Source of the DNA: an uncultured virus (IMG/VR IMGVR_UViG_3300036770_001202)
Taxonomy: Duplodnaviria > Heunggongvirae > Uroviricota > Caudoviricetes
Direction: 5' to 3' (one strand)
Length of the DNA stretch: 64,000 bases
IMG/VR virus record: IMGVR_UViG_3300036770_001202
Position 1 is the first letter of the stretch, and every line of letters starts with the position of its first letter. A model generated the notes under the pieces. That model was not told the DNA's origin and did not search any database. It saw only the letters and a list, made by a program, of their open reading frames with translations. This document shows, in pieces, positions 1-64,000 of the stretch. The translations under genes and the position numbers were made by a program.

Positions 1-28
1 ATCAAACGAATGTATTGATCGTAAAGTA

Positions 29-577
29 TCATTGATTTGCAAGTGGGTTATCTAAAGCCTTCTTAATCTTATCATCAAGTTCTCTACGCAGCGCACGAAT
101 CTCCGCTGCGTTTTCTTTTTGTAGTTTTGTTAATTCTGCATTTACTTCTTTAATCGTTGTATCAGAATATCTACGAACTTCTTTCATTGCAGAATCAGTC
201 AATCTTTGATCTGTTTTAGTAGAACGTTCTACACTTTCAACCACACTCTCAAGTCTGCGAATATCACCCTTTAAATCATTTTTGATTTCGTTGGTGTATT
301 CCATAGTCTTGTCTGTGTTTACTTGTAACAATTCAATCTTTTTATAAATCTCTGCTAAGTCTGGTGCAACATACTGCTGAATTTTTTCTTTCATATCCAT
401 ATAATCTTTATATACCTCAAACGCACCATATAGACCACCTAAGACTGAGGTAACAATTGTACCTGCAATCATAAGTTTTGCTGGAGTAAAATTATATCCT
501 CCAATACTAATAACAGTATTGGGATCAACCGCAGACTCCAACTTGTCTACTGCATCGTCTAAGTTTTTTTCTGACAT
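29..577 (-). CDS. Membrane-anchored coiled-coil hypothetical protein
   Basis: 182-aa ORF with one hydrophobic segment followed by a heptad-rich region. Confidence 0.75.
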   Translation of the reverse strand: MSEKNLDDAVDKLESAVDPNTVISIGGYNFTPAKLMIAGTIVTSVLGGLYGAFEVYKDYMDMKEKIQQYVAPDLAEIYKKIELLQVNTDKTMEYTNEIKNDLKGDIRRLESVVESVERSTKTDQRLTDSAMKEVRRYSDTTIKEVNAELTKLQKENAAEIRALRRELDDKIKKALDNPLANQ

Positions 578-966
578 TATAGTTCCTCTTGTTCTTGTTT
601 TGGTAATGGTGTTCCTCTATATGATCTAGGTGAATATCTAACTGGTTCATCATTCTCTTCATAGTATCTTCTTCTTGGCTTGGGTGGATCATTTCTAGAA
701 ACAAATGCTTCTTTACCATAAAATGCCGCAACAATTGCTGCAACAGAAACGAAATACGTTGCTGCCATATCGCCTAAGATAGTTGCTGCTTTATCAAGTC
801 CTAACCAAATTGCTATGACTACTGCAAAAGGATATAGTAGCATACCTGCAAGCGCAAACCATGCCATGTTCCTTTGTGCATCTTGTTTTTTGTCTTCATT
901 CTCTAACATTATTTGACGTTCGTTCATTTCAAATTCCTCATCGGTATATCTCTTTCTTCTTTTCAT
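577..966 (-). CDS. Two-TM membrane protein (holin-like, unproven)
   Basis: 129 aa, two hydrophobic helices, charged termini; abuts both neighbours. Confidence 0.7.
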   Translation of the reverse strand: MKRRKRYTDEEFEMNERQIMLENEDKKQDAQRNMAWFALAGMLLYPFAVVIAIWLGLDKAATILGDMAATYFVSVAAIVAAFYGKEAFVSRNDPPKPRRRYYEENDEPVRYSPRSYRGTPLPKQEQEEL

Positions 967-967
967 T

Positions 968-2899
968 TTAGTTACCTAAATTATACTGTGAGTCGATCAT
1001 CTGCTGATGTAATCTATCACTTCCCCCTGTTAATCCTCTCAACAATCTAGCATTATCAACATTCTTTTGTCCTTTATATATTTCCTTTGGTGCGTAGAAT
1101 TGACCATCAGGCAATGCACTCATATACAATTCAAATCCTACGGGTTGAGTTGTCATTGATGCTAGATTAACTCCAGCAGCAAGTTCATTATCTTTTGCTT
1201 TTTGATTGACGGAAGATTTTTGTGTTGTTGTTTTAGTTTCTGTTTGTATAGTTGTTGGCTTTTGTATATCATCAAGCAATTGTCTATCGAGTGTTGATAC
1301 GGTTGCAATTTGAGTTTCTTGTGTTATATTTGTTTCTGTATTTTTTTGATCAATTGAAAAACTTCTTATGGATAATTGTGGTGCTACTGAAAACGTCATT
1401 GTTCCGCTTTCTTGTGTAGATGTTATCGACTGCTGATATTGAATTGATTGTTGTGGCACAATAGATATTACCTGTGGCAAAATTTGTTGAGGTTGAACAG
1501 ATTGTCTATAAGTGCTAGTGTTCGATGCGGTATTAAAATTATTATCTGTGATTATATTGACTGATGCAGATTCGGGCAATCTAATTCCTGTTCCCAAATT
1601 TGTTTGTGAATTCATTAAAACAGAATTCTGAACTACAGAAGGCGCATTTATTGCAATCGACATTTCTGCCGATCTAGATGACGCCTGCGCGGTTGCTTGT
1701 GCATCTTTTGCTGCTTGAACACTTGCCGCAATACTTTGTGACTGTGCTTGTGCTGCTACTGCTTCCGCTTGTTGAGTTGCGCTTGTCGCCGCTTGATTCG
1801 CCTGCTGTGTAGTTTGTTCTACTACACTTCTTTCTACGCTACCAAGTCTGTCTTGTTCTTTAGAAATAATGCTTAGAATCTGAGAAGTTGATACTGTAGA
1901 TTTTGGTGCAGTTGATGCATTAACTTCACCAACTTTAGGTTGTGGATTATTTACAGTAGGACTTGCAGTTGTTGCTGGCGCAGCAGATGAAGACGTTGTG
2001 GTTGCGACAACAGTTGTTGTTGGTGAAACAACAGTTGCGGGTGAAGAAGTCTCTGTGATAGTTGTGGTTGAAGTAGTTGGTGAACTCAAAACAGTTTGTG
2101 TTACAGGTTCTACAATTTGAGTTCCTGTACCAGTTGTGTTTGTTGTTATTTCAGCGATAGTAGGTGTAGTATTGAGTTTAGCCAATTCTTCTAAGTAACC
2201 AGGACATGAAGGAGAACTTAATACATTCACGAAGCATGGATCAACAGAAAACTTCAGACTGAAATTAACATTGTAGATTTCGGGTCCATATGGACCTGCC
2301 CAAAAGTTTGAGTCGCCGCCGATAAAGCCATAACGAACATCACCTAAATCTTTTGTTGCATATGGTGTGTTGAAAGTCTGACTGAAATTGAAGTTTGTCC
2401 AATCAAACTTATAATTCAAATTGTAGTTGTCGCCGCGAAGTAAACTACCTGATGGGTCATAGAAATTAACGTATGCACTCAGATAGTCTACTTGTCCATT
2501 GTCCCATCCGTTACCATTCTTTGCAGTAAACCCAAAGTTATATCCATTCACTCGAAGCCCTGTTCCTGAATTAGGAAGAACACTCGCAACCGCTTGTGCT
2601 TGATACAAGTCTGTTAGTCCAAAAGAAAAGTTTATGTTGCCACCAGGACGCACAATTGGATTTGGACCGCAATAGCCAGGATCACCCCATGCCCAACATG
2701 TTAGGTTATCTTGATAGACACCGTTCTGCCATGGTGTCTGATTAGTTCCAGACACCGTAGGCTGAACAAGGTTTGGCGTTGTATAAACTTGCGTAGGGTC
2801 TAATTGACCCGTTGCTAAGTCTTGCGCCTTACTTAACGAGACCGAAAAGCAGAGCGCCAAGCAAAGCGCCGAAGCCAGTCTTCTTATAGAAATCATCAC
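968..2899 (-). CDS. Secreted Thr/Ser/Gln-rich hypothetical protein
   Basis: Start moved to GTG/ATG at about 2899/2896, just before a signal peptide (ISIRRLASALCLALCFSVSLSKA); globular N-domain, low-complexity linker. Confidence 0.75.
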   Translation of the reverse strand: MMISIRRLASALCLALCFSVSLSKAQDLATGQLDPTQVYTTPNLVQPTVSGTNQTPWQNGVYQDNLTCWAWGDPGYCGPNPIVRPGGNINFSFGLTDLYQAQAVASVLPNSGTGLRVNGYNFGFTAKNGNGWDNGQVDYLSAYVNFYDPSGSLLRGDNYNLNYKFDWTNFNFSQTFNTPYATKDLGDVRYGFIGGDSNFWAGPYGPEIYNVNFSLKFSVDPCFVNVLSSPSCPGYLEELAKLNTTPTIAEITTNTTGTGTQIVEPVTQTVLSSPTTSTTTITETSSPATVVSPTTTVVATTTSSSAAPATTASPTVNNPQPKVGEVNASTAPKSTVSTSQILSIISKEQDRLGSVERSVVEQTTQQANQAATSATQQAEAVAAQAQSQSIAASVQAAKDAQATAQASSRSAEMSIAINAPSVVQNSVLMNSQTNLGTGIRLPESASVNIITDNNFNTASNTSTYRQSVQPQQILPQVISIVPQQSIQYQQSITSTQESGTMTFSVAPQLSIRSFSIDQKNTETNITQETQIATVSTLDRQLLDDIQKPTTIQTETKTTTQKSSVNQKAKDNELAAGVNLASMTTQPVGFELYMSALPDGQFYAPKEIYKGQKNVDNARLLRGLTGGSDRLHQQMIDSQYNLGN

Positions 2900-4106
2900 T
2901 CTTTGGTTCCTCTGATTTTGGAATTTTATCTGGATTTTGTTCCCATGCCATTCTCGCAGCAACACCAATTGTTCCCTCATATGGGCATGGTGTTCCGGCG
3001 TGCCACATTGCATCAAACACTCTTCTATCTTGACATAGCGTTGCAACGGCTGCAACTTTCATACCCATGTCATAAAGTGTCTTAGCATTCTTCAGTCTTT
3101 CGCAATTCAAATCTCTAACTGTTCCGCCTGAAGAAACACCAAGAATCTGTGTCTGAACTGAGCCAGATGTTCCTGTGGTACACAAATCATTATTACCTCC
3201 ACTCATCATTGCTGGTGCAATCGCAGTTGGTGGTGGCATAATCTGTCTAATAGTAGTGTCGTTAATATTTCGGTTTGTCATTTCTCCCTGCTGAATATTA
3301 ACGTTTCTATTGTCAGACGTATTAGTGTTTACATTGTTATTGTTATTTGTATTATTGCTTGTCGAAGTTGAAGTATTAATGTTTCGATTTGTCATGTCAC
3401 CAGTATTAATATTACGATTTGTATTATCGTTGGTGCTTGTAGACGTATTAATGTTTCGATTTGTCATGTCACCAGTATTGATATTACGATTAGTATTATC
3501 GCTGGTAGATGTTGACGTATTGATGTTTGTGTTTGTATTTACGTTTGTATTATTAGTGCCACCACTCATAACATTTCTAATTGTTTGGTCGCCGCTATTA
3601 ATATTATTATTTGTATTCACGTTTGTGGAAGTTGAAGTGCTGCTGCTGACATTATTATTATTAAATGTCTGAGTTCCACTATTAATGTTCTGATTAATAT
3701 TATTGTTTGTGTTTGTATTTGTTGATGTGGTGTTATTATTGTTATTGTATGTCATTGTTCCGGAATTGACATTATTGTTATTGTATGTCATTGTTCCGGA
3801 GTTGACGTTATTTACTGTTGTCTCTCCACTTACCGTTGTTTGATTTATATTGGTATTTGTGTTTGTTGAAGTAGACGTTGAAGTATTTACGTTTGTGTTT
3901 GTATTATTACTTGTGCTATCTACAGTCGAATTTGAGGTCGAAGTAGACGTATTGGTATTCGTATTATTTGACGTTACCGTTGAGTTACTTGTTGAAGTAT
4001 TGTTTGTATCAACCAATGTTTTAGAATCATATGTAGTTTGGGCGTTCGCGCCTCCAGTCATCATAACAAAAAGTGCCGCCAATGCGACCTTTCTGCATGT
4101 TGTCAT
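2829..4106 (-). CDS. Secreted Asn/Thr-repeat protein with Cys-containing C-terminal domain
   Basis: Signal peptide, about 260 aa of N/T/S repeats, C-terminal CERLK...LCQD...GTPCP; RBS GAGGA upstream. Confidence 0.85.
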   Translation of the reverse strand: MTTCRKVALAALFVMMTGGANAQTTYDSKTLVDTNNTSTSNSTVTSNNTNTNTSTSTSNSTVDSTSNNTNTNVNTSTSTSTNTNTNINQTTVSGETTVNNVNSGTMTYNNNNVNSGTMTYNNNNNTTSTNTNTNNNINQNINSGTQTFNNNNVSSSTSTSTNVNTNNNINSGDQTIRNVMSGGTNNTNVNTNTNINTSTSTSDNTNRNINTGDMTNRNINTSTSTNDNTNRNINTGDMTNRNINTSTSTSNNTNNNNNVNTNTSDNRNVNIQQGEMTNRNINDTTIRQIMPPPTAIAPAMMSGGNNDLCTTGTSGSVQTQILGVSSGGTVRDLNCERLKNAKTLYDMGMKVAAVATLCQDRRVFDAMWHAGTPCPYEGTIGVAARMAWEQNPDKIPKSEEPKSDDFYKKTGFGALLGALLFGLVK

Positions 4107-4233
4107 TTATTTCCTCTCTTTTGTTTATTTGTTTTTCTGCCGTAATCATCATTATCAATCAGTAATTAAATAGTTTCATTTTTACTCCAATGGGGTTAGG
4201 TTCTACTTATTTAGGGAAAATCGGCAATCTAAA

Positions 4234-4337
4234 AAGTAAGTAAGTGCTAACTTATTGAAAAATCAAGGGTTTACGGCGTTGTTTTTGTGCAACAAGCCGA
4301 AAAAAACCCTTGACAAAGCCTACAGTTGTGGTATACT
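4234..4337 (+). promoter_or_regulatory. Early promoter cassette (palindromic boxes + sigma70 promoter)
   Basis: GTTGT-N6-GCAAC 4278-4293, TTGACA 4310-4315, TG-n-TATACT 4332-4337. Confidence 0.75.
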
Positions 4338-4345
4338 ATGCATAT

Positions 4346-4657
4346 ATGAGAAAGAAACGTTCTGACAGAAACCATGTGATCTACCAAGTGACTTGCGTAG
4401 ACACAGGCGATACTTACATCGGACTGACTGTTGCACTCGGTCAAGCGTATCTCAAATCCGTTAAGATTCGCTGGCAAAAGCATGTAAGCCGTGCAATGCG
4501 CGAAACTAAAGATTGGTCATTTTGCCAAGCAATTCGTGACTTAGCCGATTGTGAATGGCAGTATGAAGTTGTTGAAGTTGTTCGCGGCAGAAAACCTGCA
4601 CACCAACGTGAGCGTGAATTGATCGCGGCATGGGAACCTTCCTTGAATACTTTTTGA
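4346..4657 (+). CDS. Small GIY-YIG family nuclease
   Basis: VIYQV...YIG motif, RW..H, ERELI, LN; ATG lies at the predicted TSS (leaderless). Confidence 0.7.
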   Translation: MRKKRSDRNHVIYQVTCVDTGDTYIGLTVALGQAYLKSVKIRWQKHVSRAMRETKDWSFCQAIRDLADCEWQYEVVEVVRGRKPAHQRERELIAAWEPSLNTF

Positions 4658-4699
4658 CTTGACACGGCTCTCTAAATATGTTACTATAGTAACGTATGA

Positions 4700-4972
4700 A
4701 TGGAGAATGTTATGGATACTGACGCAAAGAAAATTTTGAAAGATGCCGTTAAAGGCATGAACCCGCAGGATGCACAAGCGGCTGCAATATGGTTTCTTGG
4801 GCTGATTACTGTATTCATGATTGCATGGTATTTGATTGCATCATGGATTACATTGACTGCGGTAACGGTGCTGTTCGGACCAGTAGTTGAGATTGGATTT
4901 ACTCAAATTCTTTCTGTTGCTTGGTTCATTTATTTGATTCGTTCCTTTATGAGTAAAGCGAAAGAGGCATGA
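4700..4972 (+). CDS. Small membrane protein
   Basis: Two hydrophobic segments; upstream TTGACA..TACTAT promoter. Confidence 0.7.
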   Translation: MENVMDTDAKKILKDAVKGMNPQDAQAAAIWFLGLITVFMIAWYLIASWITLTAVTVLFGPVVEIGFTQILSVAWFIYLIRSFMSKAKEA

Positions 4973-5433
4973 AAATGAAAATGCTAATTGGTGCAGTTGT
5001 TGCAAGTTTTGCAATGAGTGCATCGGCACAAGAAATTGTTACGCATGGCTATGCTAGGGTTCTAAGTGTTGAACCTATTACAAATTCAGCATATCGAACG
5101 GTTCCTCGAACCACATGCACTACGATAGAGAGACAAAGTAACAGCGGTCCTGTAGTCGGCGCAATTGTCGGCGGTGCAGTTGGTCGCGGTATGGCAAAAG
5201 ACAAGGACGCCGGAACTGTTGTAGGTGCAATTGCTGGCGCTGTGATTGGTGACCATGTGACTGAACCTAGAGAACAATGCACTACATATCACGATAGAGA
5301 ATATTACAATCGAATTACTGGTTATAATGTAACGATTGAATATGACGGTGAGTTGCGTACCGTTCGCCTTGCGCGTGATCCTGGAACTAGAGTATCCGTT
5401 AAAGTTGTTAAGCGAGTATATGTCCTAGAATGA
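4969..5433 (+). CDS. Secreted glycine-zipper 2TM protein (YcfJ-like)
   Basis: Signal peptide, GAIVGGAVG/GAIAGAVIG, C-terminal GY.V..EYDG...DPG. Confidence 0.8.
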   Translation: MKMKMLIGAVVASFAMSASAQEIVTHGYARVLSVEPITNSAYRTVPRTTCTTIERQSNSGPVVGAIVGGAVGRGMAKDKDAGTVVGAIAGAVIGDHVTEPREQCTTYHDREYYNRITGYNVTIEYDGELRTVRLARDPGTRVSVKVVKRVYVLE

Positions 5434-5807
5434 AAACCACAATTTGTTATGCGCTACTTTTTGTAGCGACTTCCGCATGTGCTGAAGTTACTTTGGTCAA
5501 GGATGGATCGTCAAATGATTCCGAAGAGTATATGGCAAAGGTCTTGTCGAAGACAATGATCATTGACCATATGCCTAGACTTACAACAAGGCGAGTGTGT
5601 GAAAAAGTAACTGAGCGAATACATATAGATAGGCACGAAAATATTATTAAGGTTATTCCTAATAATATGGTACAATGCAGGTTCATTCATGAAGAACAAA
5701 TTATGAATGTTGTAACCGGCTACCAAGTGACTTACGAATATAAGGGCAAGATTTTCTCTGAAAATCTGAATTATGATCCTGGAGATTTTATAAAGGTGAA
5801 AAATTAA
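5430..5807 (+). CDS. Secreted YcfJ-like paralog lacking the glycine zipper
   Basis: Signal peptide, two Cys, same TGY.VTYEY.G...DPG C-terminus as the upstream gene. Confidence 0.7.
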   Translation: MKTTICYALLFVATSACAEVTLVKDGSSNDSEEYMAKVLSKTMIIDHMPRLTTRRVCEKVTERIHIDRHENIIKVIPNNMVQCRFIHEEQIMNVVTGYQVTYEYKGKIFSENLNYDPGDFIKVKN

Positions 5808-5808
5808 C

Positions 5809-6144
5809 ATGAACCAAGAGGATAAAGATATGATCAATACAATGATTTCTAAAGACGATTGTTATTATGCAAAGGCTAGCGCCAAAGAGCAAAAGCAATT
5901 CCGAGAATTTCTGAGGGGTGTTCTAAAGAACGAAACCGCGACATTGACTTTCCAAAAGAAAGATGGTACAATGCGTGTTATGAAATGTTCATTGCGTGAA
6001 GAACACATGCCTTCTTATGAAAAGAAAACTGAACGTGTTCGTGCATCTAATGACGATACACTTTCTGTAGTTGACTTGGAAAAGAATGAATGGCGTTCCT
6101 TTCGCTATGACTCTATTCGGAAGATCGAATTTACTATAGGATAA
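5809..6144 (+). CDS. SH3-like beta-barrel (WYL_2-type) protein
   Basis: F.KKDGT.R.M.C...DLEKNEWRSFR motif. Confidence 0.75.
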   Translation: MNQEDKDMINTMISKDDCYYAKASAKEQKQFREFLRGVLKNETATLTFQKKDGTMRVMKCSLREEHMPSYEKKTERVRASNDDTLSVVDLEKNEWRSFRYDSIRKIEFTIG

Positions 6145-6147
6145 AAA

Positions 6148-7281
6148 ATGAAACTGTCGAAAATTTCGACCGGTGGTGAAGAGAAGTGGTTGGGTCAAGA
6201 GCCTTCTTGGTCCAGCCAAGATTCTATGTCGGAAGAACAAAAGCGTAGTGCGCTATCCGCAGCATTAAACTGGTACAGTTATTTCACCGACACTAAACAA
6301 GCAAAACAATTTCTTTTAGAATACATGCAAAGCGTTGGTCGAAGCAAAGATGAAATTGCTTTGATTCGCTCCCTGACTGATTCTGAAATGAATGCAACCA
6401 CAGGCAAACTAGCACGAATGATGTGCCTAGGATATACGCCTGATGAAAATGTTCGCAATCGATTCGTAGAACAATTCAAAGCATTGCTATCTAAAGCAAA
6501 GCAAAATTACACCGAGAAAAAAGAAAAAGAAAATGCGGCAACACCTACGGTTGTTGTTTCTATTCAAGATCGAATTCGCGAAAAGGCGAGTGAAGAGATT
6601 GCTGAACTTGAAGGTATGGTCGATGACTTTGTGACGAATAAGTGTAAGACAAATATTGACATGGAGAACTATCTAAAGTCTCGCAGTATGTCTTCCGTTG
6701 TCGCAAAGAAAGTGTGTGATTACTACGTTAGTGTGTCTGAAGAAATTCGCGATGCAATCGCTGGCGCTGACGAACAGTTGGTCGAAGGGTATTCGAATTT
6801 CACAAAACCTGAACTTAAGAGATTCAAGGATTTCTTGGATTCAATCGTTCTTGGTGCAAACAAACTGAGTGTAGAAAACAAGCCTATTCGTAAGAAGCGC
6901 AAGGTTAAAGAAAAGCCTGCAAGTGTGCTTGTATCAAAAGTAAAATACATGAAAGAGTTTGCCGAACTTGGCATTGTAAGTACCAATCCAGAAAAGATGA
7001 TTGGTGCGCTACAAGTCTGGACATTCAATACAAAGACTCGCACATTGTCCGTTTACAATGCGAACAATGCAAAGGGTCTGACTGTTAAAGGCACTACACT
7101 ACAAAACTTTGAAGAAGCCACTTCAATCAGTAAGCGACTACGCAAACCAGAAGTGACTATTAAGAATGTTTTGAGTGGTGGTAAAGTTGTTCTGCGTAAG
7201 TTGATGACAGAGTTGACTACGAAAGAATCTGCCGCCACCGGTCGATTGAATGAAGATACCGTTATTGTAAGGGTCTTGTGA
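6148..7281 (+). CDS. Conserved T4-like hypothetical protein
   Basis: 377-aa ORF; ALNWY and VKGTTL...LRKP motifs recalled from T4-like phages. Confidence 0.8.
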   Translation: MKLSKISTGGEEKWLGQEPSWSSQDSMSEEQKRSALSAALNWYSYFTDTKQAKQFLLEYMQSVGRSKDEIALIRSLTDSEMNATTGKLARMMCLGYTPDENVRNRFVEQFKALLSKAKQNYTEKKEKENAATPTVVVSIQDRIREKASEEIAELEGMVDDFVTNKCKTNIDMENYLKSRSMSSVVAKKVCDYYVSVSEEIRDAIAGADEQLVEGYSNFTKPELKRFKDFLDSIVLGANKLSVENKPIRKKRKVKEKPASVLVSKVKYMKEFAELGIVSTNPEKMIGALQVWTFNTKTRTLSVYNANNAKGLTVKGTTLQNFEEATSISKRLRKPEVTIKNVLSGGKVVLRKLMTELTTKESAATGRLNEDTVIVRVL

Positions 7282-7661
7282 TGGGCACCAATTATTATGT
7301 TGCGAAGAATCTGTGTGAATGTTGCAATCGCTATGATGAAGAATATCATATCGGAAAATCGTCATACGGTTGGGCATTCTCATTTCAAGGCTATCGTGAA
7401 GAGCGATTGGTGTCTTGGCGTGCATGGAAAGAATTTCTCAAAAACCAAATCATCATGGATGAGTATGGCGAACGAATAGACTATGATTGGTTTGTCAATT
7501 TTATTGAAACACACAAAGCGCCTGGTTATGTGCGTGAAGATGGGCGCAAGAATCTTCAACACAACGAACAAGGAAAAATTGATAAGCGACCATGGTTCAA
7601 TCCCGAATACGATTGGGATGATGAAGATGGTTATGCTTTTTGTTCTAGGTGGTTTTCGTGA
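7278..7661 (+). CDS. Hypothetical protein
   Basis: MGTNYY...HIGKSSYGW.F...DEYG phage family motif. Confidence 0.75.
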   Translation: MMGTNYYVAKNLCECCNRYDEEYHIGKSSYGWAFSFQGYREERLVSWRAWKEFLKNQIIMDEYGERIDYDWFVNFIETHKAPGYVREDGRKNLQHNEQGKIDKRPWFNPEYDWDDEDGYAFCSRWFS

Positions 7662-7873
7662 AGTATTGGACTATTGTTTTTCCTGGTGAGTTTGATCAAC
7701 ATGTGCAAGAAACATGGTCTGAAGATCAAATCATCAAATCATATTACACCTACTGGTTCACAAAAATGATTGAAGCAGGAAAAGGTGATATTGCAACACG
7801 CGAACGATGCATCGAAGATTGGTGCGTTGTTCATTGGGCATGTGAAACTGATCAATTAGGAAATAAACTATGA
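7658..7873 (+). CDS. Hypothetical protein
   Basis: GTGA overlap; CIEDWCVVHWA motif. Confidence 0.7.
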   Translation: MKYWTIVFPGEFDQHVQETWSEDQIIKSYYTYWFTKMIEAGKGDIATRERCIEDWCVVHWACETDQLGNKL

Positions 7874-8454
7874 CTACCCTTGCTAGAGATAATTTCTCTG
7901 AACTTGAAATTGCAAGCATCATTTCCGTAAAGGAAAAGATTTATAGTGACTTTGGTGGACTGCTAGGTATGATGCCGCGCAATCTACAGAATCTTATTCT
8001 TACTGCTGGAACTATTACTGGTGGATGCGTTTCATCTATTTTTCATTCTAAGCAACCTAACGATTGGGATGTGTATCTTGAGAATGAAGAAGCAATTAAA
8101 GAGTTTGATGTAATGATTAAGAGTGACGGTCCTGTTAGACGGGTGATTGCTGATGCTAATCCTAACTACCGTGAATTCGAAACAACTGGTGGTAAAGTGA
8201 TTACTGAAAATGCTGTTACTTTTGAGAATGGTATTCAAGTGATTACTAGGGCTACTGCTGAAGTCGCAAGAACTCATTTTGACTTCATTCATTGTATGCC
8301 TTACTACAAGTTGAGTGAAAGGAAATTCTATATTTCACGCAAACAATTCGAATCTATTCGCGAAAAGAAAATTGTTATGAATCCTAACTATAGAGGTGAT
8401 GTTAAATTTGCCAGAGTTGAGAAGTATAAAGAAAGAGGATGGGTTGCGCCATGA
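7870..8454 (+). CDS. Nucleotidyltransferase-like protein
   Basis: ITGG...DWDVY and FDF.HC motifs, C-terminal R..KY..RGW. Confidence 0.6.
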   Translation: MTTLARDNFSELEIASIISVKEKIYSDFGGLLGMMPRNLQNLILTAGTITGGCVSSIFHSKQPNDWDVYLENEEAIKEFDVMIKSDGPVRRVIADANPNYREFETTGGKVITENAVTFENGIQVITRATAEVARTHFDFIHCMPYYKLSERKFYISRKQFESIREKKIVMNPNYRGDVKFARVEKYKERGWVAP

Positions 8455-8807
8455 GTGAAGTTGCTTATCGTGAAAAATATTGGTGGGAACATTATCCGCT
8501 ACACAAACTTTGGTGTAATGATGCATGTCCATTAGTTCCTAGATTTGAATATCGCAGGGGTGATGAATACAATGCAAACGCTTGGTCATTACATTGGTTG
8601 TTTCTTCATGTATGGACAATGGAACATTTTTCATTTGGTTTAGATGCAGGAATCAGTTTTGATGGAATCTATGTTGGTGCAGTTTTACCTTGGTTTCGCA
8701 TTACATTTGGAATTCGTCACGCACACTCACAATTAGGATGGAAAATTTCTAGACTGCTGCGCCGCAAGCCAGCACTAAAGAATGAAAAAGGAGAATACAA
8801 TGAATAA
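8451..8807 (+). CDS. Hypothetical protein
   Basis: ATGA overlap, Trp-rich. Confidence 0.65.
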   Translation: MSEVAYREKYWWEHYPLHKLWCNDACPLVPRFEYRRGDEYNANAWSLHWLFLHVWTMEHFSFGLDAGISFDGIYVGAVLPWFRITFGIRHAHSQLGWKISRLLRRKPALKNEKGEYNE

Positions 8808-9270
8808 CTATGAACGTCACGCTAAAGAAGAATTTCGTGCAGCCGGTTGGACTGACGAAAATGGAAACTTCAATGATGAAATGCAAGAAATGATTTGTGA
8901 TCATGTATTGAAGTTGCTTGAAGTGTTTGATGGAGAAGGACACTCTGGCTCTAGTGCGCCCTATGCAATTAATCTTTTTAAGAAACTTGCTTCTTTCGAA
9001 CCTATCGTGCCATTGACTGGCGAAGATTGGGAATGGGTCAATGTTGCAGAACAGAATGGCGGACCGCTTTGGCAGAACAAGCGATGTGGTCATGTGTTCA
9101 AAGATAACGAAGGTGCATATGATATCAATGGTATTGTTTTTTATGACTGGTATGTAGATGAAAACGGGGATAAACACAAGTCGTATTTTACCGGAAGAGA
9201 AAGTAGAGTGTCAGTAACTTTTCCATACACACCTACCACCGAATATCGAGAGTATGTTGACAACGATTAA
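8800..9270 (+). CDS. Hypothetical protein
   Basis: RBS AAGGAG; GHSGSSA...PLTGEDWEW...QNKRC motif. Confidence 0.8.
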   Translation: MNNYERHAKEEFRAAGWTDENGNFNDEMQEMICDHVLKLLEVFDGEGHSGSSAPYAINLFKKLASFEPIVPLTGEDWEWVNVAEQNGGPLWQNKRCGHVFKDNEGAYDINGIVFYDWYVDENGDKHKSYFTGRESRVSVTFPYTPTTEYREYVDND

Positions 9271-9312
9271 TTTTGTTGATATAATTACTCTATAGATTAA
9301 CTAAGGATTGGT

Positions 9313-9861
9313 ATGAACGAAGAACTTGACGCTAAACTGGTAGCCAATTATCCAGAACTTTACCGCGATAGGCATGGCAACATGAAAGAAACTCTTATGT
9401 GTTGGGGTTTCTCTTGTGGCGATGGTTGGTATCAACTTATTGACGCTCTATCGTGGATGCTGTCTGCTGAACATAGACGCGCCAAAGATCGTCTAGAATA
9501 TTATCGCAACAATTTTGGTAAAGAACTTTGGAAAGGCAAGTTTGTAACCCAAGAGGATATTGACAAGGCGCAGAAAGAACTTGATGAAAATCCTTGTCCG
9601 GTGGCTGTGCAAGTGAAAGAAAAGTTTGGTGGACTTCGATTCTACGTTGACAGGGCAACCGAAAGACAGTATAATTATATTAGTTTTGCAGAAGCATTGA
9701 GCCATAGAACGTGCGAAGAATGCGGCGCGCCTGGTATGACTTATACCATGGGTTGGCATCAAACTCTTTGCGAGAAACATGCTGATGAACGATATGGCGA
9801 AGAAGCAGCACACTATCGAAACAAAACTGCCGAATGGGCGGATGAGGAAGAAAAAACATGA
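9313..9861 (+). CDS. Hypothetical protein
   Basis: CGDGW...QVKEKFGGLRFY...TCEECG phage family motif. Confidence 0.8.
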   Translation: MNEELDAKLVANYPELYRDRHGNMKETLMCWGFSCGDGWYQLIDALSWMLSAEHRRAKDRLEYYRNNFGKELWKGKFVTQEDIDKAQKELDENPCPVAVQVKEKFGGLRFYVDRATERQYNYISFAEALSHRTCEECGAPGMTYTMGWHQTLCEKHADERYGEEAAHYRNKTAEWADEEEKT

Positions 9862-10724
9862 TTTTAGTTGACTTGAATCAGGTCATGATTGCAAACCTGA
9901 TGATGCAGGTAAATTCCAATGCTGCAAATCAGATTGATGAAAACCTGATTCGTCACATGGTTCTCAATTCGCTGAGAATGTATAACGTCAAATTCAAGGA
10001 TGAATATGGCGAAATGGTTATCTGTTCCGACGACAAAAAGTATTGGCGCAGAGATATCTTTCCGTATTACAAAGCATCCCGTAAGAAGGACCGCGAAGCA
10101 TCCCCATTTGACTGGAATCTAATTTTTGAAACTCTGAATAAAGTCCGTGATGAAATTCGCGAGAACTTTCCTTACAAGGTTATTCAAGTTGAGAAGACTG
10201 AAGCCGATGACGTTATCGGCACACTTTGCCATGAGTATGGTGTTTATCTGAAGAATGCTGATACTGAGAAAATTCTGATTCTCTCAAGCGATAAAGACTT
10301 TCAACAATTGCAAAAGTTTGTCAATGTTGATCAATACAGCCCCATGGCAAAGAAGTTTATTCGCAACAATTCTCCTGATAAATTCTTAAAAGAACATATC
10401 ATAAAGGGAGATAGAAGCGATGGGATTCCTAATTTTCTTAGCGGTGATGATTGCTTTGTTACTGAAAGCCGGCAGAAACCTGTAACTGAGAAAAAACTAA
10501 ATAGTTGGATGGATCAAGAACCTGAAGCATTCTGCGATGAGAATATGCTTAGAAATTATCGTAGGAATGAAATGCTGATTGACTTGAGTAAGATTCCTCA
10601 AGAATTCAAGCAAAAGATTCTGGATACATACAAGACTGCCAAGACAAATGGCAGAGAGAAGATTTTCGACTATTTAATTAAACATCGTATGAAAATGCTG
10701 ATGGAACACATACAGGAATTTTAA
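9858..10724 (+). CDS. rnh: T4-type RNase H (5'-3' exonuclease)
   Basis: MILVDLNQ, WRR...YYK..R, EADD, SSDKDF.QL, GD.SDGIPN motifs. Confidence 0.95.
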   Translation: MILVDLNQVMIANLMMQVNSNAANQIDENLIRHMVLNSLRMYNVKFKDEYGEMVICSDDKKYWRRDIFPYYKASRKKDREASPFDWNLIFETLNKVRDEIRENFPYKVIQVEKTEADDVIGTLCHEYGVYLKNADTEKILILSSDKDFQQLQKFVNVDQYSPMAKKFIRNNSPDKFLKEHIIKGDRSDGIPNFLSGDDCFVTESRQKPVTEKKLNSWMDQEPEAFCDENMLRNYRRNEMLIDLSKIPQEFKQKILDTYKTAKTNGREKIFDYLIKHRMKMLMEHIQEF

Positions 10725-10726
10725 CA

Positions 10727-11173
10727 ATGGCTATTGATATTAGTAAAATGACACTACCTGAAATTTTTCAGCATGTCTCTGAGTTGCCGACTGCTAAACG
10801 CACCGATGCTCTGAAACAGATTGGAAATTTACGCAAAGAGGTAAAGGTCTTGATGTGGTATGTCTTTAGAAAAGACGCAAAGTTTGATTTGCCTGCTGGT
10901 TCACCTCCGTTCAATAAAATGGAAGTGCCAGAGAATATGGGTATGAATCGACTTCCCGCAGAAATTCGTAAACTAGAATATTTGCTTCCGTCATCTAATT
11001 TGAACAAGATCAAGAAAGAAAAAATCTTTATCGAAATTCTTGAAGCAGTAACTCCAGAAGAAGCGGAGTTGGTTCTTCAAGTTAAAGATAAGAAATTGAA
11101 GTATAAAGGCATCACAAGGAAGTTGGTAGAGGAAGCACTACCAGAAGTTTTTCTAGGAGAAAAAGAAGCGTAA
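10727..11173 (+). CDS. Conserved T4-like hypothetical protein (usually follows rnh)
   Basis: LP.G.PP...E..FI..LE...EA...KDK pattern. Confidence 0.8.
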   Translation: MAIDISKMTLPEIFQHVSELPTAKRTDALKQIGNLRKEVKVLMWYVFRKDAKFDLPAGSPPFNKMEVPENMGMNRLPAEIRKLEYLLPSSNLNKIKKEKIFIEILEAVTPEEAELVLQVKDKKLKYKGITRKLVEEALPEVFLGEKEA

Positions 11174-11178
11174 AAGTC

Positions 11179-11364
11179 ATGGCTAAAACTAAAAAGTATA
11201 ACAGTTTTCGTGAATTCTATGAGGATGAAGAACGCCCTCGAAAAAAGCCCAAGGCTCCAGAGGTCACCCGAAAAAACAAGGACAAGATGAAAAAGAAATT
11301 TCGTTTTCTTGATCCAAAAAATATGAGGGAAGAGGACTTTGATGAATTCGAAGATTACCAATAG
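11179..11364 (+). CDS. Small charged hypothetical protein
   Basis: 61-aa ORF within the operon. Confidence 0.65.
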   Translation: MAKTKKYNSFREFYEDEERPRKKPKAPEVTRKNKDKMKKKFRFLDPKNMREEDFDEFEDYQ

Positions 11365-11620
11365 CGGTAAAGACTACGATGGTCTCTCACAGAGAGATTT
11401 GGATAACTTGAATTTTTTGTTGACTTCATCTAAATCGACTATCAAACAATGGATGCAAGTGGTTAGTCAAGATGACTTGAATTATGCTTTAGAACTTATG
11501 GCAATGTATCACCTTAGACTTTGTGATTCTGCTGCGGAACAATCGGAACTCAATGAGGCAAGAGAAATGCTTGCCAACATAGGCATTCCGACTTCTAAGA
11601 CTCGACCGGACAACGCCTAA
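11339..11620 (+). CDS. Hypothetical protein
   Basis: 93 aa; D.DNLNFLL...DD..YA.EL. Confidence 0.65.
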   Translation: MMNSKITNSGKDYDGLSQRDLDNLNFLLTSSKSTIKQWMQVVSQDDLNYALELMAMYHLRLCDSAAEQSELNEAREMLANIGIPTSKTRPDNA

Positions 11621-11698
11621 AACCGCCCTCTAGGCGGTTTTCTCTGTCTGGATAGTGTCTGATATCACCCCCACCCTAAAAACCGCCCAAAACCGCCC
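11619..11698. repeat. GC-rich imperfect palindromic element, copy 1 (includes a terminator-like hairpin)
   Basis: AAAACCGCC-ctcta-GGCGGTTTT, then GATATCA and the 18-mer AAAACCGCCCAAAACCGC shared with 31460-31477. Confidence 0.7.
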
Positions 11699-11704
11699 TA
11701 ATTT

Positions 11705-11818
11705 TGTTGCTTTTTTGCAACAAAAACCCAACAAATCCCTAAGTTGTTGTTTTTACACAACATATTTTTTCACTTTTTTGTGGAAAACCCTTGACATGGG
11801 TACCGACTGTGCTATACT
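11705..11818 (+). promoter_or_regulatory. Early promoter cassette with two TGTTGY-N6-RCAACA boxes
   Basis: Boxes 11705-11722 and 11745-11762; TTGACA 11791; TATACT 11813. Confidence 0.8.
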
Positions 11819-11849
11819 AGACTCTGTGATGAACGAAAGAGGTCTTGAT

Positions 11850-12182
11850 ATGAATATGGAAACCGCACTCGAAACCCTTAAGAATGACATTATTGCCGAC
11901 TACGAAGGTTGGCAAAGCAAACCTCGCACCGAGATTCAAGCAAGGATGCTTGATGAGTTTATCAACGGCATTCGAATTGCCGAAGGTAGCAAGTATATCA
12001 AGGTGATTACTGGTTCCTCTGTTTGGGGTTTCATTGTGAACACCGACAAGGATAAGAAATTCCGCAAAGGCGACATTCTCAAGGCTGCTGGTTGGGCTGC
12101 TCCCGCACGAAACGCCGCTCGCGGTAACATTCTGGACGGTGGCTACGAAATTCGCTGGACTGGTCCTATGTACCTTGTCTGA
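11850..12182 (+). CDS. Hypothetical protein
   Basis: KYIKV...VWGFIV...KGDILKAAGWAAPARN.ARGNI family; RBS AGAGG. Confidence 0.8.
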   Translation: MNMETALETLKNDIIADYEGWQSKPRTEIQARMLDEFINGIRIAEGSKYIKVITGSSVWGFIVNTDKDKKFRKGDILKAAGWAAPARNAARGNILDGGYEIRWTGPMYLV

Positions 12183-12183
12183 T

Positions 12184-12244
12184 TGTTGCGGGAAAGCAAC
12201 ACTATGAAAATAGTTGTTGACTTTCCCTCCGAGTGTGATATACT
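12184..12244 (+). promoter_or_regulatory. Early promoter cassette
   Basis: TGTTGC-N6-GCAACA 12184-12201; TTGACT 12217; TATACT 12239. Confidence 0.75.
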
Positions 12245-12274
12245 GTAGTCTGTTGAGTGAGAAAAGGATACGAA

Positions 12275-12523
12275 ATGACGGAATTTGAACGTAACTCTAT
12301 GGGGATGTCCGCTGAGGATGTCCGTGAGCAATACATGAATTCTCTGACTGCACGATTGTCTGGTCAAGAAATGGTTGTTGCTGGTATTCTGTCCGATTGC
12401 CAAGAAATGTTAGCAATGGGTGCAGGACCTAGGTCCGTTGAATATGTTCGCAAACAATTGAACGTTGCGAAGTTTATTCTGTTCGAACAAATGAAGGCTA
12501 CTCGCGAAACCGAGGCTGCGTAA
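12275..12523 (+). CDS. Hypothetical protein
   Basis: RBS AAGGA, ATG 12275. Confidence 0.75.
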   Translation: MTEFERNSMGMSAEDVREQYMNSLTARLSGQEMVVAGILSDCQEMLAMGAGPRSVEYVRKQLNVAKFILFEQMKATRETEAA

Positions 12524-12533
12524 GGAGACTGTA

Positions 12534-12875
12534 ATGGTTATGCTTGTTATCCGCACTCAAGTTTACGAAAACTATGCATGGAACGAAGACGGTTCCATTG
12601 GCACTGGTCCTGATGCATATTGGAAAGCAAAGGGTGGGTCCGAGTATAAGGTTCTGAATGTTCCGTTGAACACCGACTATGAGGCTATCGTTAGCCTTGC
12701 CGATGTAGAACGGGATGACGATTATTTCCGTGAGCATGTTATCGATTGGTCCATAGAGTCCGATGATTACTTGTCGTGGTTCGAAAAGAGCCAACTTGAG
12801 TATGATGGTTCTATAACTTGCAAAGAACCCACCATGGAGTATTCCGATTTGATTGAAGAGAGGATGGTAGCATGA
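12534..12875 (+). CDS. Hypothetical protein
   Basis: RBS TAAGGAG; TQV.ENY...YWKAKGG motif. Confidence 0.8.
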   Translation: MVMLVIRTQVYENYAWNEDGSIGTGPDAYWKAKGGSEYKVLNVPLNTDYEAIVSLADVERDDDYFREHVIDWSIESDDYLSWFEKSQLEYDGSITCKEPTMEYSDLIEERMVA

Positions 12876-13108
12876 GTAAGATGGGCGACCTGCTAATTGA
12901 AATTGAAGAATTATACTTTGCGGGACATTCTGTAACTGCAATTGCAAATGTAACTGGTATGCCAGTAAAGTGGATTGCCGAATACCTTGACAGGTTCGAT
13001 GATTCTGAGTATAATGATTCAATGGACGGTGATGATGCATCGGCTCTAGCCTCTGCTGGATTTGGTACCGATGAAGACTATGGCGGCGGTATGGATGATC
13101 CATTCTGA
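12872..13108 (+). CDS. Acidic hypothetical protein
   Basis: DGD..SALASAGFGTDEDYG motif. Confidence 0.75.
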   Translation: MSKMGDLLIEIEELYFAGHSVTAIANVTGMPVKWIAEYLDRFDDSEYNDSMDGDDASALASAGFGTDEDYGGGMDDPF

Positions 13109-13754
13109 GAAAGATTTTTTTACTGAGAATGAAAGACTGAATCTGCGCCGTTCGGTCCTGATGTTGCGTAACAAATGGACAATGGTAACGGGACAGGATG
13201 CAATTGGATACTCTACGGCAAAGAAAACTTTTTTCTACACGTTAGGCGATTCTCTCTATGAAATGGAATCAAATGACAAGAAGGAAGAAGATATCAATCG
13301 CGGCACACAAAAAATTCTGTTGAAAGAATTCAAATGGATTTACGATAGAATTTTTAAGAAGATTGAGGAGTTGACAGGTAAGCAGGTTAAGTTGTATAAT
13401 GGTCTAACTGTTCCAGGATTTCATATCAGTCAAGTACCAATACAATATTCACCTTCATACTATCATCAGGATCGAAGCATATTGATGTATCGACCTAAGG
13501 TAGATATGAACACGGTGTATTCTGTATTGTTATTAATTGAGAAACCAAAGAATGGCGCATGGCTGGATTACCTAGACAATGCAGGAAACAAATTAGTTAA
13601 GCATTATCACTATGGACAATTCAACATGTGGAAGTCTACTATGCCGCACAAGATTGGTGGGTTTTTCACCCTTCCTGGTGAGCATAGGATTACTTTACAA
13701 TGTCACTATTGTGCCGATCCGAATGACAACAAAATTATTTTGGCGTATTTTTGA
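13095..13754 (+). CDS. 2OG-Fe(II) oxygenase-like protein
   Basis: PGFHI, HQD (HxD), distal H and RITLQ.H. Confidence 0.7.
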   Translation: MIHSEKDFFTENERLNLRRSVLMLRNKWTMVTGQDAIGYSTAKKTFFYTLGDSLYEMESNDKKEEDINRGTQKILLKEFKWIYDRIFKKIEELTGKQVKLYNGLTVPGFHISQVPIQYSPSYYHQDRSILMYRPKVDMNTVYSVLLLIEKPKNGAWLDYLDNAGNKLVKHYHYGQFNMWKSTMPHKIGGFFTLPGEHRITLQCHYCADPNDNKIILAYF

Positions 13755-14062
13755 TGATTACTTTTCTTGATGGTATGGGTCCTCGGCAGTCAATGGCTGT
13801 TGAGATTCTAGACACAGTTCGATTCGGTGCGCTGGATCGTATCAAAGGCGCAAATGGTTACCGCAAGCAAAAACTTGACAAAGGTGATGCATATGTGATA
13901 CCATTTGGGTTATCAAAAGATTGTTATGGTGCAGTTCTGGTAAAGGCACCGAAGAATCTTGAAGTGCAGTATATGATGAAAGGCAAACGATTCAATCAAT
14001 CGTTTAAGTATGCAAGTGAAGTGAAAAGTTTTCTTGTCAAAAAATTCATACAAGAAACTTGA
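13754..14062 (+). CDS. Hypothetical protein
   Basis: About 102-aa ORF within the operon. Confidence 0.7.
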   Translation: MITFLDGMGPRQSMAVEILDTVRFGALDRIKGANGYRKQKLDKGDAYVIPFGLSKDCYGAVLVKAPKNLEVQYMMKGKRFNQSFKYASEVKSFLVKKFIQET

Positions 14063-14087
14063 AAAAATATTTTGGATGTGCTATAAT
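14059..14087 (+). promoter_or_regulatory. Sigma70-type promoter for the mazG-like gene and leader
   Basis: TTGAAA-17-TATAAT with extended TG. Confidence 0.7.
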
Positions 14088-14110
14088 TTTGCATGTAAGA
14101 AGGATATATA

Positions 14111-14392
14111 ATGAATGAACAACAAAAAGAAATTCTCCGAATTACACAAGAAGAATGCGCTGAGGTAATTCAAGCAATCAGCAAAATTTTTCGATTTGGA
14201 ATTGATGAAGTGTATGATGGTCAAACAAACCGTCAAAGGCTTCAAGCAGAATTAGGTGATCTTCAATGTATGATTTCGCTACTCAAAGAAACAAATGTAG
14301 TGGATGACTTTGGAGTTCACAAAGAAGAAATGAACAAACGTAATCGTCTGACAAAGTGGTCAGATATTTTTAAGGAAGAACAAATTCAATGA
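14111..14392 (+). CDS. MazG-like nucleotide pyrophosphohydrolase
   Basis: QEECAEVIQAISK..RFG...ELGDL. Confidence 0.8.
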   Translation: MNEQQKEILRITQEECAEVIQAISKIFRFGIDEVYDGQTNRQRLQAELGDLQCMISLLKETNVVDDFGVHKEEMNKRNRLTKWSDIFKEEQIQ

Positions 14393-14517
14393 AGAAACTA
14401 TTATCGCAACTCTCATATAGAAAAGGAATGCCAGCATCATGCAATTGGCAAGCCGTTTCTCGCTTTGAGGATGCGATTAATGGTAGCCACACACCTGGAA
14501 TGGGGGCTTGTACCTGA
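14389..14517 (+). CDS. Putative 42-aa leader peptide containing all 20 amino acids
   Basis: RBS TAAGGA, ATGA overlap; MKKLLSQLSYRKGMPASCNWQAVSRFEDAINGSHTPGMGACT. Confidence 0.65.
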   Translation: MKKLLSQLSYRKGMPASCNWQAVSRFEDAINGSHTPGMGACT

Positions 14518-14583
14518 GGACCAAGAAGTCCAAAAGAATACAAAGACAAGCCCCCTAGCCTAAAAACTAGGGGGTTTTTCTTT
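14502..14583 (+). terminator. Intrinsic terminator with competing antiterminator (attenuator-like)
   Basis: CCCCCTAG 14551-14558 / CTAGGGGG 14567-14574 + U tract; GGGGGCTTGT 14502-14511 is complementary to ACAAGCCCCC 14546-14555. Confidence 0.75.
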
Positions 14584-14584
14584 G

Positions 14585-14694
14585 TGTTGCACGAAAACAA
14601 CGAAGTGAAAAAAGTTCAAAAAGTTGTTGACACCAACCAGGATGCGTGTTAAGATACGCATCTAGACTGAGAAATCAGTCACCGCTCTTTAAAA
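14585..14694 (+). promoter_or_regulatory. tRNA-array promoter with boxB/boxA-like antitermination signals
   Basis: Palindromic box 14585-14602; TTGACA 14627, TAAGAT 14650; hairpin GACTGA-GAAA-TCAGTC 14665-14680; CGCTCTTTAAAA 14683-14694. Confidence 0.75.
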
Positions 14695-14710
14695 ATTTGT
14701 CTGTCAATTT

Positions 14711-14785
14711 GCACGGTTCGTCTATCGGTTAGGACGCTGCCCTTTCAAGGCGGAAAGACGGGTTCGATTCCCGTACCGTGTACCA
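14711..14785 (+). tRNA. tRNA-Glu(TTC)
   Basis: Cloverleaf, loop CTTTCAA, CCA. Confidence 0.95.
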
Positions 14786-14907
14786 TTTGATATGTCTACT
14801 GTAAGCCATGGGCTTGATCATGCCTGAGTAACTATGTATATAATTGCGGTAATTCTAGACTATCCCGCATGAGCATAGCAAATAGTGCAGTAGACATTTC
14901 AAATGGT
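14782..14907 (+). ncRNA. Long-stem inter-tRNA structured element A
   Basis: ACCATTTGA-ATGTCTACTG pairs with CAGTAGACAT-TCAAATGGT; internal hairpins. Confidence 0.6.
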
Positions 14908-14910
14908 ATT

Positions 14911-14985
14911 GGGGGGTTGGCGTAATTGGGAACGTGATGCCCTTGCAAGGCATAGTTAGGGGTTCGATTCCCCTACCTTCCACCA
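14911..14985 (+). tRNA. tRNA-Ala(TGC)
   Basis: Cloverleaf, G3-U70, loop CTTGCAA. Confidence 0.9.
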
Positions 14986-15007
14986 AACATTTTTTAAGGA
15001 GAAAGCG

Positions 15008-15139
15008 ATGAAGCGAAAACAGATCGCTAAGAAACGTAACCCGTTCGTTATCTTAGCGTTATTTAAAAAAGCGGGAGCCCATCGTAAGTCTAATAAGGCT
15101 TTGCGAAAGGCAGAAAAGCAGAAACCTTTGGGGGTATAA
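15008..15139 (+). CDS. Small basic protein (43 aa)
   Basis: RBS TAAGGAG; RNPFV...KKAGAHRKSNK; stop lies inside the tRNA-Lys 5' end. Confidence 0.65.
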   Translation: MKRKQIAKKRNPFVILALFKKAGAHRKSNKALRKAEKQKPLGV

Positions 15140-15204
15140 CTTAACGGCTAAAGTAGTAGGCTTTTAACCTATTAATCAGAGTTCGATTCTCTGTGCCCCT
15201 ACCA
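15130..15204 (+). tRNA. tRNA-Lys(TTT)
   Basis: Cloverleaf, loop CTTTTAA, CCA. Confidence 0.9.
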
Positions 15205-15334
15205 TATAAAAACATTCTGTGTGACTACAGCGGAACAACTGAAATACTTGCCAATGTCGACCAATGCAAGGACCAGCCGTGAAGAGTAGGGTCACCGCAG
15301 ATTCAAGCACTGGTCAGAGTGTTTCTATATGGTA
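15200..15334 (+). ncRNA. Long-stem inter-tRNA structured element B
   Basis: TACCATATA-AAACATTCTG pairs with CAGAGTGTTT-TATATGGTA. Confidence 0.6.
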
Positions 15335-15339
15335 GTTTT

Positions 15340-15428
15340 GGGGGCTGTTCTCTACGGCGGACTGTAAATCCGTTGCCTTAATATGTAGAGTGGTCGGCGA
15401 TTAGGTTCAATTCCTTCAGTCCCCACCA
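15340..15428 (+). tRNA. Atypical D-arm-less tRNA-Tyr(GTA)-like gene
   Basis: 8-bp acceptor + ACCA, anticodon arm GCGGA-CTGTAAA-TCCGT, T loop TTCAATT, no D hairpin. Confidence 0.7.
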
Positions 15429-15432
15429 ATTT

Positions 15433-15508
15433 GGTCTTAAAGTGTTCATGGACGCACGTTGGCTTGTCACGCCAAAAGAGTGGGGATCGTTACCCCCTAA
15501 GACCGCCA
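15433..15508 (+). tRNA. tRNA-Asp(GTC)
   Basis: Cloverleaf, loop TTGTCAC, atypical T loop ATCGTTA. Confidence 0.9.
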
Positions 15509-15515
15509 AGTTTGA

Positions 15516-15592
15516 CGCAGAGTATGGAAGAGGTCTATCCGCTTGGTCTCATAAGCCGAGAATCGCAGGTTCGAATCCTGCCTCTGCAACCA
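15516..15592 (+). tRNA. tRNA-Met(CAT), initiator-like
   Basis: C1:A72 mismatch, loop CTCATAA. Confidence 0.85.
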
Positions 15593-15597
15593 GTTTT

Positions 15598-15656
15598 AGG
15601 ATACTTTCAGCAATTAAAAAACTTTACTGGAAATAAAGCAAAAAGCGTATCCTGTT
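15598..15656 (+). ncRNA. CAGCAA-stem RNA 1 (anticodon-like hairpin, GGA)
   Basis: AGGATAC/GTATCCT stem, TTTCAGCAA, CTTTA-CTGGAAA-TAAAG, terminal GTT. Confidence 0.75.
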
Positions 15657-15664
15657 ATTTTTAT

Positions 15665-15739
15665 TCCGGTGTAGCACAGCGGTAGTGCAGTTGACTGTTA
15701 ATCAATTGGTCGTTGGTTCGATCCCAGCCACCGGAGCCA
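15665..15739 (+). tRNA. tRNA-Asn(GTT)
   Basis: Cloverleaf, loop CTGTTAA. Confidence 0.95.
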
Positions 15740-15740
15740 A

Positions 15741-15956
15741 TCCTCCGTTTACACTTTGTCGGTAAACCGAAAGTGGGTAATTGCCAAACCACAAGAGCAG
15801 GGTAGTGATGAAAGTGACGGTAGCCCCGTTTACCCCAAGGCTTCATTTCAGAAGCGACTTGAGAGATTCACAGTTTTCGCTAGATTGGACTATATCACTA
15901 TCTAGATGGACAGGGTAACCACTCAGTCTTGGGCTAATGAGGATTAGTAGCAAGAC
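15741..15956 (+). ncRNA. Unknown structured RNA X (GACAGGG-ACTCA family)
   Basis: Starts after a tRNA CCA; multiple stems; 3' module shared with 16349-16540. Confidence 0.6.
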
Positions 15957-15997
15957 ACCTTACATATGTTGATTGTTTCAATATATGTAAGGTTATC

Positions 15998-16072
15998 GGT
16001 GATATGACGTAGACGGATGCGTACCGGTTTCATAAGCCGAGGAGAGTGGATCGATACCACTTATCACCACCA
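15998..16072 (+). tRNA. tRNA-Met(CAT), elongator-type
   Basis: GGTGATA/TATCACC acceptor, loop TTCATAA. Confidence 0.8.
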
Positions 16073-16077
16073 ACTAT

Positions 16078-16153
16078 GGTGTTCTTAGTGTAGTGGTCTG
16101 CACTTCTCGCTGTGACCGAGAAAGTATGAGTTCGATCCTCATAGAACACCCCA
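16078..16153 (+). tRNA. tRNA-His(GTG)
   Basis: G-1:C73, loop CTGTGAC. Confidence 0.9.
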
Positions 16154-16154
16154 T

Positions 16155-16230
16155 GTCGCTTGAGCAAGTGTGGTCATTGCAGCGGACTGAAAATCCGATG
16201 AAGTTGGTTCGATTCCGACAGGCGGCACCA
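16155..16230 (+). tRNA. tRNA-Phe(GAA)
   Basis: Cloverleaf, loop CTGAAAA. Confidence 0.9.
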
Positions 16231-16272
16231 AATAACAAAGTAAATTTTCGACAAATAACAAAGTAAATTTTC
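16229..16272 (+). repeat. 21-bp direct repeat x2
   Basis: CAAATAACAAAGTAAATTTTC at 16229 and 16252. Confidence 0.9.
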
Positions 16273-16347
16273 ACCGGATTAACTCAGCGGTAGAGTAATC
16301 GCTTGATAAGCGATAAGTCATTGGTTCGAACCCAATATCCGGTACCA
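16273..16347 (+). tRNA. tRNA-Ile(GAT)
   Basis: Cloverleaf, loop TTGATAA. Confidence 0.95.
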
Positions 16348-16348
16348 G

Positions 16349-16540
16349 TCTCGTCAGCACAAAACGTGATTTGTGTCGCCTACTCGGCGTTATAGAGTCG
16401 GGGGCGGTGAACCGTAAAGAAGAGTGCCCATTCTAGGGAGTCCGAACCGCTGTGCCGAACCATAACGGCTCAGGAAAATATAAACGTGGTGACAGGGAGG
16501 TCAACTCATTACGGGGCGACCTAGAAAACGTAGCCGTAAT
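16349..16540 (+). ncRNA. Unknown structured RNA Y (GACAGGG-ACTCA family)
   Basis: Starts after a tRNA CCA; closing stem, several hairpins, same 3' module as RNA X. Confidence 0.6.
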
Positions 16541-16623
16541 AATTTAAGGAGAAATCAAATGGGGCAATCGTAGTTTTTGTTATCATGATTCTTCTATACA
16601 TTACATTTAAAAGAAATTTATAA

Positions 16624-16700
16624 GCCCAGGTGATGGAATTGGTATACATGTTAGTCTTAGAAACTAAATCTTGCGGGTTCGAGTCCCGCCTTGGGCACCA
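16624..16700 (+). tRNA. tRNA-Leu(TAG), short variable loop
   Basis: Loop CTTAGAA; variable region only ATCTT. Confidence 0.9.
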
Positions 16701-16705
16701 GTTTT

Positions 16706-16822
16706 AGGATACATTCAGCAAAAAATATTTCGCCTTCTAAGCGAGAGGTTGTTGGTTCGACTCCAACTTTTTCCACTAGGGAAAAATAGATCAATGGTAG
16801 ATCACTAAAAACGTATCCTGTT
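16706..16822 (+). ncRNA. CAGCAA-stem RNA 2 enclosing a circularly permuted tRNA-Arg(TCT)
   Basis: AGGATAC/GTATCCT stem around anticodon arm, T arm, looped acceptor and D arm in permuted order. Confidence 0.8.
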
Positions 16823-16829
16823 ATATAAT

Positions 16830-16904
16830 ACCCGATTGGTGAAATGAATATCACACTTTGCTACGAACGAAGAGTTGGGAGTTTGATTCTCTCATTGGGT
16901 GCCA
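16830..16904 (+). tRNA. tRNA-Arg(ACG)
   Basis: Loop CTACGAA, CCA. Confidence 0.85.
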
Positions 16905-16911
16905 AATTTGT

Positions 16912-16985
16912 TGGGGGTTAGTTAAATGGTATAACCACGGATTTTGATTCCGTTGTCAAAGGTTCGATTCCTTTACCCTCTGCCA
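16912..16985 (+). tRNA. tRNA-Gln(TTG)
   Basis: Loop TTTTGAT, CCA. Confidence 0.9.
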
Positions 16986-16992
16986 ATTACAT

Positions 16993-17070
16993 GGTGCGAT
17001 GCCGGAGCGGTCAAACGGCGGAGCCTGCAAAACTCTTGTATCGTGAGTTCGAATCTCACTCGCACCTCCA
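16993..17070 (+). tRNA. tRNA-Cys(GCA)
   Basis: Loop CTGCAAA, U73. Confidence 0.9.
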
Positions 17071-17079
17071 AAAAATTAC

Positions 17080-17108
17080 TTGACATTCAGTTTTAAAGAA
17101 TATATAAT
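17080..17108 (+). promoter_or_regulatory. Consensus sigma70 promoter
   Basis: TTGACA-17-TATAAT. Confidence 0.85.
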
Positions 17109-17119
17109 AGTAAGATAAT

Positions 17120-17193
17120 GCCCTCATAGTTAAATGGTATAACAGTTGCCTTGTAAGCATCAATCCGCAGTTCGATTCTGTGTGGGGGCACCA
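17120..17193 (+). tRNA. tRNA-Thr(TGT)
   Basis: Loop CTTGTAA. Confidence 0.9.
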
Positions 17194-17201
17194 TTTAATT
17201 C

Positions 17202-17276
17202 GCATCGTTAACTCAGCGGTAGAGTAGCGCCCTTACAAGGCGAATGTCGGGAGTTCAATCCTCTCACGATGCACCA
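17202..17276 (+). tRNA. tRNA-Val(TAC)
   Basis: Loop CTTACAA. Confidence 0.9.
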
Positions 17277-17283
17277 AAACATT

Positions 17284-17361
17284 CCGGGTGTAGCGCAGTC
17301 TGGTTAGCGCATCTGCTTTGGGAGCAGAGGGTCGGGAGTTCGAATCTCTCCACCCGGACCA
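17284..17361 (+). tRNA. tRNA-Pro(TGG)
   Basis: Loop TTTGGGA. Confidence 0.95.
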
Positions 17362-17380
17362 ATATCGTAGGGAGTTTGTG

Positions 17381-18043
17381 ATGTTGAATCCTGTAGAGTT
17401 TCATAAATTGTTTTTTACTCCCGTGTGGAGATTTGAATATCCAGATTTCAAGCAAGATGAAGAATATCTTGTTCGATACTTTGCACAGGAGCATCTTTAT
17501 CTCTCTGAAAGAGAAAAGAATGGTTTGCAAATTACTAGAGCAAATCTACATAAAGATAAGAACGTATCAAAATTGACTGAGTTTTTTCATTCATGCACAG
17601 AGAGTGTAATGCAACTGATGGGATATCAAAAGGATTGTTGTATCACTAGCATGTGGGCAACAAGACAACGTAAAGGTGGATTTCATCACAAACATTCTCA
17701 TCATAATAGTTTTTTAGGTGGATCATTTCATCTTTTCGATGCTGATGGTGGAGCAAGTGGTACAGTATTTCATAACAGCGATATCGAAAAATATGTTATT
17801 CAACCACCGCATGATTTTGATTCAGAACCTTTATTGAAAACACAAGAAGAATTTAAATTCAAGCCTGGAACATTAGTGATGTTTCCTGCTTGGGCTACTC
17901 ATTCAACTTCACCAACACATTGCTCTTATCGTATTGTTGTTGCTATGAATGCTATGCCAATTGGAATGTCAAATCATGATTACTATGATAGATATAACTA
18001 TCAAGACATGAGTGATATGGAATTATTGGAGTATCCACGATGA
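17381..18043 (+). CDS. 2OG-Fe(II) oxygenase (TIGR02466-like)
   Basis: MWA...H.H.H.NS...G.LVMFP.W..H...RIV...N; start moved downstream of tRNA-Pro. Confidence 0.85.
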   Translation: MLNPVEFHKLFFTPVWRFEYPDFKQDEEYLVRYFAQEHLYLSEREKNGLQITRANLHKDKNVSKLTEFFHSCTESVMQLMGYQKDCCITSMWATRQRKGGFHHKHSHHNSFLGGSFHLFDADGGASGTVFHNSDIEKYVIQPPHDFDSEPLLKTQEEFKFKPGTLVMFPAWATHSTSPTHCSYRIVVAMNAMPIGMSNHDYYDRYNYQDMSDMELLEYPR

Positions 18044-18603
18044 GTAATTTTATTGTCATCAACGACAATGTTGAAGTGAAAAATATACTTCAACAAGTAT
18101 TGGACAATCCTAATGATTGGAATGCAATTAAAGAGTATCCAAACATTGCAGGAGAAACAAATCCATATGGCTTCATGCCTCTTGTCATGGCAGTAGTTCC
18201 AAGTCCTGAAATGAGTCCTAAGAATTCTGAGTTGCAAAGAAATACACCTTTGCATGATAAGTATACAGAGATACATAAATTTTTGAGAAGTTATAACATC
18301 GAACAAACTTCAAGGGCTGCGTTTTTCAGACTTTACGTTGGTGATAGTGTTGGTGAACATATTGATGATGGTTCATATTATTTGACTAGAGACAGATACC
18401 ATCTATGTTTACAGGGAGAATACTTGTATAACGTAGGTGGAGAAACAAAACAAATTAAACCAGGAATGTTTTTCTGGTTCGACAACAAAAAACCTCATTG
18501 GGCATTTAGCAATGGTAAAGAAGATAGAATAACATTTGTTTTCGATCTTCCCCATTCTCCCAATAATCCTCAACATAGTGTAGGAGTTCTGAATGGGCAA
18601 TAA
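18040..18603 (+). CDS. Asp/Asn beta-hydroxylase-like 2OG oxygenase
   Basis: HIDDG.YY...RYHL...WFDNKKPH...DRITFVFD. Confidence 0.85.
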   Translation: MSNFIVINDNVEVKNILQQVLDNPNDWNAIKEYPNIAGETNPYGFMPLVMAVVPSPEMSPKNSELQRNTPLHDKYTEIHKFLRSYNIEQTSRAAFFRLYVGDSVGEHIDDGSYYLTRDRYHLCLQGEYLYNVGGETKQIKPGMFFWFDNKKPHWAFSNGKEDRITFVFDLPHSPNNPQHSVGVLNGQ

Positions 18604-18781
18604 ATGGCATGGTGGTAAAGGAAGTTCTCCTAGACCTTTTAGCGTTACTCAAGATGAGTATGAAAGACGATGGGATGCAATCTTTGGTCGTGATTTAGAC
18701 AAAGAAAAAACAAACGAAGATGGAGAAGTTCTTCAAGGCAATATGTTACCTGAAGATAAAGAAAAGATTAATAACGATTAA
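18593..18781 (+). CDS. Hypothetical protein
   Basis: GGKGS.PRP...WD.IFG motif. Confidence 0.75.
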   Translation: MGNKWHGGKGSSPRPFSVTQDEYERRWDAIFGRDLDKEKTNEDGEVLQGNMLPEDKEKINND

Positions 18782-18788
18782 CTAATAT

Positions 18789-18864
18789 GCGGGTGAAGTG
18801 TTTGTGGTTACACGGCGGTCTTCCAAACCTCAATAGATGGGTTCGACTCCCACCATCCGCTCCA
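18789..18864 (+). tRNA. tRNA-Gly(TCC)
   Basis: Loop CTTCCAA, U73. Confidence 0.9.
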
Positions 18865-18870
18865 ATTTAT

Positions 18871-18946
18871 GCGCCCGTAGTCTAAAGGATAAGGCAACAC
18901 TCTTCTAAAGTGTCTCATGGGGGTTCGAGTCCCTCCGGGCGCGCCA
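18871..18946 (+). tRNA. tRNA-Arg(TCT)
   Basis: Loop CTTCTAA. Confidence 0.9.
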
Positions 18947-18951
18947 AATAT

Positions 18952-19025
18952 ATCTCGCTAGTGTAATGGCAGCATACCAGTCTCCAAAACTGTTGGTGGG
19001 GGTTCGAGTCCCTCGCGGGATGCCA
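18952..19025 (+). tRNA. tRNA-Trp(CCA)
   Basis: Loop CTCCAAA. Confidence 0.9.
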
Positions 19026-19045
19026 ATTAATTTTTAAAGCAATAA

Positions 19046-19135
19046 GGAAGCGTGGCAGAGCCCGGTTTATTGCACCTGTCTTGAAAACAGACGAACAGAA
19101 ATGTTCCGTGAGTTCGAATCTCACCGCTTCCGCCA
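19046..19135 (+). tRNA. tRNA-Ser(TGA)
   Basis: Loop CTTGAAA, long variable arm. Confidence 0.95.
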
Positions 19136-19137
19136 AC

Positions 19138-19166
19138 TTGACAAGAGCAGAAAATTCTGCTACAAT
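19138..19166 (+). promoter_or_regulatory. Sigma70 promoter for CAGCAA RNAs 3-5 and the DUF2828 gene
   Basis: TTGACA-17-TACAAT with TG extension. Confidence 0.8.
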
Positions 19167-19188
19167 ACACAGTATTGATGATGAAAAA

Positions 19189-19412
19189 GGGATGACTACA
19201 GCAAACTCTAAAAATCACATGACTATAGAGTGCCGTGATACAGGAGGACCCTCGTAAGAGGTAATTTTTAAACGGCTAGAGAGTAAACTTGAATTAAATC
19301 TGATGTAGATAATTCTACGAAATAATGGTAATCCATTTGATTACGGTGGGGATACGCCGAAAGGGGCACCGAGGTTTAAGAACCAGTTTAACACCAACCC
19401 GATCATCCCGTT
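19189..19412 (+). ncRNA. CAGCAA-stem RNA 3 (large, multi-hairpin)
   Basis: GGGATGA/TCATCCC stem, CTACAGCAA, terminal GTT. Confidence 0.7.
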
Positions 19413-19426
19413 ATTTTTTTGATGAA

Positions 19427-19546
19427 AGAATAGGTTCAGCAACAATTTACTTAACGGCTTCATTGCCGTATCAAGACGGTCTGGTTCGCCGGACGATATG
19501 AGTTTCGAGTTCTCATATAAAACAAAAAGAAGAAAACTATTCTGTT
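19427..19546 (+). ncRNA. CAGCAA-stem RNA 4
   Basis: AGAATAG/CTATTCT stem, GTTCAGCAA, three hairpins including UUCG and T-loop-like TTCGAGT. Confidence 0.75.
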
Positions 19547-19553
19547 GTTTTTT

Positions 19554-19617
19554 AGGTTAAGTTCAGCAACATCTAAAGCATACAACTTGTAATTGTAAAC
19601 GCAAAAATTAACCTGTT
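19554..19617 (+). ncRNA. CAGCAA-stem RNA 5 (anticodon-like hairpin, TGT)
   Basis: AGGTTAA/TTAACCT stem, GTTCAGCAA, TACAA-CTTGTAA-TTGTA. Confidence 0.75.
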
Positions 19618-19631
19618 GAAAAGGAAATACT

Positions 19632-21053
19632 ATGAACACTTTTGTAAATGCAGTAGTAAATCAAGAGGCTCGTACCGCAAATGGTATGAAGGCTCGTAAG
19701 TCAACTGCCAACGCTGTAGTTGACCTGTTCTATAACGCTGGTGCGTCCCGCGGTAAGAACATCGTTCCAGCATTCTCTGCTGCAATGGCAGAGAACCGCG
19801 ACCTTGCTTTGCGCGTAGCGGCATGGCTTCGTGATGCCCGTGGTGGTGCTGGTGAACGCCAATTGTTTCGTGACATTCTAGTATATCTAGAAAAGAACGA
19901 TAAAGAAGCAGCAAAGGCTTTGCTTCGTAAAGTTCCTGAATTGGGACGTTGGGACGATATCTTTGTCTTCAATGACAAGGAACTAAAGTCTGAAGCATTT
20001 ACCATGCTTGGTGATGCTCTGCGCCAGCGTAATGGCTTGGCTGCAAAGTGGACTCCTCGTCAAGGTAAACTTGCTGTTGAGATTCGCGAATTCTTCGGAA
20101 TGTCGCCTAAGTTCTATCGTAAGTCCCTAGTCGAATTGACTAAGGTTGTAGAACAAGACATGTGCGCTAAAGAATGGGATTCCATCAACTTCAGCCATGT
20201 GCCTTCTGTAGCATCGGCTCGTTACAAGAAAGCATTCAACCGTAATACTCAAAAGTATGCCGAGTATGTTGCTTCGCTTGTAAAGGGTGAAGACAAGACT
20301 GTAAAAGTAAATGCATCTGTTGCATATCCATACGATGTGCTAAAAGGTCGCATCAACTCTTATGGCGTTTCTTTTGACAAGACAGAAATGGACTTGATTC
20401 AAAAGCAATGGGAAGCATTGCCTAACTATGTTGGTGATGCAAACATCCTTCCTCTTGTTGACGTATCTGGCTCTATGACTTGTCCAGCAGGAAAGAACAC
20501 AAAACTTTCTTGCCTTGAAGTTGCAGTCTCTCTGGGACTGTATCTTGCAGACAAGAACACTGGAAAGTTCAAGGACACGTTCCTAACTTTCTCGCACAAG
20601 CCAGAGTTGGTACACATGAAGGGTAACATCAACCAGAAGATTGACCAAATGGTTAAATCTAAGTGGGAGATGAACACTAACCTTCACGCAGCATTCAACA
20701 AGATTCTTGATGTTGCGGTTAAGGGTAACGTACCACAAGAAGAAATGCCAGCAATGGTATTGATTCTGTCCGATATGCAGTTTGACCAATGCGTAAAGCA
20801 TGACAATTCTGCAATCGAAATGATTGAACGCAAGTATGTTGCAGCCGGTTACAAAGTACCACAAGTGGTGTTCTGGAACCTGAACGCATCTTACGGCAAC
20901 GCGCCAGTCAAGTTCGATAAGAGTGGTACTGCGCTAGTGTCTGGCTTCTCGCCAGCGATTGTGAAGCCTATCCTATCGGGAGATATCGATAACTTCACTC
21001 CTGTAGCAGTCATGATGAAAACCATCATGGATGAACGCTACAAAGTTCTTTAA
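19632..21053 (+). CDS. DUF2828 family protein (TROVE/Ro60-like helical domain + vWA domain)
   Basis: LRDARGGAGER, GRWDD, AAKWTPR, VPS.A, vWA MIDAS DVSGSM, ILSDMQFD, VFWNL. Confidence 0.85.
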   Translation: MNTFVNAVVNQEARTANGMKARKSTANAVVDLFYNAGASRGKNIVPAFSAAMAENRDLALRVAAWLRDARGGAGERQLFRDILVYLEKNDKEAAKALLRKVPELGRWDDIFVFNDKELKSEAFTMLGDALRQRNGLAAKWTPRQGKLAVEIREFFGMSPKFYRKSLVELTKVVEQDMCAKEWDSINFSHVPSVASARYKKAFNRNTQKYAEYVASLVKGEDKTVKVNASVAYPYDVLKGRINSYGVSFDKTEMDLIQKQWEALPNYVGDANILPLVDVSGSMTCPAGKNTKLSCLEVAVSLGLYLADKNTGKFKDTFLTFSHKPELVHMKGNINQKIDQMVKSKWEMNTNLHAAFNKILDVAVKGNVPQEEMPAMVLILSDMQFDQCVKHDNSAIEMIERKYVAAGYKVPQVVFWNLNASYGNAPVKFDKSGTALVSGFSPAIVKPILSGDIDNFTPVAVMMKTIMDERYKVL

Positions 21054-21062
21054 ATAGAACGG

Positions 21063-21088
21063 TGAGGATTCGAAAGAGTCCTCATTTT
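21063..21088 (+). terminator. Terminator-like hairpin
   Basis: TGAGGATTC-GAAA-GAGTCCTCA + TTTT. Confidence 0.6.
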
Positions 21089-21150
21089 GAAGCATACTGT
21101 GTGTCGGCTTGCTGATAAACTTTAAGTAGAGATAGTGTGTTTCAAAATGA
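21082..21150 (+). ncRNA. Long-stem element C before tRNA-Gly
   Basis: TCATTTTGAAGCATACTGT pairs with ATAGTGTGTTTCAAAATGA. Confidence 0.6.
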
Positions 21151-21151
21151 T

Positions 21152-21227
21152 GCGGGTGTAATTCAGTTGGTAGAATGTTTCCTTGCCAAGGAAAATGTCA
21201 TCGGTTCGAGTCCGATTACCCGCTCCA
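21152..21227 (+). tRNA. tRNA-Gly(GCC)
   Basis: Loop TTGCCAA. Confidence 0.95.
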
Positions 21228-21229
21228 AC

Positions 21230-21321
21230 GGAGATATGGATGAGTGGCTTAAATCAGCGGTTTGCTAAACCGTCCTACCTCTAAACGGGTAGCGCAGGTT
21301 CGAATCCTGCTATCTCCGCCA
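21230..21321 (+). tRNA. tRNA-Ser(GCT)
   Basis: Loop TTGCTAA, long variable arm. Confidence 0.95.
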
Positions 21322-21327
21322 AGTTAT

Positions 21328-21418
21328 GCCTCGGTAGTTTAATGGTAAAACAGCGGATTTATACCCCGTAGCGCCAGATAAGCGGCTGATGTGAGTTCGA
21401 TTCTCGCCCGAGGTACCA
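21328..21418 (+). tRNA. tRNA with TAT anticodon (Ile?) and long variable arm
   Basis: GCCTCGG/CCGAGGT acceptor, loop TTTATAC, about 21-nt variable region. Confidence 0.8.
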
Positions 21419-21420
21419 AT

Positions 21421-21497
21421 GCCCTTGTAGCCCAATAGGTAGAGGCAACTGTCTCAAAAGCAGTAGAGTGTCGGTTCGAATCTGACTAAGGGCACCA
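21421..21497 (+). tRNA. tRNA-Leu(CAA), short variable loop
   Basis: Loop CTCAAAA. Confidence 0.9.
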
Positions 21498-21503
21498 AGA
21501 TTC

Positions 21504-21578
21504 GCTGGTATGGCTCAGAGGTAGAGTTCCTCCATGGTAAGGAGGGGGTCGTTGGTTCGAATCCAACTGCCAGCACCA
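21504..21578 (+). tRNA. tRNA-Thr(GGT)
   Basis: Loop ATGGTAA. Confidence 0.9.
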
Positions 21579-21588
21579 ACGTAAATAT

Positions 21589-21672
21589 GCCGCCATGGTG
21601 GAATTGGTAGACACAGGAGACTTAAAATCTCCCGCCTTGTGCGTCCCGGTTCGAGTCCGGGTGGCGGTACCA
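21589..21672 (+). tRNA. tRNA-Leu(TAA)
   Basis: Loop CTTAAAA, variable arm. Confidence 0.95.
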
Positions 21673-21795
21673 CCATTTGTTTTGTCGATGACGCTCATTG
21701 AAAAATAACATAAGTAAAACAGTAGTAATTGATGTTGTCTATGACTAAGTATTATAAAGCATGTCGCTTTTTGATTTGAACATAAGGAGAAATAT

Positions 21796-22332
21796 ATGTT
21801 AACCGTTGGTGATAAGTTACCCTCATTTGTAGTGACAGGAGTAAATCCTGGTAGTGATCAATTTTTTAATATCAATGAAGACTCATTCATGGGTAAGTGG
21901 AAAATTATCGTCTACTACCCTAAAGATTTCACATTCGTGTGTCCTACTGAAATTGTAGCATACGATAAACTCTTCCAAGACTTTGCAGACCGCGATGCTG
22001 TTCTGTTGACTGGTTCTACAGATAACGAATTCTGTAAACTTGCATGGCAGAATGCACATGAAGACTTGAAGAAAATTAAGCACATTCAGTTCGCAGATAC
22101 TAGTAGAGATTATGATGTTTCTTTAATTGAACAATTAGGAGTGTTCTATGCACCTGCCGGGGCTGCTCTTCGCGCTACTTTTATTGTTGATCCTGACAAT
22201 ATCATTCAGCATGTTACTGTAAACAACCTGAACGTTGGTCGTTCACCTGAAGAAACTTTGCGTATTCTTGACGCACTTCAGACTGGTGAATTGTGTGCGT
22301 GTAATCGCACAATCGGCGGCGAAACCCTTTAA
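21796..22332 (+). CDS. ahpC: Peroxiredoxin (alkyl hydroperoxide reductase C)
   Basis: YPKDFTFVCPTE, GRS..E.LR.LDALQ. Confidence 0.95.
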   Translation: MLTVGDKLPSFVVTGVNPGSDQFFNINEDSFMGKWKIIVYYPKDFTFVCPTEIVAYDKLFQDFADRDAVLLTGSTDNEFCKLAWQNAHEDLKKIKHIQFADTSRDYDVSLIEQLGVFYAPAGAALRATFIVDPDNIIQHVTVNNLNVGRSPEETLRILDALQTGELCACNRTIGGETL

Positions 22333-22727
22333 TGTTAGAATGTCTAATTTTAGGTGATAGCATTGCAGTCGGCACACACCAGCAAAGGCAGGAGTGTGTC
22401 GCATATGCTAAAGGTGGTTGGAATACTTGGCAATGGAATCGCGACTACTTGAAAAAAGATTTGACTGCTAAAACAGTCATTATCAGTTTGGGTTCGAATG
22501 ATCACGCTGGAGTTAAAACGATTTCTGAATTACGAAAGATGCGTAACAAAGTGGATGCAGATAGAGTATTCTGGATCATGCCTGCAATCAAAACAAACAT
22601 TCAAGCGGATGTTTTTCAAGTTGCAAAGGAAAATAACGATATCATTCTTCCAATCACTCGTCTTTCAAAAGATGGCATTCACCCAAGTTGGGCAGGCTAC
22701 AAAGAACTAGCGGAGAAAACTAAATGA
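22332..22727 (+). CDS. SGNH/GDSL hydrolase-like protein
   Basis: GDSIA, LGSND, DGIHP. Confidence 0.85.
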   Translation: MLECLILGDSIAVGTHQQRQECVAYAKGGWNTWQWNRDYLKKDLTAKTVIISLGSNDHAGVKTISELRKMRNKVDADRVFWIMPAIKTNIQADVFQVAKENNDIILPITRLSKDGIHPSWAGYKELAEKTK

Positions 22728-23239
22728 GTTGGGTAGATCAAATTAAAGAAGCGTTACCTGAATACGCTAAAGATGCAAAACTAAACTTAGATGCTGTTAT
22801 GTCTCGTAGCACATTACCTGGTGATGTTGCTATGGGTTGTGCATTAGCCGCAGCAATGTCTACTGGTAATGGTAAGTTGGTTTCATTCATTCAAGCAGGA
22901 ATGTTTGAAAGTGGTGCAGAGTTTAATTCTGCATTGACTGCTGGTGCTATCATGGCACAAAACAATGTGTGGTATCCATATGTTGAAATGGCAGAAGACC
23001 CTAATCTAAAGGGACTGCCTGCTCAATTGCGTATGAATGCTATTGCAAGCCACGGCGGAACCACTAAGGATAGATTTGAAGCATATTCATTGGCTGCATC
23101 TATTGTTGGCAAGTGTCATTTCTGCGTGAAGGCACATTACGATACATTGAAGAAAGAAGGCTATACAGTTGAACAGTTGCGTGATATCGGCAGAATTGCT
23201 GCTATCATCAATTCTGTAGCAAAGATTCTAAACTCTTAA
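22724..23239 (+). CDS. ahpD: Alkyl hydroperoxide reductase D
   Basis: LPEYAKD.KLNL, MAQNNVWY, CHFCVKAH. Confidence 0.9.
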   Translation: MSWVDQIKEALPEYAKDAKLNLDAVMSRSTLPGDVAMGCALAAAMSTGNGKLVSFIQAGMFESGAEFNSALTAGAIMAQNNVWYPYVEMAEDPNLKGLPAQLRMNAIASHGGTTKDRFEAYSLAASIVGKCHFCVKAHYDTLKKEGYTVEQLRDIGRIAAIINSVAKILNS

Positions 23240-23315
23240 GGGCTTGTGGCTTAGTGGTTAAAGCAGCCGACTCATAATCGGTTGATCGTGGGTTCGAGTC
23301 CCACCGAGCCCACCA
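23240..23315 (+). tRNA. tRNA(CAT), probably Ile2 (lysidine type)
   Basis: GCCGA-CTCATAA-TCGGT arm and D loop resembling Ile2. Confidence 0.85.
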
Positions 23316-23378
23316 TAAATATCTTGACAGGCAAATTTTTTTGTGAGATAATACTAACTATAACCTGGAAAGATAACC

Positions 23379-23852
23379 ATGAAAATCAATCTCGAACAAG
23401 TGAAAGAATTTATCGCTAATCAATCGCCAGAAACAAAAATCTATATCGGATGCGACTCTGAAAGATTTCGTATTGGTAATGATTGGTATGCGGATTACAT
23501 TCTAGCCATTGTTGTTCATGTCGATGGTAAACACGGATGCAAACTCTTTGGTGAAGTTCAAAGAGAACGCGACTATGATCAAAAGGTTAATCGTCCACGT
23601 TATCGTCTAATGAACGAAGCATACAAACTTTCAGAATTGTATCTGAAGTTACATGAAGTATTGGAAGACAAAGAAGTTGAAGTGCATTTGGACATTAATC
23701 CAAACGAAATGCATGGAAGTAACTGTGTTATTAACGAAGCAATTGGATACATTCGCGGCACTTGCAATGTTATCCCAATGGTTAAACCTAAGGCATTCGC
23801 TGCATCTTATGCTGCGGACAGACTGAAAGGTTTGGGACTCAAAGTTGCTTGA
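23379..23852 (+). CDS. RNase H-like YkuK family protein
   Basis: IYIGCDS...RLM.E...VHLDIN...KP.AFAAS.AAD. Confidence 0.85.
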   Translation: MKINLEQVKEFIANQSPETKIYIGCDSERFRIGNDWYADYILAIVVHVDGKHGCKLFGEVQRERDYDQKVNRPRYRLMNEAYKLSELYLKLHEVLEDKEVEVHLDINPNEMHGSNCVINEAIGYIRGTCNVIPMVKPKAFAASYAADRLKGLGLKVA

Positions 23853-23963
23853 GTTAATCCAATATCGTGATGCGGACATGGAGCATTACACTTATTTCTA
23901 TATTCATTCAGAAAAAGGTGTAATGCTCAGTCCATTTTTTGATAATGAAGAGGATGCTAAATT

Positions 23964-24701
23964 ATGGTTAGAACGCGAATCGCAAAAACTTCAATTGCGG
24001 CAGCAATCTTAGTATGTGCAAATATTGCACATTCGTCAGTCATTGGCGAAGGTGAGTATCGCTTTGGTCCTGAAACTGCACAGAATGTAGCATGTTCAAT
24101 TGCAGAAGAAAGAGCAAAGCAAAACGCAATTGAAAACTTTGTTGGTGAATTCATTGAATCAACTACCAATCAAGTGTGTAGAGATGAAACATGTTCTACA
24201 CTCAGAGCATTTCATTCTGAAACAAGCGGTCAAATCAAAAAGATAAACAAATTAGAAACGTTAGTCTATCCAGAACAAAAGCATTCGGTGTGCATGGTAC
24301 ACCTTGATGCTGATGTAGAAAAGATTACGAATTCTATTCAACTATCTATTCAGTCTAAACAAGAATTCAAACACGGTGAACGTTTTCGTGTAGCAGGTGT
24401 TTCGAATCGCGCAGGAAGCATAGCGGCATACAACTTTATCGATGATACATATAAACTTGTGTGGCAAGGCAAAGTATTCAAGCCGAACATCGAATTTAGT
24501 TTACCCCCAAACAATTATAAACTTGAGGCAAAGTTGCCAATCGGCAAGAGTCAATCTAACGAACTGATTGTATTCGTATTTACCGAAGAGAACTTGACAT
24601 TCCGACCATCCTATAGTAAAATAGAATTTAATCAGATGGTAAAGGATTTACCTTTTCTGGGAAGGAAAGTTGTGAGTCAACAAATTCAAATCATGAGGTG
24701 A
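23964..24701 (+). CDS. Secreted hypothetical protein
   Basis: Signal peptide, Cys pairs. Confidence 0.75.
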   Translation: MVRTRIAKTSIAAAILVCANIAHSSVIGEGEYRFGPETAQNVACSIAEERAKQNAIENFVGEFIESTTNQVCRDETCSTLRAFHSETSGQIKKINKLETLVYPEQKHSVCMVHLDADVEKITNSIQLSIQSKQEFKHGERFRVAGVSNRAGSIAAYNFIDDTYKLVWQGKVFKPNIEFSLPPNNYKLEAKLPIGKSQSNELIVFVFTEENLTFRPSYSKIEFNQMVKDLPFLGRKVVSQQIQIMR

Positions 24702-24705
24702 TGTG

Positions 24706-24834
24706 ATGAAATACTTTGTTATGATTTTAATTGCAATGAGTGTAGTTGGTTGTGGTACTGTGGGTGGCGCGATGAAAGGTGCTGGCGATGATCTGAATCG
24801 TGCTGGTGAATATGTTAAGAATGTAGGAAGGTGA
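24706..24834 (+). CDS. Entericidin-like small lipoprotein (42 aa)
   Basis: MKYFVMILIAMSVVGCGTVGGAMKGAGDDL; lipobox VVGC. Confidence 0.7.
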   Translation: MKYFVMILIAMSVVGCGTVGGAMKGAGDDLNRAGEYVKNVGR

Positions 24835-24836
24835 AT

Positions 24837-25442
24837 ATGAATAAAACTTGGATGGTATTGCCGCTTGTGCTTGCATTGAGTGCTTGTGGAACTACAAATT
24901 TTCGCGGCTCTAGTGTAACTGAAACTAAGACGTTCAGCAATGAAGTAGATTATCCTGGCTGGTATACTGATAAGCCTAGTGAGAAGGGCGCAATCTTTGC
25001 AGTTGGTTCTGAATTCTCTAAAGACTTTCAGTTTTCAGTTGACAAAGCAATGCTTTCTGCAAAGCGTGAACTTGCGTCACAGTTTTCTTCACACACTAGT
25101 TCCATGATGAAAGACTTTGCAGTTGAATCTGGCACTCTTGGTGTTGGTGTTGCAAGTGCAGACATTGAACGTACCACTCGACTTGTTGTTGCAAAGGTCA
25201 ACATGGTAGGTGTTCAACGAAACAATTTTAAGGTTGTGCGTGAACGCGATGGATATCGATCCTTTGTTCAATTGAAGTATTCTACTGACGAAGCAAACAA
25301 GATTCTCGTTGCAGAAATTCAGCGTAATCAAGCACTCTATGCACGATTCCGCGCATCGAAATCTTTCCGAGAACTTGATCAGCAAACTGACAAGATTGAA
25401 AATCAAAAAATCGAAGAAATTCGAGCATTACAAGGAAACTAA
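24837..25442 (+). CDS. Lipoprotein (LPP20-like)
   Basis: Lipobox LSAC, P.WY, DKA.L.AK.ELA. Confidence 0.8.
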   Translation: MNKTWMVLPLVLALSACGTTNFRGSSVTETKTFSNEVDYPGWYTDKPSEKGAIFAVGSEFSKDFQFSVDKAMLSAKRELASQFSSHTSSMMKDFAVESGTLGVGVASADIERTTRLVVAKVNMVGVQRNNFKVVRERDGYRSFVQLKYSTDEANKILVAEIQRNQALYARFRASKSFRELDQQTDKIENQKIEEIRALQGN

Positions 25443-25444
25443 TT

Positions 25445-25987
25445 ATGCCTAACTGGTGCTATAATACCACAACAATTCGTGGTAGTAAAGAAGAACTTGA
25501 TAAGTTTGAAGCATTTCTAACAGAGCGTGATGGTGAGAATTGGTTTGATTATTTCGCACCAACACCTAAAGAACTTGAGAATGAAGGCTGGTATGAATGG
25601 AATGTTCAGAATTGGGGTACAAAGTGGAACGTGACTTGTCACCAATGGGAACGACTAGATGATGACAAAATCTTCATGGTCTACGATACCGCATGGTCTC
25701 CTCCAATTCAATTGTTCGATAAAATTCAAGCAACAGGACTTGTTGTAGAATCTGAATACTGCGAAGAAGGTATGGGGTTTGTCGGTGAATACATCGATGG
25801 TATCGATGAATGCTATGAATACAGTAGCGCAGAAGATTTGGATGACATTCCAGAACATCTTGTAGAAAATTGGAATCTACATGATAGTTTCGAATCATGG
25901 GATGATGAAGACGAAGAAGATTCCGATGAACAAAGTTTAAATGAACTTCAACAAGAATTTGATGAAATGAACAAAAAAGAAGGTTGA
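25445..25987 (+). CDS. DUF1281/YubB-like protein
   Basis: MPNWC.N, WY.W...NWGTKW, TAWSPP. Confidence 0.85.
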   Translation: MPNWCYNTTTIRGSKEELDKFEAFLTERDGENWFDYFAPTPKELENEGWYEWNVQNWGTKWNVTCHQWERLDDDKIFMVYDTAWSPPIQLFDKIQATGLVVESEYCEEGMGFVGEYIDGIDECYEYSSAEDLDDIPEHLVENWNLHDSFESWDDEDEEDSDEQSLNELQQEFDEMNKKEG

Positions 25988-26910
25988 AAATGAAGATTTC
26001 TGTATGTAGTGATATCCATCTTGAGTTTGGTCCTATCGAACTCAAGAATACGGATGGCGCAGATGTGCTAGTGCTATCTGGTGATATCTGCGTGTCCAAT
26101 GACTTGTATAAGTTTGATGAGACTGCAAAAGAATTGGGTACGTCATTCGCAAAGAGTGATGCATACCATTCTTTCTTTCAAAACTGTTGCAAAGAATTTA
26201 AGCATGTGGTTTATGTTGCAGGCAATCATGAACACTATCATGGCGACTATGCGACTACAATGAGTAATCTAAAAGAACAATTGGGTTATCTTGTCAATCT
26301 GCATGTGCTTGATAAAGAAAGCGTAGTGCTTGATGGTGTACCTTTCTTTGGTGGTACTCTTTGGACTGATATGAACAAAGAAGACCCCTTGACTTTGCAT
26401 AGTATTTCTGGTATGATGAATGACTTTCGTATCGTAAAGAATAGCAACAAGCAAGTTACTTATAGGGTAGACGTTGCTCTTCTAGATGAAAACGGAGACA
26501 AGAAACTAGATGAAAATGGTAGACAACTGTATCAAGCGGAGTTTCGCAAGCGCGATGCTAAATTCTCTCCAGAAGATGCAGTAGAAGACCACAAGGCTTA
26601 TCTTACTGAATTGAACGTGTTTCTGAATACATTTGGAACTCAAAAGGTTGTTGTGGTTGGGCATCATGCACCAAGCAGGCAATCTACTCATCCTCGCTAT
26701 AAGGATGAACAATTGATGAATGGTGGATACAGTAGCAGTCTTGAAAATCTGATGCTGGATAATCCAAACATCAAACTGTGGACTCATGGACATACTCATG
26801 AGGACTTTGATTATATGATTGGTAGCACTCGCATTGTGTGCAATCCTCGTGGTTACATTAATTATGAACATCGTGCAGATGTATTTGAATTGAAAACTGT
26901 GGAGATTTAA
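25984..26910 (+). CDS. Metallophosphoesterase
   Basis: SDIHLE, GD, GNHEHY, HHAP, HGHTH. Confidence 0.9.
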   Translation: MKMKISVCSDIHLEFGPIELKNTDGADVLVLSGDICVSNDLYKFDETAKELGTSFAKSDAYHSFFQNCCKEFKHVVYVAGNHEHYHGDYATTMSNLKEQLGYLVNLHVLDKESVVLDGVPFFGGTLWTDMNKEDPLTLHSISGMMNDFRIVKNSNKQVTYRVDVALLDENGDKKLDENGRQLYQAEFRKRDAKFSPEDAVEDHKAYLTELNVFLNTFGTQKVVVVGHHAPSRQSTHPRYKDEQLMNGGYSSSLENLMLDNPNIKLWTHGHTHEDFDYMIGSTRIVCNPRGYINYEHRADVFELKTVEI

Positions 26911-27225
26911 GTGCAAAAACTTATTCGTGATGGTAAAGTTGCTGTTCTAGTTTCAGGTGGATTTGGCGCTGGCTGGTCTACTTGGAACTATGACTATCCT
27001 GAAATGCTTTTCGATCCTGTTGTTGCAAGAATGGTAGACTGCGAAGAACCAGACTGGCATGAAATTGAAAAGTATTGTGAAGAAAAATATCCCGATGCAT
27101 ATCTTGGCGGTCTAGATGGACTCTATGTTGCGTGGTTGCCTGAAGGAACTGCATTTCAGATTCACGAATATGATGGTGCAGAATCAGTTAAGATTCGTGA
27201 TGAAATGATTTGGGAGACAGCATGA
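26911..27225 (+). CDS. Hypothetical protein
   Basis: VAVL.S.GFGAGWSTW...EYDG.E. Confidence 0.8.
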   Translation: MQKLIRDGKVAVLVSGGFGAGWSTWNYDYPEMLFDPVVARMVDCEEPDWHEIEKYCEEKYPDAYLGGLDGLYVAWLPEGTAFQIHEYDGAESVKIRDEMIWETA

Positions 27226-27346
27226 TACGATTTCTATCAGGAGTAGTTGTCGGTATCGTCATTGCGACTGTTGGTCTTTCTGGTCTGGCTACATTAGCCG
27301 ATGCACAAGTTGAAAAATTTAAAACCTCACTAAAGGAAAATTCGAA

Positions 27347-27676
27347 ATGAAACATTGGAATACTTTGAATGAACTTGAAACTCAAGTCTATCGTGTGCGA
27401 GAATTTAAAACGTTGCTTGATGTTACGACTAGGGGAATCGCTGAGACTGGTTCAGACATTGATGAAGTAACAACCGTCATGTATACTTTGCTTGGCATGA
27501 TTGAGGATATTGATTCTAAACTTTATGATCAGTTTCAGGTCCTCTGGGATGAGGTTCGAACTGACTCATGGTCGGAAATTGCCGAAGAAGATGAGAATGA
27601 TTCTCAAGAACGATGGGGTAGAATCGTGTCAGACATTGAAAAAATGCAACAAAATGAGCATGTTAGTGAACACTAA
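27347..27676 (+). CDS. Hypothetical protein
   Basis: RBS AAGGA, 109 aa. Confidence 0.75.
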   Translation: MKHWNTLNELETQVYRVREFKTLLDVTTRGIAETGSDIDEVTTVMYTLLGMIEDIDSKLYDQFQVLWDEVRTDSWSEIAEEDENDSQERWGRIVSDIEKMQQNEHVSEH

Positions 27677-27779
27677 CTAATACTTTCTTATAAATCAATG
27701 ACTTAGGGGTGTTGTTTTCGGACAACATCCCTATTTTTTTGTAGAAAACCCTTGACTTTTGCCGAAAGTCCTGTAGAAT
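27661..27779 (+). promoter_or_regulatory. Early promoter cassette
   Basis: GTTAGTG..CACTAAC box, TGTTGT-N6-ACAACA 27710-27727, TTGACT 27752, TAGAAT 27774. Confidence 0.75.
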
Positions 27780-27923
27780 AGTATCTGTAGTGAGTGATTG
27801 ATAAGGAGATTTTGATGACTACGTTTCTGATTGTTGTTTTGAGTGTTTTTCTTGTGATGGTTCTCGCTGGCGGCGCTGTTGCTGGCTCTGTTAAGACCCT
27901 CGGTTAATTTAGGAGATTCTAGA

Positions 27924-28169
27924 ATGCGTACCAAAACGATCATTGACGGTTTCAAAAATTCTCAAAAATTTCGCGTTATTATTAACGGCATCATTCTCTA
28001 CACTACGGTGAAAGAAATGGCGTTTGACATGTTTGGTCAAACCGACCAGCGCGTAGCCGTGTGGGAAGCAATGATGAAGTTGGCTATGATGCGCCGTGTT
28101 GAAAAGATTCAGCCGATTGGTCTTGCATGTGACGTTCGCGGCTATCAGGTTCAAGTTGATTTGGTTTGA
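27924..28169 (+). CDS. Hypothetical protein
   Basis: RBS TAGGAG, ATG 27924. Confidence 0.75.
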   Translation: MRTKTIIDGFKNSQKFRVIINGIILYTTVKEMAFDMFGQTDQRVAVWEAMMKLAMMRRVEKIQPIGLACDVRGYQVQVDLV

Positions 28170-28181
28170 TTGGAGAAAATA

Positions 28182-28397
28182 ATGACTGATTTTGCAATGT
28201 TCACCGCTGAAGGTAATGCCGCTGTTGCTAAGATTGTTGAAGCCGCTAAGGCAAACGGTTGGGACTGGGCTAGGACTTACTCGGAACTTTGCGTCCTTGC
28301 GTATTCGGATGCACAATTGTATGGCGAGGCTACGGACACCGCGGTCCGTGAAGTTGTTTATGATGCTTGCGGATTTGAAACCAATTTCTACTGCTAA
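28182..28397 (+). CDS. Hypothetical protein
   Basis: F.MFT.EGN.AV...EATDTAVRE motif. Confidence 0.75.
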   Translation: MTDFAMFTAEGNAAVAKIVEAAKANGWDWARTYSELCVLAYSDAQLYGEATDTAVREVVYDACGFETNFYC

Positions 28398-28487
28398 GTT
28401 AGTGCTTACTTACTAGTGTTGTTTTCATGCAACAATCGAAAAAAAGTTGAAAAAAGTTGTTGACAAGCGGTAGGAATGGTGTATAAT
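28395..28487 (+). promoter_or_regulatory. Early promoter cassette
   Basis: AGTGCTTACT box, TGTTGT-N6-GCAACA 28417-28434, TTGACA 28460, TATAAT 28482. Confidence 0.8.
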
Positions 28488-28517
28488 AGAATCTGTTGAG
28501 TGAGAAAAGGACTGAAT

Positions 28518-29270
28518 ATGAAACTGCTTTCGACCGGTAATCCCAAGATTCTCAAAGGAATGTCCCAAGGTTACAACACCTACATTCTACACCTTGCGCC
28601 TGCTAACGTAAGCGGTTACGAAACCTGTCCCAAGCGGACTGCCGGTTGCACCGCAGCCTGTCTGAACACCGCTGGTCGCGGCGGGATGTTTAAGCGTGGC
28701 GAATCCACTAACGTGATTCAAGAAGCCAGGAAGCGTAAGACTCGCATGTTTTTCGAAAACCGTGTTGAGTTTATGGCTCTGCTGGTTAAAGATATCGAAT
28801 TGGCTATCAAGCAAAGCGCCAAGAAAAATTTGATTCCTGTGTTCCGCCTGAACGGCACCAGTGACCTTTCGTTTGAAAAGTATGAGGTTGTGCGTAACGG
28901 ACAATTGTTCCGTAATGTGTTCGCCGCTTTTCCTGAGGTTCAATTCTATGACTACACCAAGGTGCTTGGTCGTAAAGTGAAAGATATTCCGAATTATCAC
29001 CTGACATTCTCGGCTGCTGACGGAAACGATTCTGACGTTTTCAAGGCTATGACTCTGTTTGGTATGAATGTTGCGGTTGTGTTCGGTATCAAGAAAACCG
29101 AACCGATGCCTGAAGATTACAAAGGTGTTCCTGTTTTCAACGGTGACGATTCCGACCTGCGATTCCTTGATCCGAAGGGTGTTGTAGTTGGTCTTTACGC
29201 AAAGGGTAAGGCTAAGAAAGACACCAGCGGTTTTGTGAAGTTTCCCACTATCATGTTGAAGGCTGCATAA
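28518..29270 (+). CDS. Gp88-like family protein (Cys-motif)
   Basis: CP..TAGC..ACL..AGRG, RLNGTSD, FYDYTK, GD.SDLRFLD. Confidence 0.8.
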   Translation: MKLLSTGNPKILKGMSQGYNTYILHLAPANVSGYETCPKRTAGCTAACLNTAGRGGMFKRGESTNVIQEARKRKTRMFFENRVEFMALLVKDIELAIKQSAKKNLIPVFRLNGTSDLSFEKYEVVRNGQLFRNVFAAFPEVQFYDYTKVLGRKVKDIPNYHLTFSAADGNDSDVFKAMTLFGMNVAVVFGIKKTEPMPEDYKGVPVFNGDDSDLRFLDPKGVVVGLYAKGKAKKDTSGFVKFPTIMLKAA

Positions 29271-29536
29271 TGACTGGTTTTCAAAGTAAGCGGCTCATGG
29301 CTGCATCTAGGAGTGATGAAATGAATTTTTCTGAACGTGAAGTGTTTACTCGCCATGGTGGCGCTTACGACCGTGGTAGTGCTGATGCATACTATGGTCG
29401 GGCTGCGGAACCTCATTATTTTACTGGCGACACCTATCAATCGACTAAGATTGAAGAAGTGGACATGAGTGAAGAAGAAATTGCTGCTTACATGGCTGGC
29501 TACAATGAAACACCTTTTGCACAAAAGGAGTGGTAA
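29270..29536 (+). CDS. Hypothetical protein
   Basis: HGG.YDRG.AD.YYGR...PHY...EI.AY..GY. Confidence 0.75.
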   Translation: MTGFQSKRLMAASRSDEMNFSEREVFTRHGGAYDRGSADAYYGRAAEPHYFTGDTYQSTKIEEVDMSEEEIAAYMAGYNETPFAQKEW

Positions 29537-29757
29537 TGATTCGCAAAAAGCCTAAAAAGTTTAAACCTCAAATTGACTTGAGTGGTCCACAAGGCAATGC
29601 ATTCTATTTGATTGGCGTGGTTCTGAAAACTTTCCGACAATCTGGTGCGCCAGAATTGGGTGAACGGATTGTTGAGGAAATGAAGAAAGGCGACTACGAA
29701 CACCTTGTCAAAACCTTTGACTTGTATCTCGGCGAACATTTTGATATCGTGCGATGA
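29536..29757 (+). CDS. Hypothetical protein
   Basis: IDLSGPQGNAF...GDYEHL. Confidence 0.75.
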   Translation: MIRKKPKKFKPQIDLSGPQGNAFYLIGVVLKTFRQSGAPELGERIVEEMKKGDYEHLVKTFDLYLGEHFDIVR

Positions 29758-29880
29758 TTGAATTTTTACGCGATACCTGGGACGATATCACACTAGCCGC
29801 TTCCACTATGGAAACGGCGGATGTGATAACCGTTCTCATTATGGGAATTCTGGAAATTTCATTTATCGCGACTATAGTTA

Positions 29881-29965
29881 TGTTAGTGAGTGCTTACTAA
29901 CATATGTTGTTTTTTCGCGACAAGCCGAAAATAACCCTTGACATTCTGTCCAACTATGGTATACT
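29881..29965 (+). promoter_or_regulatory. Early promoter cassette
   Basis: TGTTAGTGAGTGCTTACTAACA, TGTTGT-N6-GCGACA, TTGACA 29938, TATACT 29960. Confidence 0.8.
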
Positions 29966-29992
29966 GTAGTCTGTTGATTGAGAGGAGAAGTT

Positions 29993-30226
29993 ATGAGTAA
30001 ATTTGCGCGTGAAATGGAAGCCCGGTCTCTCCGTGCTGGTATGATCCGCAATGCAATGCGTGAATATGAGGATGCTGCGCGGGCAGCATACGGATCGCCC
30101 TACGCGGCTATGTCCGGTGTTTTGGAAGCAATGTTGACTTCCCTAGCGGCTGATCGATTCGATTCTACTGAGGAAGTTGTCCGTCATTTGAAACGACTTG
30201 CTAAATGTAAAATGGAGACTGTATAA
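29993..30226 (+). CDS. Hypothetical protein
   Basis: RBS GAGGAG. Confidence 0.7.
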   Translation: MSKFAREMEARSLRAGMIRNAMREYEDAARAAYGSPYAAMSGVLEAMLTSLAADRFDSTEEVVRHLKRLAKCKMETV

Positions 30227-30541
30227 TGTATGACTATAACGAAGAAGAAATTTTGATGATGGTTGCTTCCGACTTTTATCAGAGTATTGATAAAATGCCG
30301 AAAGAATATCTTGAACAAATTTACTTTGCTGTTGGTGCTGAATTGCAAGACCGCGAAGTGACTGCTAAAGGAGAAGGTCAATGAAAGGTTCGATTCGATT
30401 TTTACTAGGCATTCTGATTACTGCTGGCGCTGTTGGCGGTATTGAGACTGAATCGGCTACTCTATTGCAAGGCACATTGTTGGCAATGGCTGGTCTTGCT
30501 ATCATGTATTCTGGTGCAAATGCACTTTCTAAGGAGGCGTA

Positions 30542-30916
30542 ATGGGAACTAGGTCTTTGACTTTTGTGTATGATGGTGATGCACCTCTGATTAATATGTA
30601 TCGCCAGTTTGATGGTTATCCGTCAGGACATGGTGCTGAACTTGCAGAGTTTCTAAGCGGCTTTGAAATTGTGAATGGTTACGGTGAAGTGAAGCCTAAA
30701 CTTGCAAACGGCATGGGTTGCCTTGCGGCTCAAATGATCGCCAATTTTAAACAGTCTGTTGGTGGATTTTATATCTACCCGGTTACGTCAAACGACTGCT
30801 GGCAGGATTATGAGTACCATGTTTTCGAAAATCGTGTGGTTGTGAAGAATCCAACCGAAGTGATTTTTGAAGGTGACTATGAAGCCTTTGTTGAATTTTG
30901 TAATGGAGATGAATAA
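30542..30916 (+). CDS. Hypothetical protein
   Basis: MGTRS...Y.Q.DGYP.G.G...NGMGCLAAQ. Confidence 0.8.
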   Translation: MGTRSLTFVYDGDAPLINMYRQFDGYPSGHGAELAEFLSGFEIVNGYGEVKPKLANGMGCLAAQMIANFKQSVGGFYIYPVTSNDCWQDYEYHVFENRVVVKNPTEVIFEGDYEAFVEFCNGDE

Positions 30917-31116
30917 TGTACCTCGCTAAACCTTTTGACCGAAACTTGACTGGATCGAAACAATTCGAGACTTTGCAAGAATGCAAGAAATTTCTGGATG
31001 AATTTACCGAACAAAAAATGCCGTTGGATGAGTGGATGATTCTCGGCAAGATTGTTGAGGTGTTGCCTGATGGCAACATTCGGGAAATTGAAGTTGACAT
31101 AGAATCGTTCCTCTGA
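30916..31116 (+). CDS. Hypothetical protein
   Basis: TAATG coupling, 66 aa. Confidence 0.65.
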   Translation: MYLAKPFDRNLTGSKQFETLQECKKFLDEFTEQKMPLDEWMILGKIVEVLPDGNIREIEVDIESFL

Positions 31117-31128
31117 TATACTTTCACC

Positions 31129-31347
31129 ATGAAATCGACATTGGAGAAAATGATGAGTGCTTTCGATCCCTTTGATGAAATTTCCATTGAAGAGGACCCT
31201 GGCTATCTAGCCTATCAAGCCGAACTTGAGTACCGTCAATGGTATGAGGAAGGCGGCTGGATCGAGGAAGTGAACGCCGAACTCCGGGAAATTGCGGATG
31301 CTGAACGTGAAGCATATGTTAGTGAGTGCTTACTAACATATGAGTGA
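31129..31347 (+). CDS. Acidic hypothetical protein
   Basis: 72 aa; possible leaderless start after TTGACA..TATACT. Confidence 0.6.
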   Translation: MKSTLEKMMSAFDPFDEISIEEDPGYLAYQAELEYRQWYEEGGWIEEVNAELREIADAEREAYVSECLLTYE

Positions 31348-31408
31348 TTTAGCCGGAATCCGACACTTGGGGACTGTCCGAAACCCAAAAACGACCGGTT
31401 TTCCGGGC

Positions 31409-31477
31409 TTTTGGGCGGCTTTGGGGGTGGGGTGCTACTCAGATATCAACCCCCTACGGAAAACCGCCCAAAACCGC
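31409..31477. repeat. GC-rich imperfect palindromic element, copy 2
   Basis: TTTTGGGCGG...GATATCA...AAAACCGCCCAAAACCGC. Confidence 0.7.
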
Positions 31478-31521
31478 TATTTTAGGGTCTTAAAAACCAT
31501 TGAAAATCAATAACTTACAAG

Positions 31522-31603
31522 TGTTGCTTTTGTGCAACACAGCAAAAAAAGTTGAAAAAAAGTTGAAAAAACCCTTGACAAGCGGTCTCGGTAGTGTCAT
31601 AAT
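31522..31603 (+). promoter_or_regulatory. Early promoter cassette
   Basis: TGTTGC-N6-GCAACA 31522-31539, TTGACA 31575, CATAAT 31598. Confidence 0.75.
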
Positions 31604-31643
31604 ATAGGTGTTGAGTGAGAGAAAACAGTAAAGGAAACCTACT

Positions 31644-32024
31644 ATGGCTTACATGAATCAAGAAAAGAAAGCAAAGATTGCTGCCCTGCTGAAACCTGTT
31701 CTCGCTAAGTATGGCGTGAAAGGTTCTCTGTCTGTCAACAATCATTCCACGATTTGTCTGACCGTGAAGTCCGGTAAGATTGACTTTTTCGCAGACTACG
31801 GTGATCGTGAAGATGCACGAAAGTTTGGTATTCAAGTGAACCCCTATTGGTATCATGAGCATTTTACTGGTGATTCCAAGAGGTTCTTGGGAGAGGCACT
31901 AGCCGCGTTGTATGGTGCTGATTATTATGACAATAGTGATGCCCAGGTCGATTATTTCGACACCGCTTACTATGTGTCCGTGAACATTGGAAAGTGGAAC
32001 AAGCCTTATGTGCTTACCGCTTGA
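31644..32024 (+). CDS. Hypothetical protein
   Basis: MAYMNQE.K...QVN.YW...D.SD.Q.DYF..AYY...IGKWNKPY. Confidence 0.8.
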   Translation: MAYMNQEKKAKIAALLKPVLAKYGVKGSLSVNNHSTICLTVKSGKIDFFADYGDREDARKFGIQVNPYWYHEHFTGDSKRFLGEALAALYGADYYDNSDAQVDYFDTAYYVSVNIGKWNKPYVLTA

Positions 32025-32078
32025 CATTGTGTTGGTGTTGTGTTACTATTAAATCTGTGATAAACCTCTAAGGAGAAA

Positions 32079-32552
32079 TTGACTATGGCAAAAAATCTTC
32101 AGTATGTTAAAGTGTTCGAAGCCCTCCAGGCTGCGAAGGGTCCCGTTTCTGTCTCGGCTATCAAGAGCCTTGATGGTATTGTTGCGACTCGACTTTCCAC
32201 TTATCTGTGGGAGATTAAGAAAAACACCGGCTTTGAAGTGAAGGCTGTCCGCGATGGACGTACCGTTGTGAGTTATGAACTCGCTGGCGCTGGTACTGCT
32301 CCAGTTGCAAAGGCAACCGCACCGAAGGTCGCTAAGGCTAAGGTTGTGAAGACTGCTGCTGCTCCAAAGGCTGCTGCTCCCAAGGTAGCGAAGGCTAAGG
32401 CTGTAAAGGCTGCACCTGTTGCTGATTTTGATGCCGATGAAATGGCATTCAGCAAGAAAGGTCCAGTAGATGTGCTTGATGCTATCGATACTGACATTAC
32501 CGATTTTGAAGACCGCGAGTATGCGAGTGCTTTCATTCGGGGAGTTGCATAA
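32079..32552 (+). CDS. Putative DNA-binding protein with Ala/Lys/Pro-rich tail
   Basis: Winged-helix-like N-terminus (RLSTYLWEIK), AKAK/APK repeats. Confidence 0.7.
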   Translation: MTMAKNLQYVKVFEALQAAKGPVSVSAIKSLDGIVATRLSTYLWEIKKNTGFEVKAVRDGRTVVSYELAGAGTAPVAKATAPKVAKAKVVKTAAAPKAAAPKVAKAKAVKAAPVADFDADEMAFSKKGPVDVLDAIDTDITDFEDREYASAFIRGVA

Positions 32553-32565
32553 ACGGAGAAGTGAC

Positions 32566-32742
32566 ATGGAAGTGCTAGATGAAGGTCTAGTTAAAGAAAT
32601 TGAGCGGTACGTCTTTGAGGCATGGGACATGGGTTTGGCTGGTAATGATGTAATTAGTTATGTTTGCGCTATGGCGCGCCAGCCTTCTTTTCATGTTCAA
32701 CCGATTATTAAAAACTTGATCAATAGGATGACCGATGACTGA
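32566..32742 (+). CDS. Hypothetical protein
   Basis: RBS GGAG, ATG 32566. Confidence 0.6.
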   Translation: MEVLDEGLVKEIERYVFEAWDMGLAGNDVISYVCAMARQPSFHVQPIIKNLINRMTDD

Positions 32743-32829
32743 TAAGATGAATATGACTTTGATTAATCTTGCTCCGTTTGGTGAGAGCATTTGTTATCTG
32801 GTGATGATTGGATTGGTGCTGGTAGTATA

Positions 32830-33324
32830 ATGAAGACTTTATATCTAGACATGGATGGTGTTCTGTGCGATTTTGATGCACGATGGCTCGGCTTGTTCGG
32901 GAGAACACCTCGTCAATCGCGAGATAAGAAAGAATTTTCAGGTGACTGGGATGACTTTATTATCACGCGACAATTTGAAAAACTTGATTGGCATGTGACG
33001 GGTCAGGAATTGCTTTCGTTTGTTCGAAGCATTCCTGATATCAATGTTGAAATGCTAACCTCATCTGGCGGTAAAAAGCATCATGATGCTGTTGCGGAAC
33101 AGAAACGCATCTGGCTACAGAATCAAGGTATTACATACCTTGCTAATGTTGTTCCTGGTCGCGGTATCAAAAAGAGTTACGCAAACAAGAATACAATTTT
33201 GATTGATGATACTCCAGATGTTATTGATGCATTCAATGATGCTGGTGGTATTGGTATTTTGCATCATGACATTGAAGAAACAAAATTCAAGTTGAACTTA
33301 GCACTTGGACTAATATTCGAATGA
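32830..33324 (+). CDS. HAD-family 5'(3')-nucleotidase-like protein
   Basis: YLDMDGVL.DF, K..W, LIDD. Confidence 0.85.
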   Translation: MKTLYLDMDGVLCDFDARWLGLFGRTPRQSRDKKEFSGDWDDFIITRQFEKLDWHVTGQELLSFVRSIPDINVEMLTSSGGKKHHDAVAEQKRIWLQNQGITYLANVVPGRGIKKSYANKNTILIDDTPDVIDAFNDAGGIGILHHDIEETKFKLNLALGLIFE

Positions 33325-33439
33325 CATACCGCAAATATTATTTTAAAGAAGCCATTCGCCAAATGCGAGTGGCTTTGACTTTATTGTGGCATGGTGCTAT
33401 AATGAATAAGGGTCATCATTCAAAATGGAGAACTAAGAA

Positions 33440-33694
33440 GTGAACAAAAAGCCTGAAGTGGTATTTGATGCATCGAATCGTAAACATAGAAAAGCATACA
33501 ATGATTACCTGAGAAAAGGTAATTGGTCTTTTCTTCCGTTTGTATTCAAAGCACCTCACTATGGTATCACGTTAGGCTACATTGAACGGACTTTGCTCCA
33601 ACACTATAGCAGTAAAGAATTTAAAATCAAGGAAGAATTATGCCAAGAAAACTCGAAATTGATGGTGAGACTGCCGATAAAATCACCCTCTTGA
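33440..33694 (+). CDS. Hypothetical protein
   Basis: FDASN..HR..Y...W. Confidence 0.65.
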   Translation: MNKKPEVVFDASNRKHRKAYNDYLRKGNWSFLPFVFKAPHYGITLGYIERTLLQHYSSKEFKIKEELCQENSKLMVRLPIKSPS

Positions 33695-33834
33695 ATCTAA
33701 AAGAGTATCGTTCTTATTTGAATAAAGAACTTAAAGAGTATAAGAAAGGCGGTTGGTTGCATCCAAATGATGTTGATTCGAATATCAAAGCAATTGAAGC
33801 GTTGAATCTTATCATCAAACACTTTGGAGGATAA
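33640..33834 (+). CDS. Hypothetical protein
   Basis: ETAD.IT...L...WLHP.D. Confidence 0.7.
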   Translation: MPRKLEIDGETADKITLLNLKEYRSYLNKELKEYKKGGWLHPNDVDSNIKAIEALNLIIKHFGG

Positions 33835-34023
33835 ATGCAAGAAGACTTTGATGTTGTAATCGATGTTCTACAAAAGCACCGAGATAAACTTTGGGAAATG
33901 ACAAAGCGAAATATGCAAAGTGAATTCATCGGCATGAATATTATGGATGACATTCGATTGTCTCAGATGGATGAACTTGAAGAGGCTATCGAAGTATGGA
34001 AACGATATAAGGAATCGAAATGA
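33835..34023 (+). CDS. Hypothetical protein
   Basis: RBS GGAGG. Confidence 0.7.
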   Translation: MQEDFDVVIDVLQKHRDKLWEMTKRNMQSEFIGMNIMDDIRLSQMDELEEAIEVWKRYKESK

Positions 34024-34229
34024 ACGAACGAATCAAAGAACTTGCTCACGAGTGTTTTGTGATAACTGATGATGGCAGGTTTGACTATGCCAACGAATAT
34101 ATGGTTCAAAGGTTCGCCGAGTTGATTGTTCGGGAATGTGCAGAGATTGTAGAAGAAACACGATGGATGGTTCCGCCTAGCCAAGAGCAGATTGCGAGAA
34201 GCATTAAACAACATTTCGGAGTTGAATGA
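34020..34229 (+). CDS. Hypothetical protein, MNERI..FAELIV..HFGV family, copy 1
   Basis: Paralog of the next ORF. Confidence 0.75.
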   Translation: MNERIKELAHECFVITDDGRFDYANEYMVQRFAELIVRECAEIVEETRWMVPPSQEQIARSIKQHFGVE

Positions 34230-34423
34230 TGAACAAACGAATTGAAAAACTTTTTAACGAGGCTGGTTTCCATAAGCCCGAAGCAGAACGACTTGGTATT
34301 GAAGATAAGTTTGAAAAGTTCGCCGAGTTGATTGTTCAGGAATGTTGTGATGTTCTATATGACAATGAAATGGGCGGATATCAAGTGAATTATGTGTTGA
34401 AAGAACATTTCGGAGTTAAATGA
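34226..34423 (+). CDS. Hypothetical protein, same family, copy 2
   Basis: MNKRI...FAELIVQEC...HFGVK. Confidence 0.75.
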   Translation: MMNKRIEKLFNEAGFHKPEAERLGIEDKFEKFAELIVQECCDVLYDNEMGGYQVNYVLKEHFGVK

Positions 34424-35025
34424 TGAACATTTTTTATCTTGACAATGACCCTAGAGTGTGTGCCGAAATGCATTGCGACAAGCATGTTGTCAAGATGATC
34501 ATTGAGTATGCACAGTTAATGTCTACTGCACACCGAATTCTTGACGGTGAAGAGTATATTGATATGACTGCAAATGGTCGTAGAATTAAGCGTTGGCGTT
34601 TGCCTGATGAACGTGAGACAGGTTTGATGAAAGCATCTCACATTAATCATCCATCAAACATCTGGACTCGGTCCAATAACAATAATTACATGTGGCTGTA
34701 TTACCTATGGCGCGCTTTGTGTCTTGAATATACGCATCGATATGGAAAGCGACATGCATGTGAAAAGTATGCTACATTTATTCAGAACATTCCTAAGAAT
34801 ATTCCGCTTGAGTATAATAAAACAGAACCGCCTCCAGCAATGCCAGAAGAATGTAAAATACCTGGCGATTCCCTTGCGTCATACCATAAATACTACATAG
34901 ATAAGAAAGCAAGTTTTGCAAAGTGGACAAAACGCGAAACTCCAATATGGTTTGCTAAAGCACAATTGGCGAATGAACTAGATGCGGAAATAGGAATAGA
35001 AAATGCCGACATATACATTTCATAA
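34420..35025 (+). CDS. Pyrimidine-dimer DNA glycosylase (DenV-like) family
   Basis: MNIFYLD...HCDKHVVKMI.EYAQL...H.NHP...EY..RY.K.H. Confidence 0.8.
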   Translation: MMNIFYLDNDPRVCAEMHCDKHVVKMIIEYAQLMSTAHRILDGEEYIDMTANGRRIKRWRLPDERETGLMKASHINHPSNIWTRSNNNNYMWLYYLWRALCLEYTHRYGKRHACEKYATFIQNIPKNIPLEYNKTEPPPAMPEECKIPGDSLASYHKYYIDKKASFAKWTKRETPIWFAKAQLANELDAEIGIENADIYIS

Positions 35026-35239
35026 TAAAGAAACTGGCGAAACGTTTGAAAAATTTATGAGCATTAGTGGGAGGGAAGAGTTTCTAAAAGAAAACCCTCA
35101 ATATGAGACTTTGATTACGGGCGCTCCATTAATTGGTGATCCAATTCGTCTAGGATTAAGGAAGCCCGACCAGGGCTTTCGTGAGGTCCTTGCTAAGGCT
35201 AAGGAAGCACATCCAAGGGGGAATATTAATACATTTTGA
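35003..35239 (+). CDS. FmdB-like small protein
   Basis: MPTY.F....TGE...GF.EVL. Confidence 0.75.
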   Translation: MPTYTFHNKETGETFEKFMSISGREEFLKENPQYETLITGAPLIGDPIRLGLRKPDQGFREVLAKAKEAHPRGNINTF

Positions 35240-35275
35240 AATGGGGCTGTGTAAAACCAATATAAGGAAACTTAC

Positions 35276-36073
35276 ATGGCTAGAAAATCTGCTGCTCTGC
35301 TAAAAGAACAAGCAAACGCAAATCCTGAATTTTTTGATGCACCAAGTGAAAGACCTACAAAATTAAAATCTATAAACAACAGTTTAAGGATTAGATTGGA
35401 TGATTTAAAGACGTTTCAACCGCTTACTGCAAATCAAAAAACATTTTTTGATGCATACAAAAGAGGAGATTACTTCATAGCATTGCACGGTGTTGCAGGA
35501 ACAGGTAAAACATTCTGCGCCTTGTATAAGGCACTTGAAGAAGTTTTAGACAAAGCAAATTCTTTCAGCAAAATTATTATTGTTCGTTCTGCTGTACCAT
35601 CAAGAGAAGTTGGTCACTTACCGGGTGATCTAAATGAGAAGACTGAAATCTATCGCCAACCCTATCAACAAATTTGTCATACGTTATTTGGTCGACCAGA
35701 TGCATATCAACGATTAGAAGAACAGCACCACATCGAATTTATTTCTACATCATTCATTCGTGGTATGAGTTTCGATGATGCAATCATCATCGTTGACGAA
35801 ATGCAAAATCTAACATACGAAGAAATCGATACCGTCATGACGCGAGTTGGTTATCGCTCCAAAATTATTTGGTGCGGTGACTATCGACAGACAGACTTGA
35901 ACAAGAAGAAAAACGACATGAGTGGTATTCTCAAGTTTTTCGATATCGCAGCGCACATGAATGCATTTACTCGTATTGAGTTTACGGTAGATGACATTGT
36001 GCGTTCTTCATTGGTAAAAGATTACATTCTAGCCAAACTTCAATACGAAGACATTATGGAGGCTGCTAAATAA
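35276..36073 (+). CDS. phoH: PhoH-like ATPase
   Basis: GVAGTGKT, GHLPG, FIRG, DEMQN, GD..Q.D, DIVRS. Confidence 0.95.
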   Translation: MARKSAALLKEQANANPEFFDAPSERPTKLKSINNSLRIRLDDLKTFQPLTANQKTFFDAYKRGDYFIALHGVAGTGKTFCALYKALEEVLDKANSFSKIIIVRSAVPSREVGHLPGDLNEKTEIYRQPYQQICHTLFGRPDAYQRLEEQHHIEFISTSFIRGMSFDDAIIIVDEMQNLTYEEIDTVMTRVGYRSKIIWCGDYRQTDLNKKKNDMSGILKFFDIAAHMNAFTRIEFTVDDIVRSSLVKDYILAKLQYEDIMEAAK

Positions 36074-36103
36074 AAATACAGTAACTCAATAGGAATATGC
36101 AAA

Positions 36104-36772
36104 GTGAATTTTAAACATGTAGGTTGTGATATCGATTATGATTTGACAACAGAAACAATAAACGGAAAACGTTTCTATAAAACACCGGAGGGATTGCTAT
36201 ATCCCTCCGTCACTACCATCACCTCTCAGCACGGTAAGGATAAAATCCTTGAGTGGCGAAAGCGAGTTGGTGAAGCCGAAGCGAATCGGGTTTCCGCTAG
36301 AGCGTCTGGTCGCGGCACCAGAGTTCATAAGTTGTGTGAAAACTATTTGAACAATGAAGAGGACTTTGCGCGAGATACAATGCCTGACGCACTTGTTATG
36401 TTCAAAGCGATTCAACCAATTCTAGATCAGTATATCGACAACATACATGCGCTAGAAGTTCCCCTATATTCAGATCATCTTAAAGTTGCAGGTCGCGTAG
36501 ACTGTATTGCCGAGTTTGACGGAAAACTTTCTGTTATTGACTTTAAGACAGCAAGCAAACCAAAAGAAGAAAAATGGATTCTAAATTACTTCATGCAATG
36601 TTCTGCTTATGCAGTCATGTATGAAGAGAGGACTGGCATACCTGTTCCTCGAATCGCAGTTGTCATTGCAGTTGATGGCGAACAGCCACAAATCTTTGTA
36701 AAGAAGCACAATGATTACATTGGTGATTTTATCAAGTATCGTGAAATTTACGAAGAGGTGAAAGATGAGTAA
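36104..36772 (+). CDS. PD-(D/E)XK exonuclease
   Basis: YPSVTT, RGT.VH, AGRVDCIAE, IDFKT, Q..AY. Confidence 0.9.
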   Translation: MNFKHVGCDIDYDLTTETINGKRFYKTPEGLLYPSVTTITSQHGKDKILEWRKRVGEAEANRVSARASGRGTRVHKLCENYLNNEEDFARDTMPDALVMFKAIQPILDQYIDNIHALEVPLYSDHLKVAGRVDCIAEFDGKLSVIDFKTASKPKEEKWILNYFMQCSAYAVMYEERTGIPVPRIAVVIAVDGEQPQIFVKKHNDYIGDFIKYREIYEEVKDE

Positions 36773-37121
36773 CATGTATATTGACGTTGCAACTTTTATC
36801 GCAGCATGTGAACAAGCAAAGACTGAAGCGAATCGACACTTATATCAGAAATTGATTGTCGAAGAATTTTGGGAATTCATGGACGGCTATAAGAAAGGTG
36901 ATAAGGTAGAAGAACTTGATGCGTGTATGGACATGATTTGGGTGATTCTAGGGTATTGTCATATGCGAGGATTTGACGTAAACGGTGCTTGGAATGAAGT
37001 TGCACGAAGCAATCTTGATAAGATTGATCGAAAGACAATGAAGGTTATCAAGAATGAAGTTGGCAAGGTAATGAAGCCTGAGGGTTGGAAACCCCCTAGT
37101 CTGGAGAAATTTGCAAAATGA
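36765..37121 (+). CDS. MazG/PRA-PH-like NTP pyrophosphatase
   Basis: EE..E...D...D, EV..SN..K, GKVMKP.GW. Confidence 0.8.
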   Translation: MSNMYIDVATFIAACEQAKTEANRHLYQKLIVEEFWEFMDGYKKGDKVEELDACMDMIWVILGYCHMRGFDVNGAWNEVARSNLDKIDRKTMKVIKNEVGKVMKPEGWKPPSLEKFAK

Positions 37122-37894
37122 TTGGACTGATTGGTCACGGTTATATTGGACAGTATATTGCGAAGAAGTTGTCAAGTGATGACTTTAAGTATCTTTGGCT
37201 TAGTCACAAAGATGTAATTCCAAGAGGCGTTAAGTTTATAATTAATGCCGCAGGATACACAGGAGTACCAAACGTTGATGCGTGTGAAATACACAAAGAC
37301 GAATGTGTTCAAGGTAATATTCTATATCCACTTGAACTGGAAAAAAATTTTAACGGACCAATCATCCATATCTCTAGTGGATGCGTATATACAGGATACG
37401 AAAAAGAATTTACGGAAGAAGATGCCCCAAACTTTACCTTCAACAATGCATCATTCTATAGTGCATGTAAAGGACTTGAACAGACGCTACTCAAACCATA
37501 CATGAACAAGTCTTATTTGTTCCGTATTCGTATGCCATTCGGACCAGATAGAACTCAGAAAAATCTCTTGACAAAACTAGAGGCTTATGATAAACTTATC
37601 GACAAAGAAAATAGTGTAACTCAAGTAGAAGACCTAGCAGATTGTGTTACCCATTTCATTGTTAAAAAACCTGCGTATGGTATTTACAATGTAACAAATA
37701 TTGGCAGCACAACCACAAGAAAACTTTCTGATGCACTTGCACTAAACAAAGAATGGATGACTGATGATGAGTTTAGGGCAATCACAAAAGCACCAAGAAG
37801 TAATTGTGTATTGAGTACCAAGAAACTGGAGTCTGTCTATAAGATGCGAAATGTGCAGGATGCAATTATAGATACGGTTAAGCGATATAAATAA
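37118..37894 (+). CDS. NAD-dependent sugar epimerase/reductase (RmlD-like)
   Basis: G.GYIG, NAAGYTG.PNVD.CE, Y...K, R.RMP, PRSNC.L. Confidence 0.85.
   Translation: MIGLIGHGYIGQYIAKKLSSDDFKYLWLSHKDVIPRGVKFIINAAGYTGVPNVDACEIHKDECVQGNILYPLELEKNFNGPIIHISSGCVYTGYEKEFTEEDAPNFTFNNASFYSACKGLEQTLLKPYMNKSYLFRIRMPFGPDRTQKNLLTKLEAYDKLIDKENSVTQVEDLADCVTHFIVKKPAYGIYNVTNIGSTTTRKLSDALALNKEWMTDDEFRAITKAPRSNCVLSTKKLESVYKMRNVQDAIIDTVKRYK
37886..37893 (+). promoter_or_regulatory. T4-type late promoter upstream of tmRNA
   Basis: TATAAATA. Confidence 0.75.
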
Positions 37895-37898
37895 AAAT

Positions 37899-38204
37899 AT
37901 TGCTGTATGAAGCAAAGAGAAAAGTGTTCTGGACGCGGGTTCGATTCCCGCCCGGTCCACCATAAGCATACTAGAGTGACGCTGGGGAAGAGTAATAGTC
38001 AGCGGTAAATAAATCTTCCGAGTATGCTTATGATGGGCCGGACCTGGTTTCGACAGGGCAAAGAGTAACAGAGTGGACAGCACGGTAGGCGATGACCGTA
38101 AATCAAGCAAACGAAGTAAATGCAAACGATGAAAGATTTGCACTGGCAGCCTAAACGCTGACCGGAGTTTTGCTAGTTGAACTTGGCAACAGAATCAACT
38201 AGCA
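37899..38204 (+). ncRNA. ssrA: Circularly permuted (two-piece) tmRNA
   Basis: Acceptor piece ends CCGGTCCACCA at 37962; coding piece starts GGGCCGG at 38035 (G3-U70); tag ANDERFALAA* 38122-38154. Confidence 0.92.
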
Positions 38205-38291
38205 CTTATTCATGATTTGACTTAGTTTAAAACTGATTGAAACTCTATAGATAAAAGTGAGCAATCTCGCTCAATTGACTAGGAGAAAATT

Positions 38292-38363
38292 ATGTGGACT
38301 AAGCCAAATGCTACAGAAATGCGATATGGTTTTGAAGTCACCATGTATATCGCAAATCGATAA
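38292..38363 (+). CDS. pqqA: PQQ precursor peptide
   Basis: MWTKPNATEMRYGFEVTMYIANR with ExxxY; RBS AGGAG; downstream hairpin GGCGGGA-GAAA-TCCCGCC. Confidence 0.92.
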   Translation: MWTKPNATEMRYGFEVTMYIANR

Positions 38364-38407
38364 ACATAACGGCGGGAGAAATCCCGCCACTTCAACTAGG
38401 ATATATT

Positions 38408-38833
38408 ATGGACTACGATTATGAAGCCTATGAACGCTGCATCAAACACCTACTCAATGTTATGTGGCGCGATCCTGATGATCTAGAGATTGGTGAAAAT
38501 ATTTCTGACGTTTGCGAAGTGAAAATTATATTCGATGGTTATGGATATAATGAAGAAACTGACGAACAAGACGATATCAATCTAGAATCTTATGCGATCT
38601 TTATTCACAAAGACGCACTCACAGAAGATTTTGAATTTCCCGAACACGATATGACTCCTTGGGCACTTATACATAGACCTAAGGAAGAGATTTGTATTTT
38701 TGCATGGTATGATGTATCGGAAGATAGATGGGAAATGCAGCCTCTTGAAGACATTGTTGAAAACACCTCTATGAAAGAAGATGATGTAATGCGTATTCTT
38801 TTGGGACTTGAGGAGAAATATTTTGCAGAGTAA
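38408..38833 (+). CDS. Acidic hypothetical protein
   Basis: RBS TAGGA, 141 aa. Confidence 0.75.
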   Translation: MDYDYEAYERCIKHLLNVMWRDPDDLEIGENISDVCEVKIIFDGYGYNEETDEQDDINLESYAIFIHKDALTEDFEFPEHDMTPWALIHRPKEEICIFAWYDVSEDRWEMQPLEDIVENTSMKEDDVMRILLGLEEKYFAE

Positions 38834-39314
38834 AGCAGAATTAGAAGAATGGTATCGTAATCCTGATCCATGGGTATATAAAACAACACCAGCCGATTTG
38901 AAACGCAAAGCAGAAATCATTATGGCTTTGCATCAGGTTAATCAATTTCAAGAATATGAAAGAGCAATTGATATTGGATGCGGCGAAGGATTTGTGACTG
39001 AATCTATACCTGCAAAGATTATTCACGGCATTGAAATTTCTGATCTTGCTGCTTCAAGATTTTCGTCAAACGTAATTCGAGTTCATGAGCCTCAAGACAA
39101 ATATGATCTTGTGATGACAACAGGAACCTTGTATCAGCAATATGATCACAGACAATTCAAAGAGTGGATTGAATCTTGCTCTTCTAAGCACATTCTGATT
39201 GCAGGAATCAAAGATTGGTTAATTCATTATGACTTTGGTAAAATCATTCTAGAAAAAGAATTTTCATACAGAGAATATACACAAAGATTGGTCATCTATG
39301 AAATTAGCACATAA
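38823..39314 (+). CDS. SAM-dependent methyltransferase (NodS-like)
   Basis: DPW.Y, DIGCGEG, EIS..A. Confidence 0.8.
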   Translation: MQSKAELEEWYRNPDPWVYKTTPADLKRKAEIIMALHQVNQFQEYERAIDIGCGEGFVTESIPAKIIHGIEISDLAASRFSSNVIRVHEPQDKYDLVMTTGTLYQQYDHRQFKEWIESCSSKHILIAGIKDWLIHYDFGKIILEKEFSYREYTQRLVIYEIST

Positions 39315-39819
39315 CATCGGATATCATAAGCATCCGAATTATCACACAAGAGAACAAATCATTGCATGTGATGATGCAATTGGATTTGACGGCATCTATA
39401 AAAACGTGTATGATAATCAAGATTGTCTAATCGGTAAGTCTGGCATCATGTTTGTCATGGGAGACTTTTTTGGTAAAGACAATAAGTTTGATCTAGCGCA
39501 TGTGCCAGCACTCGAACAGTATTGCACTCTTGAAGAAGTCCAGGAGTTATGCACCAAATATGATTTTGAACTAGGTTGGCATACTTGGTCGCATCGTGAT
39601 CTATGTAAACTATCTGATGAAGAAATTCGTAAAGAAGTGACTGCACCTTTTCCTTGCAAATATTTTGCATACCCATACGGTACGTTCAATGATAGAGTTG
39701 TTCAAATTGTCAAAGAAGCAGGATATGAAAAAGCGTATAGCGTCACGCAAGGAACTTTAGACTTCAGAGTGCCTGATTATCAATTTAAAATTCATAGGAA
39801 TTATGTTGCATGGATTTAA
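39298..39819 (+). CDS. Polysaccharide deacetylase (NodB-like)
   Basis: FDG, G.HTWSH..L, FAYPYG. Confidence 0.85.
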   Translation: MKLAHNIGYHKHPNYHTREQIIACDDAIGFDGIYKNVYDNQDCLIGKSGIMFVMGDFFGKDNKFDLAHVPALEQYCTLEEVQELCTKYDFELGWHTWSHRDLCKLSDEEIRKEVTAPFPCKYFAYPYGTFNDRVVQIVKEAGYEKAYSVTQGTLDFRVPDYQFKIHRNYVAWI

Positions 39820-40532
39820 AAAGCGTCTATGAAGAGAATGGAATCATTGTAATTCCTAATGTGTTTACTTCAGAAGAATGTGATGAAATTAAACGACAAG
39901 CATATTTGACTGAAGATAAAGATATTGTAAAGGCTGGATATCGTCATGCACCTAGTGAAATGTCATATGGAAAAAAAGAACTGATTTTCTTTCCCGCATT
40001 GGCTAACGATTATCTCAATAAGATTAGAACTGATTCGCGCATGGTGAGTCTGGTTAAGGAATTTATCGGCAATGATGTAAAGCAAATTAATAATCAAATT
40101 TATTTTCGTGAAGCAGGCAGTAAAGATCAATTCGCTTGGCATCGTGATACGATGTTTCGAGAACCCCAAAACTTTAAAGATGATGTTGTAGATGATTACT
40201 TTCAGACAATTATTGCTGTTGATGATATCACCGTTGATAACGGCGCAGTAGAATTTATAGATGGCTCTCACAAATGGGAATATTGGCCTACACCTAGAAA
40301 TCTTAGAATCTTCTCGCGAGGAGAATTTCGAGGTAAAAAGTATACCGCACCAAAAGGCTCTGTGCTAATATGGACAGTTACGATTGTTCATGGAAGTGAA
40401 CCGAACGCATCAAATGCAGATAGAATGACATACATGAATGGATTTTGTCGTTCTAAATCAGCACTCGCATATCCAGACTATTTGATCGATGGAAAAATTG
40501 TTGAACGAATGAATCCTAATATGATACCATGA
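39810..40532 (+). CDS. PhyH-like 2OG dioxygenase
   Basis: WHRD, NGA..FI.GSH, HGS.PN.S...R. Confidence 0.85.
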   Translation: MDLKSVYEENGIIVIPNVFTSEECDEIKRQAYLTEDKDIVKAGYRHAPSEMSYGKKELIFFPALANDYLNKIRTDSRMVSLVKEFIGNDVKQINNQIYFREAGSKDQFAWHRDTMFREPQNFKDDVVDDYFQTIIAVDDITVDNGAVEFIDGSHKWEYWPTPRNLRIFSRGEFRGKKYTAPKGSVLIWTVTIVHGSEPNASNADRMTYMNGFCRSKSALAYPDYLIDGKIVERMNPNMIP

Positions 40533-41137
40533 TTACCGTTGTTATTTCATCTTATAGATACGGACACCTAGCAGCACATTGTATTGAATCAGTTTTAAGT
40601 CAGACAAAAACACCAGAACATATTTTATTTGTAGATGATGGTGCTGGCGACTGCACACATCTACCGAAATTATATCCAAAGGTAGAATACATTCTAAGAG
40701 AAAAGAACTTAGGCACCGTTGATAATTTTCAAGACATGCTGATGAGAGTAAAATCGGAGTATGTCATGTTTCTTGGTGCAGACAACTGGCTTCGTTCTGA
40801 TGCTATAGACTTGCTTTCTGCTACAAAAACTGATATAATGACTTATGATATCGTAGTGACTGGTGAATTGAAGAATGAGATTCGAAATCGTCACCCTAGC
40901 GAAATCGCAGATTATCAAGGCGATATCTATTGGCAGCGCAAAGGTCACCACGGTTCTATGTTGTATCGCACTAAATTGGGTCAAGAGGTTGGATACAAAC
41001 GTTTAGGTAGTGGAAATCACACCCAAGAAGATTGGAATATGTGGAATAAAATGATTTCAAAAGGCGCAACAGTATCATATTTGAATCAAGGGCTACTTTA
41101 TTACCGAAGACACAGAGAAAACTTTTTGAAATACTAA
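40529..41137 (+). CDS. Glycosyltransferase family 2
   Basis: SVLSQT, VDDG, FLGADN, EDW, YYRRH. Confidence 0.9.
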   Translation: MITVVISSYRYGHLAAHCIESVLSQTKTPEHILFVDDGAGDCTHLPKLYPKVEYILREKNLGTVDNFQDMLMRVKSEYVMFLGADNWLRSDAIDLLSATKTDIMTYDIVVTGELKNEIRNRHPSEIADYQGDIYWQRKGHHGSMLYRTKLGQEVGYKRLGSGNHTQEDWNMWNKMISKGATVSYLNQGLLYYRRHRENFLKY

Positions 41138-41197
41138 ATAAAAGACCTGGTAATTTTGCCAGGTATACTCATTACACATCACACACAGGAGAAAACT

Positions 41198-41404
41198 ATG
41201 AGTAAAACACCCTATGAAATCCGTCTAGAACTATTGAAGATGGCACAAGACCAGTTGACTCAGAGGTATTATACCGATCTGAACATTAAGCAGTCTAACA
41301 GTCAACTGAAGAATGAACCTTTGACGGAGGTTCCTGCGTTTCCGACTACGCAGCAAATTCTAACTGAAGCAGAGACACTTAAGGCATTTGTTGACAAATC
41401 CTAA
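41198..41404 (+). CDS. Conserved phage hypothetical protein
   Basis: PYEIRLELLKMA...P....I...A..L..FV. Confidence 0.75.
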   Translation: MSKTPYEIRLELLKMAQDQLTQRYYTDLNIKQSNSQLKNEPLTEVPAFPTTQQILTEAETLKAFVDKS

Positions 41405-41465
41405 TCTCTTCTGTTAGAATAGGGGTAGCGCAATGCTACCCCGAAATAATCAAGAAAGGAGAAAT

Positions 41466-42065
41466 ATGAGAACCTTGAATTATGTAAAGGTTGCAGTATT
41501 TGCACTTACAATCGGAGTAACACTTTATATCGCATCGCAAATCAATTTCGCAACACCACAAACATCACAAGTTAGACAATTCGATCCAATATCAAGTGTG
41601 ATCGATAATAACAAAAGAACAATTTCATTTGTACCAACCGCTGCTGCGGCATCGATGAAAATCGATGAATACTGGCTTGCTTTGAATATCTATTACGAAG
41701 CAGCATCCGAGTCTAGAGTTGGTAAAATGGCAGTAGGTATCGTTACACTAAACAGAGTGAACGATCCTCGATATCCAAAAACAGTAAAAGACGTTGTAAC
41801 TGAGAAAAATCAATTTTCTTGGTACAACGATAGAGTAGTTAAAGCGCCAGCGAACAAAGAAGCATGGCAAGAGTGTTTACAAATTGCAAAAATGCTCTTG
41901 ACAAAAGGTGCGGATAATGATATTATGTTAATGTTAGAGGGTGCAACCCACTATCATGCGACATATGTGAAACCACCTTGGGCAAAGACTAAGACCAAGA
42001 TCGTTCAAATTGGTGAACATATTTTTTATAGATTTGAGAGGAACGATGATGGTAGAAAAATCTGA
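41466..42065 (+). CDS. SleB-like cell wall hydrolase
   Basis: LALNIYYEA..E, V.LNRV, QFSW, GATHYHA.YV.P.W, HIFY. Confidence 0.9.
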   Translation: MRTLNYVKVAVFALTIGVTLYIASQINFATPQTSQVRQFDPISSVIDNNKRTISFVPTAAAASMKIDEYWLALNIYYEAASESRVGKMAVGIVTLNRVNDPRYPKTVKDVVTEKNQFSWYNDRVVKAPANKEAWQECLQIAKMLLTKGADNDIMLMLEGATHYHATYVKPPWAKTKTKIVQIGEHIFYRFERNDDGRKI

Positions 42066-42234
42066 AGCGGTTACGATTAGAATGTATAAGGCGAAGAAAC
42101 TTCCAAGTTGCTATTTCGCATCCAAGAAGGACATGACTATTCCTTCTTTGCGAAGTGCTAAACCGGCAATGAAAAAGGATCGCAATGGTTGTTTTAAATC
42201 TGGACGAATTCTAGCGGTAAGATATTACGAATGA
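42049..42234 (+). CDS. Small basic hypothetical protein
   Basis: Within the operon; ATGA overlap with gene 33. Confidence 0.55.
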   Translation: MVEKSEAVTIRMYKAKKLPSCYFASKKDMTIPSLRSAKPAMKKDRNGCFKSGRILAVRYYE

Positions 42235-42470
42235 ATTTAAAGATACTTACACAAAAAGAATTCGAATCAGAAATTAAAAAGATTCTGAAAGAGAAGCAAC
42301 CGATCACCACACTTGATGCGGTGCTTCTCTATTGCGAACAAAAAGGACTTGAAGTTGAGACTGCTGCATCATTGATTACCCCTAAAATGAAAGCGGTAAT
42401 TGAAGGTGAAGCAATCAAAGCGAAGATGATCACTAACGCGAAGGCAAGACTACCTATTGACGATGAGTAA
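42231..42470 (+). CDS. 33: Late-transcription coactivator gp33
   Basis: F..EI...DAV..YCE...E.E....LI....K..I..EA; synteny with 59 and 32. Confidence 0.8.
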   Translation: MNLKILTQKEFESEIKKILKEKQPITTLDAVLLYCEQKGLEVETAASLITPKMKAVIEGEAIKAKMITNAKARLPIDDE

Positions 42471-43062
42471 AATGGACGCATTTGATGCATACAAGATTTA
42501 TACTGCAATCAAAAACCATTTCGTGCTTGACAGTTACGACTACTTCAAGTATAATAAGAAAATCAATCTAAGTTATGATTCCTTTCTAAAGCGTAAAGAC
42601 AAAATCTTTTTCGCAAAGTTAGGAAATAAAAAGGACAAGTACCTAGAGGATTTTCTGGTTGCAAATTTTTTACATGACCCTAAGATTTGGGTCGGTGAAC
42701 TTCTATCGGAAGAATGTGAAACGAAATACAATAGTTGGAGAAAGAAGCAAGAATCTTTGACTTATGTTTTTAAGAATGAAATGTCATTTATGGAAGGTTG
42801 GGATGCAGACGAATTGAACAATTGGTTTGGAGTAACTCGCGGCGAACACCCAAACATCATCAAGAAATACTTGCGTGGTGAGATTAGCCTAGAGACTCTG
42901 ACAATTCTAAATTCTATTCTGAATTTCACCAAACGATATGACATTGAAGTAACCGATCCAGTCTACAAAGAGGTAAGTAAACTATGCAACAAGTACCAGC
43001 CCTTTTTAAAGTTCGAAAAGCAGAAGGCAAAAAAACTTCTGCGAGAACTCATAACGAATTGA
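42463..43062 (+). CDS. 59: Helicase loader gp59
   Basis: Y.AIKNHF...YDYFKY...F.KRKD..FF.KL, ISLET. Confidence 0.9.
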   Translation: MSKMDAFDAYKIYTAIKNHFVLDSYDYFKYNKKINLSYDSFLKRKDKIFFAKLGNKKDKYLEDFLVANFLHDPKIWVGELLSEECETKYNSWRKKQESLTYVFKNEMSFMEGWDADELNNWFGVTRGEHPNIIKKYLRGEISLETLTILNSILNFTKRYDIEVTDPVYKEVSKLCNKYQPFLKFEKQKAKKLLRELITN

Positions 43063-43199
43063 GACATAAGAAACCTCAAAAAATTTGTTGGCTTCTTATG
43101 TCAAAACCGGATCAGGATCGACTATATACTATAGTAGATTATGATAAAGTGGACAAGTAAACATACATTAACATACGTTTTTATACAAGGAAAATACAC

Positions 43200-44105
43200 A
43201 TGGCAAATTCATTCGCAGACTTGAAGCGTTCTGGTAACAAAGACCTGGAGCGCCTGACAGCAGAAATTACCAAGTTGTCTGACAAGACAGAAGGTAAGAA
43301 ATCCTACGAGGACACTCGATTCTGGAAACCCACAGTAGATAAGGTAGGCAATGGCTCCGCAGTCATTCGCTTTCTTCCCGCACCAGGCGGAGAAGATGTG
43401 CCTTGGGTACAAATTTTCTCCCACTCATTTCAAGGTCCAGGCGGCTGGTACATTGAAAACTCTCTGACTACTCTCAATAAGAAAGACCCTGTTTCTGAAC
43501 ACAATACAGTTCTTTGGAACTCTGGTGTTGAAGCAAACAAGGAAGTTGCGCGTAAGCAAAAGCGCAAGTTGCAATACATTTCAAACATCTATGTTGTTAA
43601 GGACCCTGGTAATCCTGACAACGAAGGTAAGGTGTTCCTCTTCAAGTTTGGTAAGAAAATCTTTGACAAGATCAATGAAGCAATGAATCCAGATTTTGAA
43701 GATGAGACTCCTCTGAATCCTTTTCACCTGTGGGAAGGTGCAAACTTCAAGTTGAAGATTCGTAAGGTTGAAGGATATACAAACTACGACAAGTCTGAGT
43801 TTGATTCTTCAGCACCTCTTTCTCAAGACGATGATGATCTTGAGAAGATTTGGAAGAGCGAGTATGCTCTCTCTGAATTCTTGGATGAAAAGAACTTCAA
43901 GACTTATGATGAACTCAAGGCGCGCCTGAACAAGGTGCTTGGTCTTGATAATGATAACGTTGTTCAGTTGAAGCCAAATCCGCCTGTTGCTACTCGACAG
44001 GCAGTAGCAGAATCTAAGCCAAAGGCAAACGTTGAATCAGCAAAGCCTTGGGCTGACGATGAAGATGATGATGTGAGTTATTTTGAGAAGTTAGCCGAAG
44101 ACTAA
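43200..44105 (+). CDS. 32: Single-stranded DNA-binding protein gp32
   Basis: RFWKP, AVIRFLP, WYIENSLTT, FGKKIFDKI, NYDKSEF, acidic tail. Confidence 0.97.
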   Translation: MANSFADLKRSGNKDLERLTAEITKLSDKTEGKKSYEDTRFWKPTVDKVGNGSAVIRFLPAPGGEDVPWVQIFSHSFQGPGGWYIENSLTTLNKKDPVSEHNTVLWNSGVEANKEVARKQKRKLQYISNIYVVKDPGNPDNEGKVFLFKFGKKIFDKINEAMNPDFEDETPLNPFHLWEGANFKLKIRKVEGYTNYDKSEFDSSAPLSQDDDDLEKIWKSEYALSEFLDEKNFKTYDELKARLNKVLGLDNDNVVQLKPNPPVATRQAVAESKPKANVESAKPWADDEDDDVSYFEKLAED

Positions 44106-44135
44106 AATAGTCTTCATCTCCTTTGTAGTAAGTTT

Positions 44136-44164
44136 GGGGAAGCAGAAATGCTTCCCCTTTTTTT
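44136..44164 (+). terminator. Intrinsic terminator between convergent genes
   Basis: GGGGAAGC-AGAAAT-GCTTCCCC + T run. Confidence 0.85.
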
Positions 44165-47100
44165 ACGCAGCAACAAATGACATACCAGTATTCATTCCAG
44201 AACGACCGTAAATATCGCCACCTGAAGTTGTATTCAGATATGTTGTGTTAATCGTAGAGCCTTCATTTGTTGTTCTAGAATTATCTGTAACAACATTAAC
44301 ATTCTGATTACCAGTTCCTGAGGTGCCTGCGCCAGCAGCACCGCTTGTTGTTGGGGTAATTCTGACTGAAGTTCCTGATGTTGTAGTTGGTGTTAGTGAA
44401 CCCGCATCAGTTTCAGTTGTCTGTGTTGATACTGTAACTCCTGACGTTCCTGTTCCTACTGTTGTTCTTCCTGATTGAGTACCTAAAACATATGACTGCA
44501 CCGCTTGTCTAGTTGCGCTTCCCATTCTTCCTTGTGCGGATGGGTCAAGAGCATACTTTCCATATTTCAGATTACCAATTAATCCACCTGCAAGTTGACT
44601 CGCACTCTTACTTGCAACAAGAGCATAGCCTTCATCAATTTTCTTCAGATATTCGGGGTCTTGAGATTGTGCTTTATAAACTTCACGAATCTTACGCATA
44701 ATTTCAAGCATATAGAACTGAGAAGATTTTTTCTCTTCCATAGTTACTTCATACACCCAACCATCTGTAATGGTGCCTCCACTATAGTTGCTTGGTAATG
44801 CCATTTTTAGATTGGCGTTACGAATAGAAATATAAATCGCATTGAACGGAGGATTTATCTTACTTACTTGATAAATTGACATTGCAGTATTGAATGCGGT
44901 ATTCAAGAATGCATCAATCAGTTGTTTCTGACCATCACTCGGATTATTTTCTTCACGAACGGTCGCTTTCTTAGCAATGTCTCTATCAGCAAGAACAAGA
45001 ACTTTGTCAATAATTTTTGGTGGTGGCGCTTTCTTTTTCTTACCAAACACGCTACCAATAACAGAGCCGATGAATCCGCCAATAGGACCACCAATTGCGG
45101 TACCAATGTATGTGAGTGCTGCTGTTGTTGCTGCACCCTTAATATCTCCTTGGAACAATTGCATAATTGCTGCTGTGTAAGGTAGTGCTTGGTTTACTGC
45201 ATAACCAAACTGACCTGCTGTTCCAAATGCAGAACCGGCAGCACCAAAAGAATTAGCAGACATACCTGAGAAGAAATTGGCGCCTGTTGCAAATCCAGAC
45301 CCACCTAAAACACTTGCTGCGTATTGAGAGAATGTTGCGCCTGCTGCTGGTCCACCAAAGAATCCAAATGAACGACCTACTGCTGTGCCTAGTCCTGCAA
45401 ATCCGCCTGCTGCTGAGAATGCACTAGGCAGCATTGCAAGAGAACCTAAGAATCCTGCGCCTGCTGCACCGGCTACTCCAGCACTTCCTGCTGCTCCGCC
45501 GGCTGCTGCACCTCCTCCAGTTCCTAAAATGGTAGGAAGAACGTATTTCTGCGCTGCTGCTTGAATACCAAAGTTTGCTGCTGCTCTTAAATATGGGTTC
45601 TTAATTTTAGAAGTGATTTTATTCGCAACAAAAGAGACTGCCATGTTTCCTAAGAAACTCGCAAAATCTCCCCCAAAACTTCCTCCCATAGAGCCTCCGC
45701 CAGTTGCGCGAGGCTGAGAATTGATTGCAGTTACAATTGCACTAGTTTGTGCATCCATACCTGCTAAGTTATTTTGGTCTGCTTGTGAAGTGACAGAAAC
45801 GTTTTGCTGAGTGCTTGCATTCATAGCATTCAGCGACATGCGTTGACCTTGGGCAGTCAATTCATAACTTTGTCTGGTTATGTATGATGTATCTGAAATA
45901 TCCGATGCAACTTCTGAACCAACAAGACCATATCGGTTGCCTTGGTTCATCGACAAGTCTGCCGTGCTTTGCGCTATTTGATATCGATTTGCGTTTGGAT
46001 TAAAGTCAGGCGTTCTCATTCCCTGTCCTCTACCCATACCCATGAGTTCACCCATACCTCTTGTGGTGAATCCCATAAAGCCTTGTTCAAGTGTATGCTT
46101 TAACTTATCTTCTTCGCTTGCAAAGTCTCCAGCGTTTGTTACGGAAACAAGTAGAACACCATTTAATGTTCTTGCGCCAGTTGACAGTAAGTTATCTTGT
46201 TTACCTACAAGAGTTGTTGTTGGCTGTTGAGGTAATCTCATACCTCCATAGCCAACTCTCTCCATGTCAGGCATTGCTACACCACCAGTAAATCCTTCTC
46301 CTGGTGTATACAGTCTTCCTGTAGTTGGGTCTCTTACTTGCTGTGCTCGAGTTCTATCTTCCCAACCAAATAGACCTTGAATTGCATTTGTAGATTTTGC
46401 TGCAAAGACTTCAGCCATGTAGCCGATGCCTTCTGCTGCTGATCTAAATCCATATGACTGTGCAATTGTTTCTGGTCCAGACGCAATGCCTGTTAAACCA
46501 AACAACAATTGTTCCATAGCAATTTGCTTATTACCTTTAGCAAAGTTGCCGATAATTTGACCAGTGAGTGCTTTAGCGCCTTGTGCGCCTACTGTGCCTG
46601 AGAACAGTCCTTGACCAATACCAATTGCAAGACTATTCAGATATGCTTTACCTAACTGCGAAACCGCAGGTGCAAGCATACGACTATATTCTTTACCAAT
46701 TACTTTTTCGAGTGCGGATGCAGTTTTTTTATCTAAGTCAAGTGCTTTACCCAATTGCATACCAGCATAGCCAGTGCGCGATGCTTCTTGTGCGGTGACT
46801 GGTCTTCCGCCAGGCGCATATCCTACAGATTTTAAGAAATTATTTCCAAAGTCTTTGAATGCTTTCGTGAGTGTTCTATCAAATGCATTCAAGAAACCTT
46901 GTTGGGCTTTCTTCAGATATTCGTCTGCTTCTTCCTCAGGCGTTAATACTCTACGGGTACTTCTAAGTCTTCTCGCATAAAGTCTAGCGGCTTGTTGAGT
47001 ATTTTGTCCAAGACCTCTTGTTTCTTTTTCTACTTTACCTTGAGATTTTTTAATGTCTTCAAGTGTTTCTGTTGCTTTTGCGTCATGAACTGGTACTGGC

Positions 47101-49076
47101 TCTTCAGGACCTCTTACTGCGGTTCCACTTGGTGTGGTTGCTGCGACTGGTACGACACCAGCCTCAATAAGTCTATGTCTTCTATATGCATCAGCCCTAG
47201 GATTTCCTGTAGAAGGAATTACCATGCCAGGTCTATATCCTCTTTCTACTGAAGGAATTCTTCTTCCTGTAACTGTGATTGTGGGTAAAGATTCAACGGG
47301 TCCAGTTGGAGGAGAAACTGTTTCTGTTGGAGCCCCTGGAGGGCGAGCATTTGAACCTAGAGCATAACCTCTTGATGCATAAGAGGTTGATGATTGGGGT
47401 CCTCTTGCTGCTGAAACTGCTTCTGTTGTTGAGCCTGCCGGTTTTTCGGCTCCTACAGGCTGTGTTGTTGGATAATAGTATGCCATTGCACGACTATCAC
47501 CTTCAATACTGATCATTGCACGTTGAAGTGCTGGAATTTGATCCGGAGTAATTCGATCATCCGGTTTAATTCCAGTCATTCTACTTACATCACTAATATA
47601 CTTATCAGTATTATTTTCACTCTTAGGTGCATACTTTGAAATGAACTGTCTGAGTGTCATTCCTCTTCTTTGCGTATCCAAAACAATTTGTTTACGCATT
47701 GCAGCCATGCCTGCTTCAGGTGTAGCAAATCTAGCAAACCCACCTTCACCTTCAGTTGCACCTTCTAACACACCACCAGGTCTGGTTAGATTTGCACTAT
47801 ATCTTAAATTTCCTGGATTATTATTTCTTACAGAAAGAGGCTGATTCCTACGTGGAGCGTTAGGAATATTCATTCCCGGATTATTTCCTGTGGCAGGAGT
47901 CTCCGGTCTGCTTCCTGGCTGTTGTCTTACTCCAGGAGTTCTGCTTCCTCTAGGAGCCGTTGTTGATCCTGGTCTTGCGCGACCTGCATTTGGTGCTAAA
48001 GTATAACCTTCTGACGCATAAGGAGTTGGTCTTTGTTCTAATCTTGGTCTTTGCGCTGTTCTATTTCTATTTTTGTATAACGTTGCAGCATAAAGCGCAC
48101 CAATAGGACCAAAAGCATTAAATCCTTGACCGCCACCCGGACCACCACCCATACCTCCGCTCTGCTGATCTTCCATCATGTAACTTACAACATCATAAAT
48201 GTCATAAGCAAGAAGACCCCAACCTAGATAAGGTATTGCGCGTTTTCCTAGCGCGCCAATTCCAATTTTGCTTCCTACTTTGCCTCCAAGACGCGACCAG
48301 AATCCAGGACGTTTGAATGCCGCATCATTTGCAGCACCACCCATACCGCCTCTGCCGCCTCCAGGAAAAGGAATTACATTTGATGGTGGTCTTGCTGCGC
48401 CTCTTGCACCAAATAAACCTCTTAGTCCTCTCGCACCAAGAATAGCACTACCTGCTGCGCCAGCAAGTCCTGCAAGTTTTCCTCCGCGCCCACCTCTACC
48501 TCCGCGCCCACCTAATGCTTTTCCTGCTAATGCGCCGAGTGCTGCGGTACCAAGCCAATCTAAGATAGAGTCAAAGAATCCTCCTTCGCTACCACCACCA
48601 GAACCTCCGCCAGGAGAACCTGCGCCTGCGCCTTGTCCTGTTGTTAGTTTTTCTAATGCTTTTAGAAGACGTTCTTGATAGTTTCTAGATTCTCTCTCAG
48701 ACTCTTCTGCAAATTGCATCTGACGTTTCTGATCTTGAACCTGATACCCTAATAGACTACTCTGAGCCCTGATGCTTTGGTTCATCTGTCTCAGTTGTCT
48801 AGCCATGTCAAGGCTAATTACATTGTTTCGTGCTTGTTGATCTACAAGTTTTTCTGTTGCATTTGCTTGACGTTCTTCTGCTGCGGCAGTTTTACTGTCT
48901 TGAATTTTAGCCGCTCTGCCGCGCACATCTTTAGCAAATGCCATGGCACCGGTGAGCGCAGGCATCTCTCTCATGGCAGCATATTTTGCTCCTTGAGCGA
49001 GTCCTTTTAGCCCACCGACTGCTGCATCGGAAGCCATTTGACCAAGTGCTTGAGCGTAACTTCCTAATTGAGCCAT
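44163..49076 (-). CDS. Tape-measure/baseplate hub (gp29-like) protein with lysozyme-like domain
   Basis: 1637 aa, Gly/Ala-rich, RNNNPGNLR...FATPEAG...YAP..EN motif; position after 26/51. Confidence 0.7.
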   Translation of the reverse strand: MAQLGSYAQALGQMASDAAVGGLKGLAQGAKYAAMREMPALTGAMAFAKDVRGRAAKIQDSKTAAAEERQANATEKLVDQQARNNVISLDMARQLRQMNQSIRAQSSLLGYQVQDQKRQMQFAEESERESRNYQERLLKALEKLTTGQGAGAGSPGGGSGGGSEGGFFDSILDWLGTAALGALAGKALGGRGGRGGRGGKLAGLAGAAGSAILGARGLRGLFGARGAARPPSNVIPFPGGGRGGMGGAANDAAFKRPGFWSRLGGKVGSKIGIGALGKRAIPYLGWGLLAYDIYDVVSYMMEDQQSGGMGGGPGGGQGFNAFGPIGALYAATLYKNRNRTAQRPRLEQRPTPYASEGYTLAPNAGRARPGSTTAPRGSRTPGVRQQPGSRPETPATGNNPGMNIPNAPRRNQPLSVRNNNPGNLRYSANLTRPGGVLEGATEGEGGFARFATPEAGMAAMRKQIVLDTQRRGMTLRQFISKYAPKSENNTDKYISDVSRMTGIKPDDRITPDQIPALQRAMISIEGDSRAMAYYYPTTQPVGAEKPAGSTTEAVSAARGPQSSTSYASRGYALGSNARPPGAPTETVSPPTGPVESLPTITVTGRRIPSVERGYRPGMVIPSTGNPRADAYRRHRLIEAGVVPVAATTPSGTAVRGPEEPVPVHDAKATETLEDIKKSQGKVEKETRGLGQNTQQAARLYARRLRSTRRVLTPEEEADEYLKKAQQGFLNAFDRTLTKAFKDFGNNFLKSVGYAPGGRPVTAQEASRTGYAGMQLGKALDLDKKTASALEKVIGKEYSRMLAPAVSQLGKAYLNSLAIGIGQGLFSGTVGAQGAKALTGQIIGNFAKGNKQIAMEQLLFGLTGIASGPETIAQSYGFRSAAEGIGYMAEVFAAKSTNAIQGLFGWEDRTRAQQVRDPTTGRLYTPGEGFTGGVAMPDMERVGYGGMRLPQQPTTTLVGKQDNLLSTGARTLNGVLLVSVTNAGDFASEEDKLKHTLEQGFMGFTTRGMGELMGMGRGQGMRTPDFNPNANRYQIAQSTADLSMNQGNRYGLVGSEVASDISDTSYITRQSYELTAQGQRMSLNAMNASTQQNVSVTSQADQNNLAGMDAQTSAIVTAINSQPRATGGGSMGGSFGGDFASFLGNMAVSFVANKITSKIKNPYLRAAANFGIQAAAQKYVLPTILGTGGGAAAGGAAGSAGVAGAAGAGFLGSLAMLPSAFSAAGGFAGLGTAVGRSFGFFGGPAAGATFSQYAASVLGGSGFATGANFFSGMSANSFGAAGSAFGTAGQFGYAVNQALPYTAAIMQLFQGDIKGAATTAALTYIGTAIGGPIGGFIGSVIGSVFGKKKKAPPPKIIDKVLVLADRDIAKKATVREENNPSDGQKQLIDAFLNTAFNTAMSIYQVSKINPPFNAIYISIRNANLKMALPSNYSGGTITDGWVYEVTMEEKKSSQFYMLEIMRKIREVYKAQSQDPEYLKKIDEGYALVASKSASQLAGGLIGNLKYGKYALDPSAQGRMGSATRQAVQSYVLGTQSGRTTVGTGTSGVTVSTQTTETDAGSLTPTTTSGTSVRITPTTSGAAGAGTSGTGNQNVNVVTDNSRTTNEGSTINTTYLNTTSGGDIYGRSGMNTGMSFVAA

Positions 49077-49101
49077 TACGCATTACCCTTCAGTTTCATT
49101 T

Positions 49102-49308
49102 CTATCTTCTCCTACTTTGTGCGGCTTGCATTTGTTGTTGATCTTGTATTCTTTGATTCTCTTCAGTCACATGTTGAGAAAGTAGCATTAGATAGACTTC
49201 ACGTTCAAATGGAATCATATTTTCTATGTCAGACAAACTATATTTATGATGTTGTACCAAAGCAAAGTTTGTCTGATAGAAGTTCTTTAGACTCTCCTGT
49301 CCGATCAG
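49102..49308 (-). CDS. 51: gp51-like baseplate hub assembly protein (no canonical start)
   Basis: ESLKNFYQTNFALVQHHKYSLSDIENMIPFEREVY; missing from the ORF track. Confidence 0.8.
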   Translation of the reverse strand: MIGQESLKNFYQTNFALVQHHKYSLSDIENMIPFEREVYLMLLSQHVTEENQRIQDQQQMQAAQSRRR

Positions 49309-50048
49309 AATACGAAAAAACTTGTCAAACCCTCCAATGTAATTTCGTCTTCACATCCACAACCTTTGCATTTCCACTTTACAGTATGCTTCAGTTTTGG
49401 CATAGTATCAAAGAATTTACCGCACTTAGCAAATTGATCTTGTGTCATTGAATCAATAAAATCATTCAATTCTTGCTTAGTGTAATCTTCTTTTTTGTAT
49501 ACGTTTTCGTTGTCAAAGATGTATTCAATAGAACTCATCATTGCCTCAGCGGCAATTTCAAGTTGAGACTTGTCTTCAACATTATCCATCATATCTAAGT
49601 CAGGTGTTGGATACTTAAACTTAATACCAAGTCCGGACTTTTCATCTAGAATAAACTTGTCTTCATGCTCTACAGATTTAATTACTTCAACATCCATCAG
49701 ATTAACTTTGTGTATAGTTACTGCATCACAAATTTCTTCTTTGCTGTTTAATCCTGTTGCATGACGAAGATTTAATTCAACTTCTTCACCAATTGATTTT
49801 GCGCGAAGTTTAAGGAAGATGTATTCCAAATCAAATGTTGGAAGTTTTTCTACATCAACTTCTTCACTCAAAACGCAGTTTGAAACGATCTGACGCATTG
49901 CAGTCACCGTTTCTTTAAAGTTTTGTCCTTCAAGTGCAAGTAAAAGAATTTTCTGTTCTTTAACTAGAAAGGGTCTGTATTTTACTGGTTGACCCGTAGA
50001 CGGTAACATCAACTCAAATAAAGGTACATCAATTTTAGGTAGTGCCAT
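49305..50048 (-). CDS. 26: Baseplate hub protein gp26
   Basis: MALPKI..P...LPS, YRPFLVKE.KILL, FDLEYIFL.LRAKS.GE, C..CG, GL.SFF. Confidence 0.9.
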   Translation of the reverse strand: MALPKIDVPLFELMLPSTGQPVKYRPFLVKEQKILLLALEGQNFKETVTAMRQIVSNCVLSEEVDVEKLPTFDLEYIFLKLRAKSIGEEVELNLRHATGLNSKEEICDAVTIHKVNLMDVEVIKSVEHEDKFILDEKSGLGIKFKYPTPDLDMMDNVEDKSQLEIAAEAMMSSIEYIFDNENVYKKEDYTKQELNDFIDSMTQDQFAKCGKFFDTMPKLKHTVKWKCKGCGCEDEITLEGLTSFFVF

Positions 50049-50076
50049 AGTTTTTCTCCATTGTTAAAAATCAAAA

Positions 50077-50679
50077 TCAGCCATCGCTATTTTGTGTATA
50101 GTATTCAGTATTTCCAAATGTATAGTATCTATAATTAAGAGTCACACCAAATCTTTGATAAGTGTTTGTTTCTTCCCATGTTGCATTCATAGGGGTAATT
50201 GCTACAGGAAATACATTCCAAAGAGTATAATAAAATATTGTATTTCCTTTTGGATCTAATTGTCGAATAGTAAGAGTAACATCTCTTGCATAGTCAGTAT
50301 GATATCTGACTAGTCCTGCATAACCTAATCGTCTTGTTTGAGGTGTTGAAACAATGTAATCTAGCCACAATTCAAAAAATGAACGTTCGATCATATCTTC
50401 AGCACATATGACTGAAATATTCATATCGTTGTAGGTTACATCATAGGGCAACTTTAAAGTAGGACCGCCTGCACCAACATCATCAACTGTGGCTAAACTT
50501 CTTCCTGGAAATTCAGCAGTCTCACACCTAAATGAGAATGAATCTTTTATCTGACTTATTGTTTGATAATTATTCAGAGGAAGATTATCCGTACCATCTA
50601 ATGTTGCAATAAAAAGATTGGGTCTGACCAACTTCTGTATTGACGATTTAAATTCTGATAGCGTTCCGATGTTAGACAT
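50077..50679 (-). CDS. Baseplate-tail tube initiator (gp54/gp19-like)
   Basis: RPNLF, CE..E.PG, R.FFE.W, FP, F.V...YRY. Confidence 0.75.
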   Translation of the reverse strand: MSNIGTLSEFKSSIQKLVRPNLFIATLDGTDNLPLNNYQTISQIKDSFSFRCETAEFPGRSLATVDDVGAGGPTLKLPYDVTYNDMNISVICAEDMIERSFFELWLDYIVSTPQTRRLGYAGLVRYHTDYARDVTLTIRQLDPKGNTIFYYTLWNVFPVAITPMNATWEETNTYQRFGVTLNYRYYTFGNTEYYTQNSDG

Positions 50680-51279
50680 TTATCGACCTATTTTCTTTCG
50701 TGAGTCTTCCCAGATTCGTCCTGTATCGGACTTTCTGAATGATTCTGTGGGTAGAAATAATGCAATATCCCATTCAGTTGCAGGTATTTCTAAAAACTGA
50801 GAACGAACGTGATTTCTCAAATACTTTTTAATTGTTGGCTTAAAGAATCGATACTTTGAAGCACTTTGTAAAATTGAATAAGACACTTTCATTCTTGTTG
50901 TTGCGTCATACTTTTTATTCGTGACATTTGGATATAATGCATCCATCAACTTTGCACGAAGAATTGGAGGTAAATAATGGAAGTTGATACCTAAGAATCC
51001 ATCTTGTTCAAATCGAACCGGAAAGATCAGAGGAAACGTATCATAGTATGGCAATTCTTTCTTCATTTTAGGATCATAACGAAACGCATACATGAGTCCG
51101 TATTCCATATCTGACGTTTTTCTTGTTGCATCAGCGGGTCCTAGAATACGACTTGAAGTAATATTGCCACTTACTCTACCTGCTTGATTCCTGTACCAAT
51201 CCCTCGCAGCCTTTGTTCTTGCAGGCACGATTCCTTGGCGAACGCCTTGTTGTAGAATGTTATCGAATATTGTTGTCAT
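50680..51279 (-). CDS. 2: DNA end protector gp2
   Basis: YDPK.K..LPYYD.FPL, GINFHYLP, K.YL..HV.S. Confidence 0.9.
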   Translation of the reverse strand: MTTIFDNILQQGVRQGIVPARTKAARDWYRNQAGRVSGNITSSRILGPADATRKTSDMEYGLMYAFRYDPKMKKELPYYDTFPLIFPVRFEQDGFLGINFHYLPPILRAKLMDALYPNVTNKKYDATTRMKVSYSILQSASKYRFFKPTIKKYLRNHVRSQFLEIPATEWDIALFLPTESFRKSDTGRIWEDSRKKIGR

Positions 51280-51287
51280 GCTTCTAT

Positions 51288-51731
51288 TTATCTCAAATCT
51301 TTGTCTGTAATGATCTTAAATTCCCATAATCTGTCTTCGCAGAACTCTGTTGCTGCTTTCCACTTTGCTTGATTGACACCCCATGTTGCGACTTCATTTA
51401 AAAACCGTCTTGTAGGTCTACCGGTTGGTGTATCTTTACGTTTTGGGGGTTGTGTTTGAACATGCGGCTTGATTTCGATTAGCGCGGACTTAATTTCGCC
51501 CTTTTTGTCTTTATACTTGATATAAAAATCCACAAAATATCGATGCCATCGATTGTCGATGGGAGACTTATACGGTATAACAACCTCTTCAGAAGACCAT
51601 TCAAGAATATTTGGATTCAAATCGCAATATACCATGAATTTTCTTTCAAGTAGACTGCGATAGATGACATTTGTTGAGTCACCTTTATATTTTTGATAGT
51701 TTTTTGGCTTGAATCGACCTTTGTATGACAT
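51288..51731 (-). CDS. 4: Head completion protein gp4
   Basis: KYKGD...YRS, WSSEE, HRYF.DF, EIKP, N.AKW.AA. Confidence 0.92.
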   Translation of the reverse strand: MSYKGRFKPKNYQKYKGDSTNVIYRSLLERKFMVYCDLNPNILEWSSEEVVIPYKSPIDNRWHRYFVDFYIKYKDKKGEIKSALIEIKPHVQTQPPKRKDTPTGRPTRRFLNEVATWGVNQAKWKAATEFCEDRLWEFKIITDKDLR

Positions 51732-51772
51732 AAATAGATGAGATCAAACTTTCGTTTCACAAGGGAACATTA

Positions 51773-52843
51773 ATGGCATTCGTCTTATACACAGAAAAAC
51801 CTAGCGCCGGATACTATCCAACAACGGATAATCTATATTTCGGCGTTGGGGAAAATGGTAGCATTGATTCTGCACACGCACCATATGCGATACCAGTTGC
51901 ACGATTTGAATTTTATAACAATAGGGGCGAACCAGAACCATCTGCACCTGTTATTTATGTTCGATTTACAACAGGATTCGACTCTAACCTATCTCAAGGT
52001 TGGCAATCCGTTCAAGCATTCGGTGCATCTTATGCTGGATTGACTGGTGTAGACAATCCAGCAAAATCATTCTTAGATCAGTTTGGTCTTGGCATGAACC
52101 TGCTTGAAGCAGTAGGAAAAAGTGCATATGAAAGTTTAACACGACAAATTTTAAACGCAATGGTTGGCGTTACAGGATTTGCTGCTGGTATGGGTGCAGG
52201 TGGTAAAACCCAAGCAGAATTCTTAATGCGTAGAATGGTCAATAACTTTCAACAACTTGCTTATGCAGGTCCTGTGTTTAGAAGATTTCAACCTTCGTTT
52301 ACAATGCGACCAACATCACCTGATGAGGCTGAAGCGATGAATCAAATCATTGCATCTTTCAGAGTAGCATCATCACCAAAAACAGATATTAATACCGATG
52401 CATTGTCTTCATTAGGAAATACTGAAGTAGAAAATATTGCAAGTGCTGCATCGACTGAACAAAATAAAGATCAAACTGCCGAACAAGCACAGCAAGTTGC
52501 TCTGGCGCAGGAAGTAGACTCCGCAACTGCTGCATTAATTGGTTTAGGAACTGATGAAAAAGATTATGGTACTCCATTGACGTTCATCTATCCTGACATG
52601 GTTAAATACTCAATCTATCTTCTTGTAGGTGGTCAAACAAATCTTTTATTCGACTCTGAACTGTGCATGATTGAGAACGTATCAATTAACTACGGTTCTC
52701 AAAGTAAACTTGCATTCTTTGAAGCCGATCAAAACAAATACTATCCAACTGAAGTTACTCTTACTTTGTCTCTACAAGAGAGCGTTCTTGTAACAGCAGA
52801 GAGAGCAGCGGAAGATTACTATCAAGATTTGGTAATATACTAA
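51773..52843 (+). CDS. Baseplate tail-tube cap (gp48-like)
   Basis: F.F.MRP.S..EA...II..FR, YP, C.I..V..NY, L.L.E; synteny. Confidence 0.7.
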   Translation: MAFVLYTEKPSAGYYPTTDNLYFGVGENGSIDSAHAPYAIPVARFEFYNNRGEPEPSAPVIYVRFTTGFDSNLSQGWQSVQAFGASYAGLTGVDNPAKSFLDQFGLGMNLLEAVGKSAYESLTRQILNAMVGVTGFAAGMGAGGKTQAEFLMRRMVNNFQQLAYAGPVFRRFQPSFTMRPTSPDEAEAMNQIIASFRVASSPKTDINTDALSSLGNTEVENIASAASTEQNKDQTAEQAQQVALAQEVDSATAALIGLGTDEKDYGTPLTFIYPDMVKYSIYLLVGGQTNLLFDSELCMIENVSINYGSQSKLAFFEADQNKYYPTEVTLTLSLQESVLVTAERAAEDYYQDLVIY

Positions 52844-52844
52844 A

Positions 52845-53381
52845 ATGCCTGGATTCTTTTCAAAAGCACAAAAGACAATTTTCAAAGTTGATGATTACGA
52901 CTTTGTTGAAGCGGTTGATTTAACCACCGGTTTTAAGTCAAAAGATTTTCTTCGTGATTTTGCCGGCATCTCTTATCAGCCGTATGTGATTCAAGACGGA
53001 GAAAGACCAGATAACGTTGCAAATAAAGTCTATGATGATCCAACATTAGATTGGGTTGTGTTGTTAGCCAATAACATTCATAGCATCTATGACGAATGGC
53101 CTAAAGATACAGAATCATTCAAGCAATATATCATTCAAAAATTTGGTAGTCTTGAAACTGCTATGGCTACAGTAAAGTATTATTACGATGGAAACGGAAA
53201 CGTAATCAATGCTACTGATTATAGCGCACTTGCAGCAAATACGGGTAAAAGAATTGAAACAGAATATCAGTATGAATTGCGTATTAACACAAACAAATCT
53301 AAAATTAGAGTGTTTACTCCAGGTGTCGCAAGAACAATGGCATCTTCACTAAGAAATCTAAACAGAAAACCCATCGTATAA
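52845..53381 (+). CDS. 53: Baseplate wedge gp53
   Basis: I.DGERPD.VA...Y.D...WVVLL.N, WP, YE...N. Confidence 0.85.
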   Translation: MPGFFSKAQKTIFKVDDYDFVEAVDLTTGFKSKDFLRDFAGISYQPYVIQDGERPDNVANKVYDDPTLDWVVLLANNIHSIYDEWPKDTESFKQYIIQKFGSLETAMATVKYYYDGNGNVINATDYSALAANTGKRIETEYQYELRINTNKSKIRVFTPGVARTMASSLRNLNRKPIV

Positions 53382-53384
53382 GTT

Positions 53385-54866
53385 ATGACGCGCCTAGTAA
53401 TTGCACCTCCGTCAGGAAGTATAAACACACCAACAGGATTTACGTTAGAAAATCCTGAAGTACCCATTTATGATAATCCGTATGGTCAACCAGAACCAAC
53501 ATTTGGTCCTGATGTTGACGTTAGAGAAATAACTCTAATTTTAAACAATGGTGGACTTAAAATCGATCTGCGCGGTTACTTTGAAACTGTTGTGGTAAAT
53601 GAGAGCATGTTCAATATGAAGATTCACGGATTTATCATATTGAATGACAGCGTGGGCGCATTAGAAAAGTTTGAGATTCGCGGCGGTGAAACTCTAGGAA
53701 TGAAAATCTATAAGCCTGAATCCGAAGACATTCTGATTTGGAGAGAAGATTTTATCATCAATAAAGTAAATAAGCATGAAGTTGATGCTATGACAGGCAA
53801 TGCAAAATATCAACTCATGTTTACTTCAAATACTTTCGTTCGTTCAATCAAGAAAACAATTTTTAAATCTTATAAAAACGTGCCGCTGATTGATGCGGTA
53901 AAAAGTTTATACGGAGAAATGTCTTCAAACGATTTAATGTATGAAGACCCTCAAGTAACATTAAACGATGCTTATATTTGCACAGGACTTCATCCTCATA
54001 AAGCAATTGACTTTTTAACTCAAAGAGCATCAGGACCATTAAAGTTTTTTGTTTTCTACGAAAGATTTGTTCCAGTTACGGGACAATATATTAACGGAAG
54101 ACCATTTGCAGGTTCTCATTACTTTGGATCGATTGAAAGTTTGATTGATTCTGCTGGAACAAGTGGAATTAAAACTATTGTGTTTGGTCCAAAAACAAAC
54201 GCAAATCAGGAAGACGGTAATACAATTCGTGCGACTAAATTTGTAAAAGAAGCAAACTTTAATCAACTCGAATCTGCTTTATTGGGTTTGAATAGAACCC
54301 AATTTACCTATCTCAATTTAACAAATAGAACATCGGAAACATCTGCAATATCTTATTCTGATCCAGACTTCTTTACTGAAGTAAGTAAAGATTTATACAG
54401 CACTTCCTTTTTGGATACAAAAAATAGATTCTTTATGGATCAAGATGTAAATCCAACAGAAATAGGAAACAGAAAAGTAACGACATTAAATTCTTTCGGA
54501 AATAAAACCAAAGATGGTTGGCTGCCTTATAATATCTTCGGTATGCTTACTAAAAATTTATTTAAGGTTGGCGTAATTGTTCAGGGTGGAACAAATGCAA
54601 TATCAGTAGGAAATATTGTTCAATTTAATGTAATCAGTTATTTTGAACGAATGATGAATGCATCATCCGGCTCACCTCCGCTTGATGAAATCTATTCAGG
54701 TAGATATTATGTAACTGGCGTAACTCATGCAATTACACAAGAGAAATATCAGAAAACTTTAGAACTAAGTAGAGGATCAAGTAGAAAAGATTTCTTGTCT
54801 GAAAATCTTCTAATAGATAAACTAAAAACAACATATCCAAATTTAGCAAATCTTTTTACCAGGTAA
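53385..54866 (+). CDS. Baseplate hub (gp27-like) protein
   Basis: ES.F...G...L.D, F.FYE, SG.Y.VT.V.H; lies between 53 and 5. Confidence 0.65.
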   Translation: MTRLVIAPPSGSINTPTGFTLENPEVPIYDNPYGQPEPTFGPDVDVREITLILNNGGLKIDLRGYFETVVVNESMFNMKIHGFIILNDSVGALEKFEIRGGETLGMKIYKPESEDILIWREDFIINKVNKHEVDAMTGNAKYQLMFTSNTFVRSIKKTIFKSYKNVPLIDAVKSLYGEMSSNDLMYEDPQVTLNDAYICTGLHPHKAIDFLTQRASGPLKFFVFYERFVPVTGQYINGRPFAGSHYFGSIESLIDSAGTSGIKTIVFGPKTNANQEDGNTIRATKFVKEANFNQLESALLGLNRTQFTYLNLTNRTSETSAISYSDPDFFTEVSKDLYSTSFLDTKNRFFMDQDVNPTEIGNRKVTTLNSFGNKTKDGWLPYNIFGMLTKNLFKVGVIVQGGTNAISVGNIVQFNVISYFERMMNASSGSPPLDEIYSGRYYVTGVTHAITQEKYQKTLELSRGSSRKDFLSENLLIDKLKTTYPNLANLFTR

Positions 54867-54872
54867 TCAAAC

Positions 54873-55817
54873 ATGGCACTAACACTATCATTTACAGAAT
54901 ATGCTGCGATGAAAGATTATCGCGCACATGAACTTGTTGAAAAACAAATCCTTTACAATCAAGGTAAGAAATACGGACAGGCTGTGTTTCTTGCTGGCGG
55001 CGCAGGCTCAGGTAAAGGATTTGCTATCAAGCACTTTATGCAAGGCGAAAATTTTAAAATTCGCGATGTTGACGAACTTAAGATGGCATTTCAAAAGTTA
55101 GATGCGCTTGGCAAATTCAACGTTGCAACCATATTAGACAAATTAAACGAAAGAGATCGTGCGCTAATTCAAAAAGAAGTAATCGACAAAAAACTAAAAC
55201 TTAGCGATTTAAATTTGAAAACGCCAACTCATGTGTATATTCTTCACATGGTAGTTAAAGCAACAGGCGCTAAAGATAAAACTCTTGATTTGCTTTTAGG
55301 TGATGCTACTGCCGGCAGATTACCAAACATCATCTTTGATGTGACATTCAAAGACATGGATGATTTAAACACTACAATTCCATTGCTTATCAAAGCAGGA
55401 TATGAAACACGAAACATTCATTTGAGTTGGGTTCTGACAAATTATCAAATTGCAATCAAGAATAACAAATCTCGCAGTCGAGTAGTGCCAGAAGATATTC
55501 TATTAGCCACACATAGAGGTGCAGCACAGACTGTTTACAGTCTGGTTAGCAAAGGTATTCCTGCTGAAGTAGATGGCGGCATTTACGTCATTCTAAATAA
55601 TCCAGAGAATACAATTTACATTGTTGATCCTAAAACTGGTAAAGAATATCGTGATGCAAAGAATCGACCAGTCATCAAAGACTTTGAGTATCTACAACTC
55701 AAAGAGCCAGGCAAACCAGCAAAAAAAGAAATTGAAGTTAAAAAACAATTGCTGACTTGGATTCGCGACAATGTTCCTCCTGATGCATTAGACACCTCAG
55801 AATTAGACAGACTATGA
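54873..55817 (+). CDS. P-loop kinase (zeta-toxin-like fold)
   Basis: FLAGGAGSGK, DVD, IIFD.T, N..R.R.VP. Confidence 0.7.
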   Translation: MALTLSFTEYAAMKDYRAHELVEKQILYNQGKKYGQAVFLAGGAGSGKGFAIKHFMQGENFKIRDVDELKMAFQKLDALGKFNVATILDKLNERDRALIQKEVIDKKLKLSDLNLKTPTHVYILHMVVKATGAKDKTLDLLLGDATAGRLPNIIFDVTFKDMDDLNTTIPLLIKAGYETRNIHLSWVLTNYQIAIKNNKSRSRVVPEDILLATHRGAAQTVYSLVSKGIPAEVDGGIYVILNNPENTIYIVDPKTGKEYRDAKNRPVIKDFEYLQLKEPGKPAKKEIEVKKQLLTWIRDNVPPDALDTSELDRL

Positions 55818-56047
55818 AACGCTTTAAAGATTTTATTCAAGGAACTCCTGTCTCACAAGAAGAGTGGGAAGAAGACGTTTACGGACCAGAACTTGTTGAA
55901 GTATTAAAACAAGTTGATGGTCGATGGGCTATTGTTTCAAAGAAAACTGGAAGACCTTTAGTGTATTATAAAGGTGAAGGCAAACCATCAGATGAGTGGT
56001 TTCGCGATCAAGAAAGACGCATACAGTATTTTAAGCACAAGGGATAA
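55814..56047 (+). CDS. Small hypothetical protein
   Basis: MKRFKDFI...VSKKTGR...ERRIQYFKH. Confidence 0.7.
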   Translation: MKRFKDFIQGTPVSQEEWEEDVYGPELVEVLKQVDGRWAIVSKKTGRPLVYYKGEGKPSDEWFRDQERRIQYFKHKG

Positions 56048-56050
56048 TTG

Positions 56051-56932
56051 ATGCAGAATTTTTTGGGACATGATGGGTTTGTTTGGTGGATTGGTGTAGT
56101 TGAAGATGTGATTGATCCAGAAACACTTGGAAGATGTAAGGTTCGAGTGTTTGGATATCATGATGATACTACACAAATACCAACGGCTGATTTGCCGTGG
56201 GCGACAGCAATACATCCAACCAATACCCCTAATCTTTATGCATCACTTGCGTTAGGTGATTGGGTATTTGGATTTTTTCTTGATTCATTTAATGCACAAG
56301 AGCCCGCAATCGTAGGATATATTCCTACTAAAAAAACACCTAGAAATTTTAATAGAGTTCACACCAGAGGTAACTCGGCAAATACAGTATGCTGGGAAAT
56401 TGCAAATAACTATATCGAAGTTGTTACTAAGTCGCCTACTGAAGCAAATGGTCATATTACAGTATATCACGCAACAGGATCAAAAATTGATATTGATTCA
56501 AATGGAGCAATCACAGTATATACATCAAATAATGTCTACATAACGGCTAACACGATTTCGGCTAATGCAAATGTGGTATCAGTAACATCAAACAGTATTG
56601 TTGCGACAACAAACACTTGTGTAGTTACAAGTAACACTAGCAGCATCTTTGCTAGAGATAATCTTATTGCAACTGCAAATAACATTGTTCTTACCGCAAA
56701 CAATAATTTTACCATTAATGGAAAGAATCTGTCTACAATTGCAAATACAATTTCAACAACAGGCGGATCAATTTCTACAACGGGTAACACAATATCAACA
56801 ACAGGCGATACTGTATCCACCTCAGGGTCTTCATTGTCTATTTCTGATAGCGGATCATCATTAACACCAACAGCAATTTCTGCTGGTTTGGCCGCGGGCT
56901 TAGTATTTCCGACGCCTCCACCAGAAGAATAA
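56051..56932 (+). CDS. 5: gp5-like baseplate hub/spike (OB-fold + beta-helix, no lysozyme)
   Basis: WWIGVVED..DP..LGR..VR..G.H, LPWA, V.GFFLD...Q.P; T/N-rich repeats. Confidence 0.85.
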   Translation: MQNFLGHDGFVWWIGVVEDVIDPETLGRCKVRVFGYHDDTTQIPTADLPWATAIHPTNTPNLYASLALGDWVFGFFLDSFNAQEPAIVGYIPTKKTPRNFNRVHTRGNSANTVCWEIANNYIEVVTKSPTEANGHITVYHATGSKIDIDSNGAITVYTSNNVYITANTISANANVVSVTSNSIVATTNTCVVTSNTSSIFARDNLIATANNIVLTANNNFTINGKNLSTIANTISTTGGSISTTGNTISTTGDTVSTSGSSLSISDSGSSLTPTAISAGLAAGLVFPTPPPEE

Positions 56933-56955
56933 TTTTATAAACCTAGGAGAAAACT

Positions 56956-57141
56956 ATGACAAACCATGAAAACTTAGTAAATCTTTTTGAAACTTACCTA
57001 TCTGAAAACGAAAAGTTTGAAGTGAAGGGTGTAAAGGCTGCTGGAACTCGCGCAAGAAAAGCACTTGCTGAAATCGCAAAAGCGGTAAAAGAACGTAGAA
57101 AAGAGATTCAGGATGCAAAAGCGGTAGAAAAACAGGCATAA
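56956..57141 (+). CDS. Small histone-like (Hc1-type) protein
   Basis: EKF..KG.KAAGTRARKAL.E..K....RRKEIQ. Confidence 0.75.
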   Translation: MTNHENLVNLFETYLSENEKFEVKGVKAAGTRARKALAEIAKAVKERRKEIQDAKAVEKQA

Positions 57142-57168
57142 ATAAAGAAAACAAATTAGGAAAAGGCA

Positions 57169-57552
57169 ATGGCTGGCATCGTATTCTATAAAGATTTACC
57201 TTTAGACTTCACCCCAAATCCGGTGACAGGCGATGTTCGCCCAATTACTAATGAAGTTGCAATCAAGCGTTCGATCAAAAATCTCATTCTGACACAGAAA
57301 GGCACGAAGCCTTTCTTGCCGGAGTATGGAACAAACATTAAGAAGTTTTTATTTTCAAGTTTAAATCCATTTGAGATAGTTGATTTAGAGAGAGAAATTG
57401 CAAACGCTATTCAGAAAAACGAAAGCAGAGTTATATTGAAAAAAGTTGAAGCCCTTGCCGATAATAACAATGGGGTGAAAATTACAGTAGAGTATGTCAT
57501 CAAGAATATGAATGTAAATTCTAGTGTAACAACAACAATACAAAGAGTATAA
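57169..57552 (+). CDS. 25: Baseplate wedge gp25
   Basis: DL.LDF..NPVT.D, AIKRS.KNL..T..G..PF.P.YG. Confidence 0.9.
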   Translation: MAGIVFYKDLPLDFTPNPVTGDVRPITNEVAIKRSIKNLILTQKGTKPFLPEYGTNIKKFLFSSLNPFEIVDLEREIANAIQKNESRVILKKVEALADNNNGVKITVEYVIKNMNVNSSVTTTIQRV

Positions 57553-57555
57553 TAA

Positions 57556-59376
57556 ATGGCTGACAACTTAAATTTAAAAGTAGATGAATTAGACTTTCAA
57601 GGAATAAAGACTAATTTAAGAAGTTTCTTACAGGCACAAGATCAATTCAGAGATTATAACTTTGAGGGGTCTGGTCTGAACGTATTGTTGGACCTTCTTG
57701 CATATAATACTTACTATAATTCATTCTACCTAAACATGGTATTGAATGAAGCGTTTTTGAATACCGCACAAAAAAGAGGATCGGTAGTTAATGCTGCGAA
57801 GGCATTGAACTACACTCCTCGCTCTGTTACTTCCGCCAAAATTACAGGAACTCTTACTGTAACTCCGACAGGTTCTCCTGCAACAGTTACAATTCCTGCT
57901 TATACAAAATTTTCCGGAACTTTAGATGGTGTTACTTTTAACTTTCTGAATACAGAAGCAATTAATGTTGTTTCAGAATCAGGTTCATATGTTGCTTCAG
58001 ACGTAACCCTAACTGAAGGAACTTTTGTTAGAAACACATTTCAAGTTAATGTAAACGACCCAGATCAAAAATTTAAATTACTAAACGTAAACGCAGACAC
58101 CTCTACTCTAATTGTAAAGGTTTTGAATTCATCTACCGATACAACAACAAGAACTTTTATTCGTCCTGACAATTTAATTGAGATAACTTCAATTTCTCCA
58201 GTTTATTTCTTAGAAGAAGGTTCGGATGGTTTGTATGAAGTAAGATTCGGAGATGGTGTTTTTGGTGTTGCTTTAGAAAACGGAAACATTGTTGTTTTAG
58301 AGTACCTCGTTTCAAAGGGAAACTTAGCCAACGATGTTGAGTCTGTGACATTTTCAAGTAGCATTGCTGGTGTAACATCAATATCTTTTGTGCCAGATGA
58401 TCCAGCAGCAGGTGGATTGGGTAAAGAAACAATCAACCATATTAAGTTTTCCGCACCTAAAACTTATGAGGCACAAAATCGTGCAGTTACATCCGAAGAC
58501 TATAAAGGTCTTTTGTTGCAACAATCAATTGTAGATTCGGTAGTAGTTTGGGGAGGTGAGGATAATGACCCACCAGAATATGGAAAAGTTTTTATTGCGA
58601 TTAAGCCTACTGTAGGTGATGTATTAAGTGCTACTGAAAAAACTAACTTAATTCGAGGTATTATTAATCCTAAAAAAATTCTTACTGTAAGAACTGAAAT
58701 TGTTGATCCAGAATATCTGTATCTTTTAATTTCTTCTACGGTAAAATACAATTCTGATATTACTACATTAAGTCAAAATTCAATCAGAAATATTATCGTT
58801 GACACTATCAAAAATTACAACGACTCTGATATTGATCAATTTTCAAAGTATTTTAGATACTCTAAATTATCTCGTCTAATCGACTTGTCGGAAAGATCAA
58901 TCTTAAACTCCGACCTAAATATTAGAATGAGAATTGAAAAAAATATTCAATTGAATGTTCCGCAGAGAGTTGAAGTTAGGTTTTCAAATGCTATTAACTC
59001 TACCACAAATGGTAGACCATCAGATCATCCATACGGTGTGGGCAATCAATTAACTTCAAATGCATTTACTTATGCGGGTCTTTCAGACTGTTTCTTGGAA
59101 GAAAATAACGGTATTGTTAGGGTATATCAATTGGTTCGCTCTGAAAGAATTGGTGTTGCATCAAACGTTGGCACCTTAAATTATAGCACAGGTACAGTAG
59201 TTCTGTCAAATTTTTCAGTTTCCGCTTTCAATGATGGTAGTTCTACATTAAAATTAACTGCTATTCCGCAAAATAAAGACATTCTACCTCTTAGAAATCA
59301 AATTTTACAAATTAGAGATCAAGATATTTCAGTAAGCATGATAGATGACAAAACAATTAGTCTAGTTAATAGATAA
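57556..59376 (+). CDS. 6: Baseplate wedge gp6
   Basis: LDF..IK, DY.FEGS, LAYNT.Y, FGDG..G, Q.RAVT..DY, WGGE. Confidence 0.95.
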   Translation: MADNLNLKVDELDFQGIKTNLRSFLQAQDQFRDYNFEGSGLNVLLDLLAYNTYYNSFYLNMVLNEAFLNTAQKRGSVVNAAKALNYTPRSVTSAKITGTLTVTPTGSPATVTIPAYTKFSGTLDGVTFNFLNTEAINVVSESGSYVASDVTLTEGTFVRNTFQVNVNDPDQKFKLLNVNADTSTLIVKVLNSSTDTTTRTFIRPDNLIEITSISPVYFLEEGSDGLYEVRFGDGVFGVALENGNIVVLEYLVSKGNLANDVESVTFSSSIAGVTSISFVPDDPAAGGLGKETINHIKFSAPKTYEAQNRAVTSEDYKGLLLQQSIVDSVVVWGGEDNDPPEYGKVFIAIKPTVGDVLSATEKTNLIRGIINPKKILTVRTEIVDPEYLYLLISSTVKYNSDITTLSQNSIRNIIVDTIKNYNDSDIDQFSKYFRYSKLSRLIDLSERSILNSDLNIRMRIEKNIQLNVPQRVEVRFSNAINSTTNGRPSDHPYGVGNQLTSNAFTYAGLSDCFLEENNGIVRVYQLVRSERIGVASNVGTLNYSTGTVVLSNFSVSAFNDGSSTLKLTAIPQNKDILPLRNQILQIRDQDISVSMIDDKTISLVNR

Positions 59377-59381
59377 TAAAA

Positions 59382-62300
59382 ATGTCTAACGAAATAAAAT
59401 TCAATCCTTCATTAAATGTAGATTCGTTCTTCGGAGATGGTTTCTCCGAAGATAACGAACGTTTTTTGCTTTTTTTAAAGGCATATTATGAATGGCTTGA
59501 AACCTCTACAATTACCTACACGAATTTAACCGGTGTATTTCAGCGAGGAGAACAAGTTCTCGGACAAACATCAGGTGCTACTGGTGTAATTAAAGAAATT
59601 AAAGATGGTGCAATTGTAGTTCAAGTAACAACTAAAAAGCCATTTCAAAAACTTGAAACAATCGCAGGACAAACATCTTCCGCTGAAGCAGAAATATATT
59701 CTGTAAAAGATAACGTAATTCGAGCAAGCGGTAATATTTTAGATTATCGCAACTTAGAAACATCAATCGACAAATATTTTGAGTTTCTAAAGGAAGAGTT
59801 ATATCCTACAATTCCTATCAGTTATTTCGGAAATAAACCTCTTCTTGCGTCAAAGTTTAAAGATTTCTTTAATTCTAAGAGTAATGAGCAGTCATATAGA
59901 TTCTTATTCAGATTACTCTATAATGAAGAAATTGATTTCTACTATCCAGGCGATGACATTATTAGAGCATCTGATGGTAACTTTGAACGAACCCAAATCA
60001 TTCGAACTGGCGCAGTTGCTTTTGGTACCAACGAATTTGGTAACCAATACGAAAGAAGTATCTTTGATTTTCTAAACAAAACAATCAGAGGTAAAACATC
60101 TGGTGCGCTTGCGTTTGTAGTTGACATTAAAAAATTCTTCATTGGTTCTCTTGAAACCGCAGAATTAACATTGAAACTTGTTTCTGCTGATTTTTCAGGA
60201 GGAGAAGAAATTGTAGACATTGACGATGAAAATTTGAATGCAACACTTTACGGTATCGTTGCAGGTTTTGATATCAATGATGGTGGTTCTGGATATCAAG
60301 TTGGTGATATTATTTCCATTACTGGAGATGGTTCCGAAGCACAAGCGGTAGTTTCCTCTATTCGTCAATCCCCAATTACTAAACTAAAAACTAATGAAAT
60401 TGGTTATGGTTATAGAGTTGGTACTCAAGCAACAATCAATAACGTAGGTACCGGCGGTACTGGCTTAATTGTTCGCGTTACTGAAATTGCAAACACATAT
60501 ACAGTTACTAGCGGAAACACAAGTTATGAAGTTGGTGAAATATCTAAAGTCTCTATTGTAAGCAGAGGCTCTGGATATTTTGCATCACCTCAGATTACTC
60601 TTGTTGATACTACAATCGAATCTTTGGGATTGCTAAGTGATAAGTTAATTACTATAGACAATCCAGGCACAAACTATGCGGTCGGCGATCCACTCATTAT
60701 CACCGCAACTACAGGTGCAAATGCGGTAGGTCAAGTTGCGTCTGTTGTAGCAAACTCTTCATATTCAAACACTCTTCTTTTTGAAGATGGGTTCGAACTT
60801 GTGTTTGAACAAAGTTATGAAGACGTTCTTAAGACTGAGGACTGGGATGTAGGTTCATTTGGTCCTATTGCTAGAGTTGAATTCACAAACTTCGGTGATG
60901 GATACGATGCAGATGATCTACCCACAATTACAGTAAACACTTCGACTGGCGCAGACGCGCAGTTAACCGTAACTGGCATTCAAGGTATGAGTGCAAACGT
61001 TGAAGTTGACGCAGCAAATAATGCGACTGGTATTGGTTCTATTCGCGCACTTGATATTTCTAATTTCGGTATTAACTACACTACAGCAAGTGCAGACGCA
61101 ACAGGCGCGGGTGATGGAAATGCTAATCTAACACCAATCATTTCTGGTATTGGTGTTAAGACAGGTTCTTGGCTTGATGATGACGGCAAAGTAAACTATA
61201 AAGTTCTACAAGACTCGTATTACTATCAAGACTACTCTTATGTTATCAAGAGTGGTTTGACTGTAGAAAAGTATATTGACACCGTTAAGAAAGTAATTCA
61301 CCCCGCAGGTCTACAACTATTCGGTGAATTGTTACTGATTGACTCTGTAAGCGTAACACCAGAGTTCAAATCTTATATTGAAACGCTTAAAGACTTTGTT
61401 ATTGAAATTTACAGTCTTGTTGTTGCAGGTGTCGAGTTTGGTGAATTCCAAATTGAACCAATTAGTGCACCCACAAACGTTATTATTGAACCTACTGAAG
61501 TTGTTGTTGGTGATGGCGGACACTTTAGAGAATACGTTATCAAGTTGGTTCCTGGTGGAGATGATTTAGAGTCGGTATCTAACCTCGAAATGAATCAGGT
61601 GGATACACAGGTAAGAGAATTTGTTGTTTATGTTTCTCCACAAATAGACACCTCAATTGTTGCTGGACTTGAGCCACTTAGAAAGATTATTGTATCTTTC
61701 GCAGAAGACGTTCAAGGCTACAGTCAGGCAAATTGGGCAGAAAACACTATTGAAGATGTAGCAACAGTTCCAATTTCACTTCATGCAAATGAAACTTTTG
61801 CAGATGAATGGATTCAATATCCAAGAAGATCAACCGAAGTTGTTATTTTCGATAAGTTACCAAATGTTGCAGACCTACAAATTGAAAATGAAGGCGAATA
61901 CGTTCTTGACGTTCCTTTGCATGGATTTGAATATCTCACAAATGATTCTCGCCCAATCGCAGAATACTCAAATACTACAATCTCTGCGGTAGCATCAGAT
62001 GCATTTGATTTGTTCTATTCAGAAATTGAATCTGCAACAGTTAAGGCTTCGCCTTCTCCTCTGATCACCGGTCAAGCCGAAAGTCAAAGAACATCAAGGG
62101 ATATTTTCCGAACAGAACTTCAGGTTGAAATTGCACCTGAAGAGGCATGGTCATATAGATTTATTTTAGGTGATGAACCTATTCAAGAAATTGCCGGCAT
62201 GACAATTGGCGGCAATACTTTGAATGCAATCTATGATGGTCAGACTGAGACATACGAAAATTATACTTTTGACTTTGTATTAAGAGACTTTCCAAAAACA

Positions 62301-64000
62301 TACACCGAATTTGTTAAGCAGATTGGTGATGCTAAAGAAGCATTCTCGGTTTCTCTGCCTATCCAAAAAGAGTATGTAAATCAATACTACTCTCGTGGTT
62401 TTGGTTACGAAATTTATGATGAAGTAACAATTGCCACTTACGAAAACGAACTTCTATCAGCATTCTCAGAAGTTGGATTGGAACAGTATCATGCGGATGT
62501 CGATGCGATTAGCATTCCAATGTTCATATCTCCAAGTCCGACAGGACAATCTGAAGGATCGGAAGACCCAAGAGATATCTTCAGAAGAGAATTCAACGTT
62601 GAAATTCTGACGTTCTTAGATGCATCAATTTCTATTGAACCATACATTGTAAGCAACGAAGTATCGACAGACGATATTGAGTTGGATAGAGAACTGCCAA
62701 TTATCATCACATTTGATATTCCAGTTGCGGTTCATCAAGAGTATGGCGTTGTAGTAAGTCCTGCGCCATCAGTAGTCGATGTTACCATAACATTCTCTTC
62801 AGTTGCACCACAGAAATTCCAAGCAGCAGAAGGTATCGTGTCTGCCTATGGCTTGCTGGTGCAAGACTTGACTTTCTTGGAATATGGTGCAGAAAATCTT
62901 GACGATTTAATTGCTGAAGCGGTATATCAAGGAACCAACACCACATTTGGCGACTCGTCATTTAGTCGATACTATAGAACATATCCATTTACCGGAACTG
63001 AAATGATTCAAAGAATCATTACAGTTGAAGATGGAACTATCACGCCTCACAGAGAATTGGTAGTTTCTTATACTACGTCCGGAACTAAACCAATTGCATA
63101 TTTTGATGCACCAATTTCTGCGTTTGAAAACGACACATTAGAACAAAGAAGAATAGAACATTTTGAAGTCTATTATGATACGGTAGATTCACAAGTTATC
63201 AGCGTGTTCCCATCACCGCTGTCAACTGGTCAAGCAATTACCACTAAGAGTGAAAAAGATATCTTTAGAACCGAAATGGTTCAACAAGTTAAAACTACCA
63301 CTCCAGTTACCTCACAGTCAATGGCAGATGCAATTCTTGCTGATGCTGCAAATGAAACCTTTGAAGATTTTTCTCCAGAATCAGAAAATTACGGAATTCA
63401 AAAAACGTATGCGGAAAATACCTTCAACGATTACTTTAGATCGTTTGCTAGATTGACAACTGAAATGGTCAGACAAGTTCCTTCGAATGCGAATGCGTCT
63501 GCGCCTGAAAATCATGATAGGCAATTTGTTGTATCTTACATTGCTACAGGATTTAGATTTGCACTATTTGCAGAAGGAGTTTTTGCGGATTATCAATCCG
63601 ATCAAATTGCTACCCTTGCGGATAGACCTCTGAATGAAATTTTTGGTGCTGTTTATGATAACACAATCAAAGCATCGCCAAGTCCTACTGAGTCTGGATT
63701 CTCTGGACAAACAAAACTCAAAGAAGATATTTTCCAGAATGAGATTGTTGTCAAGCCAAATACAAACGTCAACCCATACAATACTCAGTTTGAAGATTTA
63801 GATATTGAAATTCTGAGTAACCTGACGTTTGATACAGTTGTTCCTGGAACAGAATTGCTAGTTGGTGACCAGCAGTTAAATGCTGAATATCAGCAAGCGC
63901 CGCTAACATTGTCTAACTATATAAGATATGCAAAAGTACCAGGAAGTGTATCTTCATTAGAGGTTAGTTTGACAGAAGTAACTCTAGATGATTACTCAGA
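59382..64000 (+). CDS. Large baseplate wedge protein (gp7-like), truncated by the window end
   Basis: ATG 59382; FL.AYYEWLE, F.SKS...S...LFR.LY, LQDSYYYQDYSYVIKS...HPAG..LFGE; no stop seen in the segments I translated. Confidence 0.8.
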   Translation, partial: MSNEIKFNPSLNVDSFFGDGFSEDNERFLLFLKAYYEWLETSTITYTNLTGVFQRGEQVLGQTSGATGVIKEIKDGAIVVQVTTKKPFQKLETIAGQTSSAEAEIYSVKDNVIRASGNILDYRNLETSIDKYFEFLKEELYPTIPISYFGNKPLLASKFKDFFNSKSNEQSYRFLFRLLYNEEIDFYYPGDDIIRASDGNFERTQIIRTGAVAFGTNEFGNQYERSIFDFLNKTIRGKTSGALAFVVDIKKFFIGSLETAELTLKLVSADFSGGEEIVDIDDENLNATLYGIVAGFDINDGGSGYQVGDIISITGDGSEAQAVVSSIRQSPITKLKTNEIGYGYRVGTQATINNVGTGGTGLIVRVTEIANTYTVTSGNTSYEVGEISKVSIVSRGSGYFASPQITLVDTTIESLGLLSDKLITIDNPGTNYAVGDPLIITATTGANAVGQVASVVANSSYSNTLLFEDGFELVFEQSYEDVLKTEDWDVGSFGPIARVEFTNFGDGYDADDLPTITVNTSTGADAQLTVTGIQGMSANVEVDAANNATGIGSIRALDISNFGINYTTASADATGAGDGNANLTPIISGIGVKTGSWLDDDGKVNYKVLQDSYYYQDYSYVIKSGLTVEKYIDTVKKVIHPAGLQLFGELLLIDSVSVTPEFKSYIETLKDFVIEIYSLVVAGVEFGEFQIEPISAPTNVIIEPTEVVVGDGGHFREYVIKLVPGGDDLESVSNLEMNQVDTQVREFVVYVSPQIDTSIVAGLEPLRKIIVSFAEDVQGYSQANWAENTIEDVATVPISLHANETFADEWIQYPRRSTEVVIFDKLPNVADLQIENEGEYVLDVPLHGFEYLTNDSRPIAEYSNTTISAVASDAFDLFYSEIESATVKASPSPLITGQAESQRTSRDIFRTELQVEIAPEEAWSYRFILGDEPIQEIAGMTIGGNTLNAIYDGQTETYENYTFDFVLRDFPKTYTEFVKQIGDAKEAFSVSLPIQKEYVNQYYSRGFGYEIYDEVTIATYENELLSAFSEVGLEQYHADVDAISIPMFISPSPTGQSEGSEDPRDIFRREFNVEILTFLDASISIEPYIVSNEVSTDDIELDRELPIIITFDIPVAVHQEYGVVVSPAPSVVDVTITFSSVAPQKFQAAEGIVSAYGLLVQDLTFLEYGAENLDDLIAEAVYQGTNTTFGDSSFSRYYRTYPFTGTEMIQRIITVEDGTITPHRELVVSYTTSGTKPIAYFDAPISAFENDTLEQRRIEHFEVYYDTVDSQVISVFPSPLSTGQAITTKSEKDIFRTEMVQQVKTTTPVTSQSMADAILADAANETFEDFSPESENYGIQKTYAENTFNDYFRSFARLTTEMVRQVPSNANASAPENHDRQFVVSYIATGFRFALFAEGVFADYQSDQIATLADRPLNEIFGAVYDNTIKASPSPTESGFSGQTKLKEDIFQNEIVVKPNTNVNPYNTQFEDLDIEILSNLTFDTVVPGTELLVGDQQLNAEYQQAPLTLSNYIRYAKVPGSVSSLEVSLTEVTLDDYS

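What the first reader, a model, noticed from the sequence alone, without database searches (positions are those of the whole stretch)
14389..14583. Putative pan-codon tRNA-sensing attenuator in front of the tRNA array
Seen: a 42-codon ORF with an RBS, coupled by an ATGA overlap to a MazG-like gene. It encodes all 20 amino acids with 35 distinct codons (all four Ala codons, four Ser, three Leu, three Gly, both Lys, both Cys). Its last codons GGGGGCTTGT (14502-14511) are perfectly complementary to ACAAGCCCCC (14546-14555), which overlaps the 5' arm of the intrinsic terminator (14551-14579). Established: this is the geometry of ribosome-mediated attenuation. Inference: a ribosome finishing the leader masks the antiterminator and termination occurs. 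A stall at any depleted or cleaved tRNA frees it and allows read-through into the tRNA island. That would be a general tRNA-pool sensor rather than a single-amino-acid one. Caveat: a separate promoter at 14627-14655 can also drive the array.
Basis: partly seen in the sequence, partly recalled or inferred. Interest (0 to 1): 0.9.

Follow-up and report, generated by a model that had tools for sequence, protein, structure and literature searches.

The report
All-amino-acid leader gating phage tRNAs
A 42-codon mini-gene that uses all 20 amino acids ends inside a stop-or-go RNA switch just ahead of this phage's tRNA genes, so the phage probably makes more tRNA whenever ribosomes decode slowly.

Summary

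It is not a chance pattern. Pattern scans and a covariance model gave 64 related loci and 43 distinct leaders, almost all from uncultured phage contigs.

- **Layout:** a 29-42-codon ORF whose stop begins 11-24 nt after a G-rich strand X. X pairs with the 5' arm (Y) of an intrinsic terminator. tRNA genes follow in 33 of 34 contexts.
- **RNA switch:** X:Y covaries. Each X fits its own Y better than others' Ys (0 of 20000 permutations; tool count).
- **Composition:** 29 of 43 leaders hold all 20 amino acids, 11 hold 19 and 3 hold 18. Peptide identity between clusters is about 27%. Chance of all 20 is 0.1-1.1% per leader.

Best reading, at 0.65: a ribosome-mediated attenuator. Completed translation masks X and transcription terminates. 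Slow decoding at nearly any codon frees X and lets transcription run into the tRNA array.

Nothing here is experimental. A second promoter plus boxA also feeds the array. My literature searches found no published case for tRNA genes. The whiB7 uORF attenuator is the closest analogue. This scan has noted the same design before on other DNA.

The parts
14059..14087 (+). Promoter-like site (TTGAAA-17-TATAAT with TG) in front of the MazG-like gene. Likely source of the transcript that carries the leader.
   Evidence: 11 of 12 matches. Function inferred.
14111..14392 (+). MazG-like nucleoside triphosphate pyrophosphohydrolase gene (93 aa). Its stop overlaps the leader's start (ATGA).
   Evidence: Pfam MazG, E 8e-5, 23.3 bits against a cut-off of 22; phrog_4856, 1e-25.
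14372..14378 (+). Shine-Dalgarno-like AAGGAAG, 10 nt before the leader ATG.
   Evidence: The same motif is kept in L001-L004 and L012.
14389..14517 (+). Leader ORF: 42 codons, all 20 amino acids, 35 distinct codons. Stop TGA at 14515-14517.
   Evidence: The frame is open for at least 37 codons in 43 of 43 relatives. Indels among close relatives are multiples of 3.
14502..14511 (+). Strand X (GGGGGCTTGT), the 5' strand of the antiterminator, lying in the last codons of the leader.
   Evidence: Covariation with Y.
14518..14531 (+). Small hairpin GGAC-loop-GTCC inside the antiterminator loop.
   Evidence: folds. Kept in the closest relatives. Role not tested.
14546..14555 (+). Strand Y (ACAAGCCCCC). 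It pairs either with X (antiterminator) or, through 14548-14558, with the terminator's 3' arm.
14548..14583 (+). Intrinsic terminator: an 11-bp stem, an 8-nt loop and a T-rich tail. The A-tract at 14537-14546 can extend the stem by pairing with the tail.
   Evidence: core -17.9 kcal/mol, extended -29.8 kcal/mol.
14627..14655 (+). Second promoter-like site (TTGACA-17-TAAGAT with TG), downstream of the terminator.
   Evidence: A consensus-like promoter also lies after the terminator in 27 of 34 family contexts; in some it follows the first tRNA.
14683..14698 (+). boxA-like element (CGCTCTTTAAAAATTT) between the second promoter and the first tRNA.
   Evidence: Compare the rrn and lambda nutL boxA-spacer oligonucleotides in Table 1 of PMC2724277. 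The motif is present within 400 nt in 29 of 34 family contexts.
14711..23315 (+). tRNA array (27 ARAGORN calls) with protein genes interspersed. This is the presumed regulated target.

Best explanation
The region is a ribosome-mediated (leader-peptide) transcription attenuator placed between the MazG-like operon and the phage's tRNA array.

Anatomy. The last codons of the 42-codon leader form strand X. X can pair with strand Y, which is also the 5' arm of the intrinsic terminator. The two structures exclude each other.

Proposed working. A ribosome that reaches the stop codon, 13 nt after the start of X, covers X. Y then pairs with the terminator's 3' arm and transcription ends at about 14580. 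If the ribosome is delayed further upstream, X is free when Y emerges. The X:Y antiterminator forms first and RNA polymerase reads on into the tRNA genes.

Why all 20 amino acids. Because the leader holds every amino acid at a near-flat frequency, a shortage of almost any charged tRNA, or a general slowing of elongation, should raise read-through. The phage would then make more tRNA when decoding falters and less when it is fast.

Shown and inferred. Shown here: the anatomy, its conservation, the covariation of X:Y, the fixed stop-to-X distance, the link with tRNA genes, and the selection for complete amino-acid coverage. Inferred: that the ORF is translated, the direction of the switch, and the nature of the signal.
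For: 1. Anatomy at the stated coordinates.

2. Family. Covariance model R1 found 64 loci at 52.6 bits or more, with the next best at 37.6. They are the window, L088, L089, L002 and 60 of the 87 loci from the complete viral pattern scan.

3. X:Y covaries.
- With G-run and C-run as anchors there are 17 tail classes. Each X with its own Y gives 4.29 of 6 Watson-Crick pairs and a contiguous extension of 3.88. With another class's Y it gives 3.18 and 0.83. Permutations reaching the observed value: 0 of 20000.
- Duplex energy is -14.38 kcal/mol for own partners and -10.85 for crossed partners over 26 classes, again 0 of 20000. The own Y ranks first for 11 of 26.
- The count of structure pairs on A5: 78.3% of cells paired against 71.2 +/- 1.1 in shuffles (0 of 500). 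Covariation score 0.214 against 0.108 (0 of 500). All slid registers score lower.
- Example: the pair G14506-C14551 is A-T in L012 and T-A in L149 and L226.

4. Geometry. The stop begins 11-24 nt (median 12) after the first G of X in 43 of 43 leaders. The gap from stop end to the C-run is 20-34 nt.

5. ORF. The leader frame is open for at least 37 codons in 43 of 43. The -1 frame is never open for 29 codons. Starts carry an SD, an ATGA overlap, or a -10 box 3-6 nt upstream.

6. Amino-acid coverage. 29 of 43 leaders hold 20 amino acids, 11 hold 19 and 3 hold 18, in 29-42 codons. The null P(20) runs from 0 of 200000 (29 codons) to 0.011 (42 codons). There are 11 clusters at 50% identity, with a between-cluster median of 0.27. 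Fisher's combined P on the worst member of each cluster is 1.6e-11. Replacing 73% of a complete leader at random leaves P(20) at 0.001-0.016.

7. A forward tRNA lies 43-161 nt after the terminator start in 33 of 34 contexts.

8. The local antiterminator hairpin (-21.8 kcal/mol) can compete with the core terminator (-17.9 kcal/mol).

9. Precedent. In the whiB7 uORF attenuator, efficient uORF translation gives termination, and the uORF's amino-acid content decides which starvations are sensed (PMC10274678, passages read).
Against: - There is no experimental or transcript evidence.
- The free-RNA MFE favours the terminator state. Forcing X:Y in the full leader costs 0.7-10.4 kcal/mol in 17 representatives.
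- A trp-style 1:2 helix that would sequester X when nothing is translated is not supported: mean z is -0.05 against shuffles. The default state without ribosomes is therefore unknown.
- Most members, this window included, have a second promoter plus boxA after the terminator. The array does not depend on read-through, and the attenuator's share of tRNA output is unknown.
- One clade (L357, L365, L404) has only 6-7 bp of X:Y.
- 14 of 43 leaders lack one or two amino acids.
- Inside the window's own clade the pairing varies only by G-U or mismatch (L088, L002, L379). The compensatory support comes from more distant clades.
- The family was gathered with patterns that demand the terminator motif and an upstream GGGG. 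Only the bases beyond the G/C runs are an unbiased test.
- Clusters are related, so the permutation and Fisher values overstate independence.
- In the window the leader's initiation is coupled to MazG translation, which adds a second input.
Confidence: 0.65

Rival explanations
1. The two-state RNA switch is real but reads something other than the supply of every tRNA. Candidates are general transcription-translation coupling, the stage of infection, or a protein bound to the conserved hairpin inside the ORF. The complete amino-acid set would then be secondary.
For: A hairpin with an ATCGC/GCGAT base lies inside the ORF in 16 of 16 non-window-type leaders that I inspected. It could bind a factor or pause RNA polymerase. 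The window's leader is coupled to MazG translation. The 1:2 helix expected of a classical amino-acid attenuator is not supported.
Against: This does not explain why 40 of 43 leaders keep 19-20 amino acids in 29-42 codons across clusters of about 27% identity. It does not explain why the rare residues Cys, Trp and His are 2-5 times enriched. It does not explain why the target is always tRNA genes.
Confidence: 0.15
2. The ORF encodes a small functional peptide. The terminator simply ends the MazG operon. The X:Y helix serves RNA processing or stability and does not regulate termination.
For: The ORF is conserved with start signals. Some residues recur: S/E-Y-R, C-x-N/D and W. The terminator has features of a bidirectional one.
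Against: Peptide identity between clusters has a median of 0.27. Composition is near-flat, unlike a folded or membrane peptide. The leader matches no Pfam or PHROGs family. A helix that competes with the terminator's 5' arm, plus a stop codon held 11-24 nt from it, has no evident use in plain termination.
Confidence: 0.1
3. The RNA senses uncharged tRNA directly, in the manner of a T-box, without a ribosome.
For: The target is tRNA-related and there is a terminator/antiterminator pair.
Against: No Rfam family reaches its gathering score in 14000-15000 apart from the tRNAs. The ORF, its start signals and its stop position are conserved, which a T-box does not need.
Confidence: 0.03
4. Chance: an ordinary short ORF, an ordinary terminator and an accidental 10-nt complement.
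For: GC-rich terminator arms readily find G-runs nearby. In the control, 3 unrelated terminators had 8-nt complements.
Against: Conservation and covariation hold across 43 distinct leaders and 11 clusters. No unrelated terminator reached 10 nt.
Confidence: 0.02

Closest known systems
Leader-peptide transcription attenuators of enterobacterial amino-acid operons (trpL, hisL, pheL, thrL, leuL, ilv leaders). The mechanism is recalled from textbook knowledge. The pheL abstract was seen in listings, and the comparison to trp and leu leaders was read in the discussion of PMC10274678.
   Same: A short translated leader and an intrinsic terminator. An antiterminator shares a strand with the terminator's 5' arm. 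The leader's stop codon is placed so that a terminating ribosome masks the antiterminator strand.
   Different: There is no run of one regulatory codon. The leader instead holds every amino acid at a near-flat frequency. The regulated genes are tRNA genes of a phage, not biosynthetic enzymes. No supported 1:2 helix. Some relatives look leaderless. Weak Rfam similarity to Thr_leader (22.1 bits against a gathering score of 55) and His_leader (19.3 against 49) is far below threshold.
whiB7 (wblC) uORF transcription attenuator of Actinobacteria (PMC10274678; abstract and passages read).
   Same: Efficient uORF translation gives a terminator, and translation stress gives an antiterminator and read-through. 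[quoted passage not shown] Depletion of many amino acids, tRNAs or synthetases activates it. Removing a residue type removes that response.
   Different: The whiB7 uORF is 25-40% alanine and controls a transcription factor in bacteria. Here alanine is 5%, the leaders are 29-42 codons, and 29 of 43 hold all 20 amino acids. The target is a phage tRNA array. There is no sequence relation.
Antibiotic-responsive ribosome-mediated attenuators, such as mef(E)/mel (PMC4335068; title and abstract seen in the listing).
   Same: Ribosome stalling in a leader ORF switches a terminator off.
   Different: Those respond to drug-stalled ribosomes at particular peptide contexts and control resistance genes. 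No such context is evident here.
rrn-type boxA antitermination signal (PMC2724277, Table 1). This concerns the element downstream of the finding.
   Same: CGCTCTTTAAAAATTT at 14683-14698 resembles both the rrn boxA-spacer and the lambda nutL boxA-spacer oligonucleotides listed there.
   Different: It sits before a phage tRNA array. Binding of NusB/NusE was not tested.

Membership tests
Ribosome-mediated (leader-peptide) transcription attenuator | Short ORF with translation start signals upstream of the regulated genes | tested here: met
   42-codon ORF with AAGGAAG 10 nt upstream and an ATGA overlap. The frame is open in 43 of 43 relatives. SD, overlap or leaderless-type starts.
Ribosome-mediated (leader-peptide) transcription attenuator | Intrinsic terminator between the leader and the regulated genes | tested here: met
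   Stem 14548-14577 plus a T-rich tail. The family was collected through this motif. tRNA follows in 33 of 34 contexts.
Ribosome-mediated (leader-peptide) transcription attenuator | Alternative antiterminator helix that shares a strand with the terminator, supported by covariation | tested here: met
   X:Y is 10 bp in the window. Own-partner against crossed-partner tests gave 0 of 20000. The count of structure pairs gave 0 of 500 shuffles on three of five measures and scored above all slid registers.
Ribosome-mediated (leader-peptide) transcription attenuator | Leader stop codon placed so that a terminating ribosome covers the antiterminator strand | tested here: met
   The stop starts 11-24 nt (median 12) after the first G of X in 43 of 43 leaders. 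The footprint size is recalled knowledge.
Ribosome-mediated (leader-peptide) transcription attenuator | Anti-antiterminator or pause helix (1:2) that sequesters the antiterminator strand | tested here: not met
   The best duplex between upstream ORF and X is no better than with shuffled sequence: mean z is -0.05 over 18 representatives. A separate hairpin within the ORF exists, but RNAalifold gave no consensus.
Ribosome-mediated (leader-peptide) transcription attenuator | Enrichment of codons for the amino acid whose pathway is regulated | tested here: not met
   No run of any codon. Composition is near-flat with all 20 residues. This is the point of difference, not a failure of the mechanism.
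Ribosome-mediated (leader-peptide) transcription attenuator | Read-through depends on leader translation and rises on ribosome stalling | not testable with these tools
   Needs reporter assays, Term-seq or Ribo-seq.
whiB7-type broad-spectrum uORF attenuator | uORF of diverse composition in front of a terminator/antiterminator | tested here: met
   compared with passages of PMC10274678.
whiB7-type broad-spectrum uORF attenuator | Alanine-rich uORF (25-40%) controlling whiB7 in Actinobacteria | tested here: not met
   Alanine is 5.0% of family residues. The target is tRNA genes of phages.
T-box riboswitch | Match to the T-box covariance model | tested here: not met
   Rfam scan of 14000-15000 at E up to 10 gave no T-box match.
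MazG-like NTP pyrophosphohydrolase (upstream gene) | Match to the family profile above its threshold | tested here: met
   Pfam PF03819, 23.3 bits against a cut-off of 22. phrog_4856, 1e-25. It covers only positions 84-166 of the 195-position PHROG profile.

The most novel reading that the evidence does not exclude
These phages carry a compact 'pangram' sensor: a leader of 29-42 codons kept stocked by selection with every amino acid. It converts a slowdown at any codon into read-through into a near-complete tRNA gene set. Causes of slowdown could include host tRNA cleavage by anticodon nucleases, host shut-off or starvation. That would be a self-correcting supply circuit and a regulated counter-defence. 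It would be the first leader-peptide attenuator known to control tRNA genes, and the first shaped for complete rather than selective codon content.
Probability: 0.5. Interest if true: 0.9.

Novelty: new variant of a known kind. Interest (0 to 1): 0.85.

Why it matters
Phage tRNA genes are usually discussed as fixed cargo that matches codon use or replaces tRNAs destroyed by host defences. The abstract of PMC12409363, seen in the listing, says tRNA-cleaving immune systems are widespread and that some viruses answer with their own tRNAs. A translated test gene that meters tRNA transcription would show that this cargo is regulated by demand.

It would also give a natural, very small, general sensor of decoding speed. 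It is testable with simple reporters, one amino acid at a time.

It extends leader-peptide attenuation from 'one operon, one amino acid' to 'all amino acids, the tRNA set'. The experimentally studied whiB7 uORF shows that such a reading is feasible.

Eight literature searches found no description of such control for tRNA genes. Most subscription journals are outside that library. The older literature on the coliphage T5 tRNA region in particular could not be checked.

Tried and rejected
- **Cultured phages.** blastn of the window region and of two relatives' leaders against 50,697 phage records gave nothing, or only tRNA matches. tblastn with the MazG-like protein found only T4-like phages of enterobacteria at under 60% identity.
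- **MazG-end pattern scan.** It added no new member. Its 2 extra hits were chance matches.
- **Two terminator-motif scans.** The stricter pattern ran to completion.
- **Public RNA runs.** Eight runs held only 5-8% of the sampled words. The four I laid are contigs that cover mainly tRNA genes of other organisms. They show nothing about ends or read-through.
- **Anti-antiterminator (1:2) helix between the 5' part of the ORF and X.** It looked attractive in single folds but is no better than with shuffled sequence. Rejected as unsupported.
- **Hairpin inside the ORF.** RNAalifold on a MAFFT alignment gave 0 pairs because the arms were misaligned. This part rests on inspection alone.
- **Register in the model alignment.** The covariance-model alignment did not fully resolve the one-base register difference between 4-G and 5-G members. 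The tool count therefore understates the pairing.
- **Bacterial genomes.** 1 of 67 pattern hits is a family member, on a 3-kb contig of a metagenome-assembled genome, probably phage DNA.
- **The window's own assembly.** It is not held. I did not use the near-identical virus record.
- **Not tested.** Whether a leader's missing residues match missing tRNA genes in the same phage, because only short flanks were fetched.
Full report
**1.

The window is part of a T4-like myovirus genome. A gp6-like baseplate wedge protein matches phrog_219 at 8.9e-164. GC is about 40%.

A 93-aa MazG-like gene lies at 14111-14392 (Pfam MazG E 8e-5; phrog_4856 1e-25). It ends in ATGA, and the ATG opens a 42-codon ORF at 14389-14517. 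AAGGAAG lies 10 nt upstream.

The peptide holds all 20 amino acids and 35 distinct codons. GGGGGCTTGT at 14502-14511 (strand X) is the exact reverse complement of ACAAGCCCCC at 14546-14555 (strand Y). Y overlaps the 5' arm of a terminator-like hairpin at 14548-14577, which has a T-rich tail.

A promoter-like site follows at 14627-14655, then a boxA-like element at 14683-14698. Twenty-seven tRNA genes run from 14711 to 23315.

The free-RNA MFE fold chooses the terminator, lengthened by pairing of the upstream A-tract with the U-tract over 14537-14588, and not the antiterminator. Taken locally, the antiterminator hairpin 14502-14555 is -21.8 kcal/mol, the core terminator is -17.9 and the extended form is -29.8.

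**2. Is it more than chance in this one window?**

- Of 287 mechanical ORFs of 29-42 codons in the window, one has 20 amino acids and one has 19.
- For 42-residue windows drawn from the window's 45 long ORFs, P(20 distinct) is 0.011. The mean number of distinct codons is 26.0, and 35 or more occurred in 0 of 200000 draws.
- Among 121 distinct terminators with the same core motif from other viral contigs, 106 have no upstream complement of 6 nt or more to the 5'-arm region. Six reach 8 nt. Three of those six, including the only two that reach 10 nt, turned out to be relatives of this element.

**3. Relatives.**

A search for MazG relatives in viral contigs gave five loci (L001-L004, L012) that keep the overlapping small ORF, the terminator and a tRNA array. 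Their indels within the ORF are multiples of three. A metagenome scan added L088 and L089.

The terminator-motif scans then turned up divergent members that are not next to MazG. A complete scan with an upstream GGGG added to the pattern gave 87 loci.

A covariance model built from 27 sequences with the X:Y helix separates the family cleanly. There are 64 hits at 52.6-88.9 bits, and the next best is 37.6. The 64 are the window, L088, L089, L002 and 60 of the 87 loci. They give 43 distinct leader peptides of 29-42 residues, in 11 clusters at 50% identity. Median identity between clusters is 0.27.

Cultured-phage records hold no detectable copy. In one-genome-per-species bacterial contigs, 1 of 67 pattern hits is a member, on a 3-kb contig.

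**4. The RNA switch is conserved by compensation.**

To avoid circularity I anchored X at its G-run and Y at the terminator's C-run, both of which the search patterns demanded. I scored only the bases beyond them.

- There are 17 distinct tail classes. An X with its own Y gives 4.29 Watson-Crick pairs of 6 and a contiguous extension of 3.88. With the Y of another class it gives 3.18 and 0.83. No permutation of 20000 reached the observed sum.
- With duplex energies over all 43 distinct sequences (26 classes), own partners average -14.38 kcal/mol and crossed partners -10.85. Again 0 of 20000 permutations reach the observed mean. The own Y ranks first for 11 of 26.
- The pair G14506-C14551 of the window is A-T in L012 and T-A in L149 and L226. 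Further out, TTTGTG/CACAAA, TTTATG/CATAAA and TTTGA/TCAAA replace one another.
- The tool count on the model alignment A5 gives 78.3% of cells paired against 71.2 +/- 1.1 in shuffles (0 of 500). Cells changed on both sides number 38 against 17.1 (0 of 500). The covariation score is 0.214 against 0.108 (0 of 500). All slid registers score lower, the best being +1 at 70.4%.

Results against, or limits:
- The number of pairs with a double change (5 against 4.3, 223 of 500) and the number of further pair types (170 of 500) do not stand out.
- That alignment still mixes two registers.
- One clade (L357, L365, L404) has only 6-7 bp of X:Y.
- Within the window's own clade the changes are G-U or mismatches only.

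**5. The ORF and its geometry are conserved.**

- In 43 of 43 leaders the frame is open for at least 37 codons up to the stop. The -1 frame is never open for 29 codons. The -2 frame is open for 29 codons in 15, and in the window's own clade that frame is the MazG frame.
- The stop codon begins 11-24 nt (median 12) after the first G of X. The C-run of Y starts 20-34 nt (median 30) after the stop. A ribosome halted at the stop would therefore cover X but not Y. The footprint size is recalled knowledge.
- Start contexts differ by clade. They include an ATGA overlap with the MazG-like gene, a GGAG-type SD before GTG or TTG, and AAGGAAG before ATG. In several clades a TTGACA-17-TATAAT promoter has its -10 box ending 3-6 nt before the ATG, which suggests leaderless transcripts (inference).

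**6. Complete amino-acid coverage is under selection.**

Of the 43 distinct leaders, 29 hold all 20 amino acids, 11 hold 19 and 3 hold 18. Some reach 20 in 31-32 codons.

| Leader length (codons) | Null P(20) |
|---|---|
| 29 | 0 of 200000 |
| 34 | 0.0014 |
| 36 | 0.0031 |
| 39 | 0.0056 |
| 42 | 0.011 |

The null mean is 14.4-16.3 distinct residues.

- Taking the worst member of each of the 11 clusters, Fisher's combined P is 1.6e-11. The clusters are related, so this overstates independence.
- Ancestry alone does not explain it. Replacing 73% of positions of a complete leader with background residues leaves P(20) at 0.001-0.016.
- Family composition is near-flat. Cys is 4.6%, Trp 3.3% and His 3.2%, against 0.9%, 1.0% and 1.5% in the window's genes.
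- Codon diversity exceeds the null at P < 0.05 in 18 of 22 representatives. It does not in L002, L381, L397 and L380.
- Same-residue pairs use different codons in 355 of 475 cases against 309.5 expected. This is a modest excess, measured against this window's codon usage only.

**7. The target.**

A forward tRNA lies 43-161 nt after the start of the terminator in 33 of 34 family contexts. The 34th has only 58 nt of flank. In 27 of 34 a consensus-like promoter follows the terminator, and in 29 of 34 a boxA-like motif lies within 400 nt. In a few (L391, L425) the first tRNA comes before that promoter.

The attenuator therefore gates transcription arriving from upstream. In the window that is probably from the promoter-like site at 14059-14087 through the MazG-like gene. 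A constitutive route usually exists as well.

**8. Mechanism.**

The best-supported reading is leader-peptide attenuation.
- Completed translation masks X. The terminator forms and transcription ends.
- A ribosome delayed upstream leaves X free. X:Y forms before the terminator's 3' arm is made, and polymerase reads into the tRNA genes.
- With every amino acid in the leader, almost any decoding shortage is sensed.

Shown: anatomy, conservation, covariation, geometry, association with tRNA genes and composition. Inferred: translation of the ORF, the direction of the switch and the signal.

Not supported: a trp-like 1:2 helix (mean z -0.05). What happens on untranslated RNA is therefore open.

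A hairpin with an ATCGC/GCGAT base lies within the ORF in 16 of 16 non-window-type leaders. By eye it shows apparent compensation: ATCAC/GTGAT against ATCGC/GCGAT, and AGCC/GGCT against AACC/GGTT. RNAalifold gave no consensus for it. It may be a pause hairpin. That is speculation.

**9. What is known.**

The class is known from the trp, his, phe, thr and leu leaders (recalled). The nearest functional analogue is the whiB7 uORF attenuator (PMC10274678, passages read). There:
- efficient uORF translation gives termination;
- translation stress gives read-through;
- genes for 18 of 20 amino acids scored as activators;
- removing Trp or His from the uORF weakened the matching response.

The present element differs in three ways. 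Its composition is flat (Ala 5% here, against 25-40% there). It is very compact. Its target is a tRNA array in phages.

No Rfam family covers it. Eight literature searches found no report of such control of tRNA genes. The library lacks most subscription journals.

Earlier notes of this scan describe the same design in other genomes. They are not independent evidence. Two of them judged the codon-sampling idea unsupported in their own cases. In this family it is supported.

**10. Verdict.**

It is a new variant of a known kind of regulator. Interest is high because it is unexpected for tRNA genes and directly testable.

Noticed in passing
window 14683-14698; also L002, L281, L149, L226, L265, L313, L340: A boxA-like element (CGCTCTTTAAAAATTT) sits between the second promoter and the first tRNA. 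It resembles the rrn and lambda nutL boxA-spacer sequences in Table 1 of PMC2724277. A like motif lies within 400 nt of the terminator in 29 of 34 family contexts. This suggests rrn-type antitermination on phage tRNA arrays. Earlier scan notes report the same elsewhere.
   Followed up: partly
window 37870-38245; L007 and L008 3270-3650: ARAGORN calls a permuted tmRNA in the window with tag ANDERFALAA. In relatives L007 and L008 a like tmRNA starts directly after the MazG-like gene, where the window has the leader and tRNA array.
   Followed up: no
window 21328-21418, 15998-16069, 16717-16775: ARAGORN lists no tRNA-Tyr. The gene called tRNA-Ile(UAU) at 21328-21418 is 91 nt with a long variable arm, which is unusual for Ile. 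Rfam finds two further tRNA-like genes that ARAGORN missed. One, at 15998-16069, has a CAT anticodon by my reading. Rfam does not list ARAGORN's tRNA-Asp at 15433-15508.
   Followed up: partly
L355, L391, L397, L380, L386, L358, L394, L361, L374, L436, L359, L372, L434, L384, L418, L401 (ORF bodies); window 14399-14486: A hairpin with a conserved ATCGC/GCGAT base and a variable, apparently compensating distal part lies inside the leader ORF. In the window the MFE fold pairs about 14399-14416 with 14469-14486. RNAalifold on a MAFFT alignment found no consensus. It may be a pause hairpin.
   Followed up: partly
L390, L402, L405, L373, L389, L367, L361, L374, L436: In several clades a TTGACA-17-TATAAT promoter ends 3-6 nt before the leader's ATG. 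The leader mRNA may therefore be leaderless.
   Followed up: no
L386, L397, L380, L360, L357 upstream of the leaders: A recurrent CCTATATAC- or GCATATATA-like motif lies 25-40 nt before SD-dependent leaders. It may be a phage-specific promoter.
   Followed up: no
window 19632-21053: A 473-aa protein with DUF7788, DUF2828 and weak Ro60 vWA matches (phrog_850, 'RNA-binding protein', 1.7e-141) is encoded inside the tRNA array. Next to it are 2OG-Fe(II) oxygenase, AhpC-like and RNase H-like genes.
   Followed up: no
L470 (3-kb contig of a gammaproteobacterial metagenome-assembled genome): This is the only family member found in the bacterial genome collection, at 68.8 bits. It is probably phage DNA binned with a bacterial genome.
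   Followed up: partly
L463, L466, L474, L491 (one chromosome, four places): The same terminator motif with an upstream GGGG recurs four times in one Candidatus Njordibacter chromosome, each at 41.5 bits, below family level. I did not look at what it flanks.
   Followed up: no

Follow-up and report, generated by a model that had tools for sequence, protein, structure and literature searches.

Several kinds of structured RNA are known from the tRNA gene clusters of phages. GOLLD and ROOL are highly pseudoknotted RNAs of phage tRNA islands for which homo-oligomer contacts are considered possible (PMC12286853, in part), and rnaC and rnaD of T4 and RNAI, III, IV, 2H and X of T5 are small RNAs located between the tRNA genes (PMC9697503, in part). 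Here, we describe two RNA genes, termed RNA X and RNA Y, from a tRNA island of an uncultured virus of the Caudoviricetes (IMG/VR record IMGVR_UViG_3300036770_001202), of which a stretch of 64,000 nucleotides, referred to as the window, was analysed.

Like GOLLD and ROOL, X and Y reside in a tRNA island. However, GOLLD and ROOL exceed 600-800 nt, whereas members of the X/Y family are about 190-220 nt long, well below a size of 500 nt, and they consist of a linear chain of H-type pseudoknots with capture of the 5' end, to which the GOLLD and ROOL models of Rfam gave no match. The stable RNAs of T4 and T5 are themselves absent from Rfam at the gathering level. Silence in Rfam alone is therefore no proof of novelty, and we compared these RNAs directly: a covariance model of X-type RNAs (R1) found nothing in the T4 and T5 genomes, and their tRNA regions contain no match to the pattern for the 3' module. 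A very remote homology may escape R1, since this model represents X-type RNAs.

Compact H-type pseudoknots that follow one another and have loops rich in A are found both in the X/Y family and in the type III antitoxins ToxI, antiQ and CptI and pseudo-ToxI, and phage mimics of such RNAs exist. The X/Y family differs in that the pseudoknots are joined by linkers of 0-2 nt without single-stranded tails and are followed by an extra 3' module and a closure. Furthermore, the 34-36-nt tandem direct repeats of the antitoxins have no counterpart inside X or Y, the ToxI model gave no score on either RNA, and no adjacent toxin gene was found. Theta (HDV-like) ribozymes are likewise pseudoknotted RNAs situated just behind the 3' end of a phage tRNA, but in the X/Y family the pseudoknots are serial rather than nested and double, the spacing from the CCA is variable, and the HDV-type models do not match.

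As in the X/Y family, the arc from pk1 to pk4 in tmRNA strings together four pseudoknots in series, after which comes a short conserved element. In contrast to tmRNA, the family has no tRNA-like domain, CCA end or model match, and is closed by pairing of the 5' end with a loop. The raiA motif RNA is also compact, pseudoknotted and about 200 nt long; it is found in chromosomes of Bacillota and Actinomycetota and has helices P1-P6 with two pseudoknots (PMC10861870, in part). Neither the X/Y RNAs nor the homologous loci match the raiA model, and the raiA core was not found in them. For the bacterial Y RNAs (YrlA/Yrn), neither the terminal stem nor a YrlA match was found on X or Y, and the RNA accompanies the neighbouring DUF2828 protein, taken here to be Ro60-like, at only 11 of 65 loci. 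X and Y represent two diverged versions of a single conserved phage gene for an RNA of about 200 bases, and the family to which they belong is real and apparently undescribed, with an unusual, closed architecture of five pseudoknots.

Two RNA genes in a phage tRNA island

The source virus record comprises 139,259 bases and is 78% complete; the window is part of it and encodes T4-like gp32, gp59 and baseplate genes. ARAGORN predicted 27 tRNAs and a permuted tmRNA in the window. Since the tmRNA matches the betaproteobacterial Rfam model, the host group is suggested to be betaproteobacterial. The tmRNA is located at 37855-38245, carries the tag ANDERFALAA and overlaps the end of an RmlD-like gene. 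A gene for a Tad3-family Thoeris inhibitor was identified at 8782-9270 (E 1e-35), and the phage is thus equipped with one or more known proteins of counter-defence. Positions 19632-21053, which lie within the tRNA island, encode a DUF2828/DUF7788 protein of 473 aa, which we take to be Ro60-like. Its relatives are present in 702 cultured-phage records, some under the name RNA-binding protein, and a PDB sequence search with the protein gave no match.

The next consensus promoter after the one heading the tRNA operon (Table 1) is at 17080, and no ORF of at least 80 aa in the ORF list of the window overlaps X or Y. A sequence-only reading of this DNA had placed the start of each RNA (15741 and 16349) 1 nt behind a tRNA CCA, in agreement with the ends of tRNA-Asn at 15739 and tRNA-Ile at 16347. 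This spacing is true of X and Y but is no rule of the family, where gaps of 0 to 8 nt are seen and many members lie behind an ORF or another RNA. The AT-rich hairpin downstream of X (15958-15992) is possibly a processing spacer.

Two tRNA-like genes in the island were missed by ARAGORN, one at 15339-15428 (GTA anticodon region, weak tRNA-Sec match only) and the other at 15998-16072 (CAT anticodon, 45.5 bits). A perfect 23-nt tandem duplication is present at 16229-16272, between tRNA-Phe and tRNA-Ile. Positions 14786-14905 and 15205-15335 are RNA-like spacers between tRNAs, closed by long stems and without an Rfam match; a relative of the former is present on a contig of depth 251 in one RNA-library run (X3).

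Table 1. Positions of RNA X, RNA Y and neighbouring features in the window.
Feature	Position	Strand	Remarks
sigma70-type promoter TTGACA-17-TAAGAT, extended -10	14627..14655	+	candidate by consensus match only; heads tRNA operon with X and Y
tRNA-Asn	15665..15739	+	directly upstream of X
RNA X, whole gene	15740..15957	+	putative ends
X 5' strand TCCTC	15741..15745	+	pairs with terminal-hairpin loop GAGGA 15939-15943 (PK0)
X pseudoknot 1	15745..15775	+	15745-47/15760-62; 15752-57/15770-75; C15745 common to PK0 and pseudoknot 1
X pseudoknot 2	15776..15799	+	15776-78/15788-90; 15782-84/15797-99
X pseudoknot 3	15800..15871	+	15800-03/15832-35; 15805-08/15868-71; inserted hairpins 15817-29 and 15836-61
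X pseudoknot 4	15872..15905	+	15872-76/15887-91; 15880-85/15900-05
X small hairpin P8	15909..15925	+	G15909-C15924, bulged AC, A15912-T15923, G15913-C15922; purine-purine pair G15914/A15921
X terminal hairpin P9 (internal loop GG/UAG)	15926..15956	+	
Long AT-rich hairpin	15958..15992	+	between X and next tRNA (15998); outside conserved family
tRNA-Ile	16273..16347	+	directly upstream of Y
RNA Y, whole gene	16348..16540	+	putative ends
Y 5' strand TCT	16349..16351	+	pairs with loop AGA 16523-16525 (PK0)
Y pseudoknots 1-4	16352..16490	+	16352-16376; 16377-16398; 16399-16451 (hairpin 16427-38); 16454-16490
Y 3' module	16491..16539	+	P8 16491-16507; P9 16509-16539

Sequences similar to both RNAs were recovered from one RNA library. 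In a riverine metatranscriptome, a 215-nt contig of depth 137 from a close relative of X spans 15697-15907 with 18 differences and one gap, and contains three two-sided compensatory changes in the 15840-55 stem; a short Y-like contig has a depth of 3.7. Relatives of the DUF2828 gene reached depths of 78-143 in the run with the 215-nt contig, and the protein genes at 9300-14480 less than 1. The interior of X was covered in one of four RNA-library runs, where contigs attest presence in the library and do not give level, strand or ends.

A chain of pseudoknots locked at the 5' end

The architecture, in which we have high confidence, consists of four H-type pseudoknots that abut one another, a small hairpin with a bulge (P8), a terminal hairpin (P9) and a pairing between the 5' end and the P9 loop. 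The sequence-only reading had recognised the 3' part of this arrangement. The motif GACAGGG-N5/6-ACTCA that it described occurs only at 15909 and 16491 (0.02 matches expected; two or more in 0/100 shuffles), and the terminal hairpin with its GG/UAG internal loop is present in both RNAs, with outer stems at 15926-31/15951-56 and 16509-14/16534-39. Covariation of this hairpin was also borne out, with 97.3% pairing and two-sided change in 7 of 11 pairs among 41 X-type RNAs. The proposed helix between the 5' end and GACAGGG had to be abandoned: it is 75.5% paired in the seven Y-type RNAs with compensatory pairs at none of seven positions, and 59.2% paired in the 41 X-type RNAs, which is not above shuffles. 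The GACAG segment is instead part of a local helix with CTC, which forms P8 and leaves an AC bulged out. The earlier description of the interiors as differing but hairpin-rich also falls short, since those of X and Y both contain the same chain of four pseudoknots. Thus, an unrecognised family with a common 3' module stands, now with hundreds of homologues and no Rfam match, but its structural model has been replaced, and the similarity is not confined to the module, the whole architecture being common to X and Y. In nested folding, X is more stable than shuffled sequences (z of -4.9), whereas Y is not (z of -0.4).

In an alignment of seven Y-type RNAs, 96.9% of 353 cells are paired and 22 of 51 pairs show two-sided change, which was reached in 0/500 shuffles. 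The corresponding values for 41 X-type RNAs are 89.7% and 38 of 49 pairs, again with 0/500 shuffles. Slid controls gave 28-46% pairing for the Y-types and 32-42% for the X-types; the alignments were made from sequence only, and the helices were derived by eye from these same sequences, which favours them over the slid controls. A blind search retrieved 9-12 helices per subtype, including crossing ones and some that are spurious, with 10-25 compensatory pairs as compared to 2-11 in column-shuffled controls, although the margin is slim in the two subtypes with the smallest signal. An unconstrained parser for four pseudoknots was set aside as too permissive; it scored above all 8 shuffles in 8/10 cases, X not among these, and often placed the helices wrongly.

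Each helix can be drawn in both X and Y, and an insertion hairpin sits in the third pseudoknot. In the mixed X alignment, shifts in register make stem 1 of PK1 (73%) and PK4 (70-77%) the weakest in pairing, whereas the Y-types show 100% pairing in PK4. The assignment of PK4 is based on pairing in X and on covariation in subtypes 5 and 14, the mixed alignment being poorly registered in this region.

Within P8, A-U and G-C switch in concert, and the purine pair alternates between A/G and G/A (149 and 93 of 246, with 4 exceptions). Among members found by pattern, 20 of 24 positions in the 3' module are at least 90% invariant, a value that is partly built in by the search patterns. In the 55 members found by an interior pattern, P8 deviates in 14, and GGGC and GT..C of P9 are kept in at least 95%. 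A loose version of the module pattern also matches T-arm and acceptor strands of tRNAs (L023 at 5898, L035 at 6764), and positions 16492-16520 of the Y module resemble the 3' half of tRNA-Asp, for which either coincidence or descent of the module from a tRNA may account.

Complementary sequences are present at the 5' end and in the P9 loop, namely UCCUC/GAGGA in X, UCU/AGA in Y, and codes such as ACC/GGU, UCCC/GGGA, CACUA/UAGUG and UUCC/GGAA in other members. For this pairing (PK0), the score with the own partner was 8.75 against 7.53+-0.14 for permuted partners (0/10,000 permutations, n=92), with at least 3 bp in 97%. In one subtype found by an interior pattern, for which the 5' locator is noisy, it was 8.90 against 8.22+-0.20 (5/10,000, n=41); relatedness of the sequences inflates permutation tests of this kind. 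Among the Y-type RNAs, PK0 is formed in 20 of 21 cells of the alignment, and two pairs are compensatory (18/500). PK0 is a fifth pseudoknot. It would close the RNA if formed within one molecule and link copies head to tail if formed between them, and the covariation is compatible with both. The commonest P9 loop is GUGGU, found in 133 of 265 members. Binding of tRNA CCA ends by the P9 loop was considered and dropped, as the loop covaries with the 5' end of the RNA itself.

An accessory RNA family in viral genomes

The first homologues came from loci fetched via the neighbouring DUF2828 protein, and further ones from pattern scans. Among viral sequences, the X-type module pattern matched an estimated 430 stretches and the Y-type module pattern 24, while the two interior patterns matched 80 and 9; a scan of metagenomes yielded an estimated 750. 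Altogether, 265 distinct members had enough flanking sequence for context analysis. Mean pairwise identity is about 50% in a sequence-only alignment of 133 members, which fall into seven main subtypes. At L320 (about 274-333, minus strand), a 3' module is present without a recognisable pseudoknot chain and with a loop that has no run of G, and other copies, at L098, L107 and L111, look truncated or interrupted by a tRNA.

The covariance model R1, built from the 41 X-type RNAs, finds exactly two copies in the genome and detects Y and its relatives at 15-45 bits (Y: 21 bits). This match proves the 3' module only, because the 5' half of Y is misregistered in the R1 alignment. The equivalence of X and Y over their whole length follows from the X-type and Y-type alignments and from the pairings that can be drawn in both.

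In agreement with the sequence-only reading, a search of the window against Rfam 15 placed no family on X or Y at the gathering score, nor did the element itself match at E<=1 in 40 homologue loci. At E<=10, X gave only a snoRNA fragment of 13 bits. The best match, that of the freshwater-2 model to the end of Y with 21.1 of 49.9 bits, was rejected, the score being driven by the downstream Shine-Dalgarno sequence and ATG. When X, Y and a single homologue were searched by blastn in 50,697 records of cultured phages, only chance matches of 27-34 nt or none were returned, and R1 gave 0/5 in the genomes of BUCT-ZZ01, DLP6, RSP15, T4 and T5. A scan of GTDB with the X-type pattern only gave one match (Phyllobacterium), which we treat as chance since R1 gave no score and the module is absent. 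Full-text searches, in a set that leaves most subscription papers outside, found no description of the RNA. The motif is absent from the parts of the Fremin 2023 supplement that were scanned, and that catalogue of viral RNA candidates may contain the family.

The family resides in tRNA islands of T4-like phages. A tRNA on the same strand is present in the locus for 96 of 100 matches, and the upstream neighbour can be any of 16 tRNA types. Among the 265 members, 127 lie directly behind a tRNA and 50, according to an approximate test, behind an ORF stop; the other 88 are preceded by something else. The gap between tRNA and locked strand is 0-8 nt in the 127, with 0-1 nt in 23 of them, and 124 of the upstream tRNAs encode the CCA. 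The next tRNA starts no more than 15 nt downstream in 55 of the 265 members, which are thus probably released. Two copies are present in 9 of 104 motif loci. Conversely, only 11 of 65 DUF2828 loci have the RNA within the fetched flanks, as counted by eye with our own record and near-duplicates included. No fixed protein partner was found: in the 104 loci, any one protein was encoded within 4 kb in 36 loci at most. The RNA is an accessory, movable cassette, because its neighbours vary, its presence is patchy and no protein is constant nearby. A protein of 76-82 aa, presumably an RNA polymerase omega subunit, is encoded within 4 kb in 35 of the 104 motif loci (e.g. L112, L074).

Possible functions of the RNA

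We tentatively favor the hypothesis that the RNA acts in trans as a nuclease-resistant decoy for a host protein, probably in counter-defence, a reading that draws on analogy. X and Y would be co-transcribed within the tRNA operon from the promoter at 14627 and cut out of the transcript by host tRNA-processing enzymes, through RNase P and RNase E-type cuts. The pseudoknots would stack into a rigid scaffold with both ends protected, the 5' end being buried in PK0 and the 3' end forming a hairpin, while the sequence-conserved 3' module, with its bulged AC, purine-purine pair and GG/URG loop, may provide the binding surface. The target would most plausibly be a host anti-phage ribonuclease or RNA sensor, which we rank first because phage tRNA-rich regions carry counter-defence (PMC11555353, in part) and because antitoxin mimicry by a pseudoknotted RNA of a phage has precedent (PMC3475682, in part). 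Patchy presence, interchangeable neighbours and double copies are in line with action in trans and an accessory status. However, no toxin or other protein was found to travel with the RNA (104 loci, 4 kb), and the structure is strongly kept across very divergent phages, to which a constant partner such as the ribosome fits at least equally well.

Another hypothesis, which we consider unlikely, is that PK0 forms between molecules, so that copies of the RNA alone build a scaffold or a sequestering device, such as a head-to-tail dimer, a ring or a small cage, in the manner of a miniature GOLLD or ROOL. The covariation of self-cognate PK0 is the same for pairing in cis and in trans. By our estimate, the roughly 38 stacked pairs of X measure about 10 nm and P9 only 3-4 nm, and closure in cis would therefore need a sharp fold-back. 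Furthermore, GOLLD and ROOL from phage tRNA islands form nanocages, but the raiA RNA, which is of similar size, is a monomer (both PMC12286853, in part). PK0 would also be a weak intermolecular contact with its 3-5 bp, and a second intermolecular surface was not identified. Assembly of this kind is compatible with a decoy role. That a head-to-tail, RNA-only ring displays the 3' module and neutralises a host anti-phage RNase or sensor seems quite unlikely to us; if true, the ring would be an RNA-only counter-defence particle with a fold unseen before.

Alternatively, the RNA could bind the ribosome or SmpB. It would then modulate translation, its pseudoknot chain working like an IRES or like the pk2-pk4 arc of tmRNA, and the 3' module would be a relic of the 3' half of a tRNA or tmRNA. 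In tmRNA, a string of pseudoknots is followed by a small hairpin led by GAC, and the X/Y family has the same order. The matches of the loose module pattern to real T-arm and acceptor strands are in line with such a relic, and these phages invest in translation, as seen from the 27 tRNAs and the tmRNA predicted by ARAGORN. GOLLD has been reported to pull down ribosomes (PMC12286853, in part). However, tmRNA and tRNA models match neither X, Y nor the elements in 40 homologue loci, and X and Y have no 3' CCA. The P8 purine swap joins bases that are 7 apart, which differs from the geometry of a T-loop, and the phage already has a tmRNA. On balance, we regard this role as unlikely.

It is less likely still, and in our view doubtful, that the family represents a new class of ribozyme, in which the P9 loop would hold the 5' strand as a substrate while the 3' module catalyses cleavage or ligation beside it, either to remove tRNA trailers or to release the RNA itself. 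The docked strand adjoins the most conserved residues, and 127 of the 265 members lie just behind a tRNA, a slot that is also occupied by theta ribozymes (PMC10879173, in part). Yet the gap from CCA to docked strand varies over 0-8 nt, with 0-1 nt in 23/127, whereas 77% of theta ribozymes are within 1 nt. Moreover, 124 of the 127 upstream tRNAs already encode the CCA, half of the family lacks a tRNA immediately upstream, members found without bias vary in P8, and no ribozyme model matches the element.

Stacked pseudoknots block exonucleases, and a pseudoknot tract is present in the 3' UTRs of tobamoviruses. By analogy, the RNA could be a cis-acting stabiliser or processing signal that protects the upstream tRNA or mRNA, and 50 of the 265 members do lie behind an ORF stop. 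This is highly improbable, given that the upstream neighbours are interchangeable, that the RNA is absent from most related islands, that five pseudoknots and non-canonical pairs far exceed the needs of a roadblock, and that the 55 members separated from the next tRNA by no more than 15 nt are probably released.

Equally improbable is a role as the partner RNA of the DUF2828/DUF7788 protein, which is encoded in the same island and has relatives in one RNA library together with those of X, but the RNA is absent within the fetched flanks of 54 of 65 loci of the protein, the protein is found in 702 cultured-phage records and the RNA in none of three such genomes tested, X and Y have neither a terminal 5'-3' stem nor a YrlA match, and other elements in the window are more Y-like. 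Several elements in the island and just before the DUF2828 gene (15593-15656, 16701-16822 and 19427-19620) are closed by stems and have an internal CAGCAA motif in common. One of them has weak matches to tRNA (30.5 bits) and YrlA (30.7 bits, E 5e-4) and contigs in 4/4 RNA-library runs. These elements are better candidates than X and Y for Y-RNA-like partners of the protein.

The stable RNAs of phage tRNA clusters, such as rnaC and rnaD of T4, the T5 RNAs, GOLLD and ROOL, remain unexplained. The X/Y family offers hundreds of diverse sequences together with an explicit and mutable model of five pseudoknots in about 200 nt. Its alternative codes for pairing of the 5' end with the loop represent a natural set, swaps of which would test directly whether the RNA assembles in cis or in trans. 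The small size makes transcription, probing and imaging feasible, and binding as a decoy, ribozyme activity, ribosome binding and self-assembly are each decidable by a simple assay. A pseudoknot chain that is naturally locked at its end would also be a useful scaffold for the stabilisation of RNA.
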